A stretch of DNA of 64,000 bases. Source: Gemmatimonadota bacterium. Its GTDB lineage: Bacteria; Gemmatimonadota; Gemmatimonadetes; Gemmatimonadales; GWC2-71-9. The first letter of the stretch is position 1. Each line of letters begins with the position of its first letter. The position numbers were made by a program, and so were the translations under genes. The stretch spans positions 63,129 to 127,128 of the forward strand of contig JAZDCZ010000251.1 of the NCBI GenBank assembly GCA_036679605.1. The letters run 5' to 3'. This document shows positions 1 to 64,000 of this stretch, piece after piece. A model generated the notes under the pieces. That model was not told the DNA's origin. It did no database searches and was given only the letters and a program-made list of their open reading frames with translations.

Positions 1-195
1 AGTCAGTCCGAGCGGTCGTGCGCATTTGCGCCGTACATTTACATAGAACTCTTGAAGAACCTGAGTACTAATCACTCCCTGGCGGTCCTCCCACAACTGA
101 CTCACCAACTCCCCCGCCCGTTCGTGCTTGAGACCCGCCGCCCGATCGTGTGCATAAACCAGAATATTCGTATCGACGAACGCTCTATCGCTCAT
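1..195 (-). CDS. vapC: PIN-domain (VapC-like) toxin, partial; runs off the window start
   Basis: Not in the ORF track. Manual translation from ATG 195 gives MSDRAFVDTNILVYAHD...ISTQVLQEFY, with the PIN DTN and E motifs. Overlaps the antitoxin stop. Confidence 0.9.
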   Translation of the reverse strand, partial: MSDRAFVDTNILVYAHDRAAGLKHERAGELVSQLWEDRQGVISTQVLQEFYVNVRRKCARPLGLT

Positions 196-421
196 GGAGA
201 TCCTGACGCGATGCCGGAGGGCTCCACTGGAGATCGCGCCCCTTCCGTAGCCTCGCTAGCGCACGTCGTTTCGCCACATCGTACGCCTTGTCGCGACGGA
301 TCAGTTCATCGAGTTGATCGGCCAGGAGCCGACTTACGGACGTACCTTTGCGAGCAGCAAGCACCTTAGCTTCACGTACAAGCCGCTGCTCCACCTTGAG
401 TGTGATGTTTGTCTTCATCAT
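185..421 (-). CDS. VapB-like (RHH/CopG-type) antitoxin
   Basis: Short protein MKTNITLKVEQRLVREAKVLAARKGTSVSRLL, directly upstream of and overlapping the PIN gene. Confidence 0.85.
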   Translation of the reverse strand: MMKTNITLKVEQRLVREAKVLAARKGTSVSRLLADQLDELIRRDKAYDVAKRRALARLRKGRDLQWSPPASRQDLHER

Positions 422-428
422 CAAGAAT

Positions 429-463
429 AGCACAGTATCTCGTGCAGCACAATAACGCGTGCT
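429..463. promoter_or_regulatory. Probable vapBC operator/promoter: two tandem GCAC-N8-GTGC palindromes
   Basis: gcacagtatctcgtgc (430-445) and gcacaataacgcgtgc (447-462), immediately upstream of the antitoxin start. Confidence 0.6.
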
Positions 464-619
464 ATTTCTCCCAACTCGTACGAGGCATCCTTCATGGACG
501 CCAAACTACAACACTCTTGTCATCGACCCCGTACCCTTTTCACCGCGTGTCAGCTCTTTCCTACGCGACTACCGTCCAGTTATTCCGCCCGCGCACACTT
601 ACATGCTGAGCAGACTCCA

Positions 620-640
620 GGTATGATATATCGTCATACC
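620..640 (+). promoter_or_regulatory. Probable mazEF operator overlapping the -10 element
   Basis: Palindrome GGTATGA-N7-TCATACC containing TATGAT, followed by a GGAGG RBS and ATG 653. Confidence 0.65.
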
Positions 641-652
641 ACGGAGGCGGGC

Positions 653-895
653 ATGCGCAAGGCCAAAATTGCCGTTACCCTGAAGAAAGACACTGTGAAG
701 CGTGTCGATCAGCTTGTGCGGGAGCAAGTGTACGAAAGCCGGAGTCGGGCCGTGGAGGAGGCTGTTGAAGAGAAATTGGCCCGGTTGGACCGGCGCCGCT
801 TGGTGCGAGAGTGCGCCAAGCTGGACCCGGATTTTGAAAAGGCAATGGCGGAAGAAGGGATTGCGGCCGAGGCAAGTGAGTGGCCCGAATACTGA
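653..895 (+). CDS. RHH antitoxin (MazE/CopG-like)
   Basis: MRKAKIAVTL...SRSRAVEEAV ribbon-helix-helix pattern with acidic tail; GGAGG RBS; overlaps the toxin. Confidence 0.85.
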   Translation: MRKAKIAVTLKKDTVKRVDQLVREQVYESRSRAVEEAVEEKLARLDRRRLVRECAKLDPDFEKAMAEEGIAAEASEWPEY

Positions 896-1218
896 GAGGC
901 GATGTTCGGTGGGCGGATCTCAATCCGGTCCGTGGTAACGAACAGGCTGGGCGGCGCCCTGTGTTGATACTGAGCCATGACGTATTCAACGCGCGATCGG
1001 GCACTGTGATCGCAATGGCAATCACCAGCCAACCTCAGCGTGCCGGCTTTCCCCTCACTCTTGAATTGAACGTACGCGGACTTCCAAAGAGATCTTGGGT
1101 CAAGATAAGCCAGATTCGGACGCTGGCAGTTGAACGGGTGGGCCGGCGGATCGCCCGTGCCCCGTCAGAACAGTTACTCGAAGTGATCGAGGGGTTGGAG
1201 GAGATCATCGGCGACTGA
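880..1218 (+). CDS. mazF: MazF/PemK family endoribonuclease toxin
   Basis: RGDVRWADLNPVRGNEQAGRRPVLILS and SQIRTL motifs. Confidence 0.93.
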   Translation: MARILRGDVRWADLNPVRGNEQAGRRPVLILSHDVFNARSGTVIAMAITSQPQRAGFPLTLELNVRGLPKRSWVKISQIRTLAVERVGRRIARAPSEQLLEVIEGLEEIIGD

Positions 1219-1220
1219 GT

Positions 1221-1311
1221 GGGCGGCAAAAAGGGCGGTACCCTACCCCTCCCAACCCCTCATCGGGCGGTAGGTGTTGATTGCCCAGTTCTACCGCCCA
1301 GTTCTCCCGCC
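1221..1311. repeat. GGCGGTA-rich repeat element, left copy (inverted relative to 26121-26234)
   Basis: Shares ggcggtac, acccctccca, gggcggtaggtgttgatt and gcccagttctaccgccc with the reverse complement of 26121-26234. Confidence 0.8.
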
Positions 1312-1315
1312 TTGA

Positions 1316-1517
1316 TAAAGATTTCTTAATCAAAGCCTTGCGAAATCTTTCCAGCTGCCACATAACCTTAGCAAGGGGCCGGTGGCTTCTGTTGCAATCC
1401 AGTCGGTTGCAAACAAGTGCCTCAGAAGGCAGGGGAACTCGGTAATATCGAGTATGGTTGCGTAAAATGACCAGCATGCACATCCGGGACCGCATGTCCG
1501 TCCTCGTCGTCGTCATG
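1316..1517 (+). repeat. ~200-bp upstream region plus first codons, duplicated at 14416-14615
   Basis: Colinear matches taaagatt, ctttccag, cttctgttgc, cagtcggt, cagaaggcag, aaatga, gcatgtccgt, tcgtcgtcatg. Confidence 0.8.
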
Positions 1518-4500
1518 TCCCTGGTGGCGGTAGGTGTGGGCGGCACAGTAATGTCCTTCCTCTACCGTGCAGCGTTCCGTGAGCAACGTGCGCGACTGAC
1601 TGATACGGCCCATGGCCGGGCGCACATGATGGAAGCCATAGCGCGGTTCGATTCGGCCTATGGTGACAACTATCCCGGGGGATTCTACGAGGCCACCCTT
1701 TCCCAAGTAAGAGCAGCCCACGAGGAGTTTGAGGGCTTCGGAAACACAGGAGAACTCGCCGTCGCCCGGCGCGAGGGCGACCTGATCGTCTTCGTCTTGC
1801 GGCACCGGCACGCAGGGAAAGGCATGCTCGACGATACCCTTCCCTTCTTCGGGGAACGGGCCGAGCCGATGCGCCGCGCGCTGAGCGGCCGGTCGGGCAC
1901 TGTCATCGGCATCGACTACCGGGGAGAGCGAGTGCTCGCTGCCTACGAACCAGTGACCATGCTCGATCTCGGCGTAGTCGCAAAGATCGATCTTGCCGAA
2001 GTGCGGGCACCGTTCGTCCGGGCCGGGCTGTTGGGTGCCGGGGGCAGCCTCATCTTGATCGTGCTCGGAATCGGGATATTCCGGCGAGTAGCGAATCCGT
2101 TGCTGCGAGAGGTCGACGCAAACGCAAGACGATATCGCGGACTGTTCGAGAATGCTCCCGTCTCGATATGGGAAGAGGATTTTTTCCAAGTCAAAACCTA
2201 CCTAGACGATCTCGGATTCTTCGAGATAGAAGACGTCGAGTCCTATTTGGATGACCACCCGGATGTTGTACGGCAGTGCGCGCAACGGGTTACGGTCCTG
2301 GCCGTCAACCGGCGTGCTGCTGAACTGCACGAAGCTGACAACGCAGCGGAGTTGCTGAAGGAACTGTCGAGGATTACCGAAGTAAGCTACGTGGCGTTCA
2401 GGCGGGAGTTGGTGGCGATGTGGCGCGGCGACACCGAGTGCGAAGTCGAGGGGCAAGTAATAACCTTGAAGGGTTCGTTGCGTGACGTCATCGTCAAGTG
2501 GTCGATCGTGCCCGGTCACGAGGAGGACTTATCCCGGATCTTGGTTTCGCTGCTCGATGTGACCGACCGCAAGCGATCCGAAGAGGCACTCAGGGAGGGC
2601 GAGAAGCGACTGAGCCTCACACTGGATGCCGTAAGCGACGGCGCATGGGATTGGAATGTCGCGACGGGCGAAGTGCGCTACAGTGACCGTTGGGTGGAGT
2701 CACTGGGGTACCGGCCAGAGGAAGTCGAACCGCACGAGAGTTTCTGGCGGAGTCTCATCCATCCGGATGATGTACCGAAGGTTGACGAAGCGCTCATGGA
2801 GCACTTTGACGGTCGTACCGATTACTACGAATGCGAAAACCGCCTTCGCATGAAATCGGGCGAGTACCGGGATAACCTAGACAGGGGGAAAGTTATCTCC
2901 CGTGACGCCCAGGGAAGACCGCTCCGAATGGTGGGCACGGATACCGACATCACCGAGCGGCGGAAGGCAGAGAATGCCCTACGGACAAGCGAGAGCCGCT
3001 ATCGCTTGCTGTTCCAAGATTCGCGCGACGCCATCTTCATAACCTCCGTGGACGGCCGGTTTGCCGACGTGAACGACGCAGGCCTTGACCTGCTGCGCTA
3101 CTCTCGTGATGAGTTCGCCGATATCCGCGTTGCCGACATATCCGACGATCTCGACGGCATGCGACAGTTCCAGCACGCAGTCGACAAGGTAGGCTTCGTG
3201 AAAGACTACCTGGCCCTTGTGCGACGCAAGGACGGAGTCGTGCTCGACTGTCTGCTCACGTCGACGGCGCGGCGCGCAGCAGACGGCACAGTGATCGGAT
3301 ACCAGACCATCGCTCGGGACGACACCCAACGCAGGCGGATGGAGAACGAGTTGCGGCGATCCCGCAACGAACTCTACATTCGGAATCGGATCTCACACGT
3401 GTTCCTGACCGAAGCCGGCGACGAGTTGTTTGGAGAGCTGCTTGACGTCTTGATCGGTGCTACGGAGAGCGAGTTCGGGTTCCTGGGCTACATCGATGAG
3501 GACGGCGCTTTGGTCTGTGCCTCGATGAGGCAGCGAACTTGGACCAAGCGGCAAATGGAACAGAAGGTCATGGTGGTCCCGCCGTCGAGCTGGGAGGGTA
3601 TCTGGGGACAATCTCTCCGCGAGTGCAGAACCATTTGGTCGAACGATTCGCTGAAAATGCCTGAGTTTCAACTGCAGTTGAACGCCGCGATCGCCGTCCC
3701 GATTGTGCACGGTAAGAAATTGATTGGCCAATTCGTATTGGCAAACAAGCCGGCCGGCTACGACGCGAGAGACGGAGAGTTCTTGGACACCCTTGCAGAA
3801 TACATCTTCCCACTTCTCGAGTCGAAGCTCACCGCCGAGCGCACCAGAAAGTTCAGTGAGCAGGCGTGGGCCACGGTGCGAGGTGTTCGCGACCGGCTGC
3901 AACTGAGCATAGATCGTATGCCGATCGCTTACATCCTGTGGGATGAATCAACCAAGGTCACGGTATGGAATCCAGCGGCCGCACGGATCTTCGGCTACAC
4001 CAACGAGGAAGCAGTGGGACGATCGCTGCTCGATCTAGTCGTTCCGGATTCCATCCGGCTAGACGTCGCCAACGTAATGCAAGCGCTCTTGGGGGGTGAA
4101 GAAGCATCGTACTCGGAACCCAACAACAATGTGTGCAAGGATGGAACGGTGATCTCCTGCCAGTGGTACAACACGCCAATCAAGCTAGGAGACCAAGAGA
4201 CATCGCTAGTCCTTTCCATGGTGCTGGACGTCACCAAACAGGTGGAGGGCGAAAAGACCCTGCGTCTCAACTCGGCCGCATTAGAGGCCGCAGCGAACGC
4301 CATAGTGATTACCGACGAAGAGGGCGCCATTCAGTGGACCAATTCCGCCTTCGAGCGCTGTACAGGCTACAATCAAGAGGAAGTTGCCGGCAGGAATCCG
4401 CGGTTTCTCAAGTCTGGAAGACAAGGCAGAGCATTCTACATCGACTTGTGGGATACCATACTCGACGGGCGAACCTGGCACGGCGAGATGACAAACAAAC

Positions 4501-5279
4501 GCAAGAATGGAACCCTCTACACTGAGGAGCAGTCCATCACTCCGATGAGTAGCGGCGGCGAGATCACTCATTTCATCAGCATCAGACAAGACATCACCGA
4601 GCGCAAGCGACTGGAGCAGGAGGTTCTCGAGATTGATGAACGGGAGCGGCAGAGTATCGGTCAAGACCTCCACGACATGCTGGGCCAGCAGCTGACGGGT
4701 ATGGGCCTGATGCTCCAGGCGTTGCGGGGAAACGCGGCGCGGCAGGAGGCGGTGGATTCGGACGTGGTCAGTAAACTTCAAGATCTCGTGAAGACTGCCG
4801 CTGTCCACACGCGCTTCGTCTCGCGGGGCCTGTTGAAGCTCACACCTGGGAGGAGCGGCTTGATAGATGCCTTGGAGGACTTGGCATCGACAGCGGAGAA
4901 ACTCTTCGACATCACTTGTGACATACGGATCACCGATAACGTCGAGATCTCTGACTCGACGGTCACCCGGCACGTCTATCACATCGCCCAGGAAGCGGTG
5001 ACCAACGCCGTGCGTCACGGGAGAGCCGCCAGCGTGGTAATCGCACTCAGACTCCACGAAGATAAGACCGTGATGAGCGTGAGCGACGACGGCTGTGGTA
5101 TTCCTGACAATCTGCCTTCAGATAAGGGACTTGGACTCAGCACCATGCGCTATCGCGCACACGCCATAGGTGGCTCGTTGGAGGTTAGGCGCGGCGAGGA
5201 ATCCGGCACTGTTGTGCGTTGCACGTTACCGCGAATGAGCGACCCTGGCCAGGATCAGAGCACATATCTCGATGGTTGA
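1467..5279 (+). CDS. Membrane sensor histidine kinase: Cache-like domain, multiple PAS, GAF, HisKA_3/HATPase
   Basis: Two TM segments, DYRGERVLAAYEP Cache-like motif, repeated PAS ends (DVTDRK, DITER), H-box IGQDLHDMLGQ, QEAVTNAVRHG, DDGCG, GLGL. Confidence 0.92.
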   Translation: MTSMHIRDRMSVLVVVMSLVAVGVGGTVMSFLYRAAFREQRARLTDTAHGRAHMMEAIARFDSAYGDNYPGGFYEATLSQVRAAHEEFEGFGNTGELAVARREGDLIVFVLRHRHAGKGMLDDTLPFFGERAEPMRRALSGRSGTVIGIDYRGERVLAAYEPVTMLDLGVVAKIDLAEVRAPFVRAGLLGAGGSLILIVLGIGIFRRVANPLLREVDANARRYRGLFENAPVSIWEEDFFQVKTYLDDLGFFEIEDVESYLDDHPDVVRQCAQRVTVLAVNRRAAELHEADNAAELLKELSRITEVSYVAFRRELVAMWRGDTECEVEGQVITLKGSLRDVIVKWSIVPGHEEDLSRILVSLLDVTDRKRSEEALREGEKRLSLTLDAVSDGAWDWNVATGEVRYSDRWVESLGYRPEEVEPHESFWRSLIHPDDVPKVDEALMEHFDGRTDYYECENRLRMKSGEYRDNLDRGKVISRDAQGRPLRMVGTDTDITERRKAENALRTSESRYRLLFQDSRDAIFITSVDGRFADVNDAGLDLLRYSRDEFADIRVADISDDLDGMRQFQHAVDKVGFVKDYLALVRRKDGVVLDCLLTSTARRAADGTVIGYQTIARDDTQRRRMENELRRSRNELYIRNRISHVFLTEAGDELFGELLDVLIGATESEFGFLGYIDEDGALVCASMRQRTWTKRQMEQKVMVVPPSSWEGIWGQSLRECRTIWSNDSLKMPEFQLQLNAAIAVPIVHGKKLIGQFVLANKPAGYDARDGEFLDTLAEYIFPLLESKLTAERTRKFSEQAWATVRGVRDRLQLSIDRMPIAYILWDESTKVTVWNPAAARIFGYTNEEAVGRSLLDLVVPDSIRLDVANVMQALLGGEEASYSEPNNNVCKDGTVISCQWYNTPIKLGDQETSLVLSMVLDVTKQVEGEKTLRLNSAALEAAANAIVITDEEGAIQWTNSAFERCTGYNQEEVAGRNPRFLKSGRQGRAFYIDLWDTILDGRTWHGEMTNKRKNGTLYTEEQSITPMSSGGEITHFISIRQDITERKRLEQEVLEIDERERQSIGQDLHDMLGQQLTGMGLMLQALRGNAARQEAVDSDVVSKLQDLVKTAAVHTRFVSRGLLKLTPGRSGLIDALEDLASTAEKLFDITCDIRITDNVEISDSTVTRHVYHIAQEAVTNAVRHGRAASVVIALRLHEDKTVMSVSDDGCGIPDNLPSDKGLGLSTMRYRAHAIGGSLEVRRGEESGTVVRCTLPRMSDPGQDQSTYLDG

Positions 5280-5949
5280 GCGCAAGGTGCAAGACGGCCC
5301 CTCCAGGGTCCTTCTGGTGGACGATCACGCAGTGGTGCGGCACGGCCTGGCGCTCTTGATCAATAATGAACGCGATCTGACGGTCTGCGGTGAGGCAAGC
5401 GATGCGGGCAGCGCTCTCAAGACCGCCGAGAAGCTTCAGCCGGACCTGGTCGTCGTCGACATAGCGCTCGGTGACACCGACGGCATCGAGTTAATCAAGC
5501 AGATGCACGCGCGTTGGCCCACCACAAGGGTGCTGGCCCTTTCGATGCACAGCGAAAACCTCTACGCGGAACGTGCTCTCCAGGCAGGGGCGAATGGATA
5601 CCTGATGAAGGAGGAAGCCCCTCAGGAATTCCTCAGGGCGCTGCGGCAGATCTTGTCAGGCGAGGTATTCGTCAGCCGACAGCTCGAAAAGCGCTGGCTG
5701 CAGCGCATGCGTAGTGGATCGCATAACTTGGATCGCACGCCGGTCGAGACGTTGTCCGATCGTGAGCTGGCGGTGCTGCAGCTCATAGGCGACGGTCACC
5801 CGAGCCGCGAGATCGCAGAATCGCTGCACTTGAGCATCAAGACGGTCCAATCACATCAGGAGCACATCAAACAGAAGCTGGAATTGGCCAACGCGACCGA
5901 ACTGGTGCGATTCGCCACGCTCTGGGTCCACCGGGAAAGTGGTGGCTAG
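5272..5949 (+). CDS. NarL/LuxR family response regulator
   Basis: LVDDHAVVR receiver plus LSDRELAVL...IAESLHLSIKTV HTH; overlaps the kinase stop. Confidence 0.95.
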   Translation: MVERKVQDGPSRVLLVDDHAVVRHGLALLINNERDLTVCGEASDAGSALKTAEKLQPDLVVVDIALGDTDGIELIKQMHARWPTTRVLALSMHSENLYAERALQAGANGYLMKEEAPQEFLRALRQILSGEVFVSRQLEKRWLQRMRSGSHNLDRTPVETLSDRELAVLQLIGDGHPSREIAESLHLSIKTVQSHQEHIKQKLELANATELVRFATLWVHRESGG

Positions 5950-6119
5950 GGCATTCCCCTACCGAGTATGTCGACTCCTTCCTAGTTCTGTAACTAACCA
6001 ACTCCCAATCGAATAGACTGCACCGCCCCGATATTGGGCCGTACGCCTACAGGCAAGCTTTATCTGTGGGAAAATCCGCAATCAAACTCGGCAACCGTTA
6101 TCGAGGGGAAGCTGTCGTA

Positions 6120-6629
6120 ATGCTCAAGTCCATACCATCGCTTGCGCTTGCCACCCTCGCGCTCATTCCATTCGCTAGCCTCACAGCCCAACTGCCGCTG
6201 CCGCTGCCGCTCGCACCCGGTCAGCGGGTGCGGATAAGTGCGCCAAGTGTAGGCGCGGAGGACCTCGTGTGCAGCGTCGTAGTGCTTCGACCGGACGCGC
6301 TAATGGTTCGGGCAGCATGGTACAACGCACCCTCAAAGATCCCTACCGCGTCTATCACTCGGCTCGACGTGCAGCGGGGTCGCAAGTCACATGCGCTCAC
6401 GGGACTCGGCATCGGAGTCGTTGCAGGTGCCCTTCTGGGCGGCCTCATCGACGGATCGTTGGGCGGTGGAGCCGTGGCAGGTGGAGTCGTACTTGGCGGC
6501 ATCGGGACCGCTGTCGGAACGCAAATTAAATCCGACCGCTGGGAGGAAGTTCCCCTGGACGCACTTCGTAGGAGCTTCACCCGGCAGCGCAATGTTCACT
6601 TCGCGCTCGGAGTAGCGGTCAGTTTCTAG
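6120..6629 (+). CDS. Exported/membrane hypothetical protein with glycine zipper
   Basis: Signal peptide (...ASLTAQ), PGQRVRI motif, glycine-rich hydrophobic hairpin, terminal Phe. Confidence 0.7.
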   Translation: MLKSIPSLALATLALIPFASLTAQLPLPLPLAPGQRVRISAPSVGAEDLVCSVVVLRPDALMVRAAWYNAPSKIPTASITRLDVQRGRKSHALTGLGIGVVAGALLGGLIDGSLGGGAVAGGVVLGGIGTAVGTQIKSDRWEEVPLDALRRSFTRQRNVHFALGVAVSF

Positions 6630-6703
6630 TACAAGGTGCAAGGTTAGGAATGGGAAAAGGTAATGTTTGACAACTTGTTCATCTCGATCGGAGCGGCATC
6701 AGA

Positions 6704-7168
6704 ATGAAAAAAGCGCAGTTCAAGATCCTCGTTGTCGATGATTCGAACCTGGTTCGCGGTCTCTTGAGCGATATGCTGAGCGAATTGGACGGTGTCTGTA
6801 CCGTTCACCGCGCCGCAGATGCTAAAGAAGGTCTGGAGCTGGTATCCCAGCTCGAACCTGACTTGGTTACCCTGGATATCAGGCTGCCGGGCGAGACCGG
6901 CGTAGACCTGCTGGCAAAGATCAAGGCGCAGAAGGACCCTCCGGAAGTCGTGATGCTGACCAACTATCCCTTTTCCACGTACCGCAAGGTCTGCGCCGAG
7001 CTTGGGGCGGATCATTTCCTCGACAAGACGACGGAACTGCACAAGCTGCTCGAAGTAGTGAGAAGTGCCATCGCAAGAGAAGTAGTGAAAAATGCCATCG
7101 CAAAAAAAGGCAACGGCGCGCGGCCCAACTCTTGTTTCGACCCGCCGGACAACGAACGCAGAGAGTGA
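6704..7168 (+). CDS. Single-domain response regulator
   Basis: ILVVDD...LDIRLPGETG...MLT...FLDK. Confidence 0.9.
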   Translation: MKKAQFKILVVDDSNLVRGLLSDMLSELDGVCTVHRAADAKEGLELVSQLEPDLVTLDIRLPGETGVDLLAKIKAQKDPPEVVMLTNYPFSTYRKVCAELGADHFLDKTTELHKLLEVVRSAIAREVVKNAIAKKGNGARPNSCFDPPDNERRE

Positions 7169-7608
7169 CGGTCAAGAACATGGTAGAGTGCCTTCTTGTG
7201 GAAGACAATCCGACGGACGCGGAACTCACTAAGCGGGTGTTGCGAGGCGAGGTCCTGAAAGACGATTTCATGGTCGCGCGCGACGGGCAGGAGGCGCTGG
7301 ACTTCATCTTCTGTCGCGGCGACTGGTCCAATCGTGACATCGACGACCGCCCCAAACTGGTGTTGCTCGATCTCAGACTTCCCAAGGTGGACGGGATCGA
7401 GGTACTGAAACAAATCAAGTCAGATGCACGCACGCGAGCGATCCCGACGGTGATACTGACGTCGTCGCGCCAAGATCATGACATCGAGACGTGTTACAAA
7501 CTCGGCGCCAACAGTTATGTCGTGAAGCCAATGGATTTCGAGAAACTGACAGAGACCGTCTCCGAGGTCGGCCGCTACTGGCTCCTGTTCAACGAACCGC
7601 CCCGGTAA
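7165..7608 (+). CDS. Rcp-like single-domain response regulator
   Basis: LLVEDNPTDAEL...LLDLRLPKVDG...GANSYVVKP...YWL. GTGA overlap with the previous gene; alternative ATG at 7180. Confidence 0.9.
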   Translation: MTVKNMVECLLVEDNPTDAELTKRVLRGEVLKDDFMVARDGQEALDFIFCRGDWSNRDIDDRPKLVLLDLRLPKVDGIEVLKQIKSDARTRAIPTVILTSSRQDHDIETCYKLGANSYVVKPMDFEKLTETVSEVGRYWLLFNEPPR

Positions 7609-7614
7609 GGACCG

Positions 7615-10600
7615 ATGACCGAGAAGCTCCGGATCTTGATTCTCGAGGACGTTGCCGACGACGCCGAATTGCAGGAACGGGAACTTCAGAAGGCGGGAAT
7701 CGAGTTCATTTCAAAGTGCGTGGAGACTCGCGAAGACTTCCTTGCCGCACTCGAAGACTTCGTCCCCGATATCATTCTGTGTGACTATATGCTGCCGACT
7801 ATTGACGGCATGATGGCGCTCAAGCTGATACGAAAGCACTCTCCTAACGTGCCTGTCATCATCGTAACTGGCTCGATGAACGAAGAGACAGCGGTCGAGT
7901 GCCTCAAGGCCGGCGCCGCGGATTACGTGATCAAAGATCATCTCGTGCGCTTGACACTGGCTGTGAAGAACGCACTGAACAAACAGCTGCAACGCGAAAT
8001 CAAGCAGCGAGCCTTCCGAGCCCTGCGGGAAAGCGAGGAGAGGCACCGATCGCTTACCGAAGCGATCCCCGACATGATCCTACTGGTTGACCGCGAAGGC
8101 ACATATCTCGAATACAAACCTTCGGATGACTTCGCGCCTACAGTACCGGCCGAAACGTTCTTAGGCAGAAAGATCTCCGACGTGATGCCAAAGGACGTGA
8201 CCCGAGCGTCGATCGAGGCCATCCGTCAGGCTCTGGCAACCGAAACCCTTCAAACTTTCGAGTATGAGCTTGTCAAGGAAGGTCAGTTGCATTACTTCGA
8301 GGCCCGAGCAGCACCCAATGCGCAAGGCGAAGTCTCGCTGGTGATACGTGACATCACCGAACGCAAAGAGGCCGAAGAGATCGTCGAACGCATGGCGCTG
8401 CGGCAACAGCTGATTCTGAACTCGGCGGGACAGGGAATTGTCGGAGTCGACCGCGACGGCAACATGACATCCATCAACCCGGCGGCCGCAAGCACGCTCG
8501 GTGGTACCATCTCCGGTCTGCTCGGAAGGCCGCTGCAGCCGCGGGAGCGTGACTCGGGCCCCAATGACAGGGCCTGCTCGGACTACTCGAGTACTGTAGA
8601 TCAGACACTCGTCGATGGGCTCCCCCGCGAGGCCGACGCCATTTTTCAGAAACTCGACGGGAGCAGTTTCCCCGTCCGGTTAGTGTGTACAGCCATTGGT
8701 AACGACCGTCAAATCGACGGGGCGGTCGTTGTATTCGAGGACATCAGTGAGAAGAAGCAGCGAGAGGAAACGCTATCGCTACAGGGTGCCGCCCTCGAAG
8801 CCGCCGCAAACAGCATTGTCATCACAGATCCCCAGGGAGTTATCCAATGGGTGAACTTGGCGTTTACCAAACTAACGGGCTACACGGCCGAGGAGGCCAT
8901 CGGACAGAATCCACGCATCCTCCAATCTGAGAGACAGGAGCGGTCGTTCTACACGGAACTGTGGGACACGATTCGCGCCGGCCGCACATGGCGCGGCGAA
9001 CTCATCAACAAGCGCAAGAACGGAAGTCTGTACACCGAGGAGATGACAATCACGCCCGTGCCCGATTCGAGCGGCAACATATCGCATTTCGTCGCGATCA
9101 AGCAGGACATCACGGAGCGGAAGGCATCGGATGAGACCTTGCGCAAATCCGAGGAGAGTTTCCGCAACCTCGTGCAGCACGCCACATACGGAATCTACCG
9201 GTCGTCACCGGATGGCAGGTTCCTCTCCGTCAACCCTGCCCTGGTCGAGATGCTGGGGTATCGGTCGGAAGAGGACCTTCTCTCCATCGACATGAATAAA
9301 GACTTGTACGCCGATCGAGGAATGAGGCAAACGCTGATCGAAGAGTTCGAGCTGAGCAAGCTAGTGGACGGGGTAGAGACCCCGTGGCTGAGACGGGACG
9401 GGAACCCGCTCATGGTGCGGCTCAGCGGGCGCCCCGTCAACTCCTCCAACGGCAATCTGGAGTGCTTCGAGATGATCGTGGAGAACGTGACGGCGCGGAG
9501 CAAACTCGAAACGCAGCTCAGACAGGCGCAGAAGATGGAGGCAATCGGAAATCTCACTAGTGGGCTCGCACACGACTTCAACAACCTGCTCTCGGTGATC
9601 ATCGCCAACACAGAACTCCTCACCGAGTCACTCACCCGTGAAGATCTCCGATTTCTCGCAAAGGACATCTCGACGGCAGCAGATGCCGGAGCGCACATGG
9701 TGAGGCAGCTCCTCGGGTTCAGCCGTATAGCAGTGCTCGAGATGCACACCATAAACTTGGGCAAAGTCGTCGCCGATACGTCGTCAATGCTCAAGCGACT
9801 GATTCCCTCAAACATTGTCATCGATGTCACAGCGGATGAGAAGTTGAGGGCAGTCCGCGCCGATGCGGTATTGGTCGAGCAGATCATCCTCAACCTCGCA
9901 ACCAACGCGCGCGACGCCATGCCTGACGGTGGAAACCTGTCCATCGAAGTCCGGGAAACGATCGTTAAGGACGATCGGCAGCCATTCCCCTGGTTCGTGC
10001 CGGGAGAGTACGTGCGGGTCGCGGTAAGGGACACGGGCGAAGGGATGGACGAAGCGACGCGTTCCAAGATCTTCGAGCCGTTCTTCACGACAAAGCCAAA
10101 GGGCTCCGGCACCGGACTTGGAATGGCCATGGTATACGGTCTGATGAAACAGCAGGGGGGCTACATTCTGGTTGAGAGCGAACCCGGTATTGGTACTACC
10201 CGAAGAGCATTGTCAGGTGAGCGCAGAGCCCAAACGGTTGCACGGTGGCGAGACGGTACTCTACGCGGAAGATCAGGATGCTCTGCTACGAACCGGGACG
10301 CTGGTGCTCGAGCGCAATGGCTACACTGTCATCTCTGCTGCAAACGGCCGAGAGGCGATAGAGCAATTCCGCGAACATCAGTCAGAGATAGACATCGTAC
10401 TTTGCGATATGGTAATGCCCGAAATGGGAGGCGCCGAAGTATTTCGAGTCGTGAGGGAGATCGCCGAGGACATACCCTTCCTGATGGTGACCGGCTACGC
10501 GCAAACTGAGGCAGAAGATGCCATGGGAGGCAATGTTCACGTGCCAACGCTGTCGAAGCCATGGACGATCGACGAACTGCTTCATGCGGTGCGGCGCGAA

Positions 10601-10624
10601 CTGGAGGGAGTAGTAAGGCGGTAG
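7615..10624 (+). pseudogene. Hybrid histidine kinase (REC, 4 PAS, HisKA, HATPase, REC), frameshifted near 10200
   Basis: ORF 7615-10509 is kinase-like up to ESEPGIGTT. The C-terminal REC (GETVLYAEDQ...KPW) lies in another frame (10172-10624). The intact paralog at 23389-26154 shows the missing linker. Confidence 0.8.
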
Positions 10625-10650
10625 AAAAGGGCGGGAGAAAAGGGCGGTAG
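10617..10650 (+). repeat. Short GGCGG(T/G)AG-AAAAG tandem repeat
   Basis: aggcggtagaaaagggcgggagaaaagggcggtag; same core as the elements at 1221 and 26121. Confidence 0.65.
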
Positions 10651-10708
10651 AGCGTGGCACTGCTGGAGCATGGCTCAGCAACCCGAGCCAATCAAAGGAG
10701 CATAAATC

Positions 10709-11602
10709 ATGGCGAAACGAAAGACAGCGAAGAAGACCGCAGGAACCCGTACTGTGGCAGATATCCTCGTGTTGCGCCAGGACGAGTTGTTGGTTGATTG
10801 GCTGGAGAACATCAAGACGCTGGTCGGGACACGCACATTCGAACTGATGACCGAGGAGCAACTGCGCACCCAGGCAAAGGGTCTGCTGGCAACGCTGACG
10901 ACGGCTTTTGGCGCAGAGCAGTACGTTGACATCGAGACGCCGGAGTTCGCCGACTCGGTGGCCATGCTGCGCGACATCAGCGTCGCCCGCGCCAAACAGG
11001 ACTTCACTCCCTCCGAGACGGCGGTCTTCGTCTTCTCGCTCAAGGACGCCCTGCTAAAGTTCCTCCATGAGGAGTTGGGCGATCAGCCGCAGCTGCTCAA
11101 CGACGAGATCACAAAGGTGAACAAGGTGATCGACAGTCTCGGACTGATCACCTTTGAAGCCTTCGCTCTGACGCGCGAGAACATCATCGCCGAACAGAGC
11201 CGGTCGCTGATGGAACTCTCTACGCCGGTGATGAAGCTGTGGGACGAGATCGTGATGCTGCCCCTGGTCGGTGTGATCGACACTCCGCGCGCCGCGCAGG
11301 TGATCGAGGTGCTGCTCAGGACCATCGTCGAGACAGAGTCGCGCGTGGCAATCATGGACGTCCTCGGCGTGCCGGTCATCGACACGAAAGTGGCGCAACA
11401 CCTGATGAAAACCGTGACGGCGGCGCAGATGCTCGGCTGCGAGGTCATCCTGACCGGCATCAGTCCCGACGCAGCGCAAACGCTGACTAAACTCGACATT
11501 CAGTTCGCAGGCCTGCGTACCCGGGGCGCACTGCGTGCCGGCATTGCCGAGGCATTCAGACTGGTCGGCCTCGAGGTCGTCGTGAAAGGAGACCGACCAT
11601 GA
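10709..11602 (+). CDS. rsbR: Stressosome protein RsbR (N-terminal sensor plus STAS)
   Basis: [35 protein letters not shown]; both conserved phospho-Thr positions present; AAGGAG RBS. Confidence 0.93.
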
Positions 11603-11964
11603 GAGTCGCCGTACTTAGGCTGCACGGCATCCTCCTAACCTCGATCCAGGGCGATCTGAGCGACGAGGACGCCATGGACTTCCAGGCCGACGTGTTGCGT
11701 GAGCTGAGCAGCACCGAGGCCAGGGGGCTGGTCATCGATATCACGGCGATGGACGTGGTCGACTCGTTCATGGCGCGGGTGATCAACGAAACGGCGATAC
11801 AGGCGAGGATGCTCGGGGCGCAGGTCATCCTGTGCGGCATGCAGCCCGACGTGGCCCTGACGCTGATCGAGATGGGGCGGGAACTCATCGGCGTCGAAAC
11901 GGCGCTCAACCTCGATCAGGCCTTCAACCGTCTAGAGGAGATGATCGAAGAGCGGGAGGTCTGA
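11599..11964 (+). CDS. rsbS: Stressosome STAS protein RsbS
   Basis: [19 protein letters not shown] (phospho-Ser motif), [14 protein letters not shown]. Confidence 0.93.
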
Positions 11965-11965
11965 T

Positions 11966-12367
11966 ATGACGCACAAACAGCTAGAACTGAAGCAGTCGAG
12001 CGACATCGTAACCGCCCGCCAAACCTGCCGGGAGATGGCAGACGAACTCGGCTTCGGCTCGGCCGACCAGACCCGCCTGGCCACAGCCGTCTCGGAACTG
12101 GCGCGCAACGCGATCCAATACGCTGGTGAGGGCGTGTGCGTCGTCACCGACGAGTCGGGCAATGAGAACGCCGTCATCCGCGTGGTGGTCGAGGACCACG
12201 GCCCCGGTATCACCGACGTGGACAAGGCGCTCGAGTTGGGCTTCACGACGGGCGGCGGTCTGGGCGCGGGCCTGCCGGGTGCCAAGCGGCTGGCGCATGT
12301 TTTTGCACTCGCGTCCGAGCCGGGGCACACGGTCGTGCAACTGAAGATGAGGAGGAAGAAGACCTAG
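11966..12367 (+). CDS. rsbT: RsbT-like Ser/Thr kinase, copy 1
   Basis: DIVTARQ..GF..DQTRLATAVSELARNAIQYAGEG..DHGPGI..GLGAGLPGAKRL. Confidence 0.92.
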   Translation: MTHKQLELKQSSDIVTARQTCREMADELGFGSADQTRLATAVSELARNAIQYAGEGVCVVTDESGNENAVIRVVVEDHGPGITDVDKALELGFTTGGGLGAGLPGAKRLAHVFALASEPGHTVVQLKMRRKKT

Positions 12368-12398
12368 GCAATGCAGAATGTAAAATGAGAAGTGCACA

Positions 12399-12815
12399 AT
12401 GAGGGATGAGCAGGGCGTGGTAGTTACGGTCACGGAGGAGTGGCACGTTGCGAAGGCGCAGCGGGCTGCTAAGGCGCTGGCGCGGTCGGTGGGGTTGTCG
12501 CAAGTGGCGGTGTACAGCATCGCTACGTCGGTGTCGGAACTGGCCAACAACCTGTTCTTCCATACTCGCGACGGTGGGATCATCACGCTGAGGGCGGTGA
12601 GGCACAATGGGAGCGTTGGCGTCGAGGTCGTGGCGCAAGATGACAGCCCGGGCATTGTCGACATCGACCTGGCCATGAACGACGGCTTCACGACCAACGG
12701 CGGACTCGGCGGCGGGCTACCAGGCGTCGAGCGGCTGATGGACGAGTTCGAGATCGAATCGCAAGTCGGCACCGGCACGCGGGTGGTCGCCAGAAAGTGG
12801 GAGCGATGCAAGTAG
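12399..12815 (+). CDS. rsbT: RsbT-like Ser/Thr kinase, copy 2
   Basis: IATSVSELANNL..DDSPGI..GLGGGLPGVERLMDEFEIES..GTRVVARKW. Confidence 0.88.
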   Translation: MRDEQGVVVTVTEEWHVAKAQRAAKALARSVGLSQVAVYSIATSVSELANNLFFHTRDGGIITLRAVRHNGSVGVEVVAQDDSPGIVDIDLAMNDGFTTNGGLGGGLPGVERLMDEFEIESQVGTGTRVVARKWERCK

Positions 12816-13378
12816 CCATCGTCAAACGCCCATTGGAAGAGCCGCATTGTGGCGACCAGGCTGGACGCTGGGAGTACAATGGCAAGGTTGTGCTCTGCAT
12901 GATCGACGGTCTGGGACATGGCAAGGGAGCGGAAGAGGCGGCGCTGGCAGCGCTGGACTTCGTCGCGCGCCATCACCACGAGCTGCTGCTGGAGGTCTTC
13001 GCCACCTGCGACAAGGCGCTGCGCAACACACGCGGCGTAGCCATGGGCATCGTCGTGGCCGACTCGGACGCCCGGACGCTGACGTATGCCGGCATCGGCA
13101 ACACCCGGGCGATAGTCGTGGGACAGGAAACGACGCGCCTGTCCAGCCACTACGGCATTGTCGGCGGCGGCTACCGAACGCTCAAGACCGAGACGGTGCC
13201 GTTGACGCCGGACGATTTGGTGATCATGTACACCGACGGCATCGAGGAGTTGATCGACCTGTCGGACTACGACGAAACGCTGCGCTCCGACGTCCGCTGT
13301 CTGGCCGAGACGATTCTCGAGGACTGGCGCCGGGAGACGGACGACACGGCGGTCCTGGTGTTTCGGAACGGAGGCTAG
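12806..13378 (+). CDS. SpoIIE/PP2C phosphatase (RsbX-like)
   Basis: CGD, IDGLGHG, GIGN, MYTDGI and DDTAVLV PPM motifs; follows the rsbT genes. Confidence 0.88.
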   Translation: MQVAIVKRPLEEPHCGDQAGRWEYNGKVVLCMIDGLGHGKGAEEAALAALDFVARHHHELLLEVFATCDKALRNTRGVAMGIVVADSDARTLTYAGIGNTRAIVVGQETTRLSSHYGIVGGGYRTLKTETVPLTPDDLVIMYTDGIEELIDLSDYDETLRSDVRCLAETILEDWRRETDDTAVLVFRNGG

Positions 13379-13379
13379 G

Positions 13380-14432
13380 GTGCCTGCACAGGACTTCAAG
13401 AACGCATACGCTTCGGTGCTCAGGGCCTTTGTCGCGAGCTGGGAAGAGCAACACCTGGCCGAGGCGGCCGAACTGGGGCGCAAGATGGTGCGTGCCGGCG
13501 TGCCCCCCGAAAAGATTGCCGAGATTCACGAAGAAGCGATCCAGCGCCTCGCCAAGGAGTATCCTGACACGACGCTGCTCGAGTCCGCCCAGCGCATTTC
13601 GGCCCCGCTGATGGAGCTGCTTATGGCCTACGGCCTCGCCTTCCGCGAACGAGAGGCCCTGCGCAAGCTGGCGGAGCGGGAGATCCGTGAACTGAATCTC
13701 GGTCTCGAGCGGCGCGTGGACGAACGGACGGCACAACTGGCAACCACCAACAGAGAACTGAAGACATTCACCTATTCGGTCTCACATGACCTGAAGGCTC
13801 CTTTGCGGGCAATAGACGGATTCTGTGCTATGCTCACGAACGGTCACTCCGAGCACCTCGACGCCGAAGGTTTGCGCATTCTCGATGTCATTCGGCAAAA
13901 CGCTCAGAAAATGGGACAGCTAATTGACGACCTGTTGACGTTGTCTCGAGTCGGCGAGCGCGAGGTGCAGCTTGATGAGATCGACATGGCAGAGCTGGCT
14001 AGAACCGTGTTCGACGAGCTGCGATCGGAGAAATCTGAGCGCTCCATCCGATTGGAGCTGGGACAACTGCCATCAATTCGAGGCGACCGTACGATGATGC
14101 GCCAGGCGTTTTCCAACCTAATCGACAATGCAATCAAGTTCACCGGTCCAAGAGACGAGGCAATTATTGAAATCGGTTGCAAGACGGACGGCGAGGAGAA
14201 CATCTTCTATGTGAAGGACAATGGCGTCGGTTTCGACATGAAGTATGTCGACAAGCTGTTTGGAGTATTTGAGCGTCTACACCATGCCGACGAGTTCCTG
14301 GGCACCGGGGTGGGATTGGCAATAGTGCAGCGTGCGATCGGCCGGCACGGGGGGCGGGTGTGGGCCGAGGGCAAGTTGGACGAGGGGGCAACGGTTTACA
14401 TCAGCCTGCCACCCCTAAAGATTCCTTCATAA
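13380..14432 (+). CDS. Histidine kinase with RsbU N-terminal-like input domain
   Basis: N-terminus ...VPPEKIAEIH...LMELLMAYGLAFRE resembles RsbU_N. Then coiled coil, YSVSHDLKAPLR H-box, NAIKF, DNGVGF, GTGVGL. Confidence 0.88.
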   Translation: MPAQDFKNAYASVLRAFVASWEEQHLAEAAELGRKMVRAGVPPEKIAEIHEEAIQRLAKEYPDTTLLESAQRISAPLMELLMAYGLAFREREALRKLAEREIRELNLGLERRVDERTAQLATTNRELKTFTYSVSHDLKAPLRAIDGFCAMLTNGHSEHLDAEGLRILDVIRQNAQKMGQLIDDLLTLSRVGEREVQLDEIDMAELARTVFDELRSEKSERSIRLELGQLPSIRGDRTMMRQAFSNLIDNAIKFTGPRDEAIIEIGCKTDGEENIFYVKDNGVGFDMKYVDKLFGVFERLHHADEFLGTGVGLAIVQRAIGRHGGRVWAEGKLDEGATVYISLPPLKIPS

Positions 14433-14678
14433 ACTCCTTAGTAAACCTTTCCAGTCACTGCTTAAACTATTGAGACTAGGTCACTTCTGTTGCGAGACAG
14501 TCGGTCTCAAACATCCGCCACAGAAGGCAGAGGAACCCGGACATATCAAACATGGTTTCATGAAATGAGCAGTATGCACGTTCGGGACAGCATGTCCGTG
14601 CCAATCGTCGTCATGCGGAGGGTTCGGTACACACTTCTCCGACTCTGCCCGGGAAAACAACGAGTCCCATGCATCTGA
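14416..14678 (+). pseudogene. Second copy of the 1316-1517 upstream region with a relic N-terminus of the first kinase
   Basis: ATG 14565 gives MSSMHVRDSMSVPIVVM versus MTSMHIRDRMSVLVVVM at 1467, then stops at 14678. Confidence 0.65.
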
Positions 14679-17600
14679 GAAGTTCGCCGTTTGTCGTAGC
14701 CTTTGGGCTGATCGCCGGTCTGTTGCTCGTCGTTGGCGTGTGGACCGCTCGGACCTCGGCTAATGATGCCCTCATCCTAAATCTGGCTGGACGGCAGCGG
14801 ATGCTATCGCAGAGGATCACCAGCGGATACCTCAGTGCCGTGCTGCGAGGCGCAGATCCCACATCGATTGCCGATCTCGAATCCCTGGCAAGGGAGTTTG
14901 AGCAAGGACTTGGAGCGCTCACTGATGGTGGCTCGGTCGCTTACGGTGACAGTGTCGTCTCGTTGCCGGCGCAGACCGACTCGGTCTTCCGCGCAGCCCT
15001 GAACGAAGTGCAGGCAAGTTGGGAGGAGATGCGCGGTGCATCCACAGACTTTGTCGCCCGGCAGGTTGGTGGGCCGGGGCTCGACCGGGCACTGGCTAAC
15101 TTGGAGGAAACGTCCCTTACAACACTCAACAGAATGGACCTCGCTGTCCGCATGTTCCAGGCAGCCGCCGACACCAGGACAAGGCGTTCTTTCCGCGTTC
15201 AAGTCGGCTTGGCGCTGCTGGCCTCACTGGCGCTTGCCATGGGATTCCTCGGGGCGAAGCACACCAAGCTTCTGAAGGTACAGTTGGCAAGAGAGCGAGC
15301 CGAGGCGGAGCTCGGGGAAAGTGAGTCACGGCTGGCCAAACGATTGGCGGAGTTAGAACAGGTCTACGGGACCGCCCCAGTCGGACTGTGCTTCCTGGAC
15401 ACAAACCTGCGATACGTTCGAGTCAACGATCGGTTGGCCGAGATCAACGGACTGCCGGCCTCGGAGCACATTGGTCGAACTCTACAACAGATCCTCCCGG
15501 ACGTGGCTAGCGACGTTGAACCGGTTTATCGGCAAGTGATCGCAAGTGGCGAGCCGGTTGTGGACTCGGAGGTTCACTGTACGACTCCCGCCGATCCGAA
15601 CGTCGAACGCGACTGGCTCACGAGCTACTTCCCCGTCAAGGACGAAGGCGTTGTGGTGGGCGTGACGACCGTTGTCCAGGAAATCACCGAAATCAAGCTG
15701 TCGAGGAATAGGCTGCGAGAGAGTGAGCAACGCTTTCGCGACCTATTCCAGAATGCTCCCTTCTCGATCTGGGAGGAAGATTTTTCCCAAGTCAAGACCT
15801 ACCTGGACGATCTCGGATTCTTCCAGATTGAAGACGTTGAGTCCTATTTGGACGAACACCCCGAGGTTGTGCGACAGTGCGCGCAAAAAGTGAAGGTGCT
15901 GGCCGTCAACCGACGGGCTGCCGAACTACACGAAGCTGAAGACGAAGCGGAATTGCTGAAGGAACTCCCCAGGACATTCACCGAAGCGAGCTACACGGCG
16001 TTCAAGCAGGAGTTGGTGGCCATAGGGCGGGGAGAAACCGCGTGTGACGGAGAGGGGGAGGTAGCAACACTGAAGGGCACAACGCGTGACGTCGTGGTAA
16101 GGTGGTCGGTCGTACCCGGTCACGAGAAGGATCTCGGGCGAGTTCTGGTTTCGCTGCTCGATGTGACCGACCGGAAGCTGGCCGAACGGGAACTGCGCCG
16201 CAACGAGATCATTGTCGCGAGTTCCTCAGATATGCTTGCGCTGTTGGACAAGAAATACACCTACCTTGCCGCTAACCCGGCGTACCTGAAGGCATTCGGG
16301 ATGACCCACGACCAACTAGTCGGGCATACGGTGCCTGAGGTGTTCGGAGAGGAGTTCTTCAATGGCGTCATAAGGCGCAATGCCGACCAGTGTCTGGACG
16401 GTGCGACAGTTCGCTACCAAGAGTGGTTTGATTTCCCTGCCTCAGAGAAAAGGTATATGGACATCAACTACCGTCCCTATCTTGGCCTTGGCAAGGATGT
16501 CAGGGGTATCGTTGTCAACGCGCGGGATATCACCGATCAAAAGAGAGCCCAGGACTCAGCTCTTGAGAACCAGAAGCTCATGGAAGAAACTCAAGAGGTG
16601 GCCCGCCTCGGTAGCTACGCGCTCGACATACCCTCCGGTACGTGGGGATGCTCTACGGCACTCTTCGACATTTTTGGGATCGACGACAGCTTCGATCGAA
16701 CCGTGAAAGGCTGGCTCACGTTGGTGCATCCCGACGACCGGCAGGTGATGCACGATTACTTGAATACAGAGGTTCTGGAGAATCGTGGCCGCTTCGACAA
16801 GGAATACAGAATTGTACGCTACAACGACGGCCACGAGTGTTGGGTTCACGGTCTCGGCGAGTTGGAGTATGACGAGAGGGGTGAGCCTGCGAGAATGATA
16901 GGCACCATCCAGGATGTCACCGCACGAGTGCGAGTAGACCGCAAACTCAAGGAAAGCGAACAGCGATTCCGCACACTTGCTGCTTCATCTCCGGTCGGAA
17001 TCTTTCTGGACGACGCTCAGGGAAAAGCGATATTTGTTAATGACGAATGCGCCCGATTGGTGGGTTTGTCGCCTGAGGAGTGTCTGGGGAGCGACTGGGT
17101 AGCCTCCATCCACCCGGACGACCGCGAGCGGGTCGTGAAGCGGTGGCAAAAGAGCATTGAGGAAGGAAGCGTCTTCGAGCAAGAACACCGCTGGCTCCAC
17201 AAAGACGGGCAGGTGAACTGGACGTTGGCTATGGCTGCTCCTGTCAAAGATGAAGCCGGCCACCTGTCGCATTTCGTCGGAACGCTAGTGGATCTCACCG
17301 AGCGCAAGCGGGCCGAGAAAAAGCTCCGACTACGGGAGCAACAGCTAGGCCTCATCTACGATTCGACAGCAGAGATCCTCTTTCACCTAGGTGTCGAGGG
17401 TGGGCTGCATTACAGATTCCTCACGGTGAACAGCGCTTTTCTCAAAGCCACCGGCCTGACCGCAGAAGAGGTTGTCGGGAAAACAATCGACGAAGTAATA
17501 CCAGAATCGTCGCTGAAATTGGTACGCTCCAACTACGAAAAGGCCGTGAGGGAAGGAAGAATCGTGTCCTGGGAAGAAAGCTCAGAGTATCCGACCGGAC

Positions 17601-19590
17601 CGAGAACGGGCATCGTGAGCATAGCACCAATCTTCGATGAGAGTGGTAACTGCACATACCTGGTAGGATCGGTACACGACATCACCGATCAAAAGAAATC
17701 CCAGACCACGCTCGAAGTGGTTCACTCCCAGCTTCGCCTCAGCATCGATCGAATGCCCATTGCCTACATACTGTGGGACACCGAGGGCAAAGTGTTGGAA
17801 TGGAATCCCGCTGCCGAGACGATCTTTGGATTCACCCACGAGGAAGCTGTTGGGCAGTCCTTCGCCGACCTAGTCGTGCCGGCTGAGGCCCGGCCCGCAG
17901 TTGATGAAGTATTACAAGCCCTCCTGACTGGGACGGAGGCTTCCTACAGTGAGCCGAGCAACAATGTCCGCAAGAATGGCACGGTCATTTCTTGCCAGTG
18001 GTTCAATACGCCCATCACAGACGACGAAGGGAGCGTTACAGCTGTCCTCTCTATGGCTATAGACGTGACTGAACCCCAACAGTCCTTACAACGGCTTCGT
18101 GAAAGCGAGGAACGCTACCGGCTCTTGGTGGAATCGACCGGTGTCGTCCCGTGGACATGCTTGGTTATCCAATTGATGAGTGGTTTGAGGAGAGTTTTTG
18201 GCCAGACCATATTCACCCTGACGATCGAAAGCAAGCGGTTGACTATTGCGTATCATGCACGAATCGAGCAGAGAATCACGAGTTCGAATATCGGATGATT
18301 GCGGCAAATGGTCGCGAGGTATGGATTCACGATGTCGTTTCGGTGATCTCGGATAATGATCGACCAAGCACACTACGCGGCATCATGATAGACATAACCG
18401 ATCAGAGACACGGCGAAGAGGAGAGGAGACGACTGGCAGCAATCGTCGAACGCACCAACGAGTTCATTGCGGTAGCGACACTCAAAGGGAAACTTGTCTA
18501 CGTTAACAAGGCGGGACGAGATCTCGTTGGGCTGGACAAGGACTACGATATTGGCGAGTTGAAGATAGGGCATTTCCTGACCGAAGAAGCGCTACAACAG
18601 TTCTCGGGAATGGAGACGTCGGCGGTCAATCGCGATGGATATTGGAGCGGCGAGACTACTCTGCGGCATTTCAAGACTGGCAACCTCATCCCTGTGATCG
18701 CCAACACGTTCCTGATAAGAGGTGCTGCAGGGAGCCCAATTGCCATGGCCACTGTGCAGCACGATATCACCGATCGCAAGCGCGCGGAGCGCGAGATCCG
18801 TGAACTGAATCTCGGTCTCGAGCAACGCGTGGCCGAGCGTACGGCCGAGCTACGGATGGCAAACAAGGAACTGGAGGCGTTCTCGTACTCAGTCTCGCAC
18901 GACTTGAAGGCTCCTTTGCGAGCCATCGACGGATTCTCGGCGGTGTTAAGCGACGATCACTCCAAACAGCTCAACGCGGAAGGCCGACATGTCTTGGCCG
19001 TCATTCGGCAAAACACTCAGCAGATGGGACAGCTAATCGACGACTTGCTCACGTTCTCGCGCGTCGGTCGGAGCGATATGCAGTCTGGTGAGATCGACAT
19101 AGCTGAGCTGGCTGGGACCGTGTTCCAGGAGCTGCGATCGGCGGTACCTGAACGGTCCATCCGGCTGGAGCTGGGACCACTCCCCTCAATTCACGGCGAC
19201 CGTACGATGATACGCCAGGTGTTCGTCAATCTGATCTCGAACGCAATCAAGTTCACGGGACCCAGGGAGCAGGCTGTCGTCGAGATCGGTTGCGAGGCCA
19301 AAGACGGTGAACACATCTTTCATGTCAAGGACAATGGCGTAGGGTTCGACATGCAGTACGTCGACAAGCTATTTGGAGTTTTCCAGCGTTTGCATTATGC
19401 CGATGAGTTCCCGGGCACGGGAGTGGGATTGGCAATAGTGCAGCGTATGATCGGCCGGCACGGGGGGCGGGTGTGGGCCGAGGGTAGGCTGGACGAGGGG
19501 GCGACGGTGTTTTTCGCACTACCATCTGGCGAGGAGACAGCCAATGGAACCGCAGGCCGTGGAGATTCTCCTGGTGGAGGACAATCCTAA
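14669..19590 (+). pseudogene. Large sensor histidine kinase (PilJ/NarX-like periplasmic domain, ~9 PAS, HisKA, HATPase), frameshifted near 18151
   Basis: LNLAGRQRMLSQR P-box-like motif. ORF1 reads ..STGVVPW then loses similarity; ORF2 resumes mid-PAS (DMLGYPIDEW..IHPDDR) and carries SHDLKAPLR. Confidence 0.8.
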
Positions 19591-20005
19591 CGACGTGGAG
19601 CTAACGCTCCGTGCGATGGACAGACACAATCTTGCCAACAAGGTTCAAGTCGTGCGGGATGGATCGGAGGCCCTGGAGTTCGTGTTCCGCACGGGCCAAT
19701 ATACCGAGCGAGCGATCGAAAACGTACCGAAACTGATTTTGCTCGACCTCAAGTTACCCAAGGTGGACGGGCTGGAGGTGTTGCGCAAGCTAAAGGGTGA
19801 CGACAGCACAAAGATTATTCCAGTAGTGGTACTGACCTCATCCCGAGAGGAACGAGACATCGTTGACAGCTACAAACTCGGGGTCAACAGCTATATTGTG
19901 AAGCCCATCGAATTCGGCAAGTTCGTGGAGGCTGTCTCGCAGGTCGGACTGTATTGGCTGCTGATCAACGAACCGCCTCCGGAGTCCAACGGCCACCGCA
20001 AATGA
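19544..20005 (+). CDS. Rcp-like single-domain response regulator
   Basis: [39 protein letters not shown]. Confidence 0.93.
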
Positions 20006-21408
20006 CGTCAACGGCCGGCCACACGCGCGTCCTCGTGGTAGACGACGACGTAGCTGAACTCACCCGCTGCGTGGCTTCGTTACGCGAACTCACTGGTACA
20101 GAGATTGTGAGCGAGAAGAAAAGTAGAGACGCGGTGATGTTGCTGGCCGCAGAAAGCTTCGACCTTCTCATAACAGATCTGCGTATGCCTGCGGTGGATG
20201 GCCTCGACCTCTTGCGAATAGCACATTCTCACGACCCCGAGCTACCGGTTCTCATTCTCACCGGCTATCCCTCCGTTGACACCGCAGTCGAGACTCTCAA
20301 GCTCGGCGCAGCCGACTACCTCACGAAACCGGTGAACACGGATGAATTGGTGACGGTAGTCCAACGGCTGTTGGATACGCAGCGCTTACGAGGCGAACAC
20401 AGATTCCTCCAGCGTCACATGGACCGCGAATACGCGTTCGATGAGATCGTGGGCACCAGCCATGCCATGCAACAGGTTTTCGACACCATCAGGAAGTTGT
20501 CCGAATCAGACCTAGACGTACTGATTGTAGGTGAGACCGGGACCGGTAAGGAACTCGTGGCGCGCAGCATCCATCGGAACAGCAAACAACGGACGGGTCG
20601 CTTCGTGCCGGTGGACTGCGCGGCTATCCCTGAGAATCTACTGGAGAGCGAATTCTTCGGACACGAGCGCGGCGCATTCAGCGGAGCGAACGCCAGAAGC
20701 ATCGGCCTCATGGAATTTGCCGACGGCGGAACGCTCTTCTTGGACGAGATCCACGCACTATCAACACCGCTGCAGGCGAAATTGCTGCGGGCGCTGCAGG
20801 AGCGAAGCTTCCGGCGCGTAGGGAGCACGCGAGAGATTTCAGTGGACGTCAGGGTGATCGCTGCCGCAAACTGTGACCCAGCCGAACTTCTCTCCTCAGG
20901 TCAGTTGCGAGAAGATCTGTACTATAGAATTAATGTCGGTCGTGTTGAGCTACCGCCATTGCGTGAGCGGGCAAAGGATATCCCACTACTTGCAGATTAT
21001 TTCGTGAAACACCTGGGGCGAAAAACGGCAAGACATTCCGCTGAGTTCTCTGCGGATGCACTGGAGATCTTGACCGCTTACCAGTGGCCCGGAAACGTGC
21101 GCGAACTCCAGAACACCGTCAAGCGAACACTCGCTATGACGGAGCTAGAGATCATCACGGCCGATCAGTTGCCGGAGGAGATCGTATCCGCATCAGTTGC
21201 TGGGGGAAGCTCAAGAGGAGATGCCTTCTTCACACTCAAAGCCGAACGAATAGCAGCGTTCGAAAAGGAGTACATCGTCAACCTGCTGCAACAGCATCGC
21301 GGTGACGTGACCGAGGCGGCTCGGCACGCGGAGCTTCCGCGTGGGACCCTCTATCGACTGATAAAGAAGCACGACCTTTCACCTGTGGGGTTTCGTACCT
21401 CCGACTAG
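20002..21408 (+). CDS. NtrC-family sigma54-dependent response regulator
   Basis: [47 protein letters not shown], Fis-type HTH; ATGA overlap. Confidence 0.95.
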
Positions 21409-21496
21409 GCGCATCTCGGTTTGCGCTAGTATGCCAGTGGCCCCTTCGCATGCCGGCCTGGTTACGAGCCAATCAAGGTGAATTCGACAGAGAACC

Positions 21497-21633
21497 GTCA
21501 CACTAGTGTGAATAGCCCATCCGACCTGTCACGTTTCTGTGACTGTTACGTAACGTCTTAATACATATAGACTTATATGGTCTAACCTTTCAGCTGGACG
21601 GCAGGCGCGCTGCTCGTTTCACAACCAAGTGAC
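21497..21633. promoter_or_regulatory. Three TCAC-N6-GTGA palindromes, candidate enhancer sites
   Basis: gtcac-actagt-gtgaa (21497), gtcac-gtttct-gtgac (21528), ttcac-aaccaa-gtgac (21618). Confidence 0.65.
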
Positions 21634-21740
21634 AACAAAGCAACCCTATCTCCGTTCCCTGCCCTGCCATCCGCCCTGTAACCCATTGACTGCACACGGG
21701 TTATAGGCGTTTCCAAATTCTAGCGAGCGCTCGTGTTTTT

Positions 21741-21756
21741 CGGCACACCTCCTGCT
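21741..21756 (+). promoter_or_regulatory. Sigma54 -24/-12 promoter
   Basis: cGGCACacctccTGCt, i.e. GG-N10-GC, ~55 bp before ATG 21811. Confidence 0.75.
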
Positions 21757-21810
21757 TTTCTGAAAGTCAGTACAGCATCACGCAGCCGACTACTCCGAGA
21801 GAGCGAGAAG

Positions 21811-22251
21811 ATGGATTCGATGCACGGCGGCTTAGAAGTACTGTTGGTAGAGGACCTGGCGACTGACGCGGACCTGGCATGCCGCGCAATCAGCCGAATT
21901 GGCGCACAAATATTCGTGGCCAGAGATGGGGCCATGGCGCTGGACTATTTGTACGGGCTAGGAGCCTACTCCGAACGTAAGGGGGAGCCGCGCCCCAGCC
22001 TGATCTTGCTTGATCTGTCACTCCCCAAGGTATCCGGGCTCGAAGTGCTGCAACGCGTCAAGTCCGACGAGAGAACAAAGCACATTCCTGTCGTGGTGCA
22101 GTCGTCACTTGGAGAAGAGGCATACGTCAGCGAGAGTTACCGACTGGGTGCGAACAGTTTCATCGTCAAACCCTCGAACAGTGATGAGTTCGTAACGGTG
22201 TTCGAACAGGTTGCGCGCTATTGGCTTTCACTCAACCAGCATGCGGTTTGA
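21811..22251 (+). CDS. Rcp-like single-domain response regulator
   Basis: EVLLVEDLATDADL..LLDLSLPKVSG..GANSFIVKP..YWL. Confidence 0.9.
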   Translation: MDSMHGGLEVLLVEDLATDADLACRAISRIGAQIFVARDGAMALDYLYGLGAYSERKGEPRPSLILLDLSLPKVSGLEVLQRVKSDERTKHIPVVVQSSLGEEAYVSESYRLGANSFIVKPSNSDEFVTVFEQVARYWLSLNQHAV

Positions 22252-22256
22252 GTAGA

Positions 22257-23402
22257 ATGGAAACGGTCGCGTCGCGCAGATGGCCGGTCGCGGCAAATGC
22301 GCCCAAGCTCGAGTTCGATCACGGCCGGCCGGTGGACTCGATACAACAGACCATACTGGTGGTCGACGACGACGCTTCCGTCCGTTCTACGGTCTCCGCA
22401 ATCTTGAGGCGCGCGGGATACGAAGTGGCAACGGAAGCAGATGGAGACGGCGCACTCGATGCCGCCCGACGGTTACGCCCTGACCTAGTCCTGCTGGACA
22501 TAGTGATGCCGGGCTGTGACGGCCTGGAGGTATGTCGTCAGCTCAAAGCGGACGTCGAGACTCGCCTCATTCCGGTTGTGTTGCTGTCGGGGCTGTCGGC
22601 TCTGGACGATCGTGTTCACGGGCTCGACGCCGGAGCCGACGATCTCCTCAGCAAACCGTTCGAAACCGTCGAACTACTGGCGCGCGTAAAGTCGCTGCTC
22701 AAACTCAAACGCTACACCGACGATCTCGAGCGTGCCGAATCGGTGCTGGTAACGCTGGCAAGGAGCATCGAAGGGAAAGACCCTTACACCGAAGGCCACT
22801 GCGAGCGCCTGTCTGCATTGGCCACCGAATTGGGCCGGCGGCTGAGGCTCCCGGAGGAAGACCTCACGTCGCTGGATCGCGCCGGCATCGTGCACGATAT
22901 CGGCAAGCTGGCGGTGCCCGACACGATTCTCCTCAAGGAGGGTCCGTTGACGCCGGAAGAGTGGACCATCATACGCAAACACCCCGCCATGGGCGAGCAC
23001 ATTTGTACACCAATTCGAAGCTTTCACCGAGTACTACCCATAATCCGGCATCATCACGAGAAGTTCGATGGCTCGGGATACCCCGACGGATTGAAAGGCA
23101 TCGAGGTTCCGTTGACGGCGCGAGTCCTCCAAGTGGTGGACGTATACGACGCGCTCACAACCAAGCGGACGTACAAACCGGCGTTCCCGCCGCTCGATGC
23201 GTTGGAGACAATGGATGCCGAGGTGAAGATGGGCTGGTGGGACCCCGATGTGTACGCGGAATTCCGTAGGATGATTCTCGACGGTGACAAAGCTGCTTTG
23301 GTCCTGCGGCCCCGAAACCAAGATCGCGACGATCCGCGGCGGCGTTGGAGTCCGTCACCCCGCCCGTGCCCCCCGGAGAAAGCAAACCATGCAGCCTGCT
23401 AA
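22257..23402 (+). CDS. REC-HD-GYP response regulator (cyclic di-nucleotide phosphodiesterase); start uncertain
   Basis: REC followed by KDPYTEGHCER, HDIGK, HHHEKFDGSGYP, VVDVYDALT. Confidence 0.92.
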   Translation: METVASRRWPVAANAPKLEFDHGRPVDSIQQTILVVDDDASVRSTVSAILRRAGYEVATEADGDGALDAARRLRPDLVLLDIVMPGCDGLEVCRQLKADVETRLIPVVLLSGLSALDDRVHGLDAGADDLLSKPFETVELLARVKSLLKLKRYTDDLERAESVLVTLARSIEGKDPYTEGHCERLSALATELGRRLRLPEEDLTSLDRAGIVHDIGKLAVPDTILLKEGPLTPEEWTIIRKHPAMGEHICTPIRSFHRVLPIIRHHHEKFDGSGYPDGLKGIEVPLTARVLQVVDVYDALTTKRTYKPAFPPLDALETMDAEVKMGWWDPDVYAEFRRMILDGDKAALVLRPRNQDRDDPRRRWSPSPRPCPPEKANHAAC

Positions 23403-26154
23403 TGCAGCACCCGGCACCGGTGTCGTACGGATTCTCATACTGGAAGATGCCACTGCCGACGTAGAGTTGGCAGAGCGCGCCTTGACCAAGGCAAACATCG
23501 AGTTCGAGTCTCATTGGGTCTATACCCAGGAAGATTTCGTCAAGGCACTCGATGAGTTTGCGCCCGATGTGATATTGGCCGACTACCACCTGCCGCGGTT
23601 CGGAGCTATGGCCGCGATTCAGACCGTGAAACAGCGTGCTCCCAACATACCGGTGATAGTTGTGACCGGTGCCGTAGGCGAAGATGTCGCGGTCAAATGC
23701 ATCGAGGCGGGCGCAGCAGATTACCTGCTGAAAGATAGACTGGCTCGGCTCGGGCCGGCCGTCAGAGCGGCGCTCGCGACAAGGCGGGACACTGAAACTC
23801 GGCGGCTGGTAGAGGAGACCGGAGAAAAACGCGCAAGAGTGCTTCAAGCAGCCGTCACGAGCACTCAGAGATCCCTGTGGGAAAGTCAGGCACAGTTCAA
23901 GGCGGTTGCCGAGTCAGCACCCAACGCAATCGTGGTGGCAAGCAACGACGGACGAATCACTTTCTGGAACCTGGCCGCAGAGAGGATCTTCGGGTATACG
24001 GCGAGCGAGATCCTGGGCCAACCGTTGACCACGGTAATCCCGGAGCGATTCCGGCGCGAACACCTGAACGCACTCAGACGAGCCGCTTCCGCACCAGGCT
24101 CTCCAGCTCCCGTGGAACCCGTAGAGGTAATCGGCCTGGCGAAGCAAGGTAACGAAATCCCGCTGGAGATACATCTGGCTCCATGTACCCAGGGCGGGAA
24201 CCGCTTTTTTGTCGCTGTTCTCGTCGACATCACCCAGCGTAAGGAAGCGGAAGCCAAACTGCGCCTCCAAGCGGCGGCTCTGGAGGCGACAGCCAACGGC
24301 ATCATGATTACCGATCCGCACGGAGTCATCCAATGGACCAATCCCGCCTTTACTGACCTCACGGGCTTTCCACTCGAGGAAGCGATTGGCCAGAGTATTG
24401 TCAAGTTCGGAAAGCAGGATGACGCCTACTATCAGGGCCTATGGAAAACAATTCTATCGGGTCGCACGTGGCGTGGCGAACTGATCAACCGTCGCAAGGA
24501 TGGAAGCCTGTATCACGAGGAGGAGACCATCACTCCTGTGAAGAGTGAGAACGGCAGCATCACGCATTTCATTGCAATAAAGCATGACATCACGGAACGC
24601 AAGCAAGCGGAAGATGTACTTCGCAAGTCCGAAACGGAATACCGTGAACTCGTTGAGCATGCGACCTATGGCATCTATCACTCGGGCCTGGATGGCCATT
24701 TCCTCATGGTCAACTCGGCACTCGTCAAGATGCTGGGTTACGAATCGAAGGACGATCTTCTCAAACTCGATATGGCCAAGGATGTGTACGCGGATCCGAC
24801 CGCCCGTGCAAAGTTGATCGAGCAGCAATCGGGTCCTGATCGGGTGCGGGTCCGAGAAGTCGTCTGGAAACGTCGGGATCAAAGCCATATTAACGTACAG
24901 CTTACCGGACGTGCGGTACTAAACGCTGCAGGTGAGTTCCAGTATTTCGAGGGAATCGCCGAAGATTTGACGGAGCGCCGGTTGCTCGAGGCCCAGCTGC
25001 GCCAAGCTCAGAAAATGGAGGCCGTCGGCACACTGACCGGAGGCATCGCGCACGACTTCAACAACCTGCTGTCGATAGTACTCACCAATGCGCAGATCAT
25101 GAACGAGTCGTTGCCGAAGGATGATGGTGAGTTGAAGGTCCTCCTGAGAGACATCCGTGCGGCCGCCGAGAACGGGGCCGGCATGGTGAGACGGCTGCTG
25201 GGATTCAGCCGCACTACACCGCTCACAAAACACTCGATCGACATGGGTAGCGTTGTTAAGGAAATGTCATCAATGCTGCGGCGACTGATTCCCGAGAACG
25301 TTACGGTGGAGGTGATCGCAGACAATGGGATCAAGGCAGTGCGTGCCGATCCCGCGGCGGTGGAACAGATCCTACTCAACCTCGCGACCAACGCACGCTA
25401 TGCCATGCCGCGAGGTGGTGCACTGTCCATTGAGGTTAGCAACACAACGGTGAACGGCGACCTGCACGCGTCCTTCCCTTGGTTCGTGCCGGGAGAGTAT
25501 GTACTCGTAGCGGTTACAGACACGGGCACGGGAATGGACGAGGAGACACGTTGCAAGATCTTCGAGCCGTTCTTCACGACCAAGCCGGAGGGAGCGGGAA
25601 CAGGACTTGGGATGGCCATGGTATACGGACTCATGAAGCAGCACGGTGGATTCGTTCAAGTGGAGAGCGAACTGGGCAGCGGCACCACAATGAATCTCTA
25701 TTTCCCGGTTGGCGACCAAGAGGAGGTTACCCACGAACATCGTACCGTGACGGAGGACATAGCAGATCTGGCAGGCGACGAGACGATCCTTTACGTGGAA
25801 GATCAGGATGCATTACTCAGGGCGGGCACTCGAGTTCTCGAACGCAACGGCTACACGGTAATCCCAGCAGCGAACGGCCGGGAGGCCATTGAGATATTCC
25901 GCAAGCGCCGGTCGGAGATCGACCTCATACTGTGCGATCTCATTATGCCGGAGTTAGGGGGTGCGGGGGTGCTCGAGGCGCTGAGTGAATTCCAAGCCGA
26001 CGTGCCCTTCGTCATGACGACCGGCTACGGAGCCAAGGATATGCCGGAAGCTTTCGACTTGACCACGCCGATATTGTACAAGCCGTGGACGATGGAGGAA
26101 CTCCTGCGGGCGGTGCGCGGGGCGGTGGAGAAGGGCGGTAGAACTGGGCGGTAG
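23389..26154 (+). CDS. Hybrid histidine kinase (REC, 3 PAS, HisKA, HATPase, REC)
   Basis: QAQKMEAVGTLTGGIAHDFNNLL, FEPFFTTK, GTGLG; REC at both ends. Confidence 0.93.
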   Translation: MQPANAAPGTGVVRILILEDATADVELAERALTKANIEFESHWVYTQEDFVKALDEFAPDVILADYHLPRFGAMAAIQTVKQRAPNIPVIVVTGAVGEDVAVKCIEAGAADYLLKDRLARLGPAVRAALATRRDTETRRLVEETGEKRARVLQAAVTSTQRSLWESQAQFKAVAESAPNAIVVASNDGRITFWNLAAERIFGYTASEILGQPLTTVIPERFRREHLNALRRAASAPGSPAPVEPVEVIGLAKQGNEIPLEIHLAPCTQGGNRFFVAVLVDITQRKEAEAKLRLQAAALEATANGIMITDPHGVIQWTNPAFTDLTGFPLEEAIGQSIVKFGKQDDAYYQGLWKTILSGRTWRGELINRRKDGSLYHEEETITPVKSENGSITHFIAIKHDITERKQAEDVLRKSETEYRELVEHATYGIYHSGLDGHFLMVNSALVKMLGYESKDDLLKLDMAKDVYADPTARAKLIEQQSGPDRVRVREVVWKRRDQSHINVQLTGRAVLNAAGEFQYFEGIAEDLTERRLLEAQLRQAQKMEAVGTLTGGIAHDFNNLLSIVLTNAQIMNESLPKDDGELKVLLRDIRAAAENGAGMVRRLLGFSRTTPLTKHSIDMGSVVKEMSSMLRRLIPENVTVEVIADNGIKAVRADPAAVEQILLNLATNARYAMPRGGALSIEVSNTTVNGDLHASFPWFVPGEYVLVAVTDTGTGMDEETRCKIFEPFFTTKPEGAGTGLGMAMVYGLMKQHGGFVQVESELGSGTTMNLYFPVGDQEEVTHEHRTVTEDIADLAGDETILYVEDQDALLRAGTRVLERNGYTVIPAANGREAIEIFRKRRSEIDLILCDLIMPELGGAGVLEALSEFQADVPFVMTTGYGAKDMPEAFDLTTPILYKPWTMEELLRAVRGAVEKGGRTGR

Positions 26155-26234
26155 ATGGCGGTAATCAACACCTACCGCCCATTACCGCCCGGGGTGAGTG
26201 GGGAGGGGTGTAGTACCGCCTTGTTATTTCGCCC
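26121..26234. repeat. GGCGGTA-rich repeat element, right copy; hairpin between convergent genes
   Basis: GGCGGTA x3 followed by TACCGCC x3; reverse-complement match to 1221-1311. Confidence 0.8.
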
Positions 26235-26236
26235 TA

Positions 26237-26491
26237 TTACGCCGGGTACACGCTGATCTTGAGGCGCTTCTTGGTCTTGTGCTCGAACTTGACCACACCG
26301 TCGATCAGGGCAAAGAGAGTGTCGTCGCTGGCACGGCGCACGTTGCTGCCGGGGTGGAACTTGGTACCGCGTTGCTTGACGAGAATATTTCCGGCACGCA
26401 CAACCTGCCCGCCAAATCTTTTTACTCCTAGAAACTTGGGCTTGGAATCGCGTCCGTTGCGGCTGGAGCCTACGCCCTTCTTATGAGCCAT
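26237..26491 (-). CDS. rpmA: 50S ribosomal protein L27
   Basis: [33 protein letters not shown]. Confidence 0.98.
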
Positions 26492-26492
26492 T

Positions 26493-26807
26493 TCAGACCT
26501 TTACCCCGGTGATCTTGATCTCGGTGAAGCCCTGCCGGTGCCCGGTCTTCTTTCTGTAGTTCTTGCGCCGCTTGAACTTGAAGATGAAGATCTTGGGTTC
26601 CTTGCCGTGATCGACTATTTCGGCGGTCACCTTGGCACCTTTGACGGTCGGCTGGCCGGTCTTGACCTTCTTCCCATCGCTGGAAAGCAGCACTTGGTCG
26701 AACGTCACCTTTGAGCCCGGTTCGCCCTCTAGAGTCGGGACCCGGAGCGTATCGCCCTCAGCTACTCGGAACTGGTGGCCGCAGGCTTTGAATATCGCAT
26801 ATGGCAT
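26493..26807 (-). CDS. rplU: 50S ribosomal protein L21
   Basis: [31 protein letters not shown]. Confidence 0.98.
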
Positions 26808-26815
26808 AACCTATA

Positions 26816-26844
26816 ACCTTACCCAGGACCGGGGGCTAGATCAA
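26816..26844 (-). promoter_or_regulatory. Sigma70-type promoter of rplU (leaderless geometry)
   Basis: TTGATC-N17-TAAGGT, 8 nt before ATG. Confidence 0.55.
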
Positions 26845-26852
26845 GTAGATTA

Positions 26853-26913
26853 GGGAGTGGGGAGTGGGGAGTGGGGAGTGAAATACTCCCTACTCCCGAC
26901 TCACTACTCCCCC
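26853..26913. repeat. Heptamer repeat hairpin: (GGGAGTG)4 followed by TACTCCC-type complements
   Basis: Visible directly, just after the RNase stop codon. Confidence 0.8.
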
Positions 26914-26915
26914 GA

Positions 26916-28466
26916 TCATGCCACCTCATACTTCCCCGTCACGTCCCGGCCCGCCGGCTGCGAGACGAGGCGGAATTCATCCACCGGGGTGACCGGATCG
27001 TCCCGGATCTCCAGATCGACTTTGGTCATTCGCCGCATCTCCTTCAAGAATCCACGCTCTTTCTCGAGCAGATAGAGCGCCACCTCGGGATGGAGCCGGA
27101 CGGTCATCTTTTTTTCCTTATTCTCGTGAGCCACACGCCTCATCGCCCGTTCGAGTCGCCGTGAGACGACCTCTGGGCGGAACGTGCTGCCGCTGCCATT
27201 GCAATCAGGACATGCCATCGTCATGGACTCTCTTAGCGAGGGCCTGACCCGCTGCCGCGTCATCTCGATCAGGCCGAGGTCCGACACCTCAAAAGCACGA
27301 GTCCTTGCCCGGTCTTTGCCTAGATGAGACTTGATCTCCTGGAACACTCGTCTGCGATTCGCCTGGACTTCCATGTCTATGAAATCGATCACGATGATCC
27401 CGCCGATGTCACGCAGCCTGAGCTGCCGAGCGATCTCGCTGGCGGCATCGAGATTGACTTTGAGAATTGTGCTTTCGTGGCTTTTCTTGCCGATGTAACT
27501 CCCGGTATTTACGTCGATGGATACCAGCGCCTCGGTCGGCTCGACGATGAGATACCCCCCGCTCGGCAGATCGACGCGTCGTCGAAACATCGCCCTGATC
27601 TCATCCTCAATCTCGAATTTGTCGAACAGGGGTACCGATTCGTTGTAGACCTTGACCCGCGACCTCAGATCGGGGTCCACTTGCTGCAGGTAGCGGTGGA
27701 TCTCCTTGTAGAGCGTCCGCGACTCCACGAGCAGTTGGTCGACCTTGTCGCTGAACATGTCGCGAATGATTCCGCTGGTAAGCGATGCCTCCCGTTGGAC
27801 TAACGCTGGTACTTTGTTGCGTAGGAAGTGCGCCTTACGGCTGATCTTCTTCCAGAGACCTATCAGCAGACGCACTTCGCGCTTGACTGTATCTTCGGTC
27901 AGGTCCTCCGCCACAGTCCGCACAATCACGCCACCCGAATCTTTGGGCAGGAATTTCGCCACCATCTGCTTGAGCCGCTGACGTTCCTCGCGTGACGGGA
28001 TCTTGCGACTCACGCCAATTCTGGATGCCAGCGGCATGTAGACCAGAAACCTCCCCGCGAGGGAGACCTGGGCCGTTACTCGCGGCCCCTTCGTCCCTAT
28101 CGGCTCCTTGGTTACCTGCACCAGGAGCGACTCGCCGCGCTTTAGATGATCTTGGATTTTGGGGTCGCGGCGTGAGCCGTGGCGTCCCCTGCCCCGGCCG
28201 TTACCGCGGCCACTGCCGTCCTCGTCGTCTTCCTCGGCCTCGATCAGGTCGGATGCGTGAAGGAAGCCGCTCTTCTCACCTCCGATATCGACGAAAGCCG
28301 CCTGCATTCCCGGCAGCACGGCCTCCACCTTACCAAGGTAGATGTTGCCCACCGAACGGTGGACGTCCGGCCGATCGACCATGAGTTCAACAAGGCGATC
28401 GTCCTCCATAATTGCCACGCGCGTCTCGCGCGGGCTCGTAGCTGAAATTAATATCTCGCGCTTCAA
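26916..28466 (-). CDS. rng: Ribonuclease G/E family (Rne/Rng)
   Basis: GNIYLGKV..PGMQAAFVDIG, IDVNTG, RQLRLRDIGGIIVIDFIDM, CPDCNGSG. Confidence 0.93.
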   Translation of the reverse strand: MKREILISATSPRETRVAIMEDDRLVELMVDRPDVHRSVGNIYLGKVEAVLPGMQAAFVDIGGEKSGFLHASDLIEAEEDDEDGSGRGNGRGRGRHGSRRDPKIQDHLKRGESLLVQVTKEPIGTKGPRVTAQVSLAGRFLVYMPLASRIGVSRKIPSREERQRLKQMVAKFLPKDSGGVIVRTVAEDLTEDTVKREVRLLIGLWKKISRKAHFLRNKVPALVQREASLTSGIIRDMFSDKVDQLLVESRTLYKEIHRYLQQVDPDLRSRVKVYNESVPLFDKFEIEDEIRAMFRRRVDLPSGGYLIVEPTEALVSIDVNTGSYIGKKSHESTILKVNLDAASEIARQLRLRDIGGIIVIDFIDMEVQANRRRVFQEIKSHLGKDRARTRAFEVSDLGLIEMTRQRVRPSLRESMTMACPDCNGSGSTFRPEVVSRRLERAMRRVAHENKEKKMTVRLHPEVALYLLEKERGFLKEMRRMTKVDLEIRDDPVTPVDEFRLVSQPAGRDVTGKYEVA

Positions 28467-31083
28467 GTTTGTTTACCTCTGCTCGAGCAATGGCTCCCGC
28501 CGCGGGATAGTCCCCCGACGCAAGCGTTGCCTCGATCTTGTGAATTCTGATGAGTGGCACCTGGCTCTTGTCGAGCCCGAGCGCCGCCTCTAGCACCTCG
28601 GTCGGCTTTACCGAAAGCCCGTTCTCGGTGGTCAGTTGCAGGACGATCTCGTCCGCCGCTACCACCGCGAATTCGTGTACTAGGGGTCTAATGTCAATTT
28701 CGCGCCGCCGTCTCCTGCGCTCTCTAATGATTACGCAAGACGGTGCCGCCATGAATGCCGCGGCCGCTTGGGTCATAGATCCAAGCGTTGTATCAAACGG
28801 GGAACTGGGAAACCGCGCAACGTATGTGCTGCGTTCGATTCCCACTACCAGCGATTCCCCCTTGTGAGGCATAGCCGCCGCGACGGTAAATGCTATGCCT
28901 ACTGCAACATGTGTGTTCAAATTCTCCAACAGCGTTGCCAATCGACTCTCCGGCCACTCGCCCGCAAGTTCGACGTCGATCCATTCGCTGTCGGATGTCC
29001 AGCCGAGCGCCAGCGGTGGACCAGCGGAGACCTTGGGACGGGGAGAGTAGCCTTCGCTGTAGAGGACCGGCAGCTCCGCGCGCCTCAATGTGCGCTCCAG
29101 CTCACGTAGCAAGTCGAGATGTGAGATGAAACGCACCTCATCGCCCTTGGCATAGCCCAAGCGTACGGTCGTGCCAGGGATCCCTTGCAGCAAACCGACG
29201 GCGGGTTCAGGCCTAGGTGTGCTAACCGGCGCTGCCAGAAGGTTGCGCATTGCCTCGAAGTCGCACACTCCGCACGCGGTACAGCGTTGATGCTTGCACT
29301 CGTCGGTTTCGCCAGCCTGATAGGCTTTGTGACGCTCCTTCAAGAAATACTTGCGATCGATCTTGTAGCTCACGACTTCCCACGGCAGTTCCTCCTCTTC
29401 GCCGATCTCCCTGAACATGTCGGATATGGTCAGTCCGTTTTCCGTAAGCGCCTCGTCCCAAAAACCAAAGTTGCAGTGTTCGCTCCAGCCGTCGAACCGT
29501 GCACCGCGCCGCCATGCGCCCTCGATGACATTCGCTATTTCCCGTCCGCCACGTGAGATAACTCCCTCGATTGCCGTGTCTGCGCTCTCGTGATGCCGGA
29601 TCTCGACGCCTTTTCCCTTGAGCCGGCGTTTTACCCATGCAAGCTTGGTGCGAGTGTCGTCGATCGTGTCCTGGCGCTCCCACTGAAACGGGGTATGTGC
29701 CTTGGGCACGAAGGGCGAAAAGCCAAGGGTTACCTGGCGGCGCCCGGGGTGCTGCTTGAGAATGGCTTTGATTTTTTCCACCAGCTGCGCCAACTCCTCG
29801 AAATCCTCTTCGCATTCGGTCGGGTGGCCGATCATGAAGTAGAGTTTCACGCTGGTCCAACCCGCTTGCATAGCGCTCTCCACCGCCGAGAGAATGTCCT
29901 CTTCGGTAATGCCCTTGTTGATCACGTCGCGGAGGCGCTGGCTTCCTGCCTCTGGCGCGAACGTGAAACCCGACTTGCGGACACGGCTCACCGCTTCCGC
30001 CAACCCGACACTGAACTTGTCGGCTCTAAGCGACGGGAGACTTACGCCTACGCCGCGGTCGACCATTGTGCGGCCCATACGGTCGGTGAGTTCAACCGCT
30101 TGCGAATAGTCGGCAGTAGAGAGAGAGAGCAGTGAGACCTCCTGCCAACCGGAATGCTTGATTCCCTGCTCCGCGATCTCTATGGTTTCGTCGACGTCGC
30201 GCTCCCGCGCCGGCCGATAGAGATAACCGGCCTGGCAGAACCGGCAGCCCCGCATGCAGCCCCGCATCACCTCGATGGGGAGTCGATCGTGTGTCGTCTC
30301 AGTTAGGCTGACCACCATCTCTCGCGGGTGGTCTTCCGGGCGTAGCACCGGGACTTTGCGCGCGATCACCGGAAACGGGGTGCCCTCCGGCGCATTCGCG
30401 CTGGGCCGAGGAGTTCTGCTGCCCTTGGGCACCTGGTACAGCGACGGCACGTAGATCCCGGGGACCTCCAACGCCAACCGTTCCAGTAGCCGCGAGCGCG
30501 GCTCGCCACGCTTCTTCCAGTCGTCCACCAAACTCAGGATCTCGGGCAGCGCGTCTTCCGCATCACCTATCAGGGCCGCGTCGACAAACGGCGCCAGTGG
30601 TTCGGGGTTTGACGCGCACGGGCCACCTACCAAAACGATGGGATCGGTTTCGCTGCGGTTCTTCTGGCGCAGCGGAATGCGCGAGAGATCCAACACGTTC
30701 AGGAGATTGGTGTAGGTCAGCTCCGACTGGAGTGTGAAGCCCAGCAGATCGTAGTCTCGCGCCGGCCGTTGGTGCTGAAGCCCCCAAAGAGGAATGCCGC
30801 GGGTGCGGAGTTGCGCCTCCATGTCCGGCCACGGGGCGTAAACCCGGTCCAGCAGCCAGCGCGGGTCGCGATTGACGATATGGTAGAGGATCTGGGTGCC
30901 GGTGTGGCTCATCCCGATTTCATAGGCATCGGGATAGCAGAGCAGGAATCGGACCTGTGCCTCGTCCCACTTCTTGGGGCTCAGTCCTAGTTCGTTTCCA
31001 ACGTATCTATTTGGTTTAGAGACTAGCGGCAGGATCTCTTGTGAAAGGACCCTATCCAGCGCCTCGGGCGTCCAGCTTGTCAT
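28387..31083 (-). CDS. B12-binding radical SAM protein (TIGR03960-like) fused to DUF2344 radical-SAM-linked domain
   Basis: YPDAYEIGMSH, RGCMRGCRFCQAG (CxxxCxxC), C-terminal RFISHLDL..YSEGYSPRP; usual position upstream of rng. Confidence 0.9.
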   Translation of the reverse strand: MTSWTPEALDRVLSQEILPLVSKPNRYVGNELGLSPKKWDEAQVRFLLCYPDAYEIGMSHTGTQILYHIVNRDPRWLLDRVYAPWPDMEAQLRTRGIPLWGLQHQRPARDYDLLGFTLQSELTYTNLLNVLDLSRIPLRQKNRSETDPIVLVGGPCASNPEPLAPFVDAALIGDAEDALPEILSLVDDWKKRGEPRSRLLERLALEVPGIYVPSLYQVPKGSRTPRPSANAPEGTPFPVIARKVPVLRPEDHPREMVVSLTETTHDRLPIEVMRGCMRGCRFCQAGYLYRPARERDVDETIEIAEQGIKHSGWQEVSLLSLSTADYSQAVELTDRMGRTMVDRGVGVSLPSLRADKFSVGLAEAVSRVRKSGFTFAPEAGSQRLRDVINKGITEEDILSAVESAMQAGWTSVKLYFMIGHPTECEEDFEELAQLVEKIKAILKQHPGRRQVTLGFSPFVPKAHTPFQWERQDTIDDTRTKLAWVKRRLKGKGVEIRHHESADTAIEGVISRGGREIANVIEGAWRRGARFDGWSEHCNFGFWDEALTENGLTISDMFREIGEEEELPWEVVSYKIDRKYFLKERHKAYQAGETDECKHQRCTACGVCDFEAMRNLLAAPVSTPRPEPAVGLLQGIPGTTVRLGYAKGDEVRFISHLDLLRELERTLRRAELPVLYSEGYSPRPKVSAGPPLALGWTSDSEWIDVELAGEWPESRLATLLENLNTHVAVGIAFTVAAAMPHKGESLVVGIERSTYVARFPSSPFDTTLGSMTQAAAAFMAAPSCVIIRERRRRRREIDIRPLVHEFAVVAADEIVLQLTTENGLSVKPTEVLEAALGLDKSQVPLIRIHKIEATLASGDYPAAGAIARAEVNKLEARDINFSYEPARDARGNYGGRSPC

Positions 31084-31092
31084 GGCTGGATA

Positions 31093-31121
31093 AGTATAAG
31101 TGGTGTGGTGATTTAGGTCAA
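31093..31121 (-). promoter_or_regulatory. Sigma70-type promoter (near-leaderless)
   Basis: TTGACC-N17-TATACT, 9 nt before ATG 31083. Confidence 0.7.
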
Positions 31122-31324
31122 ATGTGGTGACCCACGAGTAAACTCGCGGCTCGGCAGCTTGTCGCTGAATCGACCGAGACTCAAGCGTCGTCCTAACGGG
31201 TCGGGGATGGCGGGCGTCGCTTTAGCGACCCAGATATCGCGGCGGCCATGACAATCCGGGTTCCCGATACCATATTGGATCGATCCCCCATCCCCCGGCA
31301 CCGCCGTCACCCAGGAGACCTCTC

Positions 31325-32119
31325 ATGCACACAAGACACATCCTCCCGTTACTCGGAGCAATGGCGATCGCAACACCGACGTCGGCGTTCGCCCAGTTCG
31401 AGGGCACGATCAAGATCCGTGAGATCTCCGTGACTCGCGATGCCTTGGTCCAACGAGGGTTCGACATGTCGAACGCGATTTTCGATGTGCCGACCGAGCG
31501 GCTCCTAGCTCTCCGTGACAACCTCGTCCCCGACGGCGACATGACGATCGTCGAGACGGGAATCTACATCAAGGGTAACCTCATGCGGACTGACGTGACC
31601 GCGGGTGAGGGACCGGCATACGCAATAGTGGACTTGGAGTCTGGCACGATGCAGATGTTTAATCCCGAAGAGAAGTCCTATATCGAAATGACCAAAGAGG
31701 ACATGGAGCGGATGCGCGCGATGGGTGGTGCCATGCCCATGACCTCAGCCAAGTTGGAGGTGACCGCGACGGGCATCACGAGAACGATCAACGGCATGAC
31801 TTGCACGGCCTACGACGTGGCAACGGGCGAAGGAACCACGCGGGTGTGGGTGTCGAAAGACAATCCCGATATAGTCGAGTCGTACAGGAGGTTCTCGGAA
31901 CGTATGCAGATGATGAGCATGGACGAGGATGTGGATGAAGAGTACTTGGTGTCAAAGCACGGATTTCCCGTCCTAACACAGCGCCTCACCTACAGCATGT
32001 ACGAGATCAACGAGGTCATGTCGGTGGAGCAGCAGTCGGTTTCCAACGATCTGTTCGAGCCGCCGGCTGGTTGGCGCAAGATGACGATGGCCGATATGAT
32101 GCGGGGGAACAGACGTTAG
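31325..32119 (+). CDS. Exported DUF4412-like protein
   Basis: Signal peptide, QFEGTI, TG.TRTINGMTCTAY, LFEPPAGW; AGGAGA RBS. Confidence 0.75.
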   Translation: MHTRHILPLLGAMAIATPTSAFAQFEGTIKIREISVTRDALVQRGFDMSNAIFDVPTERLLALRDNLVPDGDMTIVETGIYIKGNLMRTDVTAGEGPAYAIVDLESGTMQMFNPEEKSYIEMTKEDMERMRAMGGAMPMTSAKLEVTATGITRTINGMTCTAYDVATGEGTTRVWVSKDNPDIVESYRRFSERMQMMSMDEDVDEEYLVSKHGFPVLTQRLTYSMYEINEVMSVEQQSVSNDLFEPPAGWRKMTMADMMRGNRR

Positions 32120-32433
32120 CCCAACCCCGGGACCGAAGGCACGTCCGGAACACGAAACCGCTCGGCTGAGGACAGCCCACCCGTCATTTCCTGCCCCTCG
32201 CTTCTCACGCAGGATACTTTTCAGAGGCACGCTGCGACAAATTGCTGATTCGGGTTGTGCCGTGGTTGTCACCGGCCATGAGGTGGAAACGTTGCTTGGC
32301 ATTGCGGATTTGATTCTGTGGCAAACGGCGGGAACGACACATTACATCGGTAACCGCGCAGCAGCGACGATGCATGACCAGTTCAAGCGCGAATACCTTG
32401 GCAAAGCTCGGCTTTTGGTTTATCCAGTGACCG

Positions 32434-33342
32434 TCACCCCTGGCTCGGTCGATCCATCCTTACTAATAGCACGGGTATGTCACGCTGTTCCACGAGCCGC
32501 GCGCCGACGCTGCCGGCCCAGATGGCCGACACTCCCTTGCGGCCGTGAGTTGCCATAACGATCAGATCGACCCCACTCTCCCTCGCTATTGCCAGTAGCT
32601 CTCGTGAGGAATCACCTCGAGCCACCAACGCGCGGACACTCAGTGTAGGGCTCTCCATTCTCGCCCGTACGTTTGCTAGGTACTTGGTCGCCTCAATCGC
32701 TTCGGCCTCCAGCAACGCTTCGGCTGCCTTGGGAGAGAGGCGTGTCGCCGCTCCCGACGTACCCGTTGCGGTTTCAACCGTAGGAACTACTTGCACCACT
32801 GTGAGTTCGCCGCCACTGGCCACGAGATCGACCGCATGATCGAGCGCGGCTTCTGCCGCGGGCTCCCCATTCAACGGCACCAACACGTGCTTCGCCGAAA
32901 ACGATTGAGATCGGGGCTGTGGGAACGTGGGCACCACCAGGACTGGCACATTGCTATTTGACAACACCTGCTGAGCGATGCGGCCAAAGATGAATCCCCG
33001 AAGTCCCTTCCCGCCATGAGTGCAGAGAACCACAAGATCAGCTTCCAACTCTCGTACATGATCGGTGATTCCCTTGGATACGTCGGTGCCCGGCGAGTGA
33101 ACGTGCACGGTGGCCTTCACGTCCCGGTCCGTGAGCCACTTCTCTACCTCCGATAGGTACGCCTCCGCCTGACCGGGTTCCTGCAGGTGTGAGGCTCCGT
33201 GTACCTGGGCAGGCGGACTCTCCTCCAACACATGCAGTAGCGTTACCTGTGTGCTACTCTCCGCACCCAGTGCCACGGCTACCGGCAACGCCGACTCCGC
33301 AAGTGCGGAACCGTCGAGCGGAACTAGTAGATGACTGAACAT
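32434..33342 (-). CDS. Tandem-domain universal stress protein
   Basis: Two repeats of LVPLDGS/LVPLNG..DLVV(L/M)(C/A)THG..G..PVL. Confidence 0.92.
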   Translation of the reverse strand: MFSHLLVPLDGSALAESALPVAVALGAESSTQVTLLHVLEESPPAQVHGASHLQEPGQAEAYLSEVEKWLTDRDVKATVHVHSPGTDVSKGITDHVRELEADLVVLCTHGGKGLRGFIFGRIAQQVLSNSNVPVLVVPTFPQPRSQSFSAKHVLVPLNGEPAAEAALDHAVDLVASGGELTVVQVVPTVETATGTSGAATRLSPKAAEALLEAEAIEATKYLANVRARMESPTLSVRALVARGDSSRELLAIARESGVDLIVMATHGRKGVSAIWAGSVGARLVEQRDIPVLLVRMDRPSQG

Positions 33343-33343
33343 G

Positions 33344-34657
33344 CTACCCTCCCCCGACCGTCAAACGGTACAGCAGGAATAAATTCAACGCGACTATCAG
33401 GGCCGTGGTCGTCCAGGCAATAAACGTGGTCACTCGGTGATTGACCAACTCGCCCATGATCTTGCGCCGCATCGTAAACATCACTAGCGGTATCAAAGCG
33501 AACGGTAACCCGAAACTCAGTGCGACCTGGCTCAGCACTAGAGTCCGTGTCGGATCGAGCCCAATTCCTATCACGACTATGGCGGGCACCATGGTAATCA
33601 GGCGCCGCAGCCATATCGGTATCGTTCTGTGAAGGAACCCCTGCATGATCACTTGGCCCGCCATTGTTCCAACCGTGGCAGAGGATAGACCAGCGACTAG
33701 GAGCGACAGTGCGAAGACCGTGCTTGCGGCCTTTCCCAATAATGGAGTTAGCGTGCGATACGCTTCTTCGATCGATGCTATCTCCTGCAACCCCTGTTGA
33801 TGGAACGTTGCGGCGGCCATTATGAGCATGGCTCCGTTCACTGCGCCCGCAATGAGCATTGCCACGAGGACGTCGATCCGCTCGAAGCGGTAGATGCGCC
33901 GTGCCGACGCTCGATCTATTGGCACGATCCGGTTCTGCATCAAAGCGGAATGCAAGAATATTACGTGTGGCATAACGGTCGCACCCAAAATACCTGCCGC
34001 CAGCAGAACACTTTCCGTACCATCGAAACGTGGTACGAACGCGTGCGACGCTGCGTCAGCCCAATCCGGATGGCCGAGCACTGTCTCAATCAGATACGCT
34101 ACGGCTATCACTCCCACGAGCACTGTTATGACGGCTTCGACCGGACGAAACCCATATCGCTCCAGCGCGAGGATCGCCAGGGTCACTACACCAGTGATCA
34201 AGGCCGCAGGTAGCAGCGGGATGTGAAACAAGAGATAAAACCCGAGCGCCGCGCCCAAGAACTCCGCCAGATCGGTTGCCATCGCGACCAGCTCTGCGAT
34301 CACCCACATGCCCCACACAACCGGACGACTGAAGTTGTCCCTACAGAGTTCGGCGAGATTTCGACCCGTGGCAATCCCAAGCTTTGCCGAGAGGGCTTGT
34401 ATCAACATCGCCATCAGGTTGCTGGCGACGATGACCCACAACAACAGATACCCGTAGTGGGCACCGGCCTCGATATTGGTAGCGAAGTTGCCAGGATCGA
34501 CGTAGGCTACACTGGCGACGAACGCAGGGCCCAAAAACGGTAGCAGCCGAGCAAAACGGCCGCGGCGGCTCTTTCCTTTTAGAACCTGCGTCGCTTCGGC
34601 CACCGTACCGTGATCCAGGGGGCGAACCTCCTGGGCCGGGTGTGATGAATCGTTCAA
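33344..34657 (-). CDS. mntH: Nramp-family divalent metal (Mn2+) transporter
   Basis: AYVDPGNFATN, GATVMPH, GTMAGQ. Confidence 0.95.
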   Translation of the reverse strand: MNDSSHPAQEVRPLDHGTVAEATQVLKGKSRRGRFARLLPFLGPAFVASVAYVDPGNFATNIEAGAHYGYLLLWVIVASNLMAMLIQALSAKLGIATGRNLAELCRDNFSRPVVWGMWVIAELVAMATDLAEFLGAALGFYLLFHIPLLPAALITGVVTLAILALERYGFRPVEAVITVLVGVIAVAYLIETVLGHPDWADAASHAFVPRFDGTESVLLAAGILGATVMPHVIFLHSALMQNRIVPIDRASARRIYRFERIDVLVAMLIAGAVNGAMLIMAAATFHQQGLQEIASIEEAYRTLTPLLGKAASTVFALSLLVAGLSSATVGTMAGQVIMQGFLHRTIPIWLRRLITMVPAIVVIGIGLDPTRTLVLSQVALSFGLPFALIPLVMFTMRRKIMGELVNHRVTTFIAWTTTALIVALNLFLLYRLTVGGG

Positions 34658-34779
34658 CGTGGGGCGATCGCGTTAGGTCAGGTGTCTAGTCTTGGTGTAG
34701 GGTGTCAGCAGTCCGTTTGCCAACAGGACTCGCCAGCTGTGGCCGAGTGGAGCTCGTTGAGGACGCTGTAACACGGAAG

Positions 34780-36009
34780 TCACACTGCCTGCGCCATGTC
34801 TCCTAACAGTTCTCTCGCGATCACCATGCGTTGAACCTCGCTGGTACCTTCGCCGATTTCGCAGACCTTGGCATCCCGCATCATCCGCTCTACTGGATAC
34901 TCAGTGGTATAGCCATACCCACCGTGCAGTTGTACAGCCTTGATGGTTGTCCGCATGCACAACTCGGATGCGTACAATTTCGCCATTGCGGCAGCCTCTG
35001 CGTGCGGCTTGCCATTCTGATACAGCCAAGCGGCGTGGTACACGAGGTGACGGGCAGCTTGGATCTCGGTGGCCATATCAGCTAGCGCAAAGCTGACTCC
35101 TTGGAACGAATTGATCGGCCGCCCAAACTGCTTTCGCTCACTCGTGTATTTGAGGCACTCGTTGAGCGCTCCTTCGGCAATACCCAACGAGAGGGCCGCG
35201 ATCCCAATCCGCCCCGAATCGAGAGTCACAAGAAAGTTGATGAACCCCTTTCCGACTTCGCCCAGTACGTTCTCCTTGGGGACTATCGCATCTTCTAGGA
35301 TCAGTTCCCTCGTGTCCGAGGCTCTCCAACCTAGCTTGTCTTCTTTCTTCCCGGACTTGACACCGGCGATCTTAGGCAAGTCCGGATCGTGTCCGATGCC
35401 GACCCGTTGCGTCTCTTCCAAGTCGGTCGTGTCCTTGGTCACGATGAACGAGGTGATCCCGCGAGTTCGCTTGGTGGGATTTCGATCGGTTCGTGCCGTT
35501 ACGACGAAAACTTCGCCGACGCCTGCATGTGTGATGAAGATCTTTGAGCCGTTGATTACGTAATGATCGCCCTTGTCCTCGGCAAACGTCTGAGTTCCTC
35601 CCGCATCTGACCCCGCGCCGGGTTCGGTGAGACCGAAACCGCCCACGAGGCGTCCCGATGCCAGCAGCGGTACGTACTTGTTCTTCTGCTCCTCGGTGCC
35701 AAACTGCATTATCGGTGACGTACCTAGGGTAGTGTGCGCCGACACTGTGAGCGCATGGCTGGCGTCGACCTTGGCAAGTTCCTCGAGAGCGATGATGTAG
35801 GATATATAGTCCATGCCGGCACCGGAAAGCTCGGCCGGCCACGGAATCCCCATGAAGCCCAGCTCAGCCATCTTCTTGATATTTTCCCAGGGAAAACTGC
35901 AATCTCGATCGTGCTGACGCGCCACCGGTCGGATCTCCGCCTCGGCGAACTCGCGCACCAGCTGTCGGACTTGGATATGCTCTTCAGAGAGGTACGGAAA
36001 GTCAGGCAT
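34780..36009 (-). CDS. Acyl-CoA dehydrogenase (short/branched-chain type)
   Basis: [41 protein letters not shown]. Confidence 0.95.
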
Positions 36010-36045
36010 TGGAGCAATATAACAATGGGGTAACCGGGATAGCGC

Positions 36046-36564
36046 CTACTGCAGTCCCTTTGGCTGGCCGAGTACCTCGGCCATGATCACCGCTTGGCGC
36101 AACTTTCTGCGCGCTGACACCAACCGGATGGACCGTCGCTCAGCTTCAACGACGTAATGCTCGTCGATTCGTCCTGGTTTGTACTTTTCGTGAAACCTCT
36201 CGTGGCTGGCCTCGCCCAACGCCTCGCCCATGGGCTTTAGCGTCTCCAGCGACTGAACGACCGGTCGGACTCGCTCTGCCGTCTGTCTGACCATGGTACT
36301 GACCGGCTCGGGAACCACCTCCGGTTCGACCTCGTCGACCGGCTCGGGTTGGTTCAGCTGGCCTTGGTTCTTTAGGATTTCCATTAGCTCGGAAGCCAAC
36401 GTCCGCCGCTCTGCCGGCGTGCGGGGTGGCCCCGTCCCCCCCTCGGACAGTGGAGATCTGGGACGGGGCTGTTTTAGAGCTACAGATTTCTTCTTCTTCG
36501 CCGACGAGAACAACCCGAAGGCGATTAGTAGTCCGAAAAAGATCAGCTGGATAAAGTCGTCCAT
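36046..36564 (-). CDS. Hypothetical membrane-anchored protein (YqfB-like position)
   Basis: N-terminal TM and C-terminal LRQAVIMAEVLGQPK; third gene after nfeD-floA. Confidence 0.7.
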   Translation of the reverse strand: MDDFIQLIFFGLLIAFGLFSSAKKKKSVALKQPRPRSPLSEGGTGPPRTPAERRTLASELMEILKNQGQLNQPEPVDEVEPEVVPEPVSTMVRQTAERVRPVVQSLETLKPMGEALGEASHERFHEKYKPGRIDEHYVVEAERRSIRLVSARRKLRQAVIMAEVLGQPKGLQ

Positions 36565-36567
36565 CGA

Positions 36568-37545
36568 TCAACCGCCTTCCGGCTCTCCCTCGGCAAGACT
36601 GCGACGCATGGCGGTGTCACTTTCGATGTTGCGGTAGCGCTGATAGTCCATGACGCCTAGAGTTCCCTTCCTGAATGCCTCGGACATCGCCAGCGGTATT
36701 TGTGCTTCTGCCTCGACTACGCGCGCACGCATCTCCTCCACGCGGGCTTTCATTTCCTGTTCCTCGGCTATCGCCATCGCGCGTCGCTTCTCAGCCTGGG
36801 CTTGCGCGATTCGTTTGTCGGCCTCCGCCTGGTCGGTCTGCAACTCCGCACCGATGTTCTTGCCAACATCGACATCCGCGATGTCGATAGAGAGAATCTC
36901 GTAGGCAGTTCCGGCGTCCAGCCCTTTGGCAAGCACCGTCTTCGATATCTTGTCCGGATTCTCCAGCACAGCCTTGTGAGAGCTGGCAGATCCAATGGTC
37001 GAGACGATACCCTCGCCTACCCGCGCCAAAATCGTTTCTTCTCCCGCGCCACCTACAAGTCGATTGATGTTAGCTCGAATGGTGACACGCGCCAGAGCAA
37101 TGAGTTGGATACCGTCCTTGGCCATTGCCGCGACTTTAGGCGTCTGGATCACTTTGGGATTAACCGACACCTGAACGGCTTCGTGCACATCACGGCCCGC
37201 CAAGTCGATCGCCGCCGCCTTCTTGAACGTCAGCTCTATGCCGGCCTTGTCTGCAGAGATAAGAGCGCGAATCACCCGATGAACATCTCCGCCGGCCAAG
37301 TAGTGCGCTTCGAGTTCGTTTGTCAACAAACCTAGGCCAGCCTTCGTAGCTGCAATCAGCGGCCGAATGATCGCCTGCGGACTGACTTTTCTCAGCCGCA
37401 TGCCTATGAGACTGCCCAGACCGATCTTCACACCGGAAAAAGTGGCCTCGATCCAGAGACGTAACGGAACGAAGCTGGCAACAATACTGGCTCCGATAAG
37501 CGCCAGTACTACTAGTACGATAAACCCTCCTGTCACGCTATCCAT
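36568..37545 (-). CDS. floA: Flotillin-like protein FloA (YqfA)
   Basis: [51 protein letters not shown]. Confidence 0.95.
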
Positions 37546-37562
37546 TGTGTATCTCGCTCTCG

Positions 37563-38888
37563 CTATTCGCTGAGGGAAGTTTCTACCGGTTCTACAACGT
37601 GCCTATAGCCTTCAGCTCTGATGAGCCTCACCGAAGCGCCTTTGGGAACGTAGCCCGTTTCCGAAACTACGTCGAGGCGCTCGTCTCCCACCTGAACCGT
37701 CCCAGAGGGACGGAGATCTGTCACCGCAATACCCTCCGCCCCAACCAGATCGTTGCGGGCGGGCTCCGCTACGAAGCCCAACGACTTGTCGGTCGCAGTA
37801 CGAAGAAGGATGCCGCGCAAACGCCCGCTGTTGGGCAGGTGTCGCAACAGCACCCCCAACGTTACGGCCACAATCATCGCCGCTGCGATCATGACGCCGC
37901 TTGCGCGTGCCACCTCGTTCCAAGTCGGCAACGCGCCCAACAGAGCCAAGAAAGTGGCGGTACCGATACACACTATGCTCACGATACCTGCAATCCCGAA
38001 GCCGGGGACCACAAACACCTCGATCAGCAAAGCTATCAACCCTGCGCCGAGCAGAATAACCTCCTCCCAACCCGCCAACCCTACGAGAAGGTGGCTCCCA
38101 AAAAATGCGCCCAGCGCTCCCAGCCCTACCATGCCCGCGATGCCAAAGGACGGAGTCTTTATTTCGAGGATGATCCCCAGCGTCCCAATGGAGAGGAGGA
38201 TCGGTGCGACTATCGGATTGGAGAGAAACCTGACCAACGTTTCCGCCCAGTTGATCCCCACAGTACTGACCGTAGCATCATCGAGGTCCAGAATCTTCAA
38301 GAGACCGTCGAGGTTCTCCACTTCCGCCGCCGCAACGCTCAACTCCACAGCCTCTCGGTTAGTCAGGGTCAGCAGCTTGCCCGAATCGCTCACGCCTTCG
38401 ATCCGGATATCTTCGTCTACCATCGCCTGAGCAATTAGTGGATCGAGACCGCGGCGTTCCGCGAGTGCCCGGAACTCGCCGCGCATAGCACTTACCACTT
38501 TCTCCGACGCCTTCACACCGGCTCCGCTTACAGGAGTCGCCGCCCCAATCGACGAGCCCGGCGTCATGAAGATCGAGTCGGCCGCAAGGGCGATCATCGC
38601 ACCGGCGCTCCACGCGTTGTGACTTACCAGAGCATAGACCGGGATCTCGCTCGCGATAACGGCCGTCACGATTTGCTGAGCGGCATCAATCCGCCCACCA
38701 AACGTGTCGATGTCCAAGACGATCGCCGTGGCATCCGCCTCGTTGGCCTCCCGAACACTACGGCGCACGTAGGGAGCAAGACCCAGTTCGATCGTGCCGG
38801 TTATGACGATTCTGCTGACCTGCTGGGCCTGTGTAGCAGGCGGGTTTACAAGTAGTACTGCCACCAGGAATATGGGCCAGTGTTTCAC
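37563..38888 (-). CDS. nfeD: Long NfeD (YqeZ-like) membrane protein with ClpP-class domain
   Basis: [29 protein letters not shown]-fold end. GGAGG RBS before GTG 38888. Confidence 0.9.
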
Positions 38889-39024
38889 TACACCTCCGTG
38901 GCTGGACCCCATGATACTGCATGCCTCTATTGTATGATAACGTAGGATATCCTTGCCGGTAGGGAAGAAGCTGAAGGCCGAGGTTCCGACAACGTGGTCA
39001 GCCACTCAGAATGGGCCATGGGTA

Positions 39025-39053
39025 TTGCTCGGAAGGATCCAAACAACTATGCT
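39025..39053 (+). promoter_or_regulatory. Candidate sigma70 promoter for a small RNA
   Basis: TTGCTC-N17-TATGCT, ~7 nt upstream of the structured segment. Confidence 0.5.
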
Positions 39054-39059
39054 ATGCCG

Positions 39060-39178
39060 ATCAAGGACAAAAAAATCTGCGGTGTGTTGAACCGGGCTTT
39101 GGCGTGGTCCCGCTCGTCCCCTCCCGACGAGATATCTTGCCTGGCAGCAAGATGTTCAGCGCACCGCAGTTTTTTTGT
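39060..39178 (+). ncRNA. Candidate structured small RNA (four-way junction, C-rich loop, U-tract end)
   Basis: 16-bp closing stem ctgcggtgtgttgaac/gttcagcgcaccgcag (two G-U pairs on + strand), three inner hairpins, T7 tail. Confidence 0.55.
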
Positions 39179-39195
39179 TAACGACAGCTATCTAT

Positions 39196-39252
39196 AGGAA
39201 GTTCCGTGCCAGTCGGCATCTGTGATATAACTGACTGTGTATCAAGTACTTA
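39196..39252 (-). promoter_or_regulatory. Sigma54-like promoter (variant -12) plus IHF site
   Basis: Minus strand TGGCACGGAACTTCCT (GG-N10-CC); TATCAAGTACTTA at 39240-39252 matches WATCAAN4TTR. Confidence 0.55.
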
Positions 39253-39354
39253 GCTGATTGGCCCCTCGCTCTCCCACTTTGCAAAATGAGCTGATTTGGG
39301 AACTTCTGATCTCATTTTCGGACACCTCTGCCGAAACTTTAGTTGAGTCCAGTG

Positions 39355-40632
39355 TCAGGCAGGCATCTTCGACCCACAGCGGTCACACCCCGAACAGCGC
39401 TCCAGCCTCTCGCCCAGGTACTCGAGCAGCAACCTCCGGCGACATCGCCGCGTGTGCACGTAGCGGCGCATGGTTGCCAGCCCGGATTTCCTAGCCTCTA
39501 GATGGACCTCGGAATACGCCGGTGATACTACCGAAGGCATGGCTTTGGTGGTGCCACCCCTCCCCATAGCCATTCTAGCGGCTAACACGAGATCCGCCTT
39601 GGTCCAGAACATCTCGCACCACGCCGGCATGCCGTCACGCCCTGCCCTACCCGCCTCCTGGAAATATGCTTCGGGCCTGGCCGGCACCCCCAAGTGAATC
39701 ACTAGCCTCACGTCGGGCTTGTCGATGCCCATGCCGAAAGCGTTTGTGGCAACCATCACCCGTATCCGGTTGTCGAGAAATCGCATGAGCAACGCGCGTC
39801 GCGCCGACGCCGGGAGACCCGCGTGGTACGGCGCGGCCTCGAACCCCCACTTTCTCAGTACTCCCGCCACGCCGTCGGTACGGTCGCGTGTTTGCACGTA
39901 CATTATTGCTGTGCCACAGTGCGCGCGCAGCAACGCCACCGCCGCGCGCACCCGCTCTCGTTCATGGTCGAATCGCCTTACGGCAAAGAATAGATTGGGC
40001 CGATCGAACGACTGGCTCACTCCGACCGGACGTTTGAGGCCCAGCACCTTTACTATATCCTGGCGCGTTAACAGCGTGGCCGTCGCGGTGACCGCCATCG
40101 TAGCAGGAGAACCCAACCTAAGCCTGTGTTTGCCGATCGCCCGGTAATGGGGCCGGAAGTCGTGTCCCCATTCGCTGATGCAATGGGCCTCATCGACCGC
40201 CAGGAGCGACACGTCGAGACGTGGGAATTGTTCCACTAGCCGCGGCATTCGCTCAGGCGCAACGTACAACATCTTTAGTCGCCCTGCGTCGAGCATGTCG
40301 AGCACGGCCTTTTTCGTCTCCGGCTTCTGCGTACTGCTCAAGTATGCGGCGGGGAGCCCTCGTTGTCTCAATGCACCCACTTGATCCTGCATGAGGGAGA
40401 TCAGCGGAGAAACCACAAGTGTGAGTCCGGGAAGGAGCAGGGCCGGCACCTGATAACAAAGTGATTTGCCACCGCCGGTCGGCAGCACTGCGAGACAGTC
40501 CCTGCCCTTCAGGGCGGCGAGCACGGCCCTGCGTTGGTGGTGTCGGAAATCGGGGTACTGCCACACGCGTTCAAGAACTGCACGGGCATCGGCGAGCGAC
40601 GGAGGTGAGGCGGGTTTGGTCAGGCACGTCAT
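39355..40632 (-). CDS. recQ: RecQ family DNA helicase (short form)
   Basis: PTGGGKSLCYQ, VDEAHCISEWGHDFRP, ATNAFGMGIDK, QEAGRAGRDG, C-terminal CRR..CSGCDRC. Confidence 0.95.
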   Translation of the reverse strand: MTCLTKPASPPSLADARAVLERVWQYPDFRHHQRRAVLAALKGRDCLAVLPTGGGKSLCYQVPALLLPGLTLVVSPLISLMQDQVGALRQRGLPAAYLSSTQKPETKKAVLDMLDAGRLKMLYVAPERMPRLVEQFPRLDVSLLAVDEAHCISEWGHDFRPHYRAIGKHRLRLGSPATMAVTATATLLTRQDIVKVLGLKRPVGVSQSFDRPNLFFAVRRFDHERERVRAAVALLRAHCGTAIMYVQTRDRTDGVAGVLRKWGFEAAPYHAGLPASARRALLMRFLDNRIRVMVATNAFGMGIDKPDVRLVIHLGVPARPEAYFQEAGRAGRDGMPAWCEMFWTKADLVLAARMAMGRGGTTKAMPSVVSPAYSEVHLEARKSGLATMRRYVHTRRCRRRLLLEYLGERLERCSGCDRCGSKMPA

Positions 40633-40752
40633 CAAACCCGAAGCTACTTCGTGACGGCCTTATGTTGTCATCGTGTTCGCGCGGGGGGAATCGTTTTTGT
40701 GCGGATCATCTAGACTGTCACAGATCTAACACGTCATCTCGCGTTGCGTTGG
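40623..40752. repeat. 130-bp direct repeat, copy 1
   Basis: Identical to 41568-41697 except for 2 mismatches near the left end. Confidence 0.95.
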
Positions 40753-41016
40753 ACGAGCAACGATCTCAAGACTACCACCCATGGCCTCGATATATTTGCG
40801 CAACGTGCTCACGTAAACATCGGTGCGCTTTTCCAATCGAGAAATGCCCGACTGTCGGGTGCCTAACGTTTCCGCGAGAGCCTCCTGTGACAGTTTGCGA
40901 GCTTGTCTTAGCTCTTGAAGAGGCATTTCCTTCATCATAGCGACGGCACGCTCGTGCGCGCGCTGCCGCCGCTCTTCCGGCATTCTCGCACGTAGCTCTT
41001 TGAAGTTCTTAGGCAT
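40726..41016 (-). CDS. XRE-HTH antitoxin (HigA-like); C-terminus supplied by the repeat
   Basis: LQELRQARKLSQEALAETLGTRQSGISRLEKRTDVYVSTLRKYIEAMGG. Confidence 0.9.
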   Translation of the reverse strand: MPKNFKELRARMPEERRQRAHERAVAMMKEMPLQELRQARKLSQEALAETLGTRQSGISRLEKRTDVYVSTLRKYIEAMGGSLEIVARPTQREMTC

Positions 41017-41374
41017 CTAGAAGCTTCTCTCTTTCAATAATCTGCAGGTGCTCATCGTACAGCTTGTCAGCCACAGGCACGAATTCGTCATACCACCGAT
41101 CGCTGCCAGTCTTGTTCCCACCAATCAACAGAATAGCCATCCGACGCGGGTCGAATGCATACAGTACTCGGTACGGGTCTCCTTGATGTTGTATGCGGAG
41201 TTCCCGCATGTGGCCATGCTTTGACTGATGAACCCCTGAAGAATGTGGGTACGACAGTTGTGGCCCCCTATTCTCCAACAGCTCGACAGTTGCGGTAACG
41301 GATTCTTGCTCATGTTCACCAAGTTGGTCCCACCAGTGCGCAAACTCGTTGGTGACTTCGACATCCCATGTCAC
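41009..41374 (-). CDS. RelE/ParE-superfamily toxin (HigB/Gp49-like)
   Basis: HMRELRIQH.GDPYRVLYAFDPRRMAILLIGGNK; toxin-first gene order. Confidence 0.92.
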   Translation of the reverse strand: MTWDVEVTNEFAHWWDQLGEHEQESVTATVELLENRGPQLSYPHSSGVHQSKHGHMRELRIQHQGDPYRVLYAFDPRRMAILLIGGNKTGSDRWYDEFVPVADKLYDEHLQIIEREKLLDA

Positions 41375-41380
41375 TGGAGT

Positions 41381-41416
41381 AGTATTACCTCAAGGACATA
41401 TGCTGTCAAGAGCATA
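41381..41416 (-). promoter_or_regulatory. TA promoter/operator
   Basis: Minus strand TTGACA-N17-AATACT just before the GTG start; palindrome TATGCT-N6-AGCATA over the -35. Confidence 0.6.
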
Positions 41417-41567
41417 ATTTAATTGTCGGAGTGGTGCCCCTGCCCCCTCTGAAACGCTGCGGTGGATCAGTGACACTGCCGCGGATCTTTATCTGGACGC
41501 GGATGCTCGCTGAGAGCGATCCGCGCTCTAGTCATCATCCGTGGCAGTTCCTCTTTTTGTGTTCCGT

Positions 41568-41697
41568 GGCACGTCATCAGACTCGAAGCTACTTCGTGAC
41601 GGCCTTATGTTGTCATCGTGTTCGCGCGGGGGGAATCGTTTTTGTGCGGATCATCTAGACTGTCACAGATCTAACACGTCATCTCGCGTTGCGTTGG
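41568..41697. repeat. 130-bp direct repeat, copy 2
   Basis: Matches 40623-40752 at an offset of 945 bp. Confidence 0.95.
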
Positions 41698-42125
41698 CCG
41701 ATTTCCTCTAACGTGGTTTTGAGGTGCTCGACGACAGCGTCGAAATGTTCGTCTTTCAGATCCAGGTGTCTATGTGCTTCGCGGAGCTTGTCGCTATCGT
41801 AGGTCACCGGACCACCACAAGCATACGACAAGAAGTCACGTTGGTTGTCGCGTAAGCACTTGGTGTCGATCCGATCGAAGAAATGTTTTATGCGACTGTC
41901 CGCGAGTACCCGGTCGTAGAAGCTATCGACTGCATGTTCCAGGACATCCTTGCCGCCAAGTTGCAAGTACAGGCTTTGAAATTCTTCTTGTGCTGGTACG
42001 AAGCGGCGTTTCGCCGTTCGTGTGAGACGCCAATGCAACGAGCCCGTCTCAAAGCCGCAGTCCGGGCACGTGCGCTCATCCTCCTTGAGCAGTCGGCCAC
42101 ACCGAGGGCAATCTAAGTTGAGCAT
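41679..42125 (-). CDS. Group I truncated hemoglobin with N-terminal zinc ribbon; C-terminus apparently clipped
   Basis: CPRC-x11-CPDC, then SLYLQLGG..AVDSFYDRVLAD..FF..Q..FL..GGP.TY..LREAH..HFDAV. Confidence 0.8.
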   Translation of the reverse strand: MLNLDCPRCGRLLKEDERTCPDCGFETGSLHWRLTRTAKRRFVPAQEEFQSLYLQLGGKDVLEHAVDSFYDRVLADSRIKHFFDRIDTKCLRDNQRDFLSYACGGPVTYDSDKLREAHRHLDLKDEHFDAVVEHLKTTLEEIGQRNAR

Positions 42126-42223
42126 GGAAGTCACCTTTTGGTAGGACACTCCCCTATGATATCTGTCGGAACTCAAGAATGAAAGGAGAGCATGGCGTCT
42201 CCGTTCCACTGCCCTGGGGCTTC

Positions 42224-43252
42224 CTATCCTTCCTCATCTGAGGAAAGCAATTCTGCGGCAAACCGGCTCACTATCTCGCCCGCGGGAAGCAACTCGTTGA
42301 TATCGCGAACGCTCTTGCCCGCCTGCCAATAATCGTGCTTCCCTTTCTCGTCGAGTGAAGCCCGCTTGAGTTGCCACAGCGAACGCAACGCGTAGATGGT
42401 TCGCATAAGATGTTTTGTTCGCCGGTGCCGCAACATCCAGCGAGCGATAGTACCGGCCTTCAAGCCCATCCTCTGGATATAGGGTGTGCGGATCACAGCG
42501 ACCGGAATTCCGGTCAAACGCTCGCTGTGCACGATGTCGTCCTCGCCTGCCCGGAGTATGGCCTGCTTGTAGACCTCGCTCGCATGACATTCGGTAGTAG
42601 CGATGAACCGTGTGCCGAGTTGCGCTCCATGATAACCAATCCGAAGTGCCTCGACGAACCCGCGTTCATCACCAATACCCCCCGCACAGATCACCGGCAG
42701 TGCTAGATCGTGCACCTCGTCAAAAAGCTCTTCGGCACTCTTGTTCCCCGCATGGCCACCCGCACGGCGATTCACTGCGACCAATCCGCGCACTCCTTCA
42801 TCTACGGCTTTGAGGGCCCACTTGCGCTCGGTCACGTCGTGATAGACGATGCCACCAACTTCCGATGCGCGCTCGACTACCCAGCCCGGCTTACCGAGCG
42901 ACGTGACGAAGAAGCGCACGCCCTCCTCCAGTGCAATGTCTACCCAACGCTCCATCCGCCTGCGGTACGTCTTTGACGACTGCTCGATCAACGCGTTCAT
43001 GCCGATCGGCTTGGACGTGAGGCGCTTGATGACACGCAGGCCCTCGCGGAAGTCGTGGCCGTGCACGTAGGTGAGCGAGATCGGTTGGACGATACCGATG
43101 CCGCCGGCTTCTGATACCGCGGCCACCAACTCGGCGTTACTACACGGGTACATGGCACCGCAGATCAATGGCACCGCGATTCCCGCATCGCGCGCAAAGG
43201 TAGTATCGAGGTGGAGCAGTCGTGCTCCGGGTGCCTCGTTCTTGTTTCCCAT
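42224..43252 (-). CDS. Nitronate monooxygenase / 2-nitropropane dioxygenase family
   Basis: AAVSEAGGIG, AGGHAG, PVICAGGI, GAQLGTRFIATTEC. Confidence 0.9.
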   Translation of the reverse strand: MGNKNEAPGARLLHLDTTFARDAGIAVPLICGAMYPCSNAELVAAVSEAGGIGIVQPISLTYVHGHDFREGLRVIKRLTSKPIGMNALIEQSSKTYRRRMERWVDIALEEGVRFFVTSLGKPGWVVERASEVGGIVYHDVTERKWALKAVDEGVRGLVAVNRRAGGHAGNKSAEELFDEVHDLALPVICAGGIGDERGFVEALRIGYHGAQLGTRFIATTECHASEVYKQAILRAGEDDIVHSERLTGIPVAVIRTPYIQRMGLKAGTIARWMLRHRRTKHLMRTIYALRSLWQLKRASLDEKGKHDYWQAGKSVRDINELLPAGEIVSRFAAELLSSDEEG

Positions 43253-43371
43253 GCTCCAGTCTCTTCAAACCACGGCTGTTAATCGCTTCATAGTATGCCG
43301 CCGTTTCCAGGACAGCAAGGTAATGGAGGGACTATTGCAAAACTCACCCTCCCCCACCTATTCTTCCTCCC

Positions 43372-44229
43372 GTGGGCAACAGTCTCCAACCATTGATTCG
43401 CAAGCTGATACCCCGGTCCGCTCGGAACTGGCTCAGATCCCCCACTCGATCGGTACGCTGGTTGCTCGAGGAGATCGAGTGCCGGATGGGTCGTCACCGA
43501 ACGATCGAGTTACGACAGGACTGGTCCCTAAAATTGGATCCGGCCGCCTACCGTGTTTTCTCGGCAGGCCAACTGGATGACCCCGTTCAAGCCGCCGAGT
43601 TGGATGAGTTCATTGCAACGTGCAGCGACGGCATGGTGTTGTTCGATGTCGGTGCGCACTTTGGCGTGTTTTCCCTCGCAACAATACACTACGGCGGATC
43701 GAACGCGCGTGCGCTCGCAGTCGAGCCATCCACTTCGGCATGCCGCGTGCTGAACAACCAAGCGAAACTGAACGGTATTGCCGACCAGATCACTGTGGTT
43801 CGAGCCGCGGCCGGTAACTCGAGTGGCTGGATTAACATGCTCGCTACCGGTGTTATCGCCGACGGTTATCTCGTGCCGGCTGACGGCAACCGGCCCGCCG
43901 CAGATCTCACCAGAGTCAGGTCAGTGACAGTTGACGAACTGGTTCGCGAGACGTCGTTACATCCCACGCATCTCAAGGTCGACGTAGAGGGCCAAGAAGC
44001 AGCAGTGCTCCGTGGCGCACACGAACTGCTATCGAGCAATGCTACTCCACTCGTGTTCATCGAACTGCACAACGACATCGTGCGCGAACGCGGAGACGAT
44101 CCGTCGGAGTCATTGAACCTCTTGCAGAGCTACGGTTACGGTGACCTTAGCATCGCCGGCCGGCAGGTGTCGCAGAAAGACTTATTGATCGAACCCCTAG
44201 TTCGAGCTGTGGTTCGCAAGCGGCCCTGA
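43372..44229 (+). CDS. FkbM family methyltransferase
   Basis: FDVGAHFGVFS, AVEP, LKVDVEGQE..VLRGA. Confidence 0.9.
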   Translation: MGNSLQPLIRKLIPRSARNWLRSPTRSVRWLLEEIECRMGRHRTIELRQDWSLKLDPAAYRVFSAGQLDDPVQAAELDEFIATCSDGMVLFDVGAHFGVFSLATIHYGGSNARALAVEPSTSACRVLNNQAKLNGIADQITVVRAAAGNSSGWINMLATGVIADGYLVPADGNRPAADLTRVRSVTVDELVRETSLHPTHLKVDVEGQEAAVLRGAHELLSSNATPLVFIELHNDIVRERGDDPSESLNLLQSYGYGDLSIAGRQVSQKDLLIEPLVRAVVRKRP

Positions 44230-44407
44230 GCGGAAGCCGGTCATCTCCTCGCTTGTGGGAAATGCATCGAACCATCTTCGACAGCTACTTGCCAGAAGTC
44301 AGGGCGGTCCAAATATTCTCAACAGATTTGGCAAATCTAAGCACGGCGTCATCCTCTGTGCACTGCGTCGCAATTCTCTATGGACCAACGGATCGTACGG
44401 AGCGCGA

Positions 44408-45631
44408 CTAGTGCTCTACCCCATAGCACACAATAGCTTCTTCGTTGTCTTGTGACCGCGTCACGCCGCAGATCGAGCTTTGGGAGACAGCGAGCGGGCG
44501 GAATCGGACTGGCATCGTCACCCGTAACGGCCTGATCGAAGCAGGGTCCCAAACGGTCCATTCACCCGCTGACGTGTCCGGCGGCGGATATCTCTCTAGC
44601 CACACCCTCTTCATGGGGTCAATCAGAAAGCGCCGATACGCAGGGTACAGCCGGGGATACGGCATCTCCATCACTCGACGTTGTTCGATGGCACGCTGCT
44701 CAGCGCGTGCTTTCGCAAGCTCCGAGCGGCGATACATCTTGATGTCCGAAGGTGACACGGGCCGTGCCACCTCATCGGATCGATACTCGCCACTCAGACG
44801 ACCTGAATATGAGTAGAACGAAACTCTTGCTGCGGAGCCGTCGCCGACCACGAATCCACCAGGAGTGGCCACGACGGTCGTGCTCCTGCCGAAAGCAAGC
44901 ATCCAGTAGGCGATGCCTCCGAATTGAGGAGGTACTTCCTGAATAAAGTGCTCCCTCTCTAGGAACCTGCCCACTCTGCCTACCAGTTCACCCGTGACAT
45001 CATATCTAAACACTACCTGTGAAAAGCCGACGGCCACGGGGCTTGGTCGGGCTGTCGTTACCTCTGAGTACCCCACAAGCAACGTTCCGTCCAACAGCGC
45101 AACGACAAGAGTAACCGACCCGCCCACACCAGGCGGAGGAGTCAGGGCAATGGTCTTGACGAAGGAACCGTCGGACTTGAACAGGGAAAAGCGGCGAAGC
45201 ATTGCGTCGTACACTAGGAGAGAATCGCCCGGCATTCTCTGAAGGAAGGTGAGATCCTGAAACTCTCCGGGACCCGAGCCCTCACGGCCGCTTTTCCTCA
45301 GGAACTCTCCATTCCGGTCGAAAAAACAGAGTTCAGAGTTACCCGAATTCGCGACAACTGACTTGCCCCCCTTAAGAAGAAGTATCGCCGAAACTCTGTA
45401 GAACCCGCAGTCCGGCAGGGGGCGCAAGCGTACGGTGGGGACACCGGTAAGCCGTAGTGTGCTCTTGCGCATGCCGTCGGCGGTGAAGGTGAAGATCCGG
45501 ACGCCTGCACTGTCGATTGATGGAGCCGCCTGAGCCTTGATACGCGAGGCAGTTATCGGCTGAAGGACCCCGACAATACATGCGGCCAGGTAACGCATTG
45601 GCAACCGCCACTGGCAGAATCGGTATCTCAC
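44408..45631 (-). CDS. Exported 6-bladed beta-propeller-like protein; start may be ~45598
   Basis: FFDRNGEFLRKSGREGSGPGEFQ and GDSLLVYD NHL-like repeats; signal peptide. Confidence 0.75.
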   Translation of the reverse strand: MRYRFCQWRLPMRYLAACIVGVLQPITASRIKAQAAPSIDSAGVRIFTFTADGMRKSTLRLTGVPTVRLRPLPDCGFYRVSAILLLKGGKSVVANSGNSELCFFDRNGEFLRKSGREGSGPGEFQDLTFLQRMPGDSLLVYDAMLRRFSLFKSDGSFVKTIALTPPPGVGGSVTLVVALLDGTLLVGYSEVTTARPSPVAVGFSQVVFRYDVTGELVGRVGRFLEREHFIQEVPPQFGGIAYWMLAFGRSTTVVATPGGFVVGDGSAARVSFYSYSGRLSGEYRSDEVARPVSPSDIKMYRRSELAKARAEQRAIEQRRVMEMPYPRLYPAYRRFLIDPMKRVWLERYPPPDTSAGEWTVWDPASIRPLRVTMPVRFRPLAVSQSSICGVTRSQDNEEAIVCYGVEH

Positions 45632-45652
45632 TCAGTTCCCCTCAAACAACAG

Positions 45653-46249
45653 CTACGGTTGATGATTCGACTCGGAATCGAAGTCCACGGCGAACGCATT
45701 GATGCTGCTGGCGCCGACCTTCCGCATAAGCAACCGATCTGGAGTCACGCTCAAGGTCGTCTTCTCAGCAACGATATCGCGTTCCAAAATGATGAGCTGC
45801 GGGGTTGATAACTGTCCCGGCTTGCCCCGCAACAAGAAATCGATCGATCCAGTGTTAAGCCAACTCCCGCCCGCCAGAATCTCGTCGAATGGGCCGTAGG
45901 GCTTCAGGAATTCGATCCCTTCCTCAGGTGTTTGGTCTAGAGCCACTCCCATCCAAACCAGCCGCTTGCCTTCAGAGATCGCCTGATTTGCCAATTGCCG
46001 GCGAATACTACGAAGGGACGGCTTAAGGTTAGCGTCACGAGACGCCGGGCACGTCGACGATGTGACGTAGATTGCTACTAGCTCAGTTCCTGTGCGCACT
46101 CGCGCTAACGGCGTTTCGCTCGTCCCCTCCTCGACCGGCCCCGCACCTCGCAATGTTCTGAGCACAATTACTCCAATAAGTAACGAGATGCAAACGACCG
46201 CAAGTGCGCCACCGAGAATGGCGAGAAGCCGCTCTGATGCCTTACTCAC
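45653..46249 (-). CDS. Membrane-anchored thioredoxin-like hypothetical protein
   Basis: N-terminal TM; LVAIYVTSSTCPAS (CxxS) and later TPQLIIL resembling the cis-Pro loop. Confidence 0.55.
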   Translation of the reverse strand: MSKASERLLAILGGALAVVCISLLIGVIVLRTLRGAGPVEEGTSETPLARVRTGTELVAIYVTSSTCPASRDANLKPSLRSIRRQLANQAISEGKRLVWMGVALDQTPEEGIEFLKPYGPFDEILAGGSWLNTGSIDFLLRGKPGQLSTPQLIILERDIVAEKTTLSVTPDRLLMRKVGASSINAFAVDFDSESNHQP

Positions 46250-47280
46250 GATATGAGACGGTGTACGTAGTGAAGCGCACCACGTCTTTCACCCTCGGCT
46301 CACCCACGACGAGCCGCGCAGCGGTTGCAGCATACACAAATGGAATGTCATCCTGAGAGCCAACCACGCGCCCGTCGCGAGCGCTGATCAGCCACGTTTT
46401 CAGCGTAACGTGACTTCCACTCATTCCGTGGCGACGCTCGATTTGCACCGCAACGAGCCCCGCCGCCGGAGAAAAGACGGATATCACCTGATCCCAGAGG
46501 CTGTCGGCCGAGTATCCGTATCGCACGGTCTGCGGATTCGGATGGTCCATTCGAATGGTGCGAAATCCATCGAAGGAGCGGTTCCATCGCAGTTGGCCCT
46601 TTTCAGAATATGCGCGCAGTTCAGGGTACAGCGACGACGCAACTATGACGAGTCGCTCAGTGTTCATACATAGTAAGTGACCGAAACCGTAAACGTCGTC
46701 ACCAAGGACTGATGGATCCCCGAAAGGCACTCCAAAACTGGTCTGCTTCTGATCCCGACCGAACGTGTGCACCACGGCACTGGCTCCGTAGTCGCCTTCA
46801 GTCCCCATAACGAAAATTCGCGCACGAACTGTGCAGGCGGCAGAGATACGGAGCAATCCCAGGTTCCGTTCAGAAACCTTGCGCCAGCCTGATGGATCAT
46901 TATGAGCAAAAGACGTCGCCGTACCTGTTCGAGCGTCGATCAGGTTGAAGAATCCTTCCGGATTGTATGTCAGAGCTACCGGCTCCGCAGCGTGCACATC
47001 CAATGTTTCAAGGAAGGCTGGTCTTCCGACCCATCGACCATCCACGTCGAGCAGAGTAAGCACCCTGCGCTCGCTGTCGAACAGCGCGAAGCCGCTCGTC
47101 CCCGTTGGGACAACGTCCCGGATCTCGCCGAAACTCGATCCATCCTTGAATCGCCGAATCTCAGCGACTTCTCGCTCGAGTAGCAATCGCTGAGCATCTG
47201 CTTCGGAACTCGACAGCAGGCTGAAGCATACGAACCACGGAAGACTGGCCCAAAGCAACAGCATCTTGCCCACTGCCATA
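46242..47280 (-). CDS. Exported beta-propeller-like hypothetical protein
   Basis: Signal peptide (..ADAQ); repeated beta-strand blades (FGEIRDV..ALFD..LLDVDGR; LRAYSEKGQL). Confidence 0.6.
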
Positions 47281-47362
47281 ATGTTTCCTTCGTTCATGGT
47301 AACAGTCCCAGCGTTGTGTCACGGTGCCACAAGTGTGATCACCCTAGATCGTCTGGATGGTC

Positions 47363-47396
47363 CAGAGGGTGGATGCCCTCGCACACCCACCCTCTG
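47363..47396 (-). terminator. Stem-loop downstream of the peptide gene
   Basis: cagagggtgg / ccaccctctg 10-bp stem; no clear U-tract. Confidence 0.45.
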
Positions 47397-47439
47397 ACAG
47401 GATTGAGGGTTCAAGGCCCAGCGGCCTCAACTAGTCTCC

Positions 47440-47676
47440 TCACTCCACCCCGCACTTCGACCAACCATCGCAGTAATGCGGGGGCGTGCCGGACAAGTTG
47501 CAGCCGCTGTTCCAGTTATACTGACAGCTGGTTTCGCCGGGGTTACAGTAGGTGTTGCCGCACACAAGTGCCGCCGCGGCCTTCGCCTGCAGTGTTGGTG
47601 CGGTCAGCGTCATCGCGGCCGCCCCAGCGGTGACTAGGGTGAACATCGCGACGAACAGAAGCTTTGCTCTTTGCAT
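47440..47676 (-). CDS. Small secreted six-cysteine peptide (78 aa precursor)
   Basis: GGAGGA RBS; hydrophobic leader, then CGNTYCNPGETSCQYNWNSGCNLSGTPPHYCDGWSKCGVE. Confidence 0.8.
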   Translation of the reverse strand: MQRAKLLFVAMFTLVTAGAAAMTLTAPTLQAKAAAALVCGNTYCNPGETSCQYNWNSGCNLSGTPPHYCDGWSKCGVE

Positions 47677-47778
47677 CGTTCCTCCAATTTTGGTGTGTTC
47701 ACAGGAGTGATCGCGCAACGGGCAAACCCGACTGCTAACGGCTCCTGTCTGCACCGGAACCCATTTTGAGTTCCGTGA

Positions 47779-48429
47779 TCACCGTTGGCTCAATAACACT
47801 TGCACTATGCTGTCCATAGCAACTCCAGAGGGCGACGAAGAGAACAGCAACTCGTTCATCATGATGGTGGGAGTACCTCGGACGCCCAAGCGCTCGCCAG
47901 CTGCTACGTCATTGGCGATTGAAGTGTTATCGCCGCCTTCACGAATGCAGGTCGCGAACGCGATGGTATCAGGGACGCCGCCGCGTTCTGCAAACCAGTT
48001 CCACGACCTGCGTCCGAGAGAGTCCTGGAACGCGAACATGATCGCTGCCACGCTTTCGAAGCGATCTTGGCGGCCTGCACACTCAGTAGCGACGGCGGCC
48101 GCGTACGCGTACGCGTGAATATTGTCGAGCGGAAAGTGTCGAACAACGACCGCGACATCCTTCGGGTATCTTGCCCGAAGACTGGCAAGATCTGTCGCAG
48201 TTTTTGCGCAGTACGGGCATTCGAAGTCGACAAATTCCACTATCGTTACTCGTGCGTCGGATGGGCCCGACCAGTGACCCGCCGATGAGTATGACCGCCA
48301 GTCACTTACACGCTCAATGGTGGGTGGTCCCTCCCTCACAACAGGACGCAGTTGGGTAGTGAGAGCGGTCACGGTAAGAATGACCGCGCTAATCGATGTG
48401 ACCATGAGCGTCGCATCCAATCCCTTCAT
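47779..48429 (-). CDS. DsbA-family thiol:disulfide oxidoreductase
   Basis: VTIVEFVDFECPYC, RHFPL, GVRGTPT; N-terminal anchor; GAGG RBS. Confidence 0.92.
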   Translation of the reverse strand: MKGLDATLMVTSISAVILTVTALTTQLRPVVREGPPTIERVSDWRSYSSAGHWSGPSDARVTIVEFVDFECPYCAKTATDLASLRARYPKDVAVVVRHFPLDNIHAYAYAAAVATECAGRQDRFESVAAIMFAFQDSLGRRSWNWFAERGGVPDTIAFATCIREGGDNTSIANDVAAGERLGVRGTPTIMMNELLFSSSPSGVAMDSIVQVLLSQR

Positions 48430-48537
48430 TCATACCTCCTTGCAGCGGCCATAAGGTCGGTAGGACTCGCGGCTCTTTGCGCAAGCAGCATCAGAACAGT
48501 ACCTGAACCATATGCACAATTCTTCCAGACAGCGAGA

Positions 48538-48590
48538 GTCCGAACGTGCATTTCTAGGGTCCGAACGTGCACTTTTAGGGTCCGAACGTG
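48538..48590. repeat. Three GTCCGAACGTG direct repeats at 21-bp period
   Basis: Copies start at 48538, 48559 and 48580, between the regulator stop and dsbA. Confidence 0.85.
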
Positions 48591-48603
48591 ATCGACCAGG
48601 CGA

Positions 48604-49347
48604 TTAGATGCCCGATGAAGCGCATAGACTCGGCGGATCCCATCTGTTCCAAGGCACCTCGATACCCGCACGCCGACATGCACGCCGAAAGTCCGTCCGG
48701 TCGTAAATCCCTAGATACGGCTCGAACCTCTTCCGTGACACCCCTGCCCGGGCGAACCAGATCCACGACTCGGCTCGCAGCGCCGTAACCAAATACTCGG
48801 TCCGCTCGAACTCGCAGGCGTGTACTGTATCTCTGACCTTCCCACGAGATACGGCAAGCGCCTTGGCGAAATCGACCGTCGTTTGCACACCTGCCGGTTT
48901 GTGGACGAAGACTTCGAGCACTCGGCGCGGAATCATCGCCAGCTCCGGCACGGACATGATATGGGGCATCAGTCCACGAGCGCCCGGACTCGCGAGCTTT
49001 CGAACGGCCTCTACCAAGGCGCTAGAGTCAAGATTTCTGGAGGGTACGGACACCAGGTTCCCACAGGCCATATACGGCAAGGCTCTGACCGGAATGCCTT
49101 GTTCACCCGCAACCAGCACGATATTCTGGATGTTCGCCGCCGGTACCCGCGCTAGCCAGTCACTATCCACCAACCAGAACCGCCGGTCGCGCGGCCTGTC
49201 GGGAAATGCGGGGGGGGACGCAGCAACACGGAACTCGAGCCCCAGTCGCCGCAACTCGGACTTGACTCGGCTCTCAAGGCCAGGATCGGCCACACACACG
49301 AGAATCCGTGCATTCTCCACGCAATGCTCCTTCTCCGCGACGGCCAA
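48604..49347 (-). CDS. Divergent AraC-like regulator with degenerate receiver-like N-terminus
   Basis: RILVCVAD..FWLVD; C-terminal TTVDFAKALAVSRGKV and LGIYDRTDFRRACRR resemble the two AraC HTHs. Confidence 0.55.
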   Translation of the reverse strand: MAVAEKEHCVENARILVCVADPGLESRVKSELRRLGLEFRVAASPPAFPDRPRDRRFWLVDSDWLARVPAANIQNIVLVAGEQGIPVRALPYMACGNLVSVPSRNLDSSALVEAVRKLASPGARGLMPHIMSVPELAMIPRRVLEVFVHKPAGVQTTVDFAKALAVSRGKVRDTVHACEFERTEYLVTALRAESWIWFARAGVSRKRFEPYLGIYDRTDFRRACRRAGIEVPWNRWDPPSLCASSGI

Positions 49348-49405
49348 TTCTTACAGGTATCGCTAGATCAGGGACGTGTCAATACCCGCTCGCAAGATGT
49401 CCTGA

Positions 49406-50245
49406 TCACAACCCCGTCATCTCCTCGCTCACATCCCACAGTCTACGTGCCAGCTCCATATCGCACGAAGCCCTAGAAGACCGGACTTCCCGATCGCGAT
49501 TGAAATATTTCCCGGTGACCGCGGCGAACTCGGGAGCGGTTGCCAGACGTACAATCGACTCCGCACTTTTTCTAGGACTGATGTAAAACAGTTTGAAAAT
49601 ACGCAGCAAGTAATTCAACGGATTATTATTACGATTCCAGATGCGCGTAGCCACAACACCGGGGTGCAAGGCAAGTGTCGTTACTCCGGTGCCCTCTAGA
49701 CGCCGGGCCAGCTCGTGGGTGAACAGCACATTGGCCAGCTTCGAGCGCGCATACGCATCGATCCAGTTGTATCGTCGCTCCATGCACAGGTCTTCGAAGT
49801 CGATTGTCCCACGCCGATGAGCCTCTGAACTGACGGTAATGACCCGTGACGGCGAACTCACCTTGAGTGTATCTAGTAGCAGGTTCGTGAGCAGGAACGG
49901 AGCTAAATGATTGACGGCAAACGTGGTCTCGATGCCGTCGTCCGTAACCGTGCGTTTGCTGAGGTAGAGACCAGCGTTGTTGATCAACACATCCAGCCGG
50001 TCGTGAGACTGTAAGAACTTCCGCACCAGCTTACGAACTTGCTCTTGCGACCCCAGATCGGCCGTAAGGAGTTCTACGCTGGAATTCTCGCTCCTCCGAC
50101 GGATATCGCGGAGCGCCGGTTCGCCGCGCTGCTCGTTGCGGCACACGATCACCACTCGGGCGCCGAGCTTGGCCAGATGCTGAGCAGCGGCCTTGCCGAT
50201 CCCGGAACTTGCACCCGTCACGAGAATGGTCTTGTCGCCTATCAC
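49406..50245 (-). CDS. SDR oxidoreductase (retinol dehydrogenase-like)
   Basis: TGASSGIG, NNAG, FAVNHLAPF, YARSK. Confidence 0.93.
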   Translation of the reverse strand: MIGDKTILVTGASSGIGKAAAQHLAKLGARVVIVCRNEQRGEPALRDIRRRSENSSVELLTADLGSQEQVRKLVRKFLQSHDRLDVLINNAGLYLSKRTVTDDGIETTFAVNHLAPFLLTNLLLDTLKVSSPSRVITVSSEAHRRGTIDFEDLCMERRYNWIDAYARSKLANVLFTHELARRLEGTGVTTLALHPGVVATRIWNRNNNPLNYLLRIFKLFYISPRKSAESIVRLATAPEFAAVTGKYFNRDREVRSSRASCDMELARRLWDVSEEMTGL

Positions 50246-50598
50246 GACGATCGCGTCTCGTCATAGAACACCGCCAACCAGACGGTGTCCTGCGTCCCAT
50301 GGGTGCCCTCGACGCGGTGCTTGAGGTGAGCGGGAATGTTTATGTAATCCCCGGGTGCCAGAGCAACTCTGCCGCCATCCATGAACACGATGGTCGCGCT
50401 GCCAGACAAGAGAATCACCCACTCGGCCTGTTCCTGGTCGTACCAGAAACCATCGGGAGACCGATGACCTCGGGAAACGATGCGCTCGATCCGTACATGG
50501 GTGTCACTTGCAAGTATCTCGACCAACTCGCCGGTCAATTGCGGTGGGATGCCGCCGAAGAAATTCCCATCCGGTTGACCCAACACCTCTGCAGTCAT
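50242..50598 (-). CDS. Cupin domain protein
   Basis: VRIERIVSRGH.SP.GFWYDQ..EWVILLSG..IPAHLKHRV..TVWLAV. Confidence 0.88.
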   Translation of the reverse strand: MTAEVLGQPDGNFFGGIPPQLTGELVEILASDTHVRIERIVSRGHRSPDGFWYDQEQAEWVILLSGSATIVFMDGGRVALAPGDYINIPAHLKHRVEGTHGTQDTVWLAVFYDETRSS

Positions 50599-50668
50599 GC
50601 CAGACCTCGCTAAGTGGGGTATCATTCACGGGCCATCAAACTTAGCACGCTTCATCCCGGAGACCACT

Positions 50669-51331
50669 TTGGCCTGGTCCGATTTTATCAACAGTCTGCG
50701 ACTGGATCTCCTGTTCGCGCTAATCTCGGCCGTGTTCCTGGGCGGTGCCGTCGGCCTGGAGCGGGAGATCCACGGAAAAGCTGCGGGACTCCGCACCAAT
50801 ATCCTCATTTGTGTCGGCGCGACGTTGTTTACGCAGCTCTCCATTTATCTTGGCACCACATCCGGGGACCCGAGCCGCATCGCCGCCCAAGTCGTTACGG
50901 GTGTTGGCTTCATCGGGGCCGGGGCTATTCTCCGGGAGCGCGGTGCCCTGACAGGCTTGACCAGCGCCGCCACGATCTGGCTCGTGGCGGCCATTGGAAT
51001 GGCCATTGGTGCGGGCTGGGTGTTCGAGGCCGCCGGAGTGACACTGCTCGTGCTACTTGTGCTCGGTGGCCTGGGACGTATCGAGCGATGGCTCCAGGAA
51101 CGGGGCAGCATGACCCATTGCTCCGTGGAGATTACCGATCCCACTGCAGTCGACGAGTTGGAGCGACTGATCGAGCAGGCGGGAGCGACGATCGACGAGG
51201 CCAACACCGAGACCCGGGACGACCGAACCTTCCTACACCTTGCGATCCGCGGAACCAAGCGATCCCGCGACCGGGCCAAGTTGGCCCTGCTGCAGGTGAC
51301 CGGCTCCTACCGTGTATCGGTGGACGAGTAG
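50669..51331 (+). CDS. MgtC/SapB family membrane protein; start approximate
   Basis: GLERE..KAAGLRT, DPSRIAAQVVTGVGFIGAG, GLTSAATIW. Confidence 0.92.
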   Translation: MAWSDFINSLRLDLLFALISAVFLGGAVGLEREIHGKAAGLRTNILICVGATLFTQLSIYLGTTSGDPSRIAAQVVTGVGFIGAGAILRERGALTGLTSAATIWLVAAIGMAIGAGWVFEAAGVTLLVLLVLGGLGRIERWLQERGSMTHCSVEITDPTAVDELERLIEQAGATIDEANTETRDDRTFLHLAIRGTKRSRDRAKLALLQVTGSYRVSVDE

Positions 51332-51373
51332 AACGCGCCACGCGTACTCAGCGCCGTCCCGCTCTACTTGTCC

Positions 51374-52132
51374 TTATTCGAGGAACTTCTCAACCGCCTG
51401 CTTAAAATCCGGTGTCGATCTTGCAACCGCGTTCACTTGCGCGCCCAGAGAGATAGCTTCCTCGAAGGAACGGCCCTCAATCTCATATAGCTGTCGCTTG
51501 ATGAGCGCCAGGGCTGACCCACTAGCCCCCGCCAATCCGCTCAGAACTGCGTCAACCTGTTGATCGAATTGATCTCTCTCAACTACTCGCGAGACCAATC
51601 CCACGTTCATCGCCTCGGCTGCTGTCAGCAGACGTCCTGTCGCGACGAGATCGAAAGCCACTTTCTCGCCTACCGCGCGACGCAACATCGCCATTACCAT
51701 CGCAGGCACAAACCCTCTTTTAATCTCGGGATAGCCAAACGACGCGTCCTCGTGCGCTACGACCAAATCGCACGCAGTAGCGAGCCCACAGCCGCCTGCC
51801 AGTGCGCGTCCCTGCGCTACGGCGACAACGACCTTCGGCAGCCGGCGCATGGCTAGGAATACGTCACCCAGGTGCTGTGCGTTTGCGCTGTTCTCGGCGG
51901 CGGTCTTGTCGACCGACTCTAGTAGTTCGGCCAGATCGGCACCAGCGCAGAAATCTTTGCCGGCACCGCGTATCGCGACGAGGCGCACATTCTTGTCCAG
52001 GTCGGCCCGTTCCAACTGCTCCCATAGAGCATCCACCATGGCCGTATCCATGGCGTTTCGCTTGTCAGGGCGGTCGAGCGTAAGTGTCAGGACTCCATCG
52101 GCCAGCCCCACAGCGAGCCTACTGGCCGACAC
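51374..52132 (-). CDS. Enoyl-CoA hydratase/isomerase (methylglutaconyl-CoA hydratase-like)
   Basis: DRPDKRNA, FCAGADL, ALAGGCGLATACD, FGYPE. Confidence 0.9.
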   Translation of the reverse strand: MSASRLAVGLADGVLTLTLDRPDKRNAMDTAMVDALWEQLERADLDKNVRLVAIRGAGKDFCAGADLAELLESVDKTAAENSANAQHLGDVFLAMRRLPKVVVAVAQGRALAGGCGLATACDLVVAHEDASFGYPEIKRGFVPAMVMAMLRRAVGEKVAFDLVATGRLLTAAEAMNVGLVSRVVERDQFDQQVDAVLSGLAGASGSALALIKRQLYEIEGRSFEEAISLGAQVNAVARSTPDFKQAVEKFLE

Positions 52133-52460
52133 GCAATCCTCTGGGTACCTCGATCTCCATTCTTAGCAGCGCGGTCGAGAAGACCTTGCCCTGCGCGTCG
52201 GTCTTCAAGGAGAGAGTTCCACCCCCTCCCAACGCACCGTGTAGCAGGAAATTCAGAGCGTTCAGGTTCGGTAGCTCGTATCGTTCGACAGATCCTTTGA
52301 TCATGCCACGAAAGTGCCGAGCCACGCGTGCTGCAGTGACCTCCCGCACAAGGATAGGATAGTACTCGGCGCTTAGCGCTATCAGGCCGACGTTCGCCGT
52401 ATCGCCCTTGTCACCGCTCCGCGCATGCGCGAGTCGGACGAGTTGCATTTTCCGTCCCAT
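52119..52460 (-). CDS. AtuA-related small protein (C-terminal ferredoxin-like half)
   Basis: AHARSGDKGDTANVG..VERYELPNL.ALNF..DAQGK. Confidence 0.85.
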   Translation of the reverse strand: MGRKMQLVRLAHARSGDKGDTANVGLIALSAEYYPILVREVTAARVARHFRGMIKGSVERYELPNLNALNFLLHGALGGGGTLSLKTDAQGKVFSTALLRMEIEVPRGLRVGQ

Positions 52461-53825
52461 CTACTTCCTTATCTCCATTTTGGCACGAATCTCCTTCTTG
52501 GGAACCAGCGCCGGCCAGTACGCCACGATCGACTCTACCTTCGGCCGTCCACCGGCGAACCCGGTTACACTGGGAGGACCGTTGAGGATCAATGGGGCGA
52601 TCTCCCTGCTGAAGCGCTCGACGGGAGCGCGCTCTTTGGCACGCACTCCAACTCGCAACTGTACTTCCGGGATTTCGGGATCCGGCGGGCCGCTCAGTTT
52701 TCCGTGCGTAGCGTTCACACCGACCAGCTCAGTCAGCACTTCGTCAAACTCGAGCCCTAGTCGGTCCAGTCGTGCCCGCAGAATACGATCTGCTTTTCTG
52801 GCTTTCTTCACTGCGTCAGGCCACCCGTATACCAGCGTCCCGATGGCTTTGTAGCCCCACCCATATGAAATCGACACCTTCAAGAACTGAGTCGCCTTCG
52901 TACCTCGTACATTGGTGACCTGCACACGATCCCTGCCGGTTTGTTCGAGTGCTATGCTGCTAAAGTTTGCCACGCAGTCTGGCGTTATGTAGTTCTCGGG
53001 ATCGCCCATCTCGTAAACGAGTTGCTCGGTCACACTGGGCACAGTCACCCGTCCGCCAGTACCGTCGTGCTTTGTGACCACGAACCGTCCGTCTCGCTCG
53101 GCCTCGATGATGGGATAACCAGGGTCTTCCATGTGCGGAATGCGCTCCCAGTTGACCATGCAATTACCACCGCTGCACTGAGCACCGCACTCAATTATGT
53201 GACCCGCGACCGTACCCGCCGCCAGCTTGTTCCAATCCCTTCTGCCCCAGCCGAATTCGTGTATCATCGGTGCCAACGTAAGTCCCGTATCGGTTACTCG
53301 ACCCGTGATGATGATTCTTGCCCCAAGTTCGAGCGCCTTTAGGATCGGCCAGGCTCCGAGATATGCATTGGCGCTCTGAACATCGTTCCTGACCGACTCC
53401 AACGGTTCGCCGGTATCGAGGTTCGTGAATTCATGTCCGCGCTCCATCAACGCATCGAGCCGGTCCATGATGTCGTCACCTGTTACCACACCGATCTTCA
53501 ACCTACCCGCTAGCCCCTGCTCTCTTGCCGCTGCAAGCACTGCGTCAGCACATGCACTTGGGTTCACTCCACCGGCATTTGCGATTACACGCACTCGCCG
53601 TTTCAAGAGAGACGGCAGCAGCCTACCCATGAGGGGAACGAAATCCTTGGCATAGCCTAAGGAAGGATCGCGCGACCGCTGCTTTTGCATGATCGACATT
53701 GTGACTTCCGCCAGGTAGTCCAACATGAGGTAGTCGATCGGCCCACGTTCCACCTGGTGGACGGGTGCCTCGAGCCAATCACCCCAAAAGCCCTGGCCGG
53801 ATGCTATGCGAATCATCCGCCTCAC
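52461..53825 (-). CDS. Acyclic terpene utilization AtuA family protein (DUF1446)
   Basis: [46 protein letters not shown] overlap with the upstream gene. Confidence 0.9.
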
Positions 53826-56716
53826 TGGAACATCCTTTCGGGCACCGGACCATCGTGCGGCTTCGAACTTTTCCTGAACCAAGCAGGTCCCTGTCGAACC
53901 GATGCGGTGCCACTCGATGCGCTGGCCGATACCTCAACCAGTGGGCTGAACCCTTCTGGAATCGTGAGATCACCGAGCCATCCGGTTGCACTAACAGCTT
54001 TGGTCGATCCCGGTTCCAGCGATAGGCCGAACTCTTCGCTACTGTCGGCAAACATCAACGGTATCGCCTCCGGAAGAAGAAACGATATTCGGGCCTGCGC
54101 ATCCCACCGCTCGGGAGCTTCCAAATGCGCGTATGCAGGAACGAGTTCAATTCTCATATCGCCGTCGTATTCCAAGGAATCGAGTGCAACGGTCACACGG
54201 CCAAACGAATAGTTGAGAGGACCATCGGTCAACTTGGCACCAGTGGAGTCAAACACGGTCACGCCGAAATCGGTTACGGTGGTCCAGTACTCTCGCGCTA
54301 GCGTTACGTCGATAACCATGCGATCGGCCCACACTGGAGGGGCAACGTTTGCCGACGCAGCGTCGGATCGAGGTCCGCCAAGCGCAATCGATCTCGTGGC
54401 GCCAACAGTCCGGCCGGCAACTACGACGCCGACGCTCTCCTGGCCCGGGTTGGTCACCGTCGCCACCGGTCCATCGCCAAGTGCCGAAATACTGACTCGC
54501 GGTATTGACGCTTCAAATGAGTAGGTCAGGGCAGCAGCGGGAGGAGCAACCACAGTTGCTTCGTAGACACCCGGTATGAGATCCTGTACGGCCACATCTA
54601 TTGAAGCTGATCGCACATTGGCGTTGACCTCGACGCTACTCTTGCCGCGATGGGGTTGACCGTCGGGCTCGAACAGGTAGAGCGTTCCACCTAACGCACC
54701 GTCCTTAGCACTCATTCGCACCGATAAACCACCAGCGCCTTCAGGCACGGACAAGAAATAGCGCGCTAAATTGCCGGCACCCAGTGTCCCCTGTTTTCGA
54801 ACGGGCTTCGACAACGATTGCGCCACAACAACGGTGTTGGTAAGAGTAAACGAGGCACCAGCCATGGTATCACTCGCCGGTCGTCCCGAAACGGTGCCGA
54901 CATAGACTCCCGGTTCATCAAGTAACGCAGCATTATAACGAAGCGTCACGGTAAACGGCTCGCCTTCCGGTTCGACAACCGCGGGTGCGGTTATCCAGTC
55001 GGCGTCGCTCAAGAGTTCGATGCGTGCGGCAGGCTGGCCTCCGAGTGAGGTGACCACAAACCGCTGGATCGTGTCGGTCGGAGATCGCAATCCTTCGCGC
55101 CGGTACGCCGCTGAACCCCGGGAGCTGTTTCCTCCATCCTGCAGTGCGCGCACCGAGTACACTCCAGCCTGATGCGCTACCTGCAGCCAGCGAAATGCTG
55201 CGCTCAAGTTCGGGAGACCTGCACCAACGTCTAACCGCGTGCTACCCGCCGGCCGCTGTGCCGTATTGGTCAAAGAACGAATCACGTCAATGCCCCGTAC
55301 ATGCCTGCCCCTATGCAGCATTGCCGAACGAAGCAAAGCGGCTGCTCCGGCAATCTGCGGTGCCGCAAAGCTGGTCCCGGGTGAGATCTCGTCACCCGTA
55401 TTCCACGTAGGCACATTGGAATACGCAACTCCAGGTGCGCAGAGATCTGGCTTCTGCACTTCGGCTCCTCGCGCACTCCACCACGCCACAACATCTTGGC
55501 TTTGATCCATGTTGGATTCCGGACCGTTTGCAAACACTGCCGGAAACAACGCGCACACTGTCAGAGCGTTCTCGGCGGAGCCCGGGAAATCTACCGTTGA
55601 GAGTCCAGGTCCATCGTTTCCCGCCGCAATCACGAAAAGGATGTCGGGGTGCTTGAGAACAAACTCGTTCACGATAGAATCGATGGCTGCCGTGCCCTCG
55701 AACTCGTTCCCTACGCCAAAGCTAAGGTTTAGTACCAGCGGAAGACTTCGCTGCTGCGCGAAGTTGGCTGCATAGTTCATCGCCCTCAGCATACTACCGG
55801 TAACCGAGATGCTGCCGCGCGCGTTGTTCGAAATCTTGAGGCCAATGATTTGGGCGCCGGGGGCTACGCCGTCGAATCGGTCAACTCCGAACATCGAGTG
55901 ACCCGCTGCAATACCTGCCACTCTCGTACCGTGACTAGAGTTGTCGAAGAAGAAACTGAGGATCGGACGACCGTCGACCTCGGTCAGATTAACAGCCAAG
56001 GTCATCGGGGGTGCTCTATTGGACAGTGCAGGAACGCTGTATGAAAACGTCTCGTGACCTATCGCGTAATCTCTGATAGGCGACTCATCGGCAATGGAGC
56101 CATCTGCATCGGTATCGGTGACAACTATCCATCCCGCACTGCTCTTTGCCACAACTACAGGGAACGAATCTGTAATGCTTCCATTCCCATTGATGTCGGC
56201 TGCCGGTGGTCTGCCGAGCGGCAACTCTTGGAATACGCCACCGTAGTAGGGCTTGGACGCCAGTCGGGCGAGTCGACCAAAGCCAGAGACAGTGCGACTC
56301 CCGACCTTCACGGTATCGCCGTCTACCTCAAGCAGGTCCAATTTGATCCTGCCCTCACCCGAAAAGTCACGGAGGTCGATGATTTTCGGCAGACCTGTTG
56401 ATGTTCGCGACAGTCCTGGCAAGCCCGGGTCAACTCCGCTGTCCAGAATTCCAATCACCACGCCACGGCCATCGTCCTCCGGATGAGCCACTAGAAATGT
56501 GTCTATGCCCATCGTTCTAAGAGGCAACAACCCTGCAAGCATTGCAATGCGCGGAGGCAGAACCGGGTCCGAACGTTGTGTCAGGACAACGACTGAAGCT
56601 CCAGAATCGTGACCGATCGGGCTGGAAGCTGGGCTCTGCGATGTTTGGTGTCCTGGAACAGCACTCGAAGCCGCACATCCCGTCACGAAAACGAGCAGGT
56701 TGACGGAAGACTTCAT
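53822..56716 (-). CDS. S8 serine peptidase, tripeptidyl-peptidase II-like; possible lipoprotein
   Basis: [50 protein letters not shown] lipobox-like. Confidence 0.88.
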
Positions 56717-58305
56717 TGGTCGCAGTAGTCCATCGGAGGTAGCACGAAGGTACCGACGTGCGGACCGGGATAGTTGCTTGCGACGGAGAGAGCAAATCCT
56801 AATATCCGACGTGTGTCCTCGGGGACAACTATTGCGTCCACAAAGCCCCGTGCTCCGGCGTACTTCGCATCGAGTTGATGTTCGTAGTTGCTGCGCATCT
56901 TCTCAACACGGTCACTCACGTCGGGATCTTTACTTCGATCTCCAAATACAGCGCTGACAGCGGAATCACCTTCCATCACACCCATCCGGCCCGTTGGCCA
57001 GGTGAAGATGAAGTCGGGGTCGAACCCCTGGCCCGCCATTGCATAATATCCAGCGCCGGATGCGTGGTTCACCGTTATGACGATCTTCGGCACGACAGCG
57101 CACGCCATCGCTTCAACAAACCGCGCTCCGGCCCTAATGATGCCCGAATGTTCGGCCTCAGGTCCCACCATGAACCCGCTGACATCTTGTACGAACAGCA
57201 GCGGTATACGCTCTCGACTAGCGGTCTCAATAAAGTATGCAACCTTCTCCGCACTCTCGGTGTAAACGATGCCTCCAGCCCTTTGCAACTCGTCGCCCTT
57301 ACCCTTGATGAGACCCCGTTGGTTCGCTATGACCGCGACCACATGCCCTTCAACCTTACAATGTCCGCAAATCATCTCCTTGGCCACGTCGGGCTGGAAT
57401 TCCACAAGGCCGTCGCCATCCAGAATACAATCGAGTACGGCGCGCATATCGTAGGCCATTCTGTGATCGCGCGGAAAAATGTCATACAGTTCAGCTGGAA
57501 CGTGCGTTGGTGGAATGGCTTCACGCGTAGGTTTCTTAATCGGCGTTGGGAGACGCGAGATATATTCTCTAATGTCGTTCAGGCACTCCGAATCGTTGCG
57601 GGACCGATAGTGTGCTACGGCGCTCTTCGCGGTGTGCGTGACCGCTCCTCCCAACTCCTCTGAGTCGACTTGCTGGCCGGTCGCTCCTTGGACAAGGTTA
57701 GCGCCGCCGAGCCCCATAAACGACGTGCCCTCGACCATGAAGATTAGGTCGGATAGTGCGGGCAGGTATGCGCCACCGGCTACACATTGTCCCATGACGG
57801 CGCTGATCTGCGGCACGTGCAGATATCTTCGCATAATGGAGTTGTAATAGAAAATTCGCGCTGCACCGTATTGGCCCGGGAACACTCCATCCTGATAGGG
57901 AAGATTTACACCCGCAGAGTCCACCAGATAGATGATCGGGATCCGTTGCCGCATAGCGATCTCCTGCGCGCGCAGGATTTTCTTGATCGTCTCGGGCCAC
58001 CATGCGCCGGCCTTCACAGTAGCGTCGTTCGCTACCACCACCACTTCCCGTCCCGCCACTACACCGACTCCGGTTATCACACCCGCCCCCGGCGCCTGCC
58101 CGTCGTATAGGTCGTAGGCTACCAACAGCCCGACCTCGAGCCACGGCGCTTCGGGATCGACCAGCGCATCCACGCGCTCGCGGGCTGTGAGTTTACCTTG
58201 CTCGTGCTGACGGCGGATCTTCTCCGCGCCTCCACCCTGCTCGAGTAATTGGACCAGCTCGCGATACTCTTCCGTGAGTTCGCGGAGACGCCCATCAGAG
58301 GTCAC
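56713..58305 (-). CDS. Acyl-CoA carboxylase carboxyltransferase subunit (MCC-beta-like)
   Basis: GKLTARERV, ANDATVKAG, GQCVAGGAY, QDVSGFMVG. Confidence 0.92.
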   Translation of the reverse strand: MTSDGRLRELTEEYRELVQLLEQGGGAEKIRRQHEQGKLTARERVDALVDPEAPWLEVGLLVAYDLYDGQAPGAGVITGVGVVAGREVVVVANDATVKAGAWWPETIKKILRAQEIAMRQRIPIIYLVDSAGVNLPYQDGVFPGQYGAARIFYYNSIMRRYLHVPQISAVMGQCVAGGAYLPALSDLIFMVEGTSFMGLGGANLVQGATGQQVDSEELGGAVTHTAKSAVAHYRSRNDSECLNDIREYISRLPTPIKKPTREAIPPTHVPAELYDIFPRDHRMAYDMRAVLDCILDGDGLVEFQPDVAKEMICGHCKVEGHVVAVIANQRGLIKGKGDELQRAGGIVYTESAEKVAYFIETASRERIPLLFVQDVSGFMVGPEAEHSGIIRAGARFVEAMACAVVPKIVITVNHASGAGYYAMAGQGFDPDFIFTWPTGRMGVMEGDSAVSAVFGDRSKDPDVSDRVEKMRSNYEHQLDAKYAGARGFVDAIVVPEDTRRILGFALSVASNYPGPHVGTFVLPPMDYCDQ

Positions 58306-58320
58306 CGCAACTCACCTCGC

Positions 58321-58755
58321 TCAACGGCCCTCGAACCACGTGGTTATGTACTCGATGATTTCTTGCGTGGAGGTCCCGGGACCAAACAGTTTTGCTATTC
58401 CCCTATCGTGCAACGCGTCGGTATCGTCCTTGGAAATGATTCCGCCGCCGATGATGAGGATGTCGTCGCGCTCCTGCTCAGCCAGTAGATCCTTGACCCG
58501 AGGCATCAAGGTCATATGAGCACCCGACAGGATCGACAGGCCGATAACATCCACATCCTCCTGTACTGCGGCCGTTACGATCATTTCGGGCGTCTGGTGA
58601 AGTCCGGTATAGATGACCTCCATACCTGCGTCGCGGAGGCCCGCAGCCACCACCTTGGCTCCCCGATCGTGGCCGTCTAGTCCGGGCTTGCCAATGAGCA
58701 CACGGATCGGACGTGACAGACCGTCGGTGTCGGCGGGATTCTTGCTTGTAACCAT
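58321..58755 (-). CDS. Acyl-CoA mutase small (cobalamin-binding) subunit
   Basis: [12 protein letters not shown] (DxHxxG), SILSGAH, GGII. Confidence 0.95.
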
Positions 58756-58845
58756 TGTGGGGTGAAGCTAGCGCCCTATGATTGGTGAAACAAGTTGTTT
58801 CGAGCTACTCAGGGCTTCTGCGTCGGCCTCATTCGAGTGCTCCCT

Positions 58846-60462
58846 CTAGAAGAACACGGGCTCGCGGTACGCGCCATAGACCTCCTCGAGGACACTTCGG
58901 ATCTCGAACAATGTGCAGTACGCGCGTGCGCAGTCGAGCATCGAGGGAATGACATTCTCGTCACTCTGCGCGGCGTCTTTCATGACCTCGAGGCAGCGCT
59001 GGACCCGCTCACTGTCTCTCTGCTCGCGCATCGCACCGAGACGCCTCGCCTGAGTGACCGTTGCCTCATCGCTGACCTTCAATATTTCGACCTCGTGATC
59101 GTCTTCTTCAACGAACTCGTTCACACCCACCACGATTCGTCGACGCTGCTCGACTTCGTGTTGCATTCGCATTGAGCTTTGAGCAATCTGTCTTTGGAAC
59201 CAGCCCGACTCTATCCCCTTAACGACTCCCCCAATCTTGTCGATCTCGGAGAAGAGAGCCTCTGCCCCTTGCTCCATTTGATTCGTGAGTGACTCCACGA
59301 AATACGATCCGCCTAATGGGTCGGCTACGTTAGTTACACCTGTCTCGTACGCCAATATTTGCTGTGTGCGGAGGGCGAGCTTGACAGCTCCTTCGGTCGG
59401 CAAAGCGAGGGTCTCGTCTAGAGAATTAGTGTGAAGCGATTGCGCACCGGACAAGACCGCAGCCATCGCCTGGTATGCAACTCTCACAACATTGTTCATC
59501 GGTTGTTGCGCCGTTAGCGACACCCCTGCTGTCTGGCAATGGAACCGCATCGTTGTCGACCGTGGGTCGGTGGCGCCATAGCGGTGCCGCATGTGCCGAG
59601 CCCAGATTCGCCTGGCAGCCCGCATCTTAGCAATTTCTTCGAAGAAGTCGCTGTGGACGTCCCAGAAAAAGGATAGCCGTCCCGCAAACGTATCGACATC
59701 CAGCTCATGAGCTATGCCTCGCTCGACGTATTCGAATCCGTTCGCCAGTGTAAAGGCCAACTCTTGAACCGCTGTCGCTCCGGCCTCACGAATATGGTAG
59801 CCGCTGATCGATACCGTATTCCAAAGCGGCGTGTGCTCCGCTGACCACTCAAAGAGGTCTACTATGACCTTGAGCGCCGGCTCGACGGGAAAGACCCAGG
59901 CATGCTGGGCCATGTATTCCTTGAGGATGTCGTTCTGAATGGTGCCACGCAACTGCGATATGTCCACGCCCTGTCGCTCCGCAGCCGCCACATAAAAACA
60001 AAACAACATGGCGGCGGGTCCGTTTATCGTCATCGACGTCGAGACCTTGTCCATCGGTATTCCCTCGAACAATGTCTCCATGTCGGCCAACGACGAGATT
60101 GCGACGCCACATTTGCCGACCTCACCCTCCGATCGAGCGTGGTCAGAATCGTAGCCCATCAGAGTCGGGAAATCGAAGGCGACAGATAGTCCTGTCTGAC
60201 CCCGCTCGAGCAAGAACTTATACCTGGCGTTCGTGTCTTCCGCCGTACCGAACCCTGCGAACTGCCGCATCGTCCACAACCTGCCTCGGTACATCGTTTC
60301 GTGAATGCCACGTGTGAACGGATAACTTCCAGGAGATCCCAGTTGCTCATCAGGATCGAAGCCGGCAAGATGGTCTCGGGTATACAGTGGTTCTAGCTCG
60401 GAAGAGCCCGACGACCCAAAGTCGATATTCCGACGCCACTGTTTGGCCGCACTATTCTCCAT
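58846..60462 (-). CDS. Acyl-CoA mutase large subunit (MCM family, isobutyryl-CoA mutase-like residues)
   Basis: YPFTRGI..WTMRQFAGFG, QNDILKEYMAQ, ISGYHIREAG, QSLHTNSLDE. Confidence 0.92.
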   Translation of the reverse strand: MENSAAKQWRRNIDFGSSGSSELEPLYTRDHLAGFDPDEQLGSPGSYPFTRGIHETMYRGRLWTMRQFAGFGTAEDTNARYKFLLERGQTGLSVAFDFPTLMGYDSDHARSEGEVGKCGVAISSLADMETLFEGIPMDKVSTSMTINGPAAMLFCFYVAAAERQGVDISQLRGTIQNDILKEYMAQHAWVFPVEPALKVIVDLFEWSAEHTPLWNTVSISGYHIREAGATAVQELAFTLANGFEYVERGIAHELDVDTFAGRLSFFWDVHSDFFEEIAKMRAARRIWARHMRHRYGATDPRSTTMRFHCQTAGVSLTAQQPMNNVVRVAYQAMAAVLSGAQSLHTNSLDETLALPTEGAVKLALRTQQILAYETGVTNVADPLGGSYFVESLTNQMEQGAEALFSEIDKIGGVVKGIESGWFQRQIAQSSMRMQHEVEQRRRIVVGVNEFVEEDDHEVEILKVSDEATVTQARRLGAMREQRDSERVQRCLEVMKDAAQSDENVIPSMLDCARAYCTLFEIRSVLEEVYGAYREPVFF

Positions 60463-61525
60463 GGTCTAAACCACCTTTTCTGAGTCCTGCCACTATCTCT
60501 TCAGCAAGTTTATAGGGACTCGCAGTTCCCCGCTCTATTCTCTCCATTCCAGCGTCCAGAACCTCCTCACCCTTCCCCCTGCGCCACACCAGCGTGCTGA
60601 GTGCCCTTTCAACCACATCGCGAGTGTGCTGCCTCAGACGTACAACTCGGCGCGCCTCGAGTTCTCCACTATCCAACAAGAACGCGCGGTGTGCGTTCAA
60701 GGCTTCAACCAGTTCGTCCGTTCCCTCGCCATTGATCGCCGACGTTGTCAGAGTCGGAGGAACCCACCCATGCTTCACCGCAGTCTTTTTTGGCTCGGAT
60801 ATCGGCCCGACACCAGCGTGATGCTGAGTCGGATCTATCATAGAACCTCTTTGAAGATCTAGCATCACGATCAGCTCCTGAACGAGCCGATCAGCGCCGG
60901 GTCTATCCGCTTTGTTCACAACGTAGAGATCGGCGATCTCCATTACACCCGCCTTCAACACCTGGACTCCATCTCCAGATTCGGGCACCAGAACCAGCAC
61001 GGCCGAATCAGCGCTGGCCGCGATCGCAATCTCGGCCTGACCGACCCCTACAGTCTCTATGAGGATGCGGTCGAATCCGAAGGCGTCGAGCACGTCGCAC
61101 ACCTCACGACTGCTCGTCGCCAGTCCACCCGCGGCACCTCGGGCCGCCATGGATCTTATATAGACACCTGGGTCAAGCGTAAGCGATTCCATCCGAATAC
61201 GATCTCCCAGTAGCGCGCCTCCGCTGAACGGACTCGTGGGATCGACTGCGACAACCGCCACCTTATCACCCAAGTCTCGGAAACGCTGTACCAGTCGCTC
61301 CACCAGAGTAGACTTCCCGGCACCCGGAGGACCTGTTACTCCGATGCGATGGGCACGGCCCACCAGAGGGTGCAGTTCAGACAGCAACCGCTCATAGCCG
61401 TCACTCCCATTCTCCACCAACGTGACGGCCTTGGCCAAGGACGCGACTTTGCCCTCTTTGATGCCCGCCAACAAGTCGCTTGCGCTCACTACAGAAGAAT
61501 GGTTGGCTGAAGTGATGTTTGGCAA
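60452..61525 (-). CDS. meaB: MeaB/ArgK GTPase chaperone
   Basis: GVTGPPGAGKSTL, AVDPTSPFSGGALLGDRIRM, ETVGVGQ, NKAD. Confidence 0.95.
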   Translation of the reverse strand: MPNITSANHSSVVSASDLLAGIKEGKVASLAKAVTLVENGSDGYERLLSELHPLVGRAHRIGVTGPPGAGKSTLVERLVQRFRDLGDKVAVVAVDPTSPFSGGALLGDRIRMESLTLDPGVYIRSMAARGAAGGLATSSREVCDVLDAFGFDRILIETVGVGQAEIAIAASADSAVLVLVPESGDGVQVLKAGVMEIADLYVVNKADRPGADRLVQELIVMLDLQRGSMIDPTQHHAGVGPISEPKKTAVKHGWVPPTLTTSAINGEGTDELVEALNAHRAFLLDSGELEARRVVRLRQHTRDVVERALSTLVWRRGKGEEVLDAGMERIERGTASPYKLAEEIVAGLRKGGLDHGE

Positions 61526-61532
61526 GAAATCG

Positions 61533-62885
61533 CTATACCCCGGGAAGGAGCAGAACTGCCGCTAGGCCCAGCAGCAAACTGAATCCGAACACATCGGTGA
61601 GCGTGGTTACAAAGACCGAACTGGCGACTGCAGGGTCCACTCCAATCCTCTGCAAGAGTAACGGAATCGCGGCCCCGGCCGCGGTGCCGAGCACCAGATT
61701 GCCCCACATTGCAAGCGTTACGACTAGTCCCAGTTGCCATCCCTGCCCCCCTAATACAGCAGCAACCAGCCCAACCGGGATCCCAACTGCTATTCCATTG
61801 AGCAGGCCGACGAGCAATTCCTTGCCGATCACTGTCCAGCGCGCACGGCCCGCCGGGATCATTCCGACCGCTATCCGGCGAACCGTGATTGCCAGGGCCT
61901 GGGTCCCCGCGTTTCCTCCCATTCCTGCAATAATGGGCATCATTACCGCCAGTAATGATACCCGGATTATCATATCTTGAAAGAAATAAACTACTGCGGC
62001 TGCCAAGAACGCGGTCAATAGATTGAGAGTGAGCCACGGCAACCGGTTGCGCACCGCTTGGTGCCATGTGCCCGCCAACTCTTCTTCAGGCGGCGCACCA
62101 CCAAACTTGAGGATGTCCTCTGTGGTCTCCTTCTCCATTACATCCATCACATCGTCGAAGGTCACTCGTCCCAACAATTTTCCAAAGTGGCTCACCACGG
62201 GTACTGCAGGCACATTGTATCGCGCGATCAACTGAGCAACCTGTTCTTGATCTAGATCTGCAGTCACAGTCGGGAGCGGAGGTTCCATGATGCTCCGGAC
62301 CACCGTCACAGGGTCGGAAACAATGAGGTTCTGGAAAGGAAGAATTCCCACGAGTTTGAACGTGTCGTCCACACAATAGATCTGATAGAACTCCTCGGCA
62401 TCGGCTGCTTGCTCGCGAATCGCTTCGATTGCGGCCTCGACTGTCGCGGTATCTAGAACTGTGACGACGGCCGTCGTCATCTTCCCGCCAGCCGTATCCT
62501 CGTCGTAACCCAAGAGGCGCTCGATATCGGCCCGGTCGGCAACGGAGGCGAGGATCCGCGCCGCCTTATCCGCAGGGAGTTCAGCGATGAGATCTACGGC
62601 ATCATCGTCGGCCAGCTCGTCTACTATGTCGGCCGCTTTCTCAGAGGGCAGCGCCGCCAGGACCGCCTCGGGATGCTCCTCGTCGTCCATTTCGGCCAAC
62701 GCATCGGAGACGATGCTCACCGGCAACGTTTGGACGAGCCTGAGTTGGGTCTCGCCATCGAGAGATGCTAGCACGTCGGAAAGATCCGAGGGGTGAAGAC
62801 CACGCGCCTTTGCAAGGAAACGAGCAACGTCGCCCTGCATGGCCAACTGACGAAGCTCTTCCTGATACTCCAGACCCTCGTTCAC
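61533..62885 (-). CDS. mgtE: Magnesium transporter MgtE
   Basis: Acidic N domain, CBS pair, RLPWL, GMGGNAGTQ, DPAVAS..TTLTDV. Confidence 0.95.
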   Translation of the reverse strand: MNEGLEYQEELRQLAMQGDVARFLAKARGLHPSDLSDVLASLDGETQLRLVQTLPVSIVSDALAEMDDEEHPEAVLAALPSEKAADIVDELADDDAVDLIAELPADKAARILASVADRADIERLLGYDEDTAGGKMTTAVVTVLDTATVEAAIEAIREQAADAEEFYQIYCVDDTFKLVGILPFQNLIVSDPVTVVRSIMEPPLPTVTADLDQEQVAQLIARYNVPAVPVVSHFGKLLGRVTFDDVMDVMEKETTEDILKFGGAPPEEELAGTWHQAVRNRLPWLTLNLLTAFLAAAVVYFFQDMIIRVSLLAVMMPIIAGMGGNAGTQALAITVRRIAVGMIPAGRARWTVIGKELLVGLLNGIAVGIPVGLVAAVLGGQGWQLGLVVTLAMWGNLVLGTAAGAAIPLLLQRIGVDPAVASSVFVTTLTDVFGFSLLLGLAAVLLLPGV

Positions 62886-63592
62886 GACGGCGTGTCCTTC
62901 CACTCTCCGGTGTCTTTGAGCAACAGCTCCACGTCAATCCCGGGCCGCATCGTCACCTCCGGAGACTCGGTCGGGTTCACTGCCCCAGCCGACACGACCA
63001 GCTTCATGGCGTCCTCCACAGAGGTATCGATTGACAACACCCGCTTGCTCGGGACCATCAACATGAATCCTGATGTAGGGTTGGGCGTAGTCGGGATAAA
63101 CACGTTGACACACGGTTCGCCAATCCGTTCGGACAACAGTGGCGCCGATTCATTCGTCACAAAAGCGACGGCCCAGATTCCTTCGGTTGGATATGGTATT
63201 AGGACCGTACGCAGAAACAGTTTACGTCTCCCCCCGATCACCGATTGCACTATCTGGCTGATTGCGCTGTAGATCCGGCCAGTCAGAGGAAACCGCGTTA
63301 GCGAATGGTTCCACCAATTGAGCAACTGCCTACCGGCCGCGAGATGCACGAGCCACCCCACCCCAAGGATGACAAGTATCAGTAGCACCAAACCTAGGCC
63401 GGGCACCTGCGTCCCAATAGCGCGCTGCAGCGGAACACCCAATATCGCGTCGATGCGCCGGAATATCCATGTCAGTACGAACGCAGTCAGCCCGACTGGA
63501 GCAACTATTATGAGCCCTACCAAGAAATAGCGTCGCAGTCTTCGGGCAAGCGTTCTGCTGGAACCGCCGTGCCGAGCACCGGGCGCGCTCAA
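62882..63592 (-). CDS. DUF502 membrane protein
   Basis: RRYFLVGL, VFIPTTPNPTSGF. Confidence 0.9.
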   Translation of the reverse strand: MSAPGARHGGSSRTLARRLRRYFLVGLIIVAPVGLTAFVLTWIFRRIDAILGVPLQRAIGTQVPGLGLVLLILVILGVGWLVHLAAGRQLLNWWNHSLTRFPLTGRIYSAISQIVQSVIGGRRKLFLRTVLIPYPTEGIWAVAFVTNESAPLLSERIGEPCVNVFIPTTPNPTSGFMLMVPSKRVLSIDTSVEDAMKLVVSAGAVNPTESPEVTMRPGIDVELLLKDTGEWKDTPS

Positions 63593-64000
63593 TTGGAACT
63601 CCTCGACCCTAGATGGATTGGCCGAACAATTCCCTTCCGCACAACGACACGCTCAACACGTATCGGGGTTGCCGCCAAAACGTCGAACTCCAGACCGGCC
63701 AATTCAAACCTTTCACCTGCACGTGGAATCCTTCCGGCTGCCCATGTCAATAGACCGCCGATCGTCTCCGCCTCAGTCGGCAGTGGCGTATTCAATCGAG
63801 CTGCCACATCTTCCGCCGGTGTAGCCCCGACTACTTCGATAACGGTCTCGCCTCCTTCTTCTGGCGCCCCCATGGGATACAGCGGTTCCACCGTTTCCTC
63901 TACTAGCTCCACCAACAGATCCTCGAAGGTTGCGATGCCGGCAGTGCCGCCATACTCATCCAACACTACCGACATTTGGTGCCGGTCCCGCTGCATCTCG
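63589..64000 (-). CDS. Hemolysin/CorC-HlyC family CBS protein, C-terminal part (partial)
   Basis: VVLDEYGGTAGIATFEDL, ETIGGLL..GRIP..GE. Confidence 0.88.
   Translation of the reverse strand, partial: EMQRDRHQMSVVLDEYGGTAGIATFEDLLVELVEETVEPLYPMGAPEEGGETVIEVVGATPAEDVAARLNTPLPTEAETIGGLLTWAAGRIPRAGERFELAGLEFDVLAATPIRVERVVVRKGIVRPIHLGSRSSN

Follow-up and report, generated by a model that had tools for sequence, protein, structure and literature searches.

A minimal stressosome operon followed by a probably chimeric RsbU_N-histidine kinase in a Gemmatimonadota bacterium, with RsbT1 as its predicted docking partner

A 64,000-nucleotide stretch of Gemmatimonadota DNA, referred to here as the window, carries an operon that appears to encode all parts of a minimal stressosome (RsbR, RsbS, two RsbT-like kinases and an RsbX-like phosphatase) together with a histidine kinase that begins with an RsbU_N domain. 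The explanation that we regard as probable is that one of the RsbT-like proteins, RsbT1, docks on the RsbU_N domain, and that the gene set arrived as an imported cassette that was grafted onto a copy of a local kinase. The wiring of a stressosome to an RsbU_N-kinase is already in print and is not new here: RsbU_N-histidine kinases directly after rsbRSTX have been proposed as RsbT targets (Heinz et al. 2022, PMC9237108; Baral et al. 2025, PMC12143880), the proposal being accompanied by a dimer of a gammaproteobacterial RsbU_N-kinase modelled with AlphaFold2. What is added is the chimeric gene, the two RsbT clades, and a separate RsbV/RsbW-like cluster elsewhere in the genome. The relevant features are as follows.

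10709..11602, + strand: RsbR, with an RsbRD_N domain (non-haem globin type) and a STAS domain (Pfam PF14361, E 5e-21; PF01740)
11599..11964, + strand: RsbS, a single STAS domain (Pfam STAS; 40.5% identity to Listeria RsbS, 116 aa)
11966..12367, + strand: RsbT1, HATPase_c_2 switch kinase, predicted RsbU_N docking partner (conserved columns, complex model)
12399..12815, + strand: RsbT2, second RsbT-like GHKL protein, HATPase_c_2, separate clade (tree, alignment columns)
12809..13378, + strand: RsbX-like stand-alone PP2C (Pfam SpoIIE, E 1e-10; Listeria RsbX tblastn, E 1e-8; metal-binding motifs)
13380..13661, + strand: RsbU_N docking domain, kinase residues 1-94, putative end of the imported cassette (Pfam PF08673, PDB 2j6z)
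13662..14432, + strand: coiled-coil linker, HisKA (H136) and HATPase_c (Pfam, motifs, identity to the nearby kinase)
18775..19590, + strand: transmitter part of a nearby PAS kinase (ORF 18151-19590), probably the source or a sister of the half joined to RsbU_N (identity)
19544..20005, + strand: single-domain receiver overlapping the 3' end of the sister kinase (Pfam Response_reg alone)

The initial annotation had read the region as rsbR-rsbS-rsbT-rsbT-PP2C followed by a histidine kinase with an RsbU N-terminal-like domain; the order is rsbR-rsbS-rsbT1-rsbT2-rsbX and then an RsbU_N-HisKA-HATPase kinase, and both the gene order and the coordinates are borne out: the kinase (13380-14432) opens 1 nt past the PP2C stop on the ORF coordinates, the peptides quoted from it are present in its translation, and a Pfam scan of the kinase returned no input domain beyond RsbU_N, which had been called its sole input region. 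The absence of rsbV, rsbW and sigB from the window likewise held, as tblastn of Listeria RsbV, RsbW and SigB against the contig of the window gave none at E 1e-3; matches of Listeria proteins to this contig are limited to R, S, T and X, and the Bacillales sigB-operon linkage (rsbU, rsbV, rsbW, sigB) is absent. The rsbRSTX module is complete in one operon, with RsbR (N-terminal domain plus STAS), RsbS, RsbT and a stand-alone PP2C, and the RsbT target sites are conserved. RsbR T192 and T226 align (to 7b0u/9o4r) with T175 and T209, which PMC12154155 gives as phosphorylation sites of Listeria RsbR, and S56 of RsbS stands, by motif position, where RsbT finds its target serine in Listeria RsbS (S56). 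The PP2C is called RsbX-like because it has a SpoIIE domain and no other, and by analogy with Bacillus it likely resets the stressosome. A promoter and terminator scan found 0 promoter-like sites and 3 terminator-like sites against 2.7 expected, no excess over chance. Another contig of the genome, C348, carries a STAS / HATPase_c_2 / GAF-SpoIIE cluster, and thus RsbV/RsbW-like partner switching is present in this genome, unlinked to the stressosome operon.

Identification of the kinase N-terminus as RsbU_N, suggested earlier from its residue pattern, rests on profile matches. Residues 9-87 match Pfam RsbU_N (PF08673) with E 1.5e-12 and 47.9 bits against a cut-off of 25.5, covering positions 2-75 of the 75-position profile; in a genome-wide search the domain scores 51.1 bits and is the sole RsbU_N match in the genome. 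Among solved structures, they also match the N-terminal domain of RsbU from B. subtilis (2j6z, E 9.3e-9). The domain is modelled as four helices with pLDDT 94.7. Foldseek with this model ranks 1w53 (RsbU_N) at the top, yet with a weak E of 0.072, and VIA-align gives RsbU_N a Z of 7.4-7.5 (rmsd 3.5, 68 aligned), a value in the range usual for helical bundles, with the KaiA C-terminal domain higher at Z 9.5; taken by itself, the fold comparison does not separate RsbU_N from other helical bundles. Residues E23, E44 and E79 are invariant in 42/42 relatives. The equivalents of RsbU E24, Y28, I74 and I78 are E23, A27, M78 and M82, the two methionines being conservative, and R95 retains the equivalent of RsbU R91. 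Alanine at the Y28 position is shared by 23 of the 42 relatives; in B. subtilis RsbU, according to PMC12143880, Y28I destroys RsbT binding. Natural equivalents of the Y28I suppressors K53E and T89A were considered, as the window kinase has E52 and A93, but these residues occur in 16/42 and 5/42 relatives and the idea was dropped.

Docking of RsbT1 on this domain is supported by a predicted complex. A model of two RsbT1 and two RsbU_N chains scores 0.80, whereas the best of three controls scores 0.00, and it passes a mark reached by 116/157 solved complexes and 2/215 mismatched pairs, counts that are rough here given the custom alignments and the 2:2 stoichiometry. Contacts agree between runs to 78% or more, partner pLDDT is 84 or higher, and the predictor also passes near cousins of true partners (10/12 colicin pairs). 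A PDB sequence search found no RsbT structure, which makes it less probable that the pass was copied from a solved similar complex. The predicted interface includes kinase residues 23, 27, 78 and 82 and RsbT1 residues 18 and 22, which map to RsbU E24, Y28, I74 and I78 and to RsbT R19 and R23, the binding residues named in PMC12143880. Kinase residue 95 lies outside the confident predicted interface, and the activation contact required in Bacillus, RsbT D92 with RsbU R91, is not conserved, as RsbT1 has Leu at the D92 place; 5 of 42 T1/RsbU_N pairs keep both equivalents. The initial annotation had RsbT docking on this domain and suggested modelling it with each of the two: the evidence favours RsbT1, whose modelled contacts fall on the Bacillus-mapped surface, and not RsbT2, whose docking face is largely changed in sequence.

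The two RsbT-like proteins form separate clades, with all 35 T2 rows on a single branch (SH-aLRT 92). RsbT1 keeps the RsbU-binding arginines, R18 and R22 corresponding to R19 and R23 (R18 in 44/44 and R22 in 43/44 T1 sequences), and all of its GHKL ATP motifs (E44, N48, D77, G79, G81). In RsbT2 the binding arginines are replaced by Q21 and K25, although the equivalent of D92 is retained, and at 17 predicted interface positions the window T1 shares 13 residues with Listeria RsbT, against 7 for the window T2. Its G83S change in the DxG motif is private to the window copy (1/35), the ATP motifs being otherwise conserved throughout the T2 clade. The end of the RsbT2 gene and the beginning of the RsbX gene share 7 nt, and elsewhere RsbT-like HATPase-SpoIIE fusions follow rsbT (e.g. 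P0044, P0045), whose halves match RsbT2 (55-56% identity) and RsbX (40-41%), whereas in the window T2 and RsbX are separate, overlapping genes and the T2 clade keeps its ATP motifs. RsbT2 is likely not the docking partner, as judged from its residues, and is most likely the split-off RsbT-like head of RsbX. No relevant paper on a second RsbT was found among open-access papers. The T1/T2 pair is a case in which natural variation parts surfaces that the single Bacillus RsbT combines.

Downstream of RsbU_N the kinase consists of HisKA and HATPase_c, both above the Pfam cut-off and with intact boxes (H136, N box at 246, G1 at 280, G2 at 308), so that the PP2C/SpoIIE end of an RsbU is absent; a SpoIIE domain was found in 0 of the 38 RsbU_N-fusion relatives scanned. 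This half probably has a separate history. Loci of other phyla share 66-89% identity with the rsb genes and RsbU_N, whose GC3 is foreign (0.78 in the RsbU_N part, against a host-like 0.67 in the kinase half), and DNA likeness to relatives breaks off at 13647-13682, the end of RsbU_N, in 9/9 relatives. Kinase residues 95-344 are 74% identical to the transmitter encoded within 18151-19590, 5 kb downstream, with a nucleotide identity of 79% over 737 bp; the next best match in the genome stands at about 31%. Differences between the two transmitters fall 46/29/90 by codon position, mainly at the third, and this is the pattern expected under selection; the sister kinase gene is split by a frameshift near 18160. 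It is therefore likely, on these comparisons, that the kinase half is a duplicate of the neighbouring transmitter and that the stressosome gene set was imported and spliced onto that copy. An assembly artefact through a collapsed repeat is unlikely because the two kinase halves differ by 21% in DNA and each has its own contig, free of differences, in run X1, which may be the source sample; among the pieces listed from that run, none spans the RsbU_N-kinase junction.

The survey of relatives covered the 42 loci that have 3 kb or more of sequence upstream, redundancy not removed. The initial annotation had suggested looking for RsbU_N fusions beside rsbRST, and most loci of this set show them: upstream of the RsbU_N gene lie T1 in 38/42 loci, RsbX in 37/42 and R, S and T1 together in 32/42, and three of the 42 have no detectable rsb gene upstream. 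T2 is present in 22/42, never without T1. Relatives are found in Chloroflexota, Planctomycetota, methanogenic archaea and other groups, and the outputs exchanged after RsbU_N include kinase, HD, GGDEF, sigma-54 activator and LuxR.

By analogy with Bacillus RsbU, RsbT1 would phosphorylate RsbS and RsbR and so bring about its own release; freed RsbT1 would dock on the RsbU_N dimer, 2:2 as in the predicted complex; and docking would order a continuous coiled-coil linker and turn the kinase on, rather than inhibit it. Both the control of the kinase by RsbT1 and the direction of that control are modelled on this precedent. Phosphate would then probably pass to the single-domain receiver at 19544, and RsbX would reset the system. 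The H-box helices of the RsbU_N kinase and its sister are almost identical, the basis for suggesting that this receiver likely accepts phosphate from both. At least three similar receivers lie in the window, where receivers are encoded at 7132 and 21733 as well as at 19544, and the choice of a cognate one is a guess. In evolutionary terms, the R-S-T1-T2-X-RsbU_N cassette would have arrived by horizontal transfer and, at a shared PAS-exit linker, displaced the PAS input from a second copy of a local kinase.

Other readings of the same data differ in how, or whether, RsbT acts. RsbT1 might dock on RsbU_N yet act by Ser/Thr phosphorylation or inhibition and not by linker ordering, as for the Moorella cyclase, whose regulation by RsbT phosphorylation is stated in PMC4976288. 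That RsbT1 keeps every ATP-binding motif, that the salt bridge of the Bacillus linker is absent, and that S74, inside the predicted interface, is retained in 37/42 relatives would all fit, but the interface predicted here is one that, in B. subtilis, works through binding, and S74 could serve helix packing and has no Asp-x-x-Asp-Ser or Asp-Thr motif ahead of it like those of the RsbS/RsbR sites; we consider this reading unlikely. A requirement for RsbT2, or for the T1/T2 pair, with T1 on the helical bundle and T2 giving the linker contact, is very doubtful. The D92 equivalent is indeed kept in 31/35 T2 against 16/44 T1 sequences, the kinase has R95 to meet it, the ATP motifs persist over the clade, and T2 is nearer than T1 to Listeria RsbT over residues 57-76 and 112-136. 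However, 16 of the 38 T1-bearing loci lack T2, gene overlap and fusions link T2 to RsbX, and T36 and R37, where T1 makes its tightest predicted contacts, occur in 0/35 T2 sequences, bulky or changed residues taking their place. Nor is D92 significantly commoner in the T1 of single-T than of double-T loci (7/15 vs 8/27, Fisher p 0.33), a comparison that gives no support to T2 as supplier of the missing contact.

The fusion could also be an uncoupled by-product of recombination, in which RsbU_N merely dimerises a constitutive or silent kinase, as its chimera-like gene, the lost Y28 equivalent and the frameshifted sister nearby might suggest. Against this stand the open frame with its catalytic motifs, the mainly third-position changes in the transmitter, docking residues that are invariant in relatives, and the prevalence of histidine kinases among RsbU_N fusions (31/38 scanned); such an uncoupled fusion seems highly improbable, and control of the kinase by docked RsbT1 is the reading retained here.

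On a wider scale, and as a tentative proposal with somewhat less than an even chance of being right, R-S-T1-(T2)-X-RsbU_N may be a portable plug-in sensor that moves across bacterial phyla as well as methanogenic archaea and is rewired by recombination at the coiled-coil linker right after RsbU_N, a linker similar to the one behind PAS domains, capturing whatever host protein is joined there, be it a kinase, a cyclase, a phosphodiesterase or a transcription factor. RsbT would be split between T1, which docks on the output, and T2, which serves the reset phosphatase, and the window would hold one such graft, with its donor kinase 5 kb off. Natural output swaps at one junction bear on whether RsbT-driven linker ordering is interchangeable across enzyme families, an exchangeability proposed by Baral et al. 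(PMC12143880).

The system bears on the wider question of stressosome signalling outside Bacillales, and its basic wiring will not surprise specialists. It resembles RsbT-RsbU of B. subtilis and Listeria in RsbU_N itself, the RsbR/RsbS phospho-sites, the R19/R23 equivalents of T1, the E24 and R91 equivalents of RsbU, and the predicted interface. There, however, a PP2C output leads to RsbV-RsbW-sigmaB, whereas the window output is HisKA-HATPase, Y28 is Ala, D92 is missing from T1, rsbX lies ahead of the output gene, and rsbV, rsbW and sigB are absent from the operon. The published RsbU_N-kinases (PMC9237108, PMC12143880) are likewise RsbU_N fused to a histidine kinase straight after rsbRSTX; they are named from Proteobacteria, whereas the relatives found here extend to Chloroflexota, Planctomycetota and methanogenic archaea, and, in Heinz et al. 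(PMC9237108), RsbR has a sensor globin, whereas that of the window has RsbRD_N and is accompanied by two RsbT genes. Descent of the kinase half from a neighbouring gene also sets the window apart from these descriptions. Because the kinase is a 350-residue soluble protein with RsbU_N as its sole input, it offers a clean test case, with one partner and one read-out (H136 phosphorylation). The one non-sigma output joined by RsbU_N that is reported as tested is that of Moorella thermoacetica MtG, an RsbU_N-GAF-GGDEF protein (Quin et al. 2012, as cited in PMC12143880 and PMC4976288), which differs in being a diguanylate cyclase reportedly controlled via RsbT phosphorylation and is alike in joining RsbU_N to a non-sigma output; loci related to this operon also bear GGDEF outputs.

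The stressosome operon consists of six genes arranged head to tail on the plus strand, to whose products Pfam assigns the following domains.

10709-14432, plus strand: the whole operon, in the order rsbR, rsbS, rsbT1, rsbT2, rsbX, kinase gene
rsbR, plus strand: RsbR, with RsbRD_N and STAS domains
rsbS, plus strand: RsbS, a STAS protein
rsbT1 and rsbT2 (the latter 12399-12815), plus strand: RsbT1 and RsbT2, two HATPase_c_2 proteins
rsbX, plus strand: a lone SpoIIE phosphatase
13380-14432, plus strand: a kinase of 350 residues, with RsbU_N (9-87), HisKA (127-192) and HATPase_c (235-345)

The initial annotation had placed an RsbU N-terminal-like domain on a kinase behind rsbR-rsbS-rsbT-rsbT-PP2C, and this is confirmed, as the kinase's RsbU_N scores 47.9 bits in Pfam against a cut-off of 25.5 and matches the solved Bacillus subtilis RsbU domain in a comparison with PDB sequences (E 9.3e-9). 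A genome search found it to be the sole RsbU_N domain of the genome. The H, N, G1 and G2 boxes of the kinase are intact, as are the metal motifs of the PP2C phosphatase and the phospho-sites of RsbR and RsbS. Residues 1-125, modelled with AlphaFold2 on 42 sequences, form three short helices followed by a fourth, which is unbroken from 66 to 124 (pLDDT 94.7); single-chain structure searches with the same residues did not tell RsbU_N apart from KaiA-like bundles. The observation was correct and its reasoning sound, and the architecture itself is already in print: PMC9237108 describes, for Proteobacteria, signalling proteins encoded downstream of rsbX that carry an N-terminal RsbU_N, takes them as RsbT targets, and cites a Moorella cyclase as the tested case. 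Added here are RsbT1 as a model-supported partner, the division of features between RsbT1 and RsbT2, and sequence evidence for output swapping at one junction.

Docking of RsbT on this domain, the central proposal of the initial annotation, is well supported by complex modelling in the case of RsbT1. Three runs on an assembly of two RsbT1 and two copies of residues 1-125 gave 0.80, 0.80 and 0.79, against 0.00 for the best of three controls, with contact agreement of at least 78% and partner pLDDT of at least 84; of 157 solved complexes 116 attain the mark applied to this score, and of 215 mismatched pairs 2 do so, counts that are only approximate for the RsbT1-RsbU_N assembly. The predicted interface includes kinase E23, A27, M78 and M82 and RsbT1 R18 and R22, which by alignment correspond to RsbU E24, Y28, I74 and I78 and RsbT R19 and R23, all listed as binding residues in PMC12143880, where a D92-R91 contact is also shown to be required for activation. 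No RsbT structure was found in the PDB by sequence, and the predicted complex supports binding, short of demonstrating it. Because the Y28 equivalent is Ala in this kinase, and both residues of the D92-R91 pair are kept in only 5 of 42 RsbT1/RsbU_N pairs, a simple transfer of the Bacillus mechanism is disfavoured, and the remainder of the proposal, how and in which direction RsbT1 would switch the kinase, we can only infer. According to PMC11821858, the RsbT of B. subtilis may be a stress sensor in its own right, and input may therefore not pass only through RsbR.

By sequence, the two RsbT proteins are not equivalent. A tree was built on 79 RsbT sequences, after removal of exact duplicates and of rows scoring below 80 bits or covering fewer than about 105 residues, and in it a single branch (SH-aLRT 92) separates the 35 RsbT2 rows from the rest. 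RsbT1 is closer to Listeria RsbT over residues 8-56 (mean identity 0.51, versus 0.31 for RsbT2), whereas RsbT2 is the closer over 57-76 and 112-136. At 17 predicted interface positions the RsbT1 consensus occupies 86% of RsbT1 cells versus 48% of RsbT2 cells, and T36 and R37, invariant in RsbT1, occur in none of the 35 RsbT2 sequences. RsbT2 overlaps the start of RsbX by 7 nt, as it does in 7 of the 9 relatives checked, and among 10 longer RsbT2 relatives 8 are fused to SpoIIE; we read RsbT2 as the putative split-off, RsbT-like head of the reset phosphatase. A literature search, with key older papers outside its coverage, gave no paper on a second RsbT. At residue 83 of RsbT2, Ser replaces the Gly of the DxG ATP motif, a change that among 35 RsbT2 sequences occurs in this one alone, and this protein may show reduced ATP binding.

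The kinase gene has the look of a graft. Residues 95-344 share 74% amino-acid identity, and 79% identity at the DNA level, with the PAS kinase encoded about 5 kb downstream (18151-19590); elsewhere in the genome this half finds no kinase closer than about 31%, and the fetched relatives reach 55% at most. GC3 is 0.78-0.87 from rsbR to RsbU_N and 0.67 in the kinase half, against a median of 0.65 and a 95th percentile of 0.76 over 2535 long open frames of the genome, a set that may hold some spurious frames. With four loci titled Nitrospiraceae, Dehalococcoidia and Planctomycetaceae, the Rsb proteins and RsbU_N share 66-89% identity, but with nine stressosome loci of the bacterium's own family the Rsb proteins share only 28-52%. 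A match to RsbU_N turned up in 2 genomes out of 301 from the phylum, one being the present genome, and in none of 125 other genomes of the family; an RsbT match was found in 44 of 200 family genomes. The second case in the phylum sample is a weak match (26.8 bits) heading a histidine kinase (L097, on contig G012:C17, 7820-9025), with no rsb genes evident among neighbouring frames. Seven genomes of the family (G304, G391, G254, G183, G330, G321 and G380) have, some 1.4 kb beyond rsbT, a second RsbT-like match that lies within long open frames of 485-749 aa, and the family's own stressosomes seem to couple through an RsbT-like head on their kinases, not through RsbU_N.

DNA likeness to all nine relatives compared stops at 13647-13682, and likeness to the neighbouring kinase starts at 13662. 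The kinase reads R-K-L-A-E-R-E-I here, and the neighbour reads R-K-R-A-E-R-E-I directly after its last PAS domain, so that RsbU_N would occupy a former PAS place; a similar motif occurs at this position in 32 of 92 RsbU_N proteins. The duplication is not fresh, since only 61 of 96 four-fold sites remain identical to the neighbour. Two loci under one genome title, L004 and L009, share 92% identity along the 1.9 kb before the junction and diverge beyond it, where L009 continues into an HD domain and L004 keeps 95% identity with locus L003, a PAS/HisKA_3 kinase. Swapping of outputs by the cassette at a single junction after RsbU_N is a possible, if not quite probable, reading of these alignments; we infer which way the transfer ran and how the parts were joined.

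Domain-alignment scans recovered 35 genome loci and 54 metagenome loci with RsbU_N, titled Chloroflexota, Planctomycetota, Nitrospiraceae, Proteobacteria, Desulfobacteraceae, Poribacteria, Fidelibacterota and methanogenic archaea. The initial annotation suggested a survey of RsbU_N-HisKA fusions beside rsbRST, and a survey of RsbU_N loci with any output bears out the association: in 42 loci with at least 3 kb of upstream DNA, near-copies kept in, RsbT1 lies upstream in 38, RsbX in 37, RsbR, RsbS and RsbT1 together in 32, and RsbT2 in 22, never without RsbT1, with no rsb gene detected upstream in 3. The link between RsbU_N and the stressosome is conserved. Outputs vary: the 38 frames scanned, out of 70 distinct, comprise 31 histidine kinases of several classes, three GGDEF proteins (one with EAL), two HD proteins, one sigma-54 activator and one frame with no second domain, with PP2C in none of the 38, and a protein search added LuxR-type fusions (2 of 43). 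Inputs vary also, the 12 RsbR proteins scanned having RsbRD_N (5), PAS (5) or no named input domain (2). The cassette occurs in methanogenic archaea at loci L011, L016, L055 and L005, the first two having a PAS input on RsbR, a single RsbT1 and an RsbU_N kinase as output. Tandem fusion genes follow one stressosome at L020 (2781-6556; a kinase, then a cut-off second gene) and at L087 (5983-9055; GGDEF and GAF-kinase fusions), where one RsbT may feed two outputs.

Within a kinase subtype, direct RsbU_N-kinase fusions often differ by multiples of seven in the distance from Y84 to the phospho-histidine (27, 34, 41; 36, 43; 45, 52, 87), with exceptions such as 48. This spacing fits signalling along a continuous coiled coil; it could instead be inherited from donor kinases.

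No receiver gene directly follows the RsbU_N kinase. In its H-box helix it differs little from the neighbouring kinase, whose gene overlaps a single-domain receiver (19544-20005) followed by a sigma-54 activator, and both kinases would on this likeness feed that receiver; others like it are encoded at 7132 (58% identical) and 21733. The kinase-receiver type resembles Cph1/Rcp1 pairs. On another contig of the genome (C348, 3004-5394; L095, G000), STAS, anti-sigma-like HATPase_c_2 and GAF-SpoIIE (PP2C) genes stand in a row among housekeeping-like genes, without RsbU_N; this RsbV/RsbW/phosphatase-like module, unlinked to the stressosome, shows partner switching to be present in the genome.

The operon lies in a long run of two-component genes, which fill almost wholly some 25 kb (1458-26154). 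Among them are several kinases rich in PAS domains, a sigma-54 activator, a receiver that probably carries an HD-GYP domain, and single-domain receivers, of which at least three (7132, 19544, 21733) are similar; repeated segments suggest local domain shuffling. Directly upstream of the operon, a hybrid kinase (7615-10624) changes frame near 10200, where sequencing run X1 has 41 extra letters (10199/10200) that fit the gap against a paralogue at 23284-26154, and the difference is probably an assembly loss in the window or a strain variant. Downstream, a PilJ and multi-PAS frame (14669-18298) overlaps the PAS-kinase frame (18151-19590) in a different frame, cutting a PAS domain near 18160; the indels listed for run X1, in pieces that did not include that place, have none there, and 14669-19590 probably encodes a single large sensor kinase, interrupted by a frameshift.

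Follow-up and report, generated by a model that had tools for sequence, protein, structure and literature searches.

A recurrent gene set of a six-cysteine exported peptide, a beta-propeller and a CxxS thioredoxin-fold protein in a Gemmatimonadota bacterium

Do the six neighbouring genes around a small six-cysteine peptide gene form one system and, if so, what would such a system do with the peptide? The genes lie in a stretch of 64,000 nucleotides, the window analyzed here, and encode an AraC/XylS-like regulator, a DsbA-like dithiol oxidoreductase, the peptide precursor, a first exported beta-propeller (propeller 1), a membrane-anchored CxxS protein and a second exported propeller (propeller 2). 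All six open reading frames are located on the - strand and their coordinates were confirmed, in agreement with the original prediction of six co-oriented genes. The whole window sits on a single contig from the probable source run, a match that does not constitute independent evidence. None of the six cassette proteins matched the anti-phage defence models of PADLOC, the cassette as a unit matched no curated family, and our literature search found no description of this cassette type.

The peptide precursor (78 aa; 47440..47676, - strand) is preceded by the ribosome-binding site GGAGG, 4 nt ahead of the ATG, and starts with a hydrophobic, Sec-type leader of 33-36 aa, followed by a core of about 42-45 aa (4.5-4.8 kDa, net charge -2). 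The cysteines of the core are spaced C-4-C-6-C-7-C-9-C-5-C; the strong ribosome-binding site, the hydrophobic leader and the six-cysteine pattern proposed earlier were thus all borne out, the spacing exactly. Homologues with identical cysteine spacing were found at 60% (P0184) and 49% (L021) identity, and in an alignment of 55 members only the initial methionine and the six cysteines are invariant, leaving no other conserved residue in the mature peptide. Over 11 close pairs, chosen at an identity of at least 60%, the core showed a pN/pS of 0.35, indicating purifying selection; the peptide gene is a conserved coding gene. Searches of the peptides against Pfam and NCBIfam gave no consistent family. 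Between one and five different peptides are encoded per locus, and in five loci the same cysteine domain opens proteins of 235-242 aa, suggesting that the peptide may be a modular binding domain.

An exported propeller-like protein and a second propeller had been expected behind the peptide gene, and both were found. Propeller 1 (46242..47297, - strand), of the NHL/DUF5128 type, has no Pfam or NCBIfam match on its own, but was matched by a local profile of neighbouring propellers (E 9e-38); its family profile matches NHL propellers in the PDB (TRIM71, E 1e-50), and its paralogues match PF17170. Its gene overlaps the CxxS gene by 8 nt, and the protein belongs to the propeller subfamily that precedes CxxS genes. 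A few polar residues are conserved (D61, D74, W238, Q285, R288), and a pair of cysteines, C155 and C210, is kept in 37/40 and 38/40 sequences. Propeller 2 (44408..45631, - strand), a six-bladed DUF5128-type protein (PF17170, E 3e-7, score 30.5 against a cut-off of 22.9), has many paralogues and is one of about 60 propellers in the genome (61 propeller ORFs genome-wide). In Bacteroidota, small NVEALA proteins (PF14055) occur beside DUF5128/TolB-like propellers, an arrangement for which our literature search found no paper. A small exported, cysteine-containing protein ahead of a DUF5128-type propeller is common to both settings; the cassette differs in its six cysteines and its dedicated CxxS thioredoxin, and none of the 55 peptides matched PF14055 at E<=0.1; a genome-wide search gave no match at all, not even for its controls, and carries no information.

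The CxxS protein (45653..46249, - strand) carries the motif C67-P-A-S and an N-terminal hydrophobic helix, in agreement with the membrane CxxS protein described earlier. By hhalign, its family aligned with a TlpA/AhpC-type profile (probability 95%, E 2.7e-8), with C67 falling on the first cysteine of CxxC and P150 on the cis-proline; its Atlas neighbours are likewise of the TlpA/AhpC type. Among 147 family members, 109 have CxxS and nine CxxC, C67 is conserved in at least 90% and P150 in 100%, and the hydrophobic helix is present in 124/141. The family comprises 1,920 clusters at 50% identity (E<=0.001) and is unannotated, with no consistent Pfam or NCBIfam family. We consider it a membrane-anchored single-cysteine thioredoxin-fold family for which thiol-disulfide exchange is predicted. 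No named system of this layout had been recognized earlier, and neither the peptide nor the CxxS protein belongs to a curated family. The DsbA-like protein (47779..48429, - strand), predicted as a CPYC protein encoded ahead of the peptide, has the CPYC motif, a GTP cis-proline loop and an N-terminal hydrophobic segment, and matched PF13462 (E 2e-22, 80 bits against a cut-off of 23), PF01323 (E 4e-12) and the PDB structure of DsbA 4pwo (E 4e-9). A comparable division of labour is known from yeast Eug1p, a PDI homologue with a thioredoxin fold and only the first active-site cysteine; CxxS enzymes of this kind are unable to oxidise, need a CxxC oxidase and are suited to shuffling (PMC2195995), features that we count as shared with the CxxS protein. 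Eug1p, however, is an enzyme of the eukaryotic ER that acts on a broad range of clients, whereas the CxxS protein is bacterial, single-domain, membrane-anchored, TlpA-like in fold and tied to one peptide family.

To which of its neighbours is the peptide tied? Among 91 CxxS loci in relatives, 62 have a same-strand exported peptide with at least six cysteines, compared with 0/36 and 10/5,000 control windows (0.2% background), and 75 have a propeller; in 52 loci the propeller gene either immediately precedes the CxxS gene or shares a single reading frame with it. A peptide was lacking in 23 loci even under relaxed criteria and a propeller in 16, several of these loci being short contigs. Searching in the opposite direction placed a CxxS gene no more than 6 kb from 77 of 90 peptide matches, a count that is partly circular since CxxS neighbours had served to train the peptide profile; among the remaining 13, nine have a propeller in the sequence fetched around them. 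In this genome, 11 of 21 exported cysteine-rich peptides lie no farther than 2.5 kb from a thioredoxin-fold gene, compared with 2.3% of random places. The order peptide-propeller-CxxS is seen in eight families of the phylum sample, in a patchy, mobile distribution (64/401 genomes). DsbA, in contrast, is found in only 14/91 loci, the regulator in 3/401 genomes and the 21-bp repeats in 2/401. The predicted recurrence of cysteine-rich peptides therefore holds for the CxxS gene, while DsbA, regulator and repeats proved accessory: the conserved core is peptide, propeller and CxxS protein, rather than DsbA and peptide, and these three are inherited together. Across 23 such triplets, identities correlated at 0.37 for peptide-propeller, 0.39 for peptide-CxxS and 0.49 for propeller-CxxS (partial correlations 0.22 and 0.26 for the first two), values that do not show contact, since any linked genes are expected to be co-inherited and related sequences do not count as independent. 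The CxxS loci share no constant receptor or signal-output gene. The suggested lack of a classical RiPP-modifying enzyme was upheld, as radical SAM, YcaO, LanM and DUF692 proteins were found neither among the six genes nor among same-strand neighbours, where the scan covered 47 of the 48 clusters recurring in more than a single locus.

The regulator (48604..49347, - strand; 238 aa in the database gene call, which starts 9 codons later) has a degenerate N-terminal domain and a putative C-terminal double helix-turn-helix. It has no Pfam or NCBIfam match and falls below HTH_18 detection; eight homologues aligned by hhalign with seven AraC HTH_18 domains of the genome (E 3.8e-4, probability 36%), and the match to VirS in the PDB was weak (E 0.43). 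It is likely an AraC/XylS-like transcription regulator. Beginning 14 nt past its stop codon, three copies of the 10-bp direct repeat ACGTTCGGAC lie at 48538..48589 (- strand) with a 21-bp period, which confirms the 21-bp repeats noted earlier; 2 overlapping tandem pairs were found where 0.01 were expected by chance. The tandem form occurs at six further places in the genome and two in the congener G001; each of two regulator paralogues of the genome (52% identity over the C-terminal half) has the repeat directly behind it, and a variant half-site with the same period lies behind a regulator homologue in G391. AraC/XylS activators bind direct repeats about 21 bp apart. Shared with them are the repeats, which in the cassette are closely followed by a sequence weakly resembling a promoter, and the putative double helix-turn-helix pattern; unlike them, the regulator is encoded ahead of the cassette with the same orientation and escapes the Pfam model. 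The repeats are likely the operator of a portable promoter, and regulator and repeats together are a portable, local promoter unit. A further element, the stem-loop noted earlier behind the peptide gene, is present at 47363..47396 (- strand), between the peptide and propeller 1 genes; its 14 pairs begin 44 nt past the peptide stop, with folding z-scores of -2.2 over 148 nt and -3.4 over the most stable 45 nt. Lacking a U-run and absent from the terminator listing, it is likely an mRNA-stabilising or attenuating element. Since a strong hairpin stands behind 21% of 86 peptide genes compared with 7% of 94 thioredoxin-like genes, the hairpin is not a constant feature of the cassette.

The region that holds the cassette is absent at the corresponding site in a congener, and it is flanked by two 40-bp diverged direct repeats (44214..44253 and 49390..49429; 80% identical). 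Translated from the - strand, both copies give SEEMTG, with which the product of the SDR gene ends; the right copy spans the 3' end of that gene, and the repeats are likely an insertion scar. Next to the left copy, 44254..44400 (- strand) has stops in all three frames and resembles the G001:C115 propeller (84% over 44 nt; 10/17 residues identical, E 1e-5 in a single comparison), and is likely what remains of an additional propeller gene after decay.

As judged from these sequence features, we give an even chance to a function in which the peptide would be folded into a three-disulfide miniprotein by DsbA and the CxxS protein and would then bind its cognate propeller. The AraC-like protein would activate the promoter at the 21-bp repeats, the hairpin may raise peptide mRNA above that of the downstream genes, and Sec and signal peptidase I would release the 42-45-aa core. 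DsbA, likely the oxidase, would oxidise the peptide in the periplasm; in loci without DsbA, this step could fall to the housekeeping DsbA-VKOR pair, encoded at C251 in this genome. The CxxS protein, likely a shuffler or holder, would have no active-site disulfide and could attack mispaired disulfides in the peptide, perhaps also the C155-C210 pair of the propeller. In the envelope, peptide and adjacent propeller would constitute a ligand and its binder, a pair that varies between loci and most likely serves signalling or recognition rather than membrane killing.

Alternatively, the peptide could be a Sec-exported, unmodified antibacterial toxin with its own oxidoreductases, sequestered by the propeller as immunity protein. 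That a peptide has its own oxidoreductase is an idea already known from bacteriocins: the sublancin cluster, sunA-sunT-bdbA-sunS-bdbB (PMC4336743), and the bacteroidetocins, class IIf bacteriocins (PMC6671954), likewise place a small cysteine-rich precursor beside its own thioredoxin-fold enzyme, and a hairpin also follows sunA. The high divergence of the cores (median non-cysteine identity 9%) and the patchy distribution would suit a toxin as well. However, 70/79 cores have a net charge of -1 or lower, and selection in the close pairs is purifying, not diversifying. An oxidoreductase gene in the cluster, typical of glycocin and class IIf loci, is present in DsbA and the CxxS protein, but a peptidase-ABC transporter with a double-glycine-type leader was found neither in the cassette nor among 47 recurring neighbour families, which also include no glycosyltransferase or small membrane immunity protein. 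In those bacteriocins the leader is removed by the peptidase-ABC transporter, whereas that of the cassette is of the Sec type; the cassette further lacks the sublancin glycosyltransferase, SunI and the bacteroidetocin five-helix membrane protein, and its acidic cores are partnered by a beta-propeller and a one-cysteine thioredoxin. A classical bacteriocin is hard to reconcile with loci in which neither a modifying enzyme nor a leader-peptidase transporter nor a small immunity gene recurs, and the toxin-immunity role first considered is disfavoured by the acidic peptides and the missing exporter and immunity gene; we regard it as unlikely.

Distinctly unlikely is a reading in which the redox proteins mainly serve the propellers, the peptide being a redox- or metal-binding accessory without fixed fold, with cysteines that coordinate metal or act as a thiol buffer. 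The propeller gene directly upstream of, and often overlapping, the CxxS gene, their correlation as the strongest of the three, and the C155/C210 pair, an alternative client for the CxxS protein, agree with it, and acidic cores could chelate cations. Yet most peptides have an even number of cysteines (of 86, 69 have six and 12 have eight), as for paired disulfides, and a second spacing class, C-1-C-9-C-6-C-6-C-3-C, likewise tracks the redox partner, mapping to one CxxS clade (8 rows, three families; support 99 in a quick tree). Moreover, thioredoxin-fold genes of the genome also flank peptides with no propeller nearby (C18, C282).

In methylamine dehydrogenase, the large subunit is a beta-propeller and the conserved small subunit carries a Trp-derived cofactor. 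By analogy, a propeller enzyme could have the peptide as its small, disulfide-rich subunit, a reading that we consider improbable. The parts are the same, and the polar residues kept in propeller 1 make an enzymatic role possible; on the other hand, only the cysteines are conserved in the mature peptide, which leaves no cofactor-forming Trp pair, loci encode one to five different peptides, and the 47 recurring neighbour families contain no MauG-like, MauE-like, cytochrome or copper-protein gene. MauD is described as the thioredoxin-like maturation protein of a MauA/MauB/MauD/MauE operon that likewise joins a disulfide-rich exported small chain to a thioredoxin-fold helper, MauD having CxxC where the cassette protein has CxxS (bioRxiv 10.64898/2026.03.05.709764). 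Scarcely credible, finally, is a chance meeting of unrelated cargo on an island: the exchangeable regulator, repeats, DsbA and propeller 2 and the indel relative to the congener would fit, but the recurrence of the peptide far above background and of the gene order across families led us to reject it for the three core genes, and it holds for the accessory genes only.

Returning to the cognate ligand-binder pair, we tentatively extend it, with more doubt than confidence, to a widespread pathway for hypervariable disulfide-locked miniproteins, served by a framework-matched monothiol isomerase and each a ligand of its own propeller. Three-disulfide miniproteins are known mostly from animals and plants. 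If the extension is true, bacteria would possess many ligands, each matched to its own binder, in a repertoire on a par with what plants have in their cysteine-rich peptide signals and animals in their disulfide peptide scaffolds. The CxxS protein would be a candidate dedicated bacterial monothiol isomerase, and its gene could serve as a marker by which to mine genomes for natural disulfide scaffolds, in the thousands, that gene callers and family libraries miss. For the many DUF5128 propellers in these genomes, the cassette offers a possible job for at least a part of them.

All six genes of the cassette (44408..49347) lie on the minus strand, and their single orientation, the ribosome-binding site and the hydrophobic leader were all found as first described. 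They encode a regulator (48604..49347) followed by repeats with a 21-bp period (48538..48589), a DsbA (47779..48429), a 78-aa six-cysteine precursor (the peptide; 47440..47676), propeller 1 (46242..47297), a membrane-anchored single-cysteine thioredoxin-fold protein (the CxxS protein; 45653..46249) and propeller 2 (44408..45631). The peptide cysteine spacing C-4-C-6-C-7-C-9-C-5-C was reproduced, and the three 10-bp repeats at the 21-bp period are far above chance in number. The predicted stem-loop behind the peptide gene (47363..47396) is present, with 14 pairs and greater stability than shuffled sequence (7 of 200 shuffles of the 148-nt stretch containing it fold as well; best window z -3.4); it carries no U-run. 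As a general conserved feature the hairpin is ruled out, strong hairpins standing behind only 21% of 86 peptide genes. Curated family matches (Pfam/NCBIfam) were obtained for DsbA and propeller 2 and none for the peptide, propeller 1, the CxxS protein or the regulator, and scans for sigma-70 promoters and terminators gave match counts at chance level.

Recurrence of the peptide was assessed in 91 CxxS loci, 90 from a search of a 401-genome sample of the phylum and one from a separate search; three own-genome rows, four weak rows (E>1e-5) and two second pieces of split genes were left out, and two close pairs were merged. Peptides were filtered on a leader, a ribosome-binding site, at least six cysteines and the same strand, with cysteine spacing ignored. 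This spacing-blind filter found an exported same-strand peptide in 62 of the 91 loci (86 peptides, 69 with six cysteines and 12 with eight), against none in 36 strand-windows from nine other-genome stretches and 10 in 5,000 random windows of the own genome; relaxed criteria applied by hand added six loci, giving 68 of 91. A propeller was encoded in 75 loci, in 52 of them immediately 5' of the CxxS gene or in one frame with it, and peptide-propeller-CxxS was the most frequent layout. The original note proposed to check whether small cysteine-rich ORFs recur beside homologs of the DsbA, the CxxS protein and the regulator; they do beside the CxxS protein. DsbA is present in only 14 of the 91 loci, and the regulator has homologues in 3 of the 401 genomes. 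Scans of public contigs recovered peptides of this kind in 8 of 11 loci, and in the own genome all three CxxS genes are accompanied by genes for a DsbA, a propeller and a six-cysteine peptide. Searching in reverse with the peptide profile, an approach that is partly circular, returned 90 matches in 45 of the 401 genomes; 77 of them lie no more than 6 kb from a CxxS gene, and such a gene is present in 37 of these 45 genomes. For nine of the 13 matches away from a CxxS gene the retrieved stretch also encodes a propeller, and for two of these nine a DsbA as well. One locus, L019, holds the whole peptide-propeller-CxxS cassette on a contig labelled as a Pseudomonadales MAG, which may reflect transfer or a binning error.

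Most peptides (79 of 99) fit the spacing C-(3-5)-C-(4-15)-C-(7-11)-C-(4-18)-C-(2-5)-C, ten fit C-1-C-9-C-6-C-6-C-3-C and ten fit neither. The six cysteines are the only invariant positions of the alignment, and net charge is -1 or lower in 70 of 79 cores. Near orthologues with the exact cysteine spacing of the window peptide are 60% and 49% identical. The peptide genes are clearly coding: pN/pS over 11 close pairs was 0.35 for the core and 0.34 for the leader, and the window gene compared with that of locus L021 gave pS 0.62 and pN 0.37. No positive selection was seen in the 11 pairs, which were picked at 60% identity or more and are hence biased to low pN. No entry in the family libraries (Pfam/NCBIfam) or the PDB covers the peptides, and their Atlas matches, all below 0.9, are leads only. 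Tat export was ruled out, the strict motif occurring in none of 55 leaders. In five loci the six-cysteine domain forms the N-terminal start of exported proteins of 235-242 aa (L033, 5683-6390; L035, 5597-6325; L038, 2026-2742; L043, 6805-7515; L051, 5557-6282) whose C-terminal portion could be assigned to no family, and a signal peptidase I gene comes next after three of these five fusion genes.

The CxxS family comprises 1,920 clusters at 50% identity, its members, where named, carrying only the name 'hypothetical protein'; it is present in 64 of the 401 genomes, and its Atlas clusters are mostly from Gemmatimonadota and Balneolota. No Pfam/NCBIfam family was matched by more than one of 147 members, and a PDB sequence search with the CxxS profile gave no match. 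Compared with a profile of 14 TlpA/AhpC-type domains of the own genome, the CxxS profile aligned with a probability of 95% (E 2.7e-8), pairing C67 with the first cysteine of CxxC, S70 with the second and P150 with the cis-proline. The active-site motif is CxxS in 109 of the 147 members, CxxA in 12 and CxxC in 9; 136 have one cysteine alone in the soluble domain, and 124 of 141 full-length members begin with a hydrophobic helix. One homologue with CxxC (P0142) is fused to a C-terminal domain which presumably resembles DUF192.

According to one study, CxxS enzymes are unable to carry oxidising equivalents and are suited to shuffling (PMC2195995). An oxidase, DsbA, and a shuffler, the CxxS protein, would together form a folding line for the exported miniprotein. 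These redox genes are extra, since a housekeeping DsbA-VKOR pair sits elsewhere in the own genome. Of the 21 exported cysteine-rich peptides of this genome, 11 are encoded within 2.5 kb of a gene for a thioredoxin-fold protein (a DsbA, a TlpA-like or a CxxS protein), compared with 2.3% of random places. A cysteine pair kept in the propeller 1 subfamily (37 of 40 and 38 of 40) is a possible second client of the CxxS protein.

The propeller is likely a partner of the peptide, because its place between the peptide and CxxS genes is constant. Across 23 triplets, identities correlated at 0.37 for peptide-propeller, 0.39 for peptide-CxxS and 0.49 for propeller-CxxS, with partial correlations of 0.22 for peptide-propeller and 0.26 for peptide-CxxS; as linkage by itself predicts such correlations, they show the three travelling as a unit, not contact. 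A quick tree, of which two parts were used, confines the C-1-C-9-C-6-C-6-C-3-C class to a single CxxS clade (six of its eight rows, three families; support 99) and places the window CxxS protein as sister to that of L021 (support 95), both peptides sharing one spacing. The label 'none' in this tree is incorrect for metagenome rows, whose peptides fell outside the label list, and for other rows denotes the lack of a peptide within 2 kb.

A bacteriocin role for the peptide would not be unprecedented, since known bacteriocin clusters carry oxidoreductases of their own (PMC4336743, PMC6671954), but this reading fails, with transporter, leader, charge and immunity gene all against it. The 47 recurring neighbour families included no modifying enzyme or leader peptidase, in line with the earlier claim that a classical RiPP modifying enzyme is absent. 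The recurring neighbours include carboxypeptidase-regulatory-like (17 loci), TonB-plug (14), two-component (8-9), MacB/FtsX permease (6) and signal peptidase (5) genes; MacB/FtsX-type permease genes lie directly 3' of the cassette in L019, L020, L039, L074 and L089. The reading of peptide and propeller as a MADH-like enzyme fails because the peptide conserves no residues besides its cysteines. A preprint on lanthanide/PQQ propellers (10.64898/2026.07.10.737718) deals with other propellers, and on inspection the motifs given there were absent from the conserved columns of propeller 1.

Within the folding-line reading, the regulator would activate a promoter at the 21-bp repeats. The regulator gave a weak AraC-like match and no significant similarity to a bona fide AraC paralogue in pairwise comparison. 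Two regulator paralogues occur in the own genome, each with the repeat next after it, and the tandem repeat is found at six more places there, ahead of eight-cysteine peptide or DsbA genes, and at two in the congener. A further genome of the phylum sample (G391) encodes a 35% identical homologue; a variant of the half-site, again with a 21-bp period and in the same downstream context, lies behind it, and the two precede unrelated genes. The evidence supports the 21-bp repeats as a putative operator of the regulator; counting against this role, the congener has the repeats, yet the regulator query found no match there. The other placements in the genome, the congener and G391 show that the regulator-repeat unit is portable and not tied to the six-cysteine peptide class. 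Regulators flanking other CxxS loci are two-component, ECF or none. Further arrays with a 21-bp period lie on own-genome contigs C113 (about 2729-2800) and C254 (about 60001-60080); they may be non-coding, or coding repeats of a pentapeptide- or heptad-like kind.

Nine other exported peptides of the own genome have eight cysteines and a CxxxC...CC(x)C pattern, which we take to resemble cysteine-stabilised alpha-beta defensins; five stand behind the same 21-bp repeat promoter as in the cassette and four beside a TlpA-like gene (L003 on contig C415, 177-413, 3767-3997 and 4268-4504; L004 on C270; L005 on C347, 440-676; and contigs C18, C89 and C282). Genes for DUF4876-containing lipoproteins (PF16215; L003, 598-1914; L005, 836-2152; L004, C270 7880-10675) alternate with these peptide genes and repeat promoters, which suggests tandem duplication. 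Adjoining a paralogous cassette, contig C422 (9257-11416, partly in L001) encodes a protein of 719 aa that starts with an anti-sigma-like region and ends in a thioredoxin-like domain, and similar long proteins are encoded on C357, C13 and C294. In L006 (contig C334), an eight-cysteine peptide, a DsbA and a propeller are followed by a CxxCH-containing gene split into two ORFs (3138-4267), presumably cytochrome-c-peroxidase-like.

The FkbM and enoyl-CoA hydratase genes are 6 nt apart in the congener (G001), in that order; in the window they are separated by 7.1 kb that include the cassette and the SDR, cupin and MgtC genes. With a single congener for comparison, this indel could be a gain or a loss. 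The cassette has on either side a copy of a 40-bp repeat; the copies are 80% identical and match the 3' end of the SDR gene. Just within the left end of the region is the remnant of a decayed propeller gene. Composition does not indicate foreign origin (GC3 0.60-0.76 in the cassette, 0.64-0.74 in the flanks), and no excision joint was found in contigs of one sequencing run, probably the source. Elsewhere in the window, a two-gene pair (41009-41374 and 40726-41016), which we take to be a RelE/ParE-like toxin and an HTH antitoxin, lies between RecQ and a presumed truncated-globin-like gene and is missing from the congener's syntenic stretch, and four copies of GGGAGTG followed by four of the near-complement TACTCCC form a long palindromic heptamer repeat (26853-26911).

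Searches of listings and abstracts outside the subscription journals turned up no account of the cassette, of the peptide family or of the CxxS family. That a peptide can come with a dedicated oxidoreductase is known in principle; the parts and their combination are not. The cassette is a real, widespread and undescribed module, with a predicted role in folding an exported miniprotein.
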